A stretch of DNA of 24,089 nucleotides, from the NCBI GenBank assembly GCA_030601715.1, contig JAUWBL010000001.1, positions 1 to 24,089 on the forward strand, written 5' to 3'. Below, piece after piece: positions 1 to 24,089 of this stretch. The DNA is from Candidatus Geothermarchaeota archaeon. GTDB taxonomy: Archaea; Thermoproteota; Nitrososphaeria; Geothermarchaeales; JAUWBL01. Both the position numbers and the translations under genes were made by a program. The notes beneath the pieces are model-generated. The model had not been told where the DNA came from, searched no databases, and saw only the letters and a program-made list of their open reading frames with translations. Position 1 is the first letter of the stretch. The number at the start of each line of letters is the position of its first letter.

Positions 1-72
1 GGCGTGACCATGAGGGATCAGAAGTCACGAGTAGTCCCGGTTCCACGCAAGATGCTGGTTAGGTCGAAATGA
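1..72 (+). CDS. smc: Smc chromosome segregation ATPase, 3' end only (runs off the window)
   Basis: Frame 1 reads GVTMRDQKSRVVPVPRKMLVRSK*. GVTM...S.V is the typical last motif of SMC head domains. The stop overlaps the scpA ATG (ATGA, 69-72). Confidence 0.75.
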   Translation, partial: GVTMRDQKSRVVPVPRKMLVRSK

Positions 73-713
73 GCCTGCCTGACCTCCCCCTGACTATCCT
101 CGATGGCCGTGAAACCAGGAAGCGGGATCCATGGCAGGTCGACGTTGAACGAGAGCTCTCTATCCTGCTCCAGCACCTGGAGGAAGCCATCAATCTTTTC
201 CTCTGCGGAATAGCGGCAGAGAACTCCTCCATCATCCATTGGAGAAAAGTCAGGCAAATCCTTGATCTCCGGGCAACTCCAAAGAAATTCGCGCGAGGAG
301 AACCTACTCCAATCAACGTAGGGGACCTCCCTTCCATTCAGTTCCTGACGACGGGAAAGGCCACCTTCATAGACCTCACCAAGGCTCTAGAGTCCCTCTT
401 GGATTTCCTTGAGAACGTAAGAGAACGGCGGGCGGAAGCTCTGGCTGCTCCAGAGTATTTCCCCAGCCTCGAGGAGGATTTCGCCGAGAGGATGAAGACC
501 CTCTCTCTGGAGATCCTGTCCGCCCTTCAAGAGCTGTTCGAGCTGCAGTCTGAGCGAATAAGTCTCATATTCCTTGCGACCCGGTTCGACACGATACGGC
601 CTATCGAGCTCTTCGTCACGATCCTCTTCCTCTACATGGATGGACTCATAGACTTGGTTGTTGTCGAACAAGGAGGGGAGGTTGATGACATCATCATCCA
701 GCCTTACCAATAA
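69..713 (+). CDS. scpA: Segregation and condensation protein A (kleisin)
   Basis: N-terminal DPWQVDV...L..L motif of archaeal ScpA, C-terminal winged-helix cap (FVTILFLYMDGLIDLVV), and position between smc and scpB. Confidence 0.85.
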   Translation: MSLPDLPLTILDGRETRKRDPWQVDVERELSILLQHLEEAINLFLCGIAAENSSIIHWRKVRQILDLRATPKKFARGEPTPINVGDLPSIQFLTTGKATFIDLTKALESLLDFLENVRERRAEALAAPEYFPSLEEDFAERMKTLSLEILSALQELFELQSERISLIFLATRFDTIRPIELFVTILFLYMDGLIDLVVVEQGGEVDDIIIQPYQ

Positions 714-1197
714 AGAAGTTCAGAGACGCCCGGCGACAACCCGGGAGAAGGCCTACCCGGTGCTCGATGCGCTCTTCTTCTCAGCTTCTGCTCCCCTCTC
801 CATAGATCAGATCAAGCGTGCACTGGGCTTGAGAACAAGACATGAGGCGTACAAACTCGTCAATTCGTATGTTTCGGAATTCAACAGCTTCCACCAAGGC
901 ATCCGAATCAGCAGACCAACGGGGGGATCATACGTCCTTCATCTAGAACCTCCACTGACAGAGGAGCTGAGGGGATACATCTCACCGTCCCCTCTTACGG
1001 AGAAGCAGTTGACAACATTGGCTTACATTTACAAGCATCAACCTGTCAAGCTCAGCCGAGTTGCGGCATCACTGGGTCAACGAGTCTATTCAGACCTTAA
1101 GAAACTCCGGAAGCTGAAGGTCGTATCGAGGAGGAAGGAAGGGCGTCAAAGCATCCTTCGTGTGAAGGATGAGGCGATGCCCCTGATACGGACTTAG
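685..1197 (+). CDS. scpB: Segregation and condensation protein B (tandem winged-helix, kite), divergent
   Basis: LDALFFSASAPLS and LTEKQLTTLAYIYKHQPVK resemble ScpB motifs. SD-like GGAGGGGAGGT at 672-682 favours ATG 685 (or TTG 682) over the track start at 658. Confidence 0.8.
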   Translation: MTSSSSLTNKEVQRRPATTREKAYPVLDALFFSASAPLSIDQIKRALGLRTRHEAYKLVNSYVSEFNSFHQGIRISRPTGGSYVLHLEPPLTEELRGYISPSPLTEKQLTTLAYIYKHQPVKLSRVAASLGQRVYSDLKKLRKLKVVSRRKEGRQSILRVKDEAMPLIRT

Positions 1198-1237
1198 AGA
1201 AGGATACAACCAGACAACGCATTCGCCCAGCCAGAAG

Positions 1238-1243
1238 TTATAA
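1238..1243 (+). promoter_or_regulatory. Probable TATA box of the rps8e operon
   Basis: TTATAA 38 nt upstream of the rps8e ATG, the only AT-rich patch in this intergenic gap. Confidence 0.55.
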
Positions 1244-1281
1244 CTGGTTGAGAGGAAGGAATTGGTGCGGTCGGTTGAGAT

Positions 1282-1668
1282 ATGCCTCAGTACCATCACG
1301 GGCTCAGAAAGAGAAAAGCCACTGGCGCAAGGAGGAGGGCTCAGAGGAAGAAGAGAAAATTCGAGAGGGGAAACGACCCGACACTGACAGCACTCGGCCC
1401 GACTAGAAGAGTAGTCTCCCGTGTCAAGGGAGGGACACGTGGAAGCAGGCTGTTTTCGACCCAATTCGCTAATGTGAGCGACCCGAAGACCAACACTGTC
1501 AGCAGAACGAAGATACGGAAAGTAGAGTCGAATCCCTCCAACCGGGACTACGACAGAAGAGGAATCATCACCAAGGGAGCTGTCATTTTAACAGAGATGG
1601 GAAAGGCGGTTGTGACCTCCCGGCCGGGACATGACGCCATAGTAAATGCGAAGCTGTTGGCAAGTTGA
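1282..1668 (+). CDS. rps8e: 30S ribosomal protein S8e
   Basis: Basic N-terminus (RKRKATGARRR...KKRKFERG), RVKGG, NPSNRDYDRRGIITKGAVILTEMGKAVVTSRPGHDAIVNA. Confidence 0.97.
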   Translation: MPQYHHGLRKRKATGARRRAQRKKRKFERGNDPTLTALGPTRRVVSRVKGGTRGSRLFSTQFANVSDPKTNTVSRTKIRKVESNPSNRDYDRRGIITKGAVILTEMGKAVVTSRPGHDAIVNAKLLAS

Positions 1669-1964
1669 AGCTAAAAAACGCTAACATTCTATGGACCGTT
1701 TACTTCGACTCCACTTTGACGAGGAAGCAGGGAAGAAGACTCGCTTCAAAGTACTGCGTACCAAAACCTAGGGCCGGGGAGATCCAGCGAGCCTGCACAA
1801 ACCTTGGCCTCGCGGTAATCGAGGAGAGAACAGCCAAACATCCTCGATCATGGTGGATTGATTCAGGCTATGTCGCCGTCACAAAGGGAAACAAGGATCG
1901 TATCATAAACGAGGTCTCGAAGGCTCTGAGAGAGCTCAGACACGGAGGTGGCCAGAAAGCCTGA
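1665..1964 (+). CDS. srp19: Signal recognition particle 19 kDa protein
   Basis: ILWTVYFDSTLTRKQGRR and KHPRSWW motifs. TTG start overlaps the rps8e stop (TTGA). Confidence 0.95.
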   Translation: MKLKNANILWTVYFDSTLTRKQGRRLASKYCVPKPRAGEIQRACTNLGLAVIEERTAKHPRSWWIDSGYVAVTKGNKDRIINEVSKALRELRHGGGQKA

Positions 1965-2233
1965 AGCGCGTGGGCAGAATACTGCACTATACGAAGAGCA
2001 GACTATACGTCGCTGAGGCAGGCTTCAAGGTTCTTCCGTCAACGTTGCTTTACGATGACGCTGGCAAGAAGGTGGCTGTGGTCGTTGACCTCATTGGTCC
2101 AATAAGCCAACCCTTCGTCACAGCGAAGCCACTCGTTGAATCACCGGAAAAGCTCGTCGGAAAGGTACTATACCTACGGAAACAGAGACGTAGACAGATA
2201 GATAGGCCAAGACAACGGGGAGATGTCTGTTGA
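1961..2233 (+). CDS. gar1: H/ACA RNP subunit Gar1; probable CTG start at 1961 (track start GTG 1970)
   Basis: VVDLIGPISQPFVTAKP is Gar1-like. CTG AAG CGC GTG GGC gives the family-typical MKRxG start, with SD GGAGGTG at 1944-1950. Confidence 0.85.
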   Translation: MKRVGRILHYTKSRLYVAEAGFKVLPSTLLYDDAGKKVAVVVDLIGPISQPFVTAKPLVESPEKLVGKVLYLRKQRRRQIDRPRQRGDVC

Positions 2234-2610
2234 AGGACAAGATTGAACAAGCGTATCTTCTCGTGCAGAAAGAGCGTGAGCTTCCACAAAGCGAGCTCTG
2301 GAAAAAGCTGGGTGTCTCAAGCAGAGAGGGATCTCGAGTGGCAAGAGAAATGGAGAACCGCGGACTAGTCGATAGGACGAGGGAGCTCCACGGAGGGCGC
2401 TGGACGTACATCTTGGTGTCGAAGAGAGTAGGAAGGGGAGTAAGTAGCATAGAGGACATCTTCTGCCTGCAGTGCCCCTATGAGGCTCGTTGCTCCTATG
2501 ACTCGTCCAAATATCTGATCGACTGCATCTATCTTGAAGAGTGGTCGCTGGAGCAGTATGCCCGACACCACCAACCGGCTGAAAGACATGAAGAACAAGT
2601 CGTGGTTTGA
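2230..2610 (+). CDS. tfeB: Transcription factor E beta subunit (RPC34/RPC39 homolog): winged helix plus Fe-S cluster domain
   Basis: N-terminal wHTH (QSELWKKLGVSSREGSR...ENRGLV) and C-terminal C-x2-C-x5-C-x10-C-IYLEEW, matching the RPC34-type Fe-S motif. TTGA overlap with gar1. Confidence 0.8.
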   Translation: MKDKIEQAYLLVQKERELPQSELWKKLGVSSREGSRVAREMENRGLVDRTRELHGGRWTYILVSKRVGRGVSSIEDIFCLQCPYEARCSYDSSKYLIDCIYLEEWSLEQYARHHQPAERHEEQVVV

Positions 2611-3220
2611 CACCAGGAGCAGGGACCCGTACTACCGTCGTGCGAAGAAGGAGGGCTATCGAAGCAGGGCGGCCTACAAGCTCGAGCAGTTGGACTCCAA
2701 GTACAGGATTCTGAAGAGAGGGTCAAGCGTTATTGACTTAGGCGCCGCCCCTGGCGGCTGGCTCCAGTACGCGTCTCGAAAGGTGGGGGCCAAAGGCACA
2801 GTTCTAGGGGTGGACAAGAAGGAGATCGAACCTCTGCCCGCCTCAAACGTGGCAACTCTTCGGGCGGACATTACTGATCCCTCCACCATTGAGAAGATAA
2901 GGAAGCAAGTTGACCAGGCCGACGTCCTGTTGGTGGACTTGTCTCCAAACGTTTCCGGGGTGTGGGAAGTCGATGTGGCGAGACAGGTTGAGCTCAACTT
3001 GTCGGCCCTGGGAGTAGCTGAGCGCGTCCTGCGGAAGGGTGGCAAGATGGCTCTAAAGATCTTCGAAGGAAAGGATTCCTGGAGAATAAAGACAGCTCTT
3101 GAAAGCTCATTTTCCAGAGTGAATCTGTTCAAGCCACCTGCATCCCGCAAGAAAAGCTCCGAGATTTATGCTATCTGCGAAGGATTTGGGGTTCTCAGCG
3201 TCTCGGCAAACTCTTCGTAG
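2588..3220 (+). CDS. rlmE: 23S rRNA 2'-O-methyltransferase RlmE/FtsJ
   Basis: RDPYYRRAKKEGYRSRAAYKL, DLGAAPGGW, DLSPNVSG, KPPASRKKSSEIY. ATG 2588 is preferred over the track start at 2534. Confidence 0.95.
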   Translation: MKNKSWFDTRSRDPYYRRAKKEGYRSRAAYKLEQLDSKYRILKRGSSVIDLGAAPGGWLQYASRKVGAKGTVLGVDKKEIEPLPASNVATLRADITDPSTIEKIRKQVDQADVLLVDLSPNVSGVWEVDVARQVELNLSALGVAERVLRKGGKMALKIFEGKDSWRIKTALESSFSRVNLFKPPASRKKSSEIYAICEGFGVLSVSANSS

Positions 3221-4323
3221 GGCGCACTCGTCTTCACCCCGGTGGGATTGAAGTGGGTTCGTGACGCATCAAACCCCTTCGATCTCAGGCTGTTTATCAC
3301 GCTGTCGATACTGGGAGTGACACGATCCAACCTGTCGGCGGTCTTGTGGACATCGAAGAAGTAGGGTGGAAGATGGTTCTCAGCTGTGAAACAAGACATG
3401 TATCTGCTGACGCGACGTAAGCTGGAGACTTCGAGGAGTCCCAGCTGCCCCTTCATTTTCTCTAGGAACTCGTCTGAGTGCAGGAGACCGATCCATAGGG
3501 GTCCCGCTACGAGAGAGGGCGAAGAACAGGTACAGGACGTAGAACCCGGGGGAGTCTCATTGACGCCAAGGGTCCAGATGTTGCGGCATCTCGGGCAGAC
3601 ATGCAGAAAGTGAATTCTCCTGTGTGGAAAGCGTTCCCTCCCCTTGACTATTCGCGCATAGGTTCTAACATAGTGGTCGCTGTAGACGGTAAGAAGGGGC
3701 GTCGCGACAAGATCCTTTCTGCCACATGCTTCTACAACCGACTTCACAAGGATCCTAGCGGCCAACTCGTGACAGAAATCGACATCCAGTGAATAGCTCC
3801 CATACTTCCTGAAAGCAGATCGCCTTCCACGTCTGCACAGAGGGGCAAGATCCGTCGCGGTCGCTGCAAGAACTCCCCCAGACTTCACGGCTGCCACGGC
3901 GTTGTCGATGTAACGAGCGAAGGACCCGTAGGGGTCGATGTCCACCATGTCGTAGCGTGTCCCGTCGGAGTAGAAGCGGCCCAAGAACGCGTTCGCCCGT
4001 TCCTGCGAAATCTCTGAGAAGTTCTCCATCTGGTTGATCTCCACGTTCTTGCGGCAGACCTTTGCCGCCCCCGCCGAGACATCGTTGAAATGAACCGAGT
4101 CCACGGCGCCGCTCTCCAAAAAGTATCGAATACCTCTCACTCCCGATGCGCACATCACATCCGCTATCGCCAAACTGCGACCCTTCAGCTCGGCTTCTGC
4201 AGCCAACACGAGTACCCCCAAGGTTCTCGTGAAGCTTCCCACCGGATTATAGAAGACGGACTGCCCCCGCCACGATAGCAGGATCCTGGCGGCGCCCTCT
4301 GCTATCACATCCTCGCCGTTCAT
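3166..4323 (-). CDS. trm1: tRNA (guanine-26 N2,N2)-dimethyltransferase
   Basis: VFYNP, DVMCASGVRGIRY, DIDPYGS, ATATDLAPLC, GPLWIGLLH and SRTHFNPTGVKT motifs. Confidence 0.93.
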   Translation of the reverse strand: MNGEDVIAEGAARILLSWRGQSVFYNPVGSFTRTLGVLVLAAEAELKGRSLAIADVMCASGVRGIRYFLESGAVDSVHFNDVSAGAAKVCRKNVEINQMENFSEISQERANAFLGRFYSDGTRYDMVDIDPYGSFARYIDNAVAAVKSGGVLAATATDLAPLCRRGRRSAFRKYGSYSLDVDFCHELAARILVKSVVEACGRKDLVATPLLTVYSDHYVRTYARIVKGRERFPHRRIHFLHVCPRCRNIWTLGVNETPPGSTSCTCSSPSLVAGPLWIGLLHSDEFLEKMKGQLGLLEVSSLRRVSRYMSCFTAENHLPPYFFDVHKTADRLDRVTPSIDSVINSLRSKGFDASRTHFNPTGVKTSAPYEEFAETLRTPNPSQIA

Positions 4324-4350
4324 GCCTGATAGAAAGTTTCTGTGAGCGAC

Positions 4351-4358
4351 TTTATACA
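4351..4358. promoter_or_regulatory. Probable bidirectional TATA box for trm1 and the NTPase
   Basis: Reads TTTATA on + (33 nt before ATG 4390) and TATAAA on - (27 nt before ATG 4323). Confidence 0.55.
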
Positions 4359-4389
4359 GGAGTCGTAGAGGATTCCTGATAGGATTCGA

Positions 4390-4947
4390 ATGCCCTCCTT
4401 CCTTCTAACGGGTCCATCAGGCATAGGTAAGACAACCATAATTCTGAAGGTGACCGACGCGTTAAGGATGAGGAAGTTCGAGGTAGGAGGGATGGTCTCC
4501 AGGGAAGTCAGGGTGGAAGGGAAGAGGGTGGGCTTTGAGCTCCTAGATCTCGCCTCGGGGAGAAGAGGTTGGTTGGCTCACGTGGAATTGGAAGTTGGTC
4601 CAAGAATAGGGAAGTACCGAGTGAATACACACGATCTGGAGAACATCGGCGTCAATTCCCTTCTGAAGGCTGTGAACCACTCAGATGCTGTGGTTTGCGA
4701 CGAAATCGGGCCCATGGAGCTGACATCAGCAGGATTCAGGAGAGCCGTGGAGACCATCGTGAATTCATCCACACCCGTTTTGGGAACGCTCCACCACAGG
4801 TATGCTTCGACCTTGATTCCTGAGCTCGAGAGCGCGCCTCAGCTGGAGGTCCACAGGGTCACCATGAGCAACAGGGAGGCGATGCCCTTCTTTCTCCTGA
4901 GAAAGATGGCTTCCAGTTTGCCGAAGAAGCCGAACTCCCGTAAGTGA
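4390..4947 (+). CDS. THEP1-family (NTPase_1) nucleoside triphosphatase
   Basis: LTGPSGIGKTT Walker A, REVRVEGKRVGF, IGKYRV and VCDEIGPMEL. Confidence 0.92.
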   Translation: MPSFLLTGPSGIGKTTIILKVTDALRMRKFEVGGMVSREVRVEGKRVGFELLDLASGRRGWLAHVELEVGPRIGKYRVNTHDLENIGVNSLLKAVNHSDAVVCDEIGPMELTSAGFRRAVETIVNSSTPVLGTLHHRYASTLIPELESAPQLEVHRVTMSNREAMPFFLLRKMASSLPKKPNSRK

Positions 4948-4956
4948 TACTAGGTG

Positions 4957-5601
4957 CTAGCTCTTGACGCCGACCAGAATGAAATCCTTGATGATCTTAG
5001 AGAGAGCCCGCTTCTGAAATGCCATGGAGCCTTCGAAGATCGGGACGAGTGTAGAGCCCGCGATCAGCAGCTTCTCGCGCATGGTCTCGTGAAGTCGCAT
5101 GAGGGAACGGTCGTACTCTGAGGCTGTTCCGGCGTAATCGCTGAAGGTCCTCGACATCACCACGGCCTGAACCTTCTCAGTCTCCTTCAGCACTTCCAGT
5201 ATCTCGAGTAGCTGGCCAGCTATCTCGTGGGAGATGAACTCTCTCGCTTCTTCTCGCAGGGCCTCCAGAGGGTGGTTGTCTTCCTCGGTGACCATGAAGA
5301 TGGCTGAGATGGTCTCAGCCAGCATACTTCTAATGATCCGTATCCATGATCTCGACATCTGGGCGGCCTCAGCTGGCGCCGGACCTGAGGATGACTCCGG
5401 GAGGTAATTCTCCTCGAACTTCTCCAGCTGAGCTGTTAGCTCTTCGCTCTTGAGGTCGATGGCTTTTATCTCCTTGGATAGGGTGGCGACCGTCCTCTCC
5501 AAGTGGTTCCTAAACCTAAACGCTTCCAACACAACCAACTCTCCGTCGCTGCTCCCATGCCATGACGATGGCTCACTACGGGCTTGACGTAACATTGTCA
5601 A
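4957..5601 (-). CDS. Hypothetical alpha-helical protein, no family recognised; start uncertain (5601, 5595, 5532 or 5529)
   Basis: Long ORF filling the gap between the NTPase and DUF47, E/L/A-rich heptad-like sequence. GGAG lies just upstream of GTG 5532 and TTG 5529. Confidence 0.7.
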   Translation of the reverse strand: MTMLRQARSEPSSWHGSSDGELVVLEAFRFRNHLERTVATLSKEIKAIDLKSEELTAQLEKFEENYLPESSSGPAPAEAAQMSRSWIRIIRSMLAETISAIFMVTEEDNHPLEALREEAREFISHEIAGQLLEILEVLKETEKVQAVVMSRTFSDYAGTASEYDRSLMRLHETMREKLLIAGSTLVPIFEGSMAFQKRALSKIIKDFILVGVKS

Positions 5602-5749
5602 GGTAATAAGCTGTATGTGACCTTCGCTCCTCCGCTGATAAGTTCTGAGATTGGCATCGCTGAATACCGTCAGAAGATATGCTTATACGCAGGCTCTGCG
5701 AATCGGTTGGTACGTTCAGGGTCTCCGCTTATCCTCCTATTGGTTGACC

Positions 5750-6433
5750 ATGTTTCGGAGAATTCGAGATCTGTTCACTTCGGGTGAAAGGGTTCTCTTC
5801 GGACAAATCTTGCAGCTTATCATTCTCTCAGAGAAGAGCTTGCGAAACCTCGACACGATGATCAGATCAGCAGGGAAAGAGCCAAAGCTACTGAAGACTG
5901 AGATGGGAACCATCGCGGAGCTGGAAAAGGAAGGCGATGCCCTAGCAATCAAGCTCACTCAAAGCATTACGAGGGGAGCTATCGCGCCAGGTTTGACAGA
6001 ACACTTCTTCACATTGATCCAACGGATCGACGATATCCTAGACACATCCCACTTCCTCGCTAGAGATATTTCAAGGGTTTCCACGCATGCGACAGCCTTC
6101 GGCTCACCCTTCTGTGTCCAAGTGTATCAGAAAGCGGCCGAGCTTCACGCCCTGTGCTTGAAGGGGACTCTCAAGCTGAAGGAACTCATCGAGGGAATCG
6201 ACGAGGGCTTTGATGCGAGCATCGAGAGAACCCGCGAGCTCGAGGAGATCGAGGAAAGGGTCGACGACATGAAGGAGGAGATTCTGGACAGTATGTATGA
6301 AGGCGTTGAGCTCATCGATTGGTGGGTTTTCGAACATCTGGTTGGCCTCATCCGCAGGCTGGATGACATCTCAGACCTCTGCGAAGACTGTGGAAATGAG
6401 ATCACCATGATTCTCACCCAGCTCGGAGCCTAG
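5750..6433 (+). CDS. DUF47 / PhoU-like phosphate transport regulator
   Basis: LEKEGDA, IDDILD and IEERVDDMKE...LDDISDLCED patterns, directly upstream of a PiT gene. ATG 5750 is preferred over the track start at 5651. Confidence 0.88.
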   Translation: MFRRIRDLFTSGERVLFGQILQLIILSEKSLRNLDTMIRSAGKEPKLLKTEMGTIAELEKEGDALAIKLTQSITRGAIAPGLTEHFFTLIQRIDDILDTSHFLARDISRVSTHATAFGSPFCVQVYQKAAELHALCLKGTLKLKELIEGIDEGFDASIERTRELEEIEERVDDMKEEILDSMYEGVELIDWWVFEHLVGLIRRLDDISDLCEDCGNEITMILTQLGA

Positions 6434-6438
6434 CAGCC

Positions 6439-7365
6439 ATGGCTTTGGAAGGGATGGTGCTGGGGCTCATTCTATCGGCACTAGTCGGTGGAAACAACCT
6501 TTCCGCTTGCGTCGGGACGATCTTAGGCGCCAGGATCGTCTCCAGGAAGACCGCTCTCACTATTGCTCTCGCCGGTGCTCTGCTGGGGCTAATGTTTGAG
6601 GGAGACAAGCTTCAACACGCCCGGTTGAATCTGGTCCCAGGTTTCGCCGAAGGTTTCGTGACTGTTGCATTCGCCATCGTCGTTCTGCTCTTCTTCGTAG
6701 CTACCCTGGTGAGGTTGCCGATGTCCCTTTCACAGTCTCTAGCGGGGACGGCGTTGGGGATTGGGCTCGTGTTAGGTGCGTCTGTTGATCTGACGTATCT
6801 ATCGCTTCTGGTAGGTTCTTGGATCATCACGCCCTTTCTGGCTTTCTTCCTGTCACGTGCAGCAACCCATCTGTTCAAGACATATACAAACAACGCGAAC
6901 ATCTGGACGAAGCAAAGCCTCTTCAGAGGTGGTCTGATACTGACATCCTTCTCCACATCATACGTCCTAGGAGCCAATACCTTGGGTTTCATCGCGGCTC
7001 TCACACCCGACCTAGAGGGATCTATCCTATCACCCCTCCTGATCGTCGCGCTTGGATACGTCCTTGGCGTTCTGTCGTTTGGGAGGGGCGTGTTCAGGAG
7101 GGTTGGCGAAGAGATCTATGAAATGGATTCCTCGTCATCTGTCTCGGCCCAGCTGGGAGGTGCAACGGTCATCGAGCTCTTCACCCAGTTGGGCGTCCCT
7201 GTGTCCGTCACTCAAGCAGTCAGCTCAGGTATCTTGGGCGCTGGGGTCGCCAAGCGCATCAGCATGATGAACTACAGGGTTGCGTTTCTCATTGTGCTGG
7301 AGTGGGTGATCACTCCTCTCGTCGGACTGATTGCCGGCTTCGGTGTCGGCTACCTTGTAGCCTGA
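6439..7365 (+). CDS. PiT-family (PHO4) anion permease with atypical signature motifs
   Basis: Many hydrophobic helices, GGNNLSACVGT and GANTLG at the two signature positions, LGVPVSVTQAVSSGILGAG and WVITP. Confidence 0.85.
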   Translation: MALEGMVLGLILSALVGGNNLSACVGTILGARIVSRKTALTIALAGALLGLMFEGDKLQHARLNLVPGFAEGFVTVAFAIVVLLFFVATLVRLPMSLSQSLAGTALGIGLVLGASVDLTYLSLLVGSWIITPFLAFFLSRAATHLFKTYTNNANIWTKQSLFRGGLILTSFSTSYVLGANTLGFIAALTPDLEGSILSPLLIVALGYVLGVLSFGRGVFRRVGEEIYEMDSSSSVSAQLGGATVIELFTQLGVPVSVTQAVSSGILGAGVAKRISMMNYRVAFLIVLEWVITPLVGLIAGFGVGYLVA

Positions 7366-7392
7366 CTCTCGGTGTTCCCTCGGCCCGGCGGT

Positions 7393-9093
7393 CTACGCTG
7401 AATACTTACTTTGGAGGCTCTCCGGTCTATCCCGTCCTGGCACAGGTGCACAGCAACCGCCATAGGTCTCCTCGTACCTAGGCAAACTCCGAAGCTCCTT
7501 GATGTCCCTCTTGTAGTAGCCCTCCTTCAGCAGTCGACCTGTTCTCTCCTCCCACTCCTCGATCGTAATGCCATACTCTCTCTGGATCTTATCCCTGTAC
7601 CACTCGGGGATGACGTTGAAGGCACAGAAGGGAACGATCCTGTCGTCCGGCGTTAGGTAGTGGATGTCACATCGTCTTAGCCTCTCCTCGTCATGGTTGT
7701 ACTTGTCCATGAAGTGCATCATTCCGAGGAACAAGCTCTTCTTGTGGAACTTGCCCAAAGCATCATAGTTGTGTCGTACTAGGGCTTCGAACAGAAGCCG
7801 AATCATATCGATACCTTCTGGCTGACGCCCCTTGTCTATGAACCTACCCAAGTTAGCCATTACCTTCAGCGAAACCCAGTACTTGTTCTTGCCTCTTTCG
7901 ATCTCGTCTGCCTTTTCGTCCAAGTACTTGAGGACTCCCTCGACATCGACGAAATCGGCCATAGGAACGAGCCGGTCTCCCTCCTTGAACACATAGGTTC
8001 CTGCTCCACACACGAAGTGTATGGATAGCTCGAACTCAGGTCGGTGCGTCAAGGCTTCAGCGAAGTGGGTTATCGGGGTGCAGCTCGGCACAGGGAACCA
8101 GGCATCTGTCGTGATCTCTCCGTCCGTCTGCTCTTCAATCCTCTCTATGCAGTCGGGGATCGTGATCCGGTAGCGCATCCGTTCTCTGCTTGGCATCCTG
8201 CCCGTGAGAGAAACGGGCTGGAAATTCACTGCACGAACTACGTCGATGTTCTGCTGGGCAAATCGAATCATGCCACCCAGCTCATGGTCATTCACCGTCC
8301 TGATGACCGTAGGAACGAGGGTGATGCTCATGTCTGTGGCTCTGCAGTTCTTTAGAACGCCCGGGATCTCCCAGTGGTTCTTGGGATTCGTTCTTTTGGT
8401 GACACCGTCAAAGCTGAGATAAAGAGTGTTGACCCCAGCCTCCCTCAGCTGCCTCACCAGGTCTGGATCCTCGCTGATCTTGATCCCGTTTGTGTTAAGC
8501 TGAATGTGGTCGACTCCACCCTCCTTCATGGCCTTCACTAGCTCAACTATGTCCTCACGCAGCGTCGGCTCGCCTCCAGTTACCTGAATGGCGTTGCCCG
8601 GAACTGGCCTCTCTGCTCTAAGATTCGAAACCATCCGTCGAATCTGGTCCGCAGTGGGTTCATAGATGTAGCCCATTCTCTCCGCATAGAAGAAACAGTA
8701 CCAGCAGGTGAGGTCACAACGGTTGGTCACCACGATGTTGGCGAGTCCAGTGTGGCTAAGATGGCTTGAGCAGAGACCACAGTTGGTGGGGCAGGCACAA
8801 GTTTCCAACGGGACGTTTGGGTTTTCGATGCCCTTCCCGTTGTGGACATATTTGCTGAATTTGTTGTACATGTCGAGGGAGCCGAAGTACAAGTCTTCGA
8901 AGAAGCCATGCTCTTTGCACTCCTTCGACATCCATATCTGATCGTCCCTCTCGAAAACGAGGGCGGTTAGAATCCTGTTGCACTCTGGGCAGATGCTGGT
9001 GGTACGATGTGGGAGAGTTACGCCCGTGGTGGACTCCTCAATGCTCAGGAGGCTCTCCGGAGCCTGAGTCACTCGGCGGATCGTCTTGCTCAT
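7393..9093 (-). CDS. tes: Radical SAM tetraether lipid synthase (Tes / GDGT-MAS, MJ0619 family)
   Basis: N-terminal TTSICPEC...KECKEHG metal site, CPTNCGLC, CDLTCWYC radical-SAM motif, IQLNTNG, VRAVNFQPVS and C-terminal CDIHY...IVPFC. Confidence 0.9.
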   Translation of the reverse strand: MSKTIRRVTQAPESLLSIEESTTGVTLPHRTTSICPECNRILTALVFERDDQIWMSKECKEHGFFEDLYFGSLDMYNKFSKYVHNGKGIENPNVPLETCACPTNCGLCSSHLSHTGLANIVVTNRCDLTCWYCFFYAERMGYIYEPTADQIRRMVSNLRAERPVPGNAIQVTGGEPTLREDIVELVKAMKEGGVDHIQLNTNGIKISEDPDLVRQLREAGVNTLYLSFDGVTKRTNPKNHWEIPGVLKNCRATDMSITLVPTVIRTVNDHELGGMIRFAQQNIDVVRAVNFQPVSLTGRMPSRERMRYRITIPDCIERIEEQTDGEITTDAWFPVPSCTPITHFAEALTHRPEFELSIHFVCGAGTYVFKEGDRLVPMADFVDVEGVLKYLDEKADEIERGKNKYWVSLKVMANLGRFIDKGRQPEGIDMIRLLFEALVRHNYDALGKFHKKSLFLGMMHFMDKYNHDEERLRRCDIHYLTPDDRIVPFCAFNVIPEWYRDKIQREYGITIEEWEERTGRLLKEGYYKRDIKELRSLPRYEETYGGCCAPVPGRDRPESLQSKYSA

Positions 9094-9132
9094 CGATCTT
9101 CAGCCTTCTTTACCCTCAGACGCATAGCAAGG

Positions 9133-9140
9133 TATTTTAA
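9133..9140. promoter_or_regulatory. Probable shared TATA box for tes and the trmB-like gene
   Basis: TATTTTAA on + (25 nt before TTG 9166) and TTAAAATA on - (39 nt before ATG 9093), the only AT tract in the 72-bp gap. Confidence 0.5.
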
Positions 9141-9165
9141 GGTTTCCGACTTATCACCTGATTAG

Positions 9166-9924
9166 TTGTGTGAAAGACCCTTGTCGACCGAGGAAGCCTT
9201 CGTTCAGCTCGGTCTCTCTCGCTACGAGGTCGAGGCCTACATGGCTCTCCTCAACGCAGGATCCTCCGACGCCAAGGCCCTCGCAAGCTCTACCAGGGTT
9301 CCCTTTTCCAAGATCTACTCCACCCTCAAGTCTCTGACCAGCGTGGGCCTCGTGAAAGTGTCCCGAACGAGACCTCAGATCTACTACCCCATGTCCCCCG
9401 ATGAGGCCGTAGCTCACCTGCGGCGCAGGGCGACTGAGAAGCAGGAAAAGCTTCTCAAAGGGATCGTCGATGAGTTGATGCCCCTGTACAACCAGACCAG
9501 GGTCTCCGAGAGGGCAGAGATCGAGATAATTCACGATATCGATGTGGCGACCCGAAGAGTGTTGAACGTAGTTAAGGAAGCCAAGGCAGGGGTCAGGGCC
9601 ATAATACCGGACGTACCGGGGGCTCAGTTCGAGCAGCTGACATTCCTTGTCGAGGGACTGTCCAGAGTCGGAATAAACCTGAAGATTCTGACTACCGTAG
9701 AGAACTTGAAACTTCTCACACCGAGGGGGTTTTTCGCCGAAATGAAGGTCTTAGCTGGTAGCCCCATCGGTTTGCTTATCAGCGACTTGAGAGAGGTATT
9801 CGCGGTGTATCTTGACGATGGACGTTTCTACGCCCTTTTCACCCAGAGCGATTTCCTCGTGAACCTGGCGATCATACTGTTCGAGAGGCTCTGGAACCTG
9901 GCTGAAGAACCTGCAACACTCTAG
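9166..9924 (+). CDS. TrmB-family transcriptional regulator (HTH plus C-terminal effector domain)
   Basis: LGLSRYEVEAYMALL...VPFSKIYSTLKSL...GLV...RPQIYYP is the TrmB HTH. The C-terminal domain has LLISDLREV. Confidence 0.9.
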   Translation: MCERPLSTEEAFVQLGLSRYEVEAYMALLNAGSSDAKALASSTRVPFSKIYSTLKSLTSVGLVKVSRTRPQIYYPMSPDEAVAHLRRRATEKQEKLLKGIVDELMPLYNQTRVSERAEIEIIHDIDVATRRVLNVVKEAKAGVRAIIPDVPGAQFEQLTFLVEGLSRVGINLKILTTVENLKLLTPRGFFAEMKVLAGSPIGLLISDLREVFAVYLDDGRFYALFTQSDFLVNLAIILFERLWNLAEEPATL

Positions 9925-9949
9925 GCTGGTTGCTATGCCTACTGGGGAA

Positions 9950-12667
9950 TCAAGCGCTTCCAGCCGGTCGTAGCCTTAAGAAAGCAGCTGTAGCTATGGC
10001 TAGAGCTAGAGCTATGGCGACCGAGAAGCCGTACCGTTCAGTCAAGTTCTCCTGAACAGTTACCATGGCCACCTTCTTCTCCTCTCCCGACAGCTGGAAG
10101 TACTCAAGTGCACTTCCGTCGAAGACGTACTGAACCTCCTTCACAGTCACCGCGTAGCTACCCGGTTCGTTTGCCAACAATCTGATCTCCAGCTCCACTA
10201 CGCCGCCCGCGGGAAACGAGGACAGTGTGCTATTGACCCCCTCGGGCAGCGAGACGATTCCCAATCCTGACTGGATGGCTACAGCAACTTGGACATCTTT
10301 CACTCTGTCTGGGATGTCTGACACGATCTCCAGAGACACTGAGAACTCCTGATCCTCGCTGACAGAGTCAGGTGATGTAACGCTGATTCCCAGCCCTCTG
10401 AATACGAGTATTGAGAAGCTCTCCACGGGCACTTCCAACGTGTTTCCTCCCGCTATGCCGCGAATTGAACCACCGGACAACGTGGACACACCCTCCCTCG
10501 AGGGAACATATGTCAGCTCGAACTGCTGGCTGGAGCGAGGCTCGAGCTCCGGACCACTCTGAGGAAGGGACTCGTTGGCGGGCGCAACGCTTCCGATGTT
10601 GGCCTGCGGGATCTGAAGCTCGAAGTCGTAAAGGGAGAATCGTCCTTCGTTCAGTAGGAGAATCGAAACTGGTACGTCGACTCCAAGGACTGTCTCGTCA
10701 TCGAGGGCCTCTGAGACCACGGATATGCCATCCACGAACGCGGCCACTTGGGTGTGGAAAACGCTGTCTTCGCTGAGCCTCTTGAGCACAACCGAGCCGT
10801 CAGGAATCAGGACACCACCCTCCGGGACCCGAAGATTCCAGTCAACGCTGATTTCTTCGTTCCTTCCAAGTTGGGTGAAGGAAGCAGCCACTTCGTGCTC
10901 CGTACTGTCGTAGCTGACTTTCTGGCTCCCATTGAGGAAAATCGTATCCTCGGGCAGCCGGCTGCGCAGCACCACGCTGTCTACCACCGACTCACCGGTA
11001 TTCGTTATCTTTGTTTCCACCGTGAGTATGAGCTCTCCGTTCTGAGAAGACGGTTGCAGAATTCTGTCTATCTTGACCGTCGGCGTGTATGATGAGGTTG
11101 GTCTGAACAGAACATCCAGCCTTGGGCCCTCGATGGTATATTTCTTTCCTTCGAACTCGAACTCGACTTGACCCGACAGCTCCTTTCTTATTGTTCTGTC
11201 GTTGTCCACGGTTACGGTGACGGTTTCCTCTATGGAAGACCCCGGTTCGAGCGAGCCGTGGTGCGTTCCTCCTATCACTACCTCGTCTGCTGCCACCGTG
11301 CCGTTGTTGGTGGCGATGAGTTTGAAACTGATCTCGTCGGTGATGTCAGGGTTGAGAGTCGTAATCTCCTTCAGTCTGAGGTCTATGTAGGGTGCCGCAT
11401 CAGTACCGAGCCACAGAAGTTGGGTGTTGGACCATGCGAGATAGGTGATGTTCTCTCCAAGCTCTGGGGATATGAACGTGACCCGGGCTCGCGGGACCGC
11501 TTTCGGCTTCGGTTCACCCTCATAGACGGTTTGGAGAGTGTATTTCATCTCCTTACTCGACCCCGGCAGGATCGTGGCGAACTGCTGCGAAAGGTTTCCG
11601 TCGACCAGCTCGAACTCGGAATCATCCCACCACTTGGGTTCTTCTATGGTCACATTCGACGCAGAGGGTACTCCGATGTTGGAGACCTCCAATGTAACCT
11701 CTACGGTGTCAAGGCCAGCCACGGTCTTCACGCTGAAATCACGGGTAGCGGAGAGGGCGGGCATGCTGTAGCCGTAACCAACGAAGATCGAGGGAACCGT
11801 CGCGTTGGAGGAAAGATCCATCCTCAGTGTCGCGAGACCGCCATCCATTTCGTACTCCACATCGAATTCATGGGAGACGGAATCGATGTAGGCATCTCTG
11901 AAGTGAAACTCTAGAACCGAGCCGTCAGAGAATTCGCTCGTTGTGCTGTTTTCAAGAGACGGGAGCACAGAGAAGAGGGAGAACTGGCCTGATTGCTCGT
12001 CTAAGACGCTGGATTCAAGCGCTCCGAAGACTAGGGTTGTCTCCTTCTGTAGGCCTTGGCTAACGGTTCTTAGAGTGATGAAGGACGCCAGCTTCTGAGC
12101 CAGCATCTCAGGGGCGGTGGCATTGATGAACCCTCCGCTTGACAGAGGTAGGCTCTCCCAGACGAGTGGGAAGTGGGTCTCCGGGTCTATGGGGGACACG
12201 AATTCGAATGCGTTGCCGGATGAACTTCTGGCGTCTCCCAGAGCCAATCGGAAAACGTCAGAGATCTCCGAAGCCGCGGCCGATGCAGAGGATTCTACTT
12301 CGAGGGGAGATAGGCCGTCTTCGTAGTCCAGAACGAGCACCGCTGTGTTCGGTATGAAGCGAGTTAACCCCGTTTCGTAGAGTGCCCCCTGAAGGAGCAG
12401 ATTGAAGTTCTTGAACCAGGTCCTCTGGCTCTGGAATGAGATCTGGATTCCCTCGATCCCAGAGAAGGGAGCAGACGAGAGGTCCAAACCGTTTATGCTG
12501 AGGTTTCCCCCTGTCGCGGTAACCTTCCAGAGTGCGGAGCTCGCCGCGAAATAGAAATCGATCCTTTCTGTGTAATTCTCACCTTGTTCCGGCTCTCCCA
12601 GAGTGAAAGAACTCAAGAATGGAATCGTCAATAGTAGAATCATCGAAACGGTTCCAAGTCTCTTCAT
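9950..12667 (-). CDS. Large secreted, C-terminally membrane-anchored surface glycoprotein with Ig-like (CARDB/DUF11-type) repeats
   Basis: Signal peptide MKRLGTVSMILLLTIPFLSSFTLG, final TM helix followed by RLR, repeated V.N.G motifs and many N-x-S/T sequons (NYT, NLS, NAT, NST, NVT, NIT, NGT, NGS, NES, NLT). Confidence 0.8.
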   Translation of the reverse strand: MKRLGTVSMILLLTIPFLSSFTLGEPEQGENYTERIDFYFAASSALWKVTATGGNLSINGLDLSSAPFSGIEGIQISFQSQRTWFKNFNLLLQGALYETGLTRFIPNTAVLVLDYEDGLSPLEVESSASAAASEISDVFRLALGDARSSSGNAFEFVSPIDPETHFPLVWESLPLSSGGFINATAPEMLAQKLASFITLRTVSQGLQKETTLVFGALESSVLDEQSGQFSLFSVLPSLENSTTSEFSDGSVLEFHFRDAYIDSVSHEFDVEYEMDGGLATLRMDLSSNATVPSIFVGYGYSMPALSATRDFSVKTVAGLDTVEVTLEVSNIGVPSASNVTIEEPKWWDDSEFELVDGNLSQQFATILPGSSKEMKYTLQTVYEGEPKPKAVPRARVTFISPELGENITYLAWSNTQLLWLGTDAAPYIDLRLKEITTLNPDITDEISFKLIATNNGTVAADEVVIGGTHHGSLEPGSSIEETVTVTVDNDRTIRKELSGQVEFEFEGKKYTIEGPRLDVLFRPTSSYTPTVKIDRILQPSSQNGELILTVETKITNTGESVVDSVVLRSRLPEDTIFLNGSQKVSYDSTEHEVAASFTQLGRNEEISVDWNLRVPEGGVLIPDGSVVLKRLSEDSVFHTQVAAFVDGISVVSEALDDETVLGVDVPVSILLLNEGRFSLYDFELQIPQANIGSVAPANESLPQSGPELEPRSSQQFELTYVPSREGVSTLSGGSIRGIAGGNTLEVPVESFSILVFRGLGISVTSPDSVSEDQEFSVSLEIVSDIPDRVKDVQVAVAIQSGLGIVSLPEGVNSTLSSFPAGGVVELEIRLLANEPGSYAVTVKEVQYVFDGSALEYFQLSGEEKKVAMVTVQENLTERYGFSVAIALALAIATAAFLRLRPAGSA

Positions 12668-12703
12668 TCCGTGTGCACCGACAACCGGTCTAGGTCTGAC
12701 CTG

Positions 12704-13699
12704 CTAGTCTTGGTCTAGTATGCCTTCCTTAGCGATGATGAAAACTGCCTCCCCTGGCGGGTGGTGGGGGCTGTCCATTATGGAGGCAACGCGGGCATTC
12801 CTGGCCTTCCTCAGGTACAAGCGGTAGGTTGTCGCGTGGGACACGACGTGTCCTCCGATAGGTCTAGTTGGGTCACCAAAGAACACGTCCGGCTTGGCCA
12901 TGACCTGGTTTGTCATCAGGACCGCCACATCGTACAACTCAGACAGTCGCGTCAGGTCATGCATCATGACGTTTAGGACCTGTTGACGTTCGGCCAGCTG
13001 CGCCCTCCCCACATACTCTGCCCTGAACGGAGCGACAGCCGAATCTAACACGACCAGCCTGGCGTCTGTCTCCCGGATCTTCCGCCCCAGGTTCCGCACG
13101 AGAAGTCTCAGGTGGCTGCTGTTCATAGCTCGCGCGACATGGATATTCCTGAGCATCTCGAAGGGCACGTCCGATTTGCCCTCCGCTATCTCCAAAATCC
13201 TGGATGGCCGGAATGTGTGCTCAGTGTCGAGGTAGATGGCGGGGGAGCTTAGCCCTCCCTGGTCCGCACCGAGTTGGACGTTTACACAAACCGTGTGACA
13301 GATCTGGGTCTTTCCTGACCCGAACTCACCGTAGAATTCAGTGATCGCCTGGGTCTCGATCCCTCCCAACAAGAGATTGTCCAGGTTTTTCGAGCCGGTC
13401 GAGATGAATGCGATCTTCTTTCTCTGTTCGTACAGCTGGTCGGCAGAAACGAAATCTGCATAGAGGACGCGAAATTCGGTCAGCTTGGCACGAGCCTTCT
13501 CTTGAAGCAAGAGGACCTTGCTCATCGAGCCCCCGAGTACCTCGAGAAGGTAGTTTGCTGAGTGGACTACGAGGTCCATTAGGTTGTATATGCCTGCGCT
13601 GTTCAGCTTCTGTTTTGTGGCTGGACCGACTCCCTCTAACACCGAGACATCGATGTCAGCGTCGTCAACAACCTTCTTTTCTTGCTCCTCGACACCCAT
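12704..13699 (-). CDS. radA: DNA repair and recombination protein RadA
   Basis: N-terminal HhH (LEGVGPAT), GEFGSGKTQ Walker A, YLDTEHTFRP, LVVLDS and GGHVVSH. No intein. Confidence 0.95.
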   Translation of the reverse strand: MGVEEQEKKVVDDADIDVSVLEGVGPATKQKLNSAGIYNLMDLVVHSANYLLEVLGGSMSKVLLLQEKARAKLTEFRVLYADFVSADQLYEQRKKIAFISTGSKNLDNLLLGGIETQAITEFYGEFGSGKTQICHTVCVNVQLGADQGGLSSPAIYLDTEHTFRPSRILEIAEGKSDVPFEMLRNIHVARAMNSSHLRLLVRNLGRKIRETDARLVVLDSAVAPFRAEYVGRAQLAERQQVLNVMMHDLTRLSELYDVAVLMTNQVMAKPDVFFGDPTRPIGGHVVSHATTYRLYLRKARNARVASIMDSPHHPPGEAVFIIAKEGILDQD

Positions 13700-13770
13700 C
13701 CCCGGCTCTCCTGCAGATAGTTGCTGTTGCGGCTTGCCTCAGGAATCCACCTAGATTGCCTTCCAGCTCG

Positions 13771-13778
13771 AAATAAAG
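13771..13778 (-). promoter_or_regulatory. Possible radA TATA box
   Basis: CTTTATTT on - about 72 nt upstream of the ATG. SD-like AGGAGAG lies a few nt before the ATG. Confidence 0.4.
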
Positions 13779-13803
13779 ATTTGCAGGCTTCGAAGATCAA
13801 TCC

Positions 13804-15114
13804 CTATGGGTATATCCTATCAGGCGTCCTAGGAAACATAGCAGCTCCTCTGATGTGGCTCAAGCCCAGAATCCATCTCACCGTTCTCTCAAGACCTAGA
13901 CCGAAGCCCGAGTGAGGCGGCATACCGAATCTTCTCAGCTCAACATACCATTGGTAGTCTTTCGGGTCAAGCCCCTCCTCCTTTAGGCGTTTCACAAGCA
14001 TGTCGTATTCATGGATCCTCTGGCCACCCGAGGTTATCTCCCCAAATCCCCTGGGAGCGAACATGTCCGAGGATAGAGTGAGTCGTGCATCTTCGGGGTC
14101 GGGCATCTGGTAGAACGGCCTCGCTGAGACTGGATATTTCGTGACGAAGAAAGGATCTTCGAACTCCTCGCTTACAGCTTTTTCTTCCCTCGCGCCGAAA
14201 TCGTCTCCCCACTCGATCTTGAACCCCTTCTTCTCAATGATGCTCAAGGCCTCATCGTATGGGATCCTTGGAAACGGCAACTCTGGTGACTCGACCCTCG
14301 TCGCCTGCAGCTCGGAAAGCTCACCCTGGCAATTCTCGGTAACTGCGGAGATCATGGTGTGCACAAGGCTCTCCTCTATCTCCATTATGTCGTCGTGCGT
14401 TGCGAAAGCGACCTCAGCCTCGATGTGCCAGAACTCGGTCAGATGCTTCCGGGTTCTTGACTTTTCAGACCTGAAGCTGGGCTGGATGACGTACACCTTT
14501 TCAAACGCGCATATAGCGGCCTCTTCGTAGAGCTGAGCACTTTGAGTGAGGTAAGCCTTGTCCCCGAAGTATTCCACTTGGAAGAGAGTGGCACCGCCCT
14601 CCGATGCTGAGGTTATGAAAGTGGGGGTCTGAATCCAGACGTATCCATTTTCTTCGAAGAATCGGTGGGCGCCGTTTAGGAGCTCCGATCGAATCTTCAT
14701 TGTTGCCCGTGTCTTGGTTCCTCTTACGGTCAAATGTCGCATATCGTAGAGGAAGCCGGGAGACTTCAGCGCGGACAGGGTTATCGGCCAGGGCTCGGAC
14801 TTCGCCACGACTGCAACATCTGTGACATGGACCTCCGCCCCCCTGGGGGCTCTGGGATCCTGAGACACCAGGCCCTCCACAGCCACGGAAGACTCTTTTG
14901 ATATATCCGATACCTGTTCGAATACCGCGGGATCGCACAACGACTTGTCAGCCACTACCTGAACGTACCCTGAGCGATCCCGCAGTGTGAGGAATATCTT
15001 TCCTCCGTGTTCCCTCTTGCTGGCGATCCAGCCTAGAAGCCGAACCTTTTCTCCTTCGGGCCTTTGCTTGAGTTCTGCGGCCTCGACGGTTCGATAATGG
15101 TACCAGTTGCCCAA
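13804..15114 (-). CDS. asnS: Asparagine--tRNA ligase (TTG 15114 preferred; track start ATG 15153)
   Basis: OB-fold N-terminus. YLTQSAQLYEE (not the AspRS-type QSPQLYKQ), FRSEKSRTRKHLTEFWHIEAE and PHSGFGLGLER...FPRTPDRIYP. Confidence 0.88.
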   Translation of the reverse strand: MGNWYHYRTVEAAELKQRPEGEKVRLLGWIASKREHGGKIFLTLRDRSGYVQVVADKSLCDPAVFEQVSDISKESSVAVEGLVSQDPRAPRGAEVHVTDVAVVAKSEPWPITLSALKSPGFLYDMRHLTVRGTKTRATMKIRSELLNGAHRFFEENGYVWIQTPTFITSASEGGATLFQVEYFGDKAYLTQSAQLYEEAAICAFEKVYVIQPSFRSEKSRTRKHLTEFWHIEAEVAFATHDDIMEIEESLVHTMISAVTENCQGELSELQATRVESPELPFPRIPYDEALSIIEKKGFKIEWGDDFGAREEKAVSEEFEDPFFVTKYPVSARPFYQMPDPEDARLTLSSDMFAPRGFGEITSGGQRIHEYDMLVKRLKEEGLDPKDYQWYVELRRFGMPPHSGFGLGLERTVRWILGLSHIRGAAMFPRTPDRIYP

Positions 15115-15259
15115 CTCAACTACTTTCCTCGAAATGGAAGAGGAAACCAGCATGCAATTAAGGGTTAGAAAGGCTCAGCTCGTCATCAAGGCTGAGAATA
15201 ATGCTTTAATTCGGGAGGGTTGTTCTTGTGTGTCGTATCGCGGAGGTCCCCCTCTACGG

Positions 15260-15844
15260 TTGGAGAGCAACGTAACTCAGCCCCTCAACGTCCGCGCGGC
15301 CCTTAAGGAAATAATAGATCTTTCTGGTCTCATCCTAGATCTCTCCTTCGCTTCCGTCATCTACGACAACACCGAACTAGCCAAAGAAGTACTAGATCTG
15401 GAGAGTCATGTTGATGAGCTTACGAACGCGGTCACGACGCATATGAGCTTGGCAATCCGCGACAAAGATGATGCCTCAGAGTCCCTGCCGGTGTTCAAAG
15501 CCGCCAACGTTGCCGATCAGATATCTGATGCCGCCGCTGAAATTGCGAAGATAGTTCTCCGAGGAATGAGTTTGGATACCAGGCTAAGGGAAAGCCTTAT
15601 GGAATCCGATGAAATCGTCGGGATCTTTAGAATCTCGCGAGAGAGCAGGCTAGCCGGTCACAGTCTCGAGAACTCCAGAATCTTCGTTGGCGTAGGGTTC
15701 GACATAATCGCTGTAAAGAGAGACTTCCAATGGATCATAAACCCTCCTGACGAGTTCGAGTTTCAGACCACAGATGTCGTTGTCACCAGGGGATCGGCTG
15801 ATGCGGTGAAGATCTTGAGAGCCTTCGGAGAAGAGCCCAAGTGA
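15260..15844 (+). CDS. PhoU-like helical domain plus TrkA-C (RCK_C) domain protein, COG3273-like, copy 1
   Basis: LKEIIDLSGLILDL...DQISDAAAEIAKIV and DIIAVKR...INP. SD GGAGGT at 15242-15247 and family length favour TTG 15260. Confidence 0.85.
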   Translation: MESNVTQPLNVRAALKEIIDLSGLILDLSFASVIYDNTELAKEVLDLESHVDELTNAVTTHMSLAIRDKDDASESLPVFKAANVADQISDAAAEIAKIVLRGMSLDTRLRESLMESDEIVGIFRISRESRLAGHSLENSRIFVGVGFDIIAVKRDFQWIINPPDEFEFQTTDVVVTRGSADAVKILRAFGEEPK

Positions 15845-16431
15845 AGCGGAACAACGTCTTCCGTGAGATAGGCGGGCTCTTGAGAGAACTGAAAGACAAG
15901 GCGGAGGTGACTGTGTATCTGGCCTACTCTGGACTTCTCTACAGCTCTGTAGGCATAGCTAGTGGAGCCTTGAAGATGGAGGAACAGGTTGATGAGCTTC
16001 GCCTCAAACTCCAAGAGCTCGTCCTGGAAAGGGGGGAGGAGCTAGGTCTCCGGACAGCGCTGGCGGTGATGCTTCTAGTGGAGTCCCTCGAAAGCATCTC
16101 GGACTCGGGCATGAAGCTCGCCTCGATAGTCTCACGAGAGCTGGAGACACACCCTGTCCTCGATCTGGCTGAGGAGGAGATGGAAGAACAGTACCTTCTT
16201 TTGGAGGTGGACCGAGATTCATTCTTTCTGTCTAGGAAAATCAGGGACCTCGGTTTTCAGGACACGATGGGAATTCGGGTCATAGCGGTCAAACGAAAGG
16301 GAAGATGGACCTTCGATCCTAGCGAGGAATTCAGGATCGAAGAGAGAGACCTAGTCTTGGTGAGTGGGTACAGGGCGGGCATCGAGACGCTCGAAGAAGC
16401 GGAGAAAGAAGTGGAAGTCCCAGAAGAATAG
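15841..16431 (+). CDS. PhoU-like plus TrkA-C protein, copy 2
   Basis: LRELKDKAEVTVYLAYSGL...ESISDSG and RVIAVKRKGRWTFDP. GTGA overlap with copy 1. Confidence 0.85.
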   Translation: MKRNNVFREIGGLLRELKDKAEVTVYLAYSGLLYSSVGIASGALKMEEQVDELRLKLQELVLERGEELGLRTALAVMLLVESLESISDSGMKLASIVSRELETHPVLDLAEEEMEEQYLLLEVDRDSFFLSRKIRDLGFQDTMGIRVIAVKRKGRWTFDPSEEFRIEERDLVLVSGYRAGIETLEEAEKEVEVPEE

Positions 16432-16437
16432 CTCGCA

Positions 16438-17595
16438 ATGAGCAGAGGCAAGCTCTTTCTTCGGGACGCTCAGCGGAAACTGGATGTGTCCTACGTTCCC
16501 ACGACGCTACCTCATCGCGAGAATCAGATCGACACCATTGTCGCCTGCTTCGAACCTCTCCTTGAGAGCCTGCCCATGGGTTTTCACCCTCCTCTGCTCT
16601 ATGGGCCCACGGGCACCGGGAAAACCTCCTGCATGAAGAAGGCGGGTGAGAAGATCGAATCGGAAGTGCGGGAGAAGCTGTCCCTTCATTATGTTCACCT
16701 CAACTGTGCTGTTCTTGGGCGGAGCTATCTTGTTGCTCAAAAGATGGCTGAACGGGTTACCTCGATCCCAGCAAGAGGCTACGGGGAAGCGGAGTTGCTT
16801 ACAAAGACCTACGAGGAGTTGGAAGCTAGGGACGAGTACATGGTTCTCGTTCTGGATGATGTCGACGAACTCATCCGCCGGGACAGCGGACACCTTCTTT
16901 TCGCGATCACAAGGCTGGAGGAGGCAGCGGAGCTGGAGGCAAACAGGATACTGCCGGTTCTCATAATGAAGAAGGCGAAGACTCTGATGATAGCTCAGCC
17001 GGCTGCCAGGTCAAAGGTAACGGGCCCCAAGATAGAGTTCCCTCCGTACGACTACGGTGAGATGAGGTCGATCGTCCGGCAGAGGGTTAGGCTGGCGTTC
17101 AGGCGAGACGCGGTCTCAGCTCCAGCGGCGAACCAGATAAGCTTCAACGGAGCTCGGCTCGGAAGCGGGGATGCGCGATACTCCATAGGCCTTCTCCAGA
17201 TGAGCGGGGTAGCCGCAGAGAGAGGAAACTCCAAGAAGGTACGTGTGGAACACGTTCGAATGGCCCAGCAGACATATGATGACAGGATCCCCAGACAGAT
17301 TGGAGATCTCACCGATGCGGATGGGTTCTTGGTTCTTCTGGCTGTCGCCAAGTTCTTCAAACATCATCGTGATAGTTTCGCGGCTTCCCGAACGATTATC
17401 ACCGCCTCCTACAGGAAACTGGCGACAGCCTCCCAATCTCCGGTGCTCTCAGGTAGTCAGCTCAGGAAGAAGTTGGCTGAGCTGGAAGAGAACGGCCTTC
17501 TTTACAGATCCGGAAGAGGACTAGCCTTACCCTATATGTCGGCCGAATCGCTCTACGAGAGACTGCTCCCCCTAACCTCTGGACAGTTTCAGTGA
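16438..17595 (+). CDS. cdc6: Orc1/Cdc6-family AAA+ protein, divergent paralog
   Basis: YVPTTLPHRENQI, GPTGTGKT, VHLNC, VLDDVD, FPPY and GDAR, plus a C-terminal winged helix. Confidence 0.88.
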   Translation: MSRGKLFLRDAQRKLDVSYVPTTLPHRENQIDTIVACFEPLLESLPMGFHPPLLYGPTGTGKTSCMKKAGEKIESEVREKLSLHYVHLNCAVLGRSYLVAQKMAERVTSIPARGYGEAELLTKTYEELEARDEYMVLVLDDVDELIRRDSGHLLFAITRLEEAAELEANRILPVLIMKKAKTLMIAQPAARSKVTGPKIEFPPYDYGEMRSIVRQRVRLAFRRDAVSAPAANQISFNGARLGSGDARYSIGLLQMSGVAAERGNSKKVRVEHVRMAQQTYDDRIPRQIGDLTDADGFLVLLAVAKFFKHHRDSFAASRTIITASYRKLATASQSPVLSGSQLRKKLAELEENGLLYRSGRGLALPYMSAESLYERLLPLTSGQFQ

Positions 17596-17656
17596 CCTCT
17601 CTCTCCTGCGGATACAGAGATCTCACCCTCGAAGACGGAGGACGATCGGATCAGAC

Positions 17657-17947
17657 ATGTCAGGAAAGATTTCGGTCTACGCACCATTCGATTGTGACCC
17701 CGTTAGACTCAGGCAGATGGTGGAGATAGTAAGGTCAGAAGCTAGAGAACTCGGTCTCGACCTAGTTGGGCCGTTTGGGAGGGACGACAACAGGATATGC
17801 GTCTTCTATGAAGACTCGGAGGCGAAATGTTATGTGTACGTTGACAATTACGAGAAGCCTCTCAACATGGAGAAGGCAGCCCTGACCATCCGGGTCATGG
17901 TTGCAATGACTCGGATGAGAAAGCAAGCCATACGGGTCAGCGCGTAG
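17657..17947 (+). CDS. Small hypothetical protein (96 aa)
   Basis: ORF with GGAGG upstream and a plausible alpha/beta pattern. No family recognised. Confidence 0.65.
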   Translation: MSGKISVYAPFDCDPVRLRQMVEIVRSEARELGLDLVGPFGRDDNRICVFYEDSEAKCYVYVDNYEKPLNMEKAALTIRVMVAMTRMRKQAIRVSA

Positions 17948-18014
17948 CCGGTCCGGGCATTAGTCGTTGGGCGTCGTGGCTGCCTGAGCGGATCTAAGTC
18001 GGTTAGCTTTCCTG

Positions 18015-19184
18015 CTACAGTCCCAGGATGGCTCCCTCGATCCTGTCCATGGCCTCTTGGATGTATTCAAACGAGAAGGAGTAGGCAAATCGGACGAACC
18101 CCTCTCCGCGCTCGCCGAAGATGCTTCCGGGGGTCGTCGCCATCTTCCCTTCCCTGAGGAGCAACTTGACGAACTCCATGCTTGTCATTCCCACATCCAC
18201 GAGCCTTGGGAACACGTAGAAGGCCCCCTGGGGCATCCAGCACTCGAATATTTTCATCGAGTTGAGGCGCTCCACGATCATATCTCTTCTTCGCTTGTAC
18301 TCCGCCACCATGTCGACGAGGAAGTCATGTGGACCTTCGAGGGCGGCCAGAGCCGCCTTCTGAGCGATCGCATTCACGCCGTTGACGGAGTATAGCTGGA
18401 CCTTGTAGGCTTGCTCTATTATCTCTCTCGGCGCGGCTAGGTAGCCGATTCGCCATCCGGTCATGGCGTAGGTCTTGGACAAGGAAAAAGCTGTGATGGT
18501 TCGCTCCTTCATCCCTGGGAAGGAACCGATGGAGTAGTGTCGGGCTCCGTCGTAGACAATGTCCTCGTATGGTTCGTCTGAAAAGACATAGAGGTCGTGA
18601 TCTTGGGCGATTTCAGCTAGGGCTTTCAGCTCTTCCTTTGACGCCACCATGCCGGTCGGGTTGTGGGGCGTGTTTATCACGATGGCCCTAGTCCGGTCGG
18701 TTATCAGTTCCATGAAGCTGTCGGGGTCGAGGCGAAAACCTGTTTCCTTTGAGTACTCTAGAGGGACTGACACTCCTTTGCCTCCCGCCATCAGGACCTG
18801 CATCATGTTAGAGGTCCAGTAGGGGTCCGGCACCAGTACCTCGTCGCCAGGGCTGAGGACGGCTTGGGTGGCCGTAAACAGGGCTCCCATGCCTCCGGTC
18901 GTGACCATGATCTCGGTGTTGGCGTTCGTCTCCATCCCGTTTTTCTCTTTCAGCTTCTTCGCAATGGCTTCCCTGAGGGGCACGATTCCAGAGTTGGGGG
19001 TGTAGTGGGTGAAGTTCTCCCTAAGTGCTCCTACTGCAGCCTCCTTGACGTGTACGGGGGTGTCGAAGTCAGGATCGCCGGATTCCAGCCCGACCACTCC
19101 CGTCATTGTGAGTTTCATGTCCCTGATGGTAACAATTCCAGAGGCGGGGACACCCAGAACCTTTCCACATAAACCTCGGCTCAT
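18015..19184 (-). CDS. PLP-dependent aminotransferase class I/II (aspartate aminotransferase-like)
   Basis: GDPDFDTP, THYTPNSG, INTPHNPTG, SDEPY and SLSKTYAMTGWRIG (PLP lysine). ATG 19184 has SD GGAGGT; TTAATAT at 19233-19239 is a likely TATA box. Confidence 0.92.
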   Translation of the reverse strand: MSRGLCGKVLGVPASGIVTIRDMKLTMTGVVGLESGDPDFDTPVHVKEAAVGALRENFTHYTPNSGIVPLREAIAKKLKEKNGMETNANTEIMVTTGGMGALFTATQAVLSPGDEVLVPDPYWTSNMMQVLMAGGKGVSVPLEYSKETGFRLDPDSFMELITDRTRAIVINTPHNPTGMVASKEELKALAEIAQDHDLYVFSDEPYEDIVYDGARHYSIGSFPGMKERTITAFSLSKTYAMTGWRIGYLAAPREIIEQAYKVQLYSVNGVNAIAQKAALAALEGPHDFLVDMVAEYKRRRDMIVERLNSMKIFECWMPQGAFYVFPRLVDVGMTSMEFVKLLLREGKMATTPGSIFGERGEGFVRFAYSFSFEYIQEAMDRIEGAILGL

Positions 19185-19458
19185 TACACGGACCTCCTTT
19201 GCTCGATGCAACGAGATCTACTCTCTGACGTGATATTAACCCTGTTTCCATTCGATCCGGGGATCTGCCTGACTTCAGCCTAACTTACGGAACTCTCCTG
19301 CCTGTTTGACAAGTAGGGACGATAGGGAGGATTAGAGACTGATAGAACGCGAGATACCCAGATCGCGACCATCGAACACCGACAGTGTCAAGCATGCGTG
19401 GGTTTTGTCGGACGCTAAGTGGTGGGGCCGACGGGATTTGAACCCGTGACCGCCAGCG

Positions 19459-19470
19459 TTCTGGATGGTT
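19459..19470 (-). other. tRNA intron 2 (12 nt, canonical position 37/38)
   Basis: Central helix CTGG/CCAG, bulges GG|A and AA|C and a short loop (BHL-type motif). Confidence 0.9.
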
Positions 19471-19477
19471 CCCCAGG

Positions 19478-19497
19478 CTCTCCGCCCACATCGGGCT
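19478..19497 (-). other. tRNA intron 1 (20 nt, position 30/31)
   Basis: Central helix TTCC/GGAG, bulges AG|A and AG|C, inner stem GCCC/GGGC. The outer helix is missing, so this is a relaxed BHB. Confidence 0.85.
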
Positions 19498-19686
19498 CTG
19501 GAATCCTAGACCATGCTAGACCACGGCCCCAGGGTCCTGGACGCCCTCGAAATCCGCTATCTATAGGCGTCATATTCGATGATCGCTCCTACGACTTAAG
19601 ACTGGACATACAGCTGACTGAGATTTCCCCACCCCGTATTCAATGGGAGTAGGTCACACAAACGTCTCGTTTCTTGGCATTTCGCC

Positions 19687-20517
19687 CTAGAGCCTCTTGC
19701 GGAAAGCCAGCTGGTACAGTTCGATGGAAGATTCCTTGCAGGAGGCTAGAATATTCCTGTCGTACCCCCGACATATCAGAAACTTTCTGATCCGAATTCC
19801 CCCTAGCGACTCCTGGGAACCGTATCCCCGGGCTATCCTCAGGAGCTGAGCCACGGCCTCTTCCGTGGCGAGCGTCTCTATCTCCACCACCACAGATCGA
19901 TCAGAAGAGTCACGGAGGATCAGGTCCGCCCTCCCAGTTCCCACGTCTACCTCCATGCCCTCCCTCTGCAGTCCCTCTTCCAGGATTGAAGGATCGTCCC
20001 AGAGCAGCTTGGCTATAGGTCTCTCGGCCATCCCGTCGGCCTCCGTGTAGTCCTCAAGTCCCTTATCAGACATCTTCACAAGCGCCTCCTCAACCGACAC
20101 GTATGATGCCCCTAGCCTGTGTGGAAAGACGCGGTGCGGTCTATCGTCCTTGTAGACCAGCAGAACGGGGGTGTTGCTCAGGTTTAGTCTCTTGCCTTTC
20201 GACAGTGGCAACATGTATCCACCGGAGGTCACGATCTTGCCTCTGGTGTGGGGAGGTATTCCCCTAATCTCGTCCCGTAGCCTAAGAGCGTCTTCAGCAG
20301 ATAGCTCATCGAACTCGTTGACCAAGAGTTCAGCTCCTTGGGAGTCCGCCACCGTCTCCGCCTTCGAGATCAGGTCACTGAGCCTTGTCACGTAAGAAGA
20401 CTCCCGGCCGTACAACAGCAGCATCCGAAACGTCAACGACTTGTCGCCACCTTCGCCCTCTCCCTCACTACTGATCCTGTTGGGCTTTGAGATGGTTGTG
20501 GAAGGATGCCCTTTCAT
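19687..20517 (-). CDS. Unknown N-terminal domain fused to a NucS/EndoMS-like PD-(D/E)XK domain
   Basis: ERPIAKLLWDDPSILEEGL...GRADLILRD...VVVEIE...AVAQLLR follows the NucS C-terminal pattern. ATG 20517 overlaps the kinase stop (ATGA). Confidence 0.7.
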   Translation of the reverse strand: MKGHPSTTISKPNRISSEGEGEGGDKSLTFRMLLLYGRESSYVTRLSDLISKAETVADSQGAELLVNEFDELSAEDALRLRDEIRGIPPHTRGKIVTSGGYMLPLSKGKRLNLSNTPVLLVYKDDRPHRVFPHRLGASYVSVEEALVKMSDKGLEDYTEADGMAERPIAKLLWDDPSILEEGLQREGMEVDVGTGRADLILRDSSDRSVVVEIETLATEEAVAQLLRIARGYGSQESLGGIRIRKFLICRGYDRNILASCKESSIELYQLAFRKRL

Positions 20518-21329
20518 GGTTCAAATAGGCTCAGAACCTCCCGATAGTTTCCAGTGCAGGGGTTTCTCTTGTAGGCCCTTAGGAACCCGAACAGCTCTTC
20601 GAACGAGGTTCTCAGGAGAGCTTCCTGGAAGAGTGCCTTGCTCGGAGAGGTGAAAATGAAGTACTGTATCATCGAGGTGAGGTTTGACGGGACACGTCGC
20701 GTGGAGGCTGACTCGAAGTCGATGATCTTTGTCGCGTCGTCTTCGTCGACGTAAACGTGCTTGTGAGGCCGAGAAAGCTGTCCATGATCCAAGCCTATCT
20801 TGTCCAGAGCCGCGCACTGATCCAGTACCGCCCTAGACAGACGCCAGACGGCCTTGGGAGACTCCTCGGACTGCGCCATCGCCTCTAGATGTTGGTGCAT
20901 GGACCGACCCTCCACTAGCTCCAGAATGAGGATGTCTTCGCCGCTTCCCAGGAGTGTTGGACCCACGCCCACCGAATTCGCGTGGCCAAGCATTTCTGCC
21001 TCGTGCTGCACACTTCCTCTGCCGGAGTCGGTTCGAAGGATCTTCACCGCCACGGCTGAGCCAGCTTTGACGCCCATGAGGACTAGACTTGTCGTTCCCT
21101 TCCCGAGAATCTCGAACTTCCCCAACCGGGTTCCTCCCTGAAGCAGGATTCGATCAATCCCCAGCTCAGCCAGTTCCTCGATCCTCCGAGACGTGACCGT
21201 TCTCTCCTGCGAGGGATACGCCAGGAACCGCCCGATGAACGCGGGGTCGAGCGTGTCAACCGTGAAAGCTCTGTCCTCAGCCTCTGCCGAGGGCTTGACT
21301 CCGATCGTGGCAGATTCCCTCTCCGCTCG
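20514..21329 (-). CDS. Archaeal RIO-like Ser/Thr protein kinase family; end given is the limit of the open frame and the start codon is unresolved
   Basis: ILGKG, VAVK, HGQLS and IIDFESAS motifs. The frame stays open upstream of TTG 21125 and encodes FLAYP...RIEELAELGIDRI up to the cca stop. Confidence 0.8.
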   Translation of the reverse strand, partial: RAERESATIGVKPSAEAEDRAFTVDTLDPAFIGRFLAYPSQERTVTSRRIEELAELGIDRILLQGGTRLGKFEILGKGTTSLVLMGVKAGSAVAVKILRTDSGRGSVQHEAEMLGHANSVGVGPTLLGSGEDILILELVEGRSMHQHLEAMAQSEESPKAVWRLSRAVLDQCAALDKIGLDHGQLSRPHKHVYVDEDDATKIIDFESASTRRVPSNLTSMIQYFIFTSPSKALFQEALLRTSFEELFGFLRAYKRNPCTGNYREVLSLFEP

Positions 21330-22739
21330 TTACGGGGCCTCATGAGATTGGTCGGTCCACCAGAACTCCTTTCGCCCGAGAAAATGGGAGATAGAGGGCT
21401 TGACGATCTCGATTCGACGGGCGGCCTCCGTCAGATCTTCTGTCCCCAGCACTCTCGCCGTCTCCGACACCTCTCCTCGGATCCCCCTAGGTATGATCTC
21501 AACATCCTGCAGGACCTTCTCAAGGGCGGTGACGGCGTTGGTGAGTTCTCTTCTCTTCAGGGCTGCCCATCTGCCCTCTCGCGTGATCCAGACGTGGATC
21601 GACTTGGGGAGGTTCTCCTGCAAGAACGAGGTTTCGTGTCTCTCGTCGTAAGGGTAGGGGCCCATGTGAAGATGCTGTTCTGGTATGTCAAGGGACTGGA
21701 GCTCGAATAGGAGAAGCGACGACGACCTGTAATCGCTATAGGTGTCCCACCTCAGAGGGTTGAAGCCGAACTCCCGAAGCCTGGTTTCGAGGTTCCTGGC
21801 GAGCCGTTCCAGTTGTGGGTGAAGGGTGTCTTCTATCAAGGCTCCGTGGTGGAAGAGCATCCCCATTACGCCCTTCCTCTTGGCCAGCGAGGGTCGCAAG
21901 TCCTCTCGTCCTACGGGGCGCTGCTCGAAGAATAGCCTGCTTGGGACGCTGAGAAAAGCGTGTGAGGCCGAGATGAACAAAGAGAAGGAGAGACGCGACA
22001 CTGCTGCGGCTACGTTGCGTCCCTTGTCCACCGGGTCTACAGCTATGAGGGGGTCTTCCTCGAAGAGCTGAAGGGGGATCTCCGGCGACCCTTCAAAGTG
22101 TCCCTCCACATCGATAACCCTGGGTGGTCTCCAATTGGCTCCAGCCTTCAGCAGTCCTAGGAACGATCGGTGGGCTATGATGAGGAGCTCGCAGAGATAT
22201 CCGGAGAATCCACCGATGGCTGCCTCGGCTCCATACACGCCTATGGATTTCAGAAAGCGTTTCAGGAGGCGTATCTGATCCCTTAGCTCGTCATCCAAGT
22301 GTTCCTCCGCGTACTGAACATGATAGAAGGTTCTATCTACGGCGCTCTTCCACTTCGGGGGCCTCGTTCGATAGGCTGGGATCACGCTGATGTTCAAACC
22401 CTCCGCCTTACCTTCTACATAGGGGTGCTCAGCCCACCGTTCCACGACATCGTATCCTTCGAGAACTCGTCTTCCGATTTTGAGGCCTACCCTCTCGAAT
22501 TCCTCCCTTGACAGGGTGGGTGGCAGGAGAACGAATATGTCGACGTCGATTTCGGATGACAGATAGGTACCCTTTCTCACAGATCCCCCTAGGAAAACCT
22601 CGGCTTCTGGCTCGATTTCCCTCGCCACCTTACCAGTCCTTTCCAGAAATCTATCAGCGACAGCCCTAACCTCGAGAACTTTCCTTGGATTAGGCCTGAT
22701 CTCCTCAAGGATGCGCTCTAGGAGGGATTCGACTTTCAA
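21330..22739 (-). CDS. cca: Class I CCA-adding enzyme
   Basis: GSVRKGTYL...DVDIF, AEHPY, SAVDRT, RLLKRFLKSIGVYGAE...GFSGYLCELL and DPVDKGRNVAAA. TTG 22739 gives MKVESLLE, resembling the start of archaeal CCA enzymes. Confidence 0.95.
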   Translation of the reverse strand: MKVESLLERILEEIRPNPRKVLEVRAVADRFLERTGKVAREIEPEAEVFLGGSVRKGTYLSSEIDVDIFVLLPPTLSREEFERVGLKIGRRVLEGYDVVERWAEHPYVEGKAEGLNISVIPAYRTRPPKWKSAVDRTFYHVQYAEEHLDDELRDQIRLLKRFLKSIGVYGAEAAIGGFSGYLCELLIIAHRSFLGLLKAGANWRPPRVIDVEGHFEGSPEIPLQLFEEDPLIAVDPVDKGRNVAAAVSRLSFSLFISASHAFLSVPSRLFFEQRPVGREDLRPSLAKRKGVMGMLFHHGALIEDTLHPQLERLARNLETRLREFGFNPLRWDTYSDYRSSSLLLFELQSLDIPEQHLHMGPYPYDERHETSFLQENLPKSIHVWITREGRWAALKRRELTNAVTALEKVLQDVEIIPRGIRGEVSETARVLGTEDLTEAARRIEIVKPSISHFLGRKEFWWTDQSHEAP

Positions 22740-22746
22740 CTCAATC
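22738..22746 (+). repeat. 9-bp direct repeat AACTCAATC, left copy (covers the cca start region)
   Basis: Identical to 23832-23840. The flanking bases differ on both sides. Confidence 0.9.
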
Positions 22747-23831
22747 AACCCATAATACGCAGTGTGCATAAGCGGCTTTGAGGAAGGCGCACAATACTGG
22801 GCGAAGTGGGACAGCAACAACCCCAATACGGGCGGGCTGGATCGATAGGAGGCTCATTGGGAGTAGTCGCATTCGCTATATCCTACTCGGCACTTGCCTT
22901 ACTTGCTTAGTGAAGATTGTGCGATGAAAATCGGTCTGGTTCAGTACAACCCCGCTTGGGAGGACAAAGAAAGCAACAAAGAGAAGATTGACTCCCTCTC
23001 GGACGATCTGATAAGGCTGGATCTAATCGTTCTTCCGGAGATGACCCTCACAGGGTTCACAATGAGGTCCTCCAAGTTTGCTGAAGACCTCGAGGGACCA
23101 AGCTTCCACTACTTCTCCAGCCTGGCCAAGGACAACTCCGCCCACGTCATCGCGGGAATAATCGAAAAAGCGCACGAGGGCAGCTTCAACACCCTGCTCC
23201 ACATTTCTCCCCAGGGAAGACTGGAAGCGACCTATAGAAAAATCCATCCCTTCTCCTATTCGGGAGAAGACAGACACTACTGCAGAGGAGAAGCAAACGT
23301 AATCACCACGATAGACACCTGGAAAGTGGGTCTGTCGATCTGCTACGACCTCCGCTTCCCAGAACTTTACAGGGAGTACGGCAAAGACAGGGCTCATCTG
23401 ATAGTTAACATCGCCAACTGGCCTGATGCGAGAATAGATCACTGGAGAACCTTGCTGAAGGCCAGAGCAATCGAGAACCAATGCTACGTAGCGGGGGTGA
23501 ACAGGGTCGGCGAAGCCCCAAGCCTGAGCTATAACGGTTTCAGTGGCCTCTACGACCCGATGGGCAAGGAGATCGCCAGCATCAGGAACAAGGAGATCAC
23601 AATCGTAGCGAACATCGACAAGGATTATGTTGATAAAGTCAGACGCAAGTTTCCCTTTCTAGACGATCTCTACCTGATTTGATAATGCTCAACACAAAAT
23701 CCATATCCGTGGCCTAGCCTCACTAGCTGCATCTACCAGACCGTGGCAGCCTCCCCCACACTTACAAAGCTCCGTGTAGCTAGAGATGAGCTCAAGTTCC
23801 TGACAAATAGTCTACTATTCCGCAGACTGTG
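22747..23831. mobile_element. Candidate inserted cassette (1085 bp) carrying a nitrilase-family gene
   Basis: Bounded by 9-bp direct repeats, and excision restores thpR TGA-G-TTG cca. No transposase or terminal inverted repeats seen. Confidence 0.45.
22924..23682 (+). CDS. Nitrilase / carbon-nitrogen hydrolase family, omega-amidase (YafV/Nit2)-like
   Basis: E-K-C triad (VLPEM, YRKIHPF, ICYDLRFPE), ANWP...HW and ARAIENQCYVAGVNRVG. ATG 22924 (MKIGLVQ). Confidence 0.9.
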   Translation: MKIGLVQYNPAWEDKESNKEKIDSLSDDLIRLDLIVLPEMTLTGFTMRSSKFAEDLEGPSFHYFSSLAKDNSAHVIAGIIEKAHEGSFNTLLHISPQGRLEATYRKIHPFSYSGEDRHYCRGEANVITTIDTWKVGLSICYDLRFPELYREYGKDRAHLIVNIANWPDARIDHWRTLLKARAIENQCYVAGVNRVGEAPSLSYNGFSGLYDPMGKEIASIRNKEITIVANIDKDYVDKVRRKFPFLDDLYLI

Positions 23832-23840
23832 AACTCAATC
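23832..23840 (+). repeat. 9-bp direct repeat AACTCAATC, right copy (covers the thpR stop)
   Basis: Identical to 22738-22746. Confidence 0.9.
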
Positions 23841-24089
23841 TGTGAGCCTGACTACATGAAGATCGGAATAAACGGGGCCGCTGGGGGTGAGAAGGCTTTT
23901 CTTCAATCTTAGATCTTCGACTTCCACAGTGTATCTGGGCGCCTCCTCAAACTCGGCCAGGATCCGAGGAACATCTTGGGCCAGCCACGGCTGCTTGATT
24001 CTCGCTAGGGTTAGGTGAACCCTGAACTCTCTTTTCTCCCGCTTGAAACCCAACGACGCTAAGGCATCTTCAACCTTGGCTGCCAACTG
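23835..24089 (-). CDS. thpR: RNA 2',3'-cyclic phosphodiesterase (2H family), C-terminal part; 5' end lies outside the window
   Basis: Second HxT motif (VHLTLARIK) and KSLLTPSGPVY. The frame is open to the window edge. Confidence 0.9.
   Translation of the reverse strand, partial: QLAAKVEDALASLGFKREKREFRVHLTLARIKQPWLAQDVPRILAEFEEAPRYTVEVEDLRLKKSLLTPSGPVYSDLHVVRLTD

Follow-up and report, generated by a model that had tools for sequence, protein, structure and literature searches.

We analyzed a stretch of 24,089 nucleotides from Candidatus Geothermarchaeota archaeon (contig JAUWBL010000001.1), referred to here as the window. On its minus strand, cca, the gene for the archaeal CCA-adding enzyme, is followed in the same reading frame by a kinase gene (Table 1). 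The cca ORF comprises 498 codons, carries the Pfam domains NTP_transf_2, tRNA_NucTransf2, and CAA_C, and ends with TAA at 21332-21330, which confirms this codon as the stop bounding the kinase frame, as a first-pass annotation of the window had stated. That annotation also described the kinase frame as open for 68 codons with no canonical start. Indeed, translation of positions 20514-21332 gives the peptide it quoted, right after the stop, and the 68 in-frame codons from 21329 to 21126 include no ATG, GTG, or TTG in the window sequence. With an in-frame start-codon frequency of 6.6%, a start-free run of this length has a probability of about 0.009 at one fixed place. Such runs are found inside 171 of 776 genes of the genome, and so the oddity here is that the run covers a conserved N-terminus.

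Table 1. Features at the cca-arkI junction, in window coordinates
Feature	Position	Strand	Remarks
cca, archaeal CCA-adding enzyme	21330..22826	-	Longest-ORF extent, true start may differ; TIGR03671 cca_archaeal, E 7e-114
arkI as proposed	20514..21308	-	264 codons plus stop TGA 20516-20514
Spacer, cca stop to proposed start	21309..21329	-	21 nt; contains SD-like GGAGAGGG at 21324-21317
ACG, proposed arkI initiation codon	21306..21308	-	Opposite the GTG-encoded Met1 of both nearest relatives in the alignment; 12/12 haplotypes
ATC, alternative neighboring start	21303..21305	-	Shared by the window and L022; the 10 remaining haplotypes have GTC
Structured N-terminal domain	21126..21269	-	Residues ~21-68 of the open frame, LAYP...RIEELAELGIDRILL
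TTG, first canonical in-frame start	21123..21125	-	203-aa start in 9/11 database entries of the species
ATG, +1 frame	21341..21343	-	Overlaps the cca end, not in the arkI frame; the window alone has ATG, the 11 remaining haplotypes GTG
Polymorphic codon	21261..21263	-	ACG in 7 haplotypes, ATG in run X12, GCC/GCT in 4
7-bp hairpin CCUCGGC-AGAG-GCUGAGG	21275..21292	-	dG -12 kcal/mol, z -2.6

By its sequence, the gene downstream of cca is arkI, a predicted homologue of the archaeal tRNA U47 2'-kinase. The first-pass annotation was right in calling it a kinase but did not recognize it as ArkI, although TkArkI (7vnx) is its best solved match. ArkI is a recently discovered enzyme that makes 2'-phosphouridine at tRNA position 47 and stabilizes tRNA through this internal 2'-phosphorylation (Ohira et al. 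2022, PMC9095486). Its non-canonical kinase motifs are an HGQ catalytic loop, a DFE metal loop, and a C-terminal YKR, and N. viennensis, a member of the same class, has an active ArkI (PMC9095486). A phmmer search of the PDB matched the window kinase to 7vnx (E 6.8e-22, residues 60-268) with the P-loop, HGQ, DFE, and YKR aligned, and a profile of the family (COG2112/AQ578) matched at E 1.9e-30. LDHGQL, IIDFES, and LRAYKRN of the window kinase correspond to IDHGQI, LIDFEK, and LRHYKR of TkArkI; in the family alignment, H182, D204, and F205 do not vary, and Y253 and K254 vary hardly or not at all. When we used an AF2 model of the protein (pLDDT 90, pTM 0.87) in Foldseek, 7vnx came first (E 7e-10), followed by 8yv5 and 8yv4 Ark1. 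In both sequence and fold, the closest matches are therefore known ArkI proteins, TkArkI and G. acetivorans Ark1, with which the predicted protein shares a P-loop (GKGTTS), HGQ replacing HRD, DFE replacing DFG, and the C-terminal YKR.

The gene order is also that of a known arkI locus. An operon of ArkI with tRNA nucleotidyltransferase has been noted in S. tokodaii (STK_09530/09520; PMC9095486), and the window arkI likewise stands with a tRNA nucleotidyltransferase gene. Cca lies directly upstream of arkI in the window and at 18 of 19 relatives' loci; the 19th (L015) begins inside arkI. The window gene, whose kinase role here is predicted from these similarities, differs from known arkI genes in that this species has no canonical start codon for it, and its product differs from TkArkI in an additional domain at the N-terminus, about 40 residues long (LxYP...RLxEL..GV) and largely missing from TkArkI.

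This domain is what the startless 68 codons encode, and homologues of about 250 aa carry it. The first-pass annotation had recognized LAYP...RIEEL..LG as the N-terminal domain of the family, and the alignments bear this out: the LxYP...RLxEL..GV segment is kept in 17 of 17 aligned distant homologues, none of which lacks it and starts near 21125, and, with few exceptions, in the 150 best family representatives. The AF2 model gives the domain a strand (21-23), two helices (29-36 and 43-55), and a second strand (58-62), with pLDDT rising from 71 to 95. The domain lies entirely upstream of the first canonical in-frame start. In the alignment TTG 21125 corresponds to about residue 31 of TkArkI, and a product made from it would lack N-lobe parts that are present even in the short TkArkI. 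Since gene callers need a canonical start, public annotations of ArkI of this species are all truncated, to 203-219 residues, and have lost the N-terminal domain; the two of 11 database entries that do not begin at the TTG use new starts a few codons upstream of it (210 and 219 aa).

We then compared haplotypes of the species. Twelve contigs, some of them from the same studies and so not fully independent, aligned over 967 nt across the junction with no gaps; the public runs were compared at the junction as assembled contigs, from four DNA runs. A sequence error, such as an indel that would bring ATG 21343 into frame, had been one of four options in the first-pass annotation, and it is excluded, since none of the 12 contigs has an indel there. 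The TAA is in frame in all 12 haplotypes, and no ATG, GTG, or TTG lies upstream of LAYP, apart from ATG 21263 in run X12. ACG 21308 is invariant, and positions 21339-21306 are without any variant. A 1-nt indel polymorphism is found about 70 nt into the next gene. RNA runs X20 and X22 contained almost none of the sampled words, and a scan of the genome contig collection found no close relatives.

Polymorphism was used to ask how the leader, the 68 codons without a start, evolves. Nonsynonymous and synonymous changes in the leader number 9:10 (pN/pS 0.33, P=0.016 against neutrality), with 1:3 in the first 22 codons (P=0.052) and 3 and 4, respectively, in the N-terminal domain; all of these tests are based on small counts. 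The kinase core has 17:19 (pN/pS 0.29). The last 49 codons of cca, which serve as an internal neutral control, have 11:3 (pN/pS 1.22) and look neutral. Given a leader constrained like the kinase core beside a cca tail that looks neutral, these startless codons are, as judged from sequence, translated in the kinase frame. Between 21305 and 21264 there are three changes besides I/V, all silent and at third positions (21288, 21276, and 21264), suggesting translation upstream of 21263. Codon usage in this interval is coding-like (score +0.41; likelihood ratio of about 4 for the whole tail), and that of the seven spacer codons before 21308, a tiny sample, is non-coding-like (-0.03).

These data make it unlikely that the database entries are correct, with the N-terminal domain untranslated, a truncated ArkI starting at TTG 21125 (or at ATG 21146 or TTG 21173 in some haplotypes), and the leader a recent open relic. 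Gene callers do annotate 11 of 11 entries in this way, and at 56% GC it is not very surprising for 68 codons to lack a stop. Furthermore, some haplotypes gain canonical in-frame starts downstream of LAYP: ATG 21146 in L023 and L025, and TTG 21173 in L024. The ATG 21146 change also occurs in run X12, on a 132-nt contig separate from the one bearing ATG 21263. However, the leader is nearly as constrained as the core, next to a neutral cca tail, and its codon usage is coding-like; it has no indels in 12 haplotypes, though indel polymorphism occurs in the next gene; and truncation would remove the part of the N-lobe that corresponds to TkArkI residues 1-30. The leader (3 of 14 variable codons) and the kinase core (3 of 20) gain new start-type codons at an equal rate, and we rejected selection for new starts in the leader on this ground.

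The nearest relatives point to where translation may begin. In the sister species, with a cca 85% identical, arkI is also in frame with cca, and the junction reads TAA-TGA-GTG, giving M-G-R-V-R-P-L-I-G-A-E-E-R-A-F-A-V-D. In a relative with a cca 60% identical, TAG is followed by a 14-nt spacer and GTG, giving M-T-R-R-Q-P...D-R-V-E-V-D. Both of these (L067 and L068) have an arkI GTG start 3-14 nt past the cca stop and the pattern M-x-R-x-x-P. The window has ACG-ATC-GGA-GTC-AAG-CCC, or T-I-G-V-K-P-S-A-E-A-E-D-R-A-F-T-V-D. Since M-x-R-x-x-P aligns with T-I-G-V-K-P, Met1 of the relatives falls on ACG 21308 or on the adjacent ATC 21305, and the positional homologue of one of these two codons in both relatives is a canonical GTG. 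The alignment carries a one-codon ambiguity: taken gap-free from the YP motif, it puts the relative's GTG on ATC 21305. The DNA alignment with the sister species is itself ambiguous, with an 18-nt indel between CGGAG repeats, and GCG 21326 is another possible position for the GTG of that species. A contig with an 80%-identical ArkI (L021) begins inside the gene at QGGTKL, and the junction of that species was taken from its cca contig. Among 18 relatives at a greater distance, arkI has a start of its own and usually overlaps cca in a different frame; in most relatives that start is 8-32 nt upstream of the cca stop.

We propose, with a probability of roughly 0.6, that arkI translation initiates at ACG 21308. 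A near-cognate start at ACG 21308 or ATC 21305 is the best supported of the four options in the first-pass annotation; its basis is homology to the GTG of the relatives, invariance in 12 haplotypes, Shine-Dalgarno (SD)-like spacing, codon usage that turns coding-like at this point, and purifying selection on the sequence that follows. ArkI would then be a protein in its own right, about 264 residues long, with the adjacent ATC possibly contributing to initiation in the window's own haplotype. The ribosome would most likely arrive via the SD-like GAGG 9 nt upstream, and not by termination-reinitiation. The ancestral start would have been of the canonical NTG type, which both nearest relatives retain as GTG; in this species it may have become ACG and been fixed, with the protein and its N-terminal domain still under purifying selection. 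We infer both the decoding of ACG as an initiator and the route of the ribosome to it.

GGAGAGGG is located as first described, upstream of ACG 21308 by 8 nt and of ATC 21305 by 11 nt. Its GAGG (21321-21318) lies 9 nt before the ACG, which is the commonest spacing in this genome; genome-wide, the distance from GAGG/GGAGG to the start peaks at 7-11 nt. The SD-like match is only 4 nt long, and since the tail contains about six near-cognate codons, chance alone would place such a motif at the right spacing before one of them about one-third of the time. The 16S rRNA is absent from the MAG, and aragorn found no tRNA-Met in it.

A second ACG, at 21263, also has a GAGG, 11 nt upstream, and its codon aligns with Met1 of the shortest homologues (P0011 and P0013). 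From this codon, T-V-D-T-L-D-P-A-F-I-G-R-F-L-A-Y-P matches M-K-I-G-F-D-P-A-W-I-E-R-I-L-S-Y-P of P0011 without a gap, and run X12 has ATG here. It is nonetheless quite improbable that the window haplotype initiates at this position. Four of the 12 haplotypes have GCC or GCT and would be left startless, the starts of both nearest relatives lie about 15 codons upstream of this one, the silent third-position changes suggest translation upstream as well, and the GAGG sits in the 3' arm of the hairpin.

Another option was readthrough of the cca TAA. It would produce a CCA-adding enzyme-ArkI fusion of about 770 residues, with a junction reading ...SHEAP-X-RAERESATIGVK, as the sole source of full-length ArkI. 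As in programmed stop-codon readthrough, two coding regions share one frame with a single stop between them. TAA and the shared frame are kept in 12 of 12 haplotypes, the base following the stop is C, and the cca tail evolves like an unconstrained linker; the cca-arkI operon is already known, and tRNA is the target of both proteins (PMC9095486). Unlike programmed readthrough, the junction has no conserved stimulatory structure near the stop. In the sister species, two stops in tandem, TAA-TGA, are followed by its own GTG, which argues against a fusion, and arkI has its own start in the 18 more distant relatives. We found no cca-kinase fusion among the best 150 family representatives or in a search for longer proteins, the latter being weak evidence. 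One candidate of 480 aa, P0097, was rejected, as its N-terminal part is unrelated and is not cca. There is no genome-wide excess of in-frame TAA junctions, and the seven codons after the TAA, a tiny sample, look non-coding. With the case for it weakened in this way, we regard readthrough as very unlikely.

RNA structure does little for readthrough either. A GAGGG/CCCTC stem, said to begin 8 nt after the stop, is missing from the minimum-energy fold. The 7-bp hairpin folds as described, and this sole stable hairpin lies 37 nt past the stop. Overall, the 101-nt region shows no excess of structure over shuffled sequence (z -0.09). One haplotype breaks a hairpin pair (G21276A), and another turns G-U into A-U (G21288A). 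The hairpin, a putative element, alone stands out, yet it is neither conserved nor well placed.

The remaining option was a start at ATG 21343 followed by a -1 ribosomal frameshift. This ATG exists, one base out of frame, and a -1 shift is indeed required to join the kinase frame. All 12 haplotypes have NTG here, and the position is typical of arkI starts, most relatives starting 8-32 nt upstream of the cca stop. However, an NTG in either of two frames within 25 nt is likelier than not by chance; the codon in the other 11 haplotypes is GTG; and in the sister species and the 60% relative, arkI begins past the cca stop. By eye, no X XXY YYZ slippery heptamer is present between 21343 and 21270. 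The codon-usage score of that frame is -0.29, negative throughout, and the kinase-frame silent changes at 21288, 21276, and 21264 would be second-position changes in it. We consider such a frameshift highly improbable.

Returning to initiation at ACG 21308, we considered how the ribosome might reach it. Pairs of overlapping genes can be translationally coupled by termination-reinitiation (Huber et al. 2019, PMC6728339; 2023, PMC10666635). The arkI genes of the relatives resemble such pairs, overlapping the cca end by 8-32 nt in most and lying 3 nt away in the sister species. In this species, unlike coupled pairs, the proposed start is 21 nt past the cca stop. Since a 21-nt stop-start distance almost abolished coupling in H. 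volcanii and E. coli (PMC10666635), independent SD-led initiation is more likely here.

This case has features of rare near-cognate starts. The conserved N-terminus can be produced only from a near-cognate codon, an SD-like motif stands ahead of it, relatives are canonical at the homologous codon, and the same genome has a clear CTG start in gcvPB. Rare prokaryotic starts include AUU of infC and, in NCBI table 11, CTG, ATT, ATC, and ATA. ACG differs from these in being mismatched at the middle codon position and, to our knowledge, lies outside table 11; a literature search turned up no documented ACG start in archaea, and none is known to us. In eukaryotes and their viruses, ACG is a weak start. 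It is conceivable, at somewhat less than even odds, that ACG is a genuine archaeal initiation codon and part of a relaxed start-codon selection in this Geothermarchaeales lineage. If so, a fixed weak start on arkI would keep the tRNA Up47 kinase at a low level. With its many haplotypes, a neutral control in the cca tail, and a canonical homologous start in relatives, the junction is a well-controlled case of archaeal non-canonical initiation. Confirmation of ACG would widen the known set of archaeal start codons and offer a concrete substrate for gauging the stringency of aIF1/aIF2-dependent start selection.

Finally, we looked at near-cognate starts elsewhere in the genome; against ACG, the precedents found there are CTG. 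The first-pass annotation had cited a CTG start of gar1 in support of near-cognate initiation. This is a weak argument, because a GTG follows three codons later; the appeal to a same-genome precedent holds better for gcvPB, which has CTG where relatives have GTG, TTG, or ATG, and whose next 47 codons contain no canonical start. FeoB probably also starts at CTG, and nadE and gar1 perhaps do so too. A hydrogenase maturation protease has no canonical start and an ambiguous candidate codon, in an ORF 50 nt from the contig end. UppS and a tape-measure protein were rejected as startless genes, having acceptable canonical starts, as was GH57, whose contig (C171) begins with its own inverted copy, an assembly artifact. 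In this 1.26-Mb MAG, represented by a crude set of 776 long ORFs, no fewer than three to five conserved genes are without a canonical start, and such genes call for caution in the annotation of uncultured archaea.

The startless arkI gene is real: the 68 in-frame codons separating the cca stop from TTG 21125 form a genuine leader of this kinase gene, not a sequence error. After the cca TAA, the same frame is open again over 21329-21126 (minus strand translation, RAERESATIGVKPSAEAEDRAFTVDTLDPAFIGRFLAYPSQERTVTSRRIEELAELGIDRILLQGGTR). It contains no ATG, GTG or TTG, and TTG 21125 is its first in-frame canonical codon. The motifs and coordinates in the first-pass annotation all proved correct against the sequence, but the error at the junction that it entertained did not hold up. 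We aligned ten same-species contigs (the window, L022-L027 and L064-L066, from NCBI, JGI, ENA and Logan samples) with 967 nt covering the end of cca and the whole of arkI, and found 96-99% identity and zero gaps. Logan contigs from sequencing runs X7 and X12 also bridge the junction free of indels. In all these contigs, the TAA is in frame and no canonical start precedes the LAYP motif. Indels do occur elsewhere in the population, as a GGTGG/GGGGGG length difference about 70 nt into the gene after arkI. As ATGA (ATG 20517), this gene shares bases with the arkI stop; gene callers make it 276, 260 or 234 aa long, and its true start is probably further downstream. New start-type codons occur in frame within the leader of some natural haplotypes: ATG 21263 (X12), TTG 21173 (L024) and ATG 21146 (L023 and L025; X12 is listed with it as well, on another contig). 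They explain why the database proteins of this species differ in length, at 203, 210 or 219 aa. Of the proposed RNA structures, the 7-bp hairpin (21292-21275; dG -12, z -2.6) was confirmed and the GAGGG/CCCTC stem is missing from the minimum-energy fold; the junction region as a whole has no structure beyond that of shuffled sequence.

Pfam returned a weak protein-kinase match and nothing else for this gene. The closest solved relative of its product is TkArkI (7vnx, E 6.8e-22), with which the P-loop and three ArkI-specific motifs (HGQ, DFE, YKR) align. An AlphaFold model built from 19 sequences reached pLDDT 90, and by fold it matched TkArkI and Ark1, an RNA kinase of G. acetivorans, best. 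ArkI acts on tRNA U47, where it phosphorylates the 2'-OH; according to its discovery paper, S. tokodaii arkI and the tRNA nucleotidyltransferase gene share an operon (PMC9095486). Of 19 loci fetched from relatives, 18 contain the cca-arkI pair; the remaining one, L015, begins within arkI. The family is large, with 494 clusters found at E below 1e-30; its proteins almost always span 240-265 residues and carry the N-terminal LxYP...RLxEL..GV domain. Our model leaves residues 1-14 disordered and has the domain folded from about residue 21 onwards. Since the domain is family-wide and folded, the N-terminal segment recognised in the first pass does belong to the protein. A product from TTG 21125 would miss the counterpart of TkArkI residues 1-30, part of the N-lobe (PMC9095486). 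One library protein, P0097 (480 aa), has an ArkI-like domain (residues 229-478) fused behind an N-terminal part that is unrelated to cca and weakly matches Pol-beta-type nucleotidyltransferases.

Across 12 haplotypes, in counts that are small and in which some contigs share a study, nonsynonymous to synonymous variants stood at 9:10 in the whole leader (pN/pS 0.33, P against neutrality 0.016), 1:3 in its first 22 codons (0.11, P 0.052) and 17:19 in the kinase core (0.29, P 0.0002). The last 49 codons of cca (window 21333-21479, minus strand), which lie past the end of the TIGR03671 model and adjoin the constrained arkI, gave 11:3 (1.22, P not significant); this tail behaves neutrally and therefore serves as a control for mutational bias. 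The codon-usage score was +0.41 at 21305-21264, compared with a gene mean of +0.32 and -0.18 in stop-free off-frame windows, and -0.03 in the seven codons just after the TAA. The polymorphism and codon-usage lines all agree on translation in the kinase frame beginning near 21308. A -1 frameshift from ATG/GTG 21343 fits neither the substitution pattern nor codon usage (-0.29 in the 21343 frame), and visual inspection revealed no slippery site.

The arkI gene of most distant relatives begins before cca has ended: its ATG, TTG or GTG lies 8-32 nt ahead of the cca stop and in a different frame. We found the two closest relatives through their cca proteins. The sister species (cca 85% identical; locus L067, from the same MAG as the truncated L021) reads CAG TAA TGA GTG GGG AGA GTC AGG CCC TTG... 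at the junction, and its ArkI begins M-G-R-V-R-P-L-I-G-A-E-E-R-A-F-A-V-D. There, the thpR-cca junction measures 1 nt and a nitrilase gene is absent from it. The other relative (cca 60% identical) has TAG, a 14-nt spacer (GGGGAATCAGATCTG) and GTG, and its ArkI begins M-T-R-R-Q-P-Y-R-N-Q-A-D-R-V-E-V-D...F-L-S-Y-P. In the window, TAA is followed by a 21-nt spacer (CGAGCGGAGAGGGAATCTGCC) and ACG ATC GGA GTC AAG CCC, giving T-I-G-V-K-P-S-A-E-A-E-D-R-A-F-T-V-D from ACG 21308. By protein alignment, Met1 of both relatives falls on this ACG; a gap-free count that starts at the YP motif moves it one codon downstream, to ATC 21305. At the DNA level there is an 18-nt indel between CGGAG repeats, and the sister GTG can also be aligned to GCG 21326. 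The first pass had offered ACG 21308 or ATC 21305 as a near-cognate start, and ACG is favoured, being invariant in 12/12 haplotypes and matching the relatives' Met1, while ATC reads GTC in ten of 12. GAGG lies 9 nt before the ACG, within the genome's 7-11 nt peak of SD-to-start spacing; as a mere 4-nt match, this is not taken as significant by itself.

On these comparisons, initiation at ACG 21308 is the most likely mechanism, at a probability of roughly 0.6, and arkI translation would start at this non-canonical codon. ACG 21263 is a rival start that is ATG in run X12, but it is GCC or GCT in four haplotypes, and the silent-only variation lies upstream of it. Because cca and the kinase share one frame, TAA readthrough could instead yield a CCA-ArkI fusion. 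Against this, tandem stops and a separate GTG for arkI occur in the sister species, no such fusion was found among the best 150 family representatives or in a search of longer proteins, and the genome shows no enrichment of TAA junctions (terminal stops: TAG 379, TGA 315, TAA 82). Termination-reinitiation is an unlikely route at 21 nt, given its measured dependence on distance (PMC10666635). Non-canonical starts are already known as a class; arkI, a gene that now attracts interest, would add a fresh variant, for which population and comparative support is unusually good.

Features at the arkI junction and startless leaders in the same genome (MAG G000; C, its contigs; L, loci)
Feature	Location	Strand	Basis or remark
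cca ORF stop, TAA	window 21332-21330	minus	TIGR03671, E 7e-114
New start-type codons	window 21261-21263, 21171-21173, 21144-21146	minus	natural haplotypes
1-nt indel site, gene after arkI	window about 20445-20455	minus	haplotype comparison
Sister tandem stops TAA-TGA then GTG at once, between cca and arkI	L067:3908-3916		one frame
gcvPB	C109:413-1927; L028/L038	minus	predicted CTG start
feoB	C186:1490-3682; L029	plus	startless leader, 63 codons
nadE, candidate	C17:2600-3430	minus	family model begins inside startless leader
Hydrogenase maturation protease, candidate	C180:52-636	plus	family model begins inside startless leader

To look for other leaders that are coding-like yet lack a start-type codon, we searched 776 long ORFs of the MAG. 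In gcvPB, the NCBIfam model (GcvPB) begins at ORF residue 5, and the earliest canonical start is codon 50, after 49 codons without ATG, GTG or TTG. Codon 2 is CTG, shares bases with the gcvPA stop as CTGA and aligns to GTG, TTG and ATG starts of relatives; judged by sequence, gcvPB clearly begins there. The feoB leader contains the P-loop (GNPNTGKST); codon 10 is a CTG that has GAGGG 8 nt before it and is at most one codon from the relatives' Met1. In nadE, the TAA of the upstream ORF is in frame just before and CTG is codon 4; the protease, near a contig end, has ACG, ATA and AAG as its sole start candidates. The CTG start of gar1, cited earlier as a precedent, is ambiguous, with a GTG three codons later. 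None of the precedents has ACG as its start. A GH57 gene was rejected as an assembly artefact; contig C171 (1-306) opens with an inverted copy, 87% identical, of its own GH57 gene start, probably a fold-back artefact.
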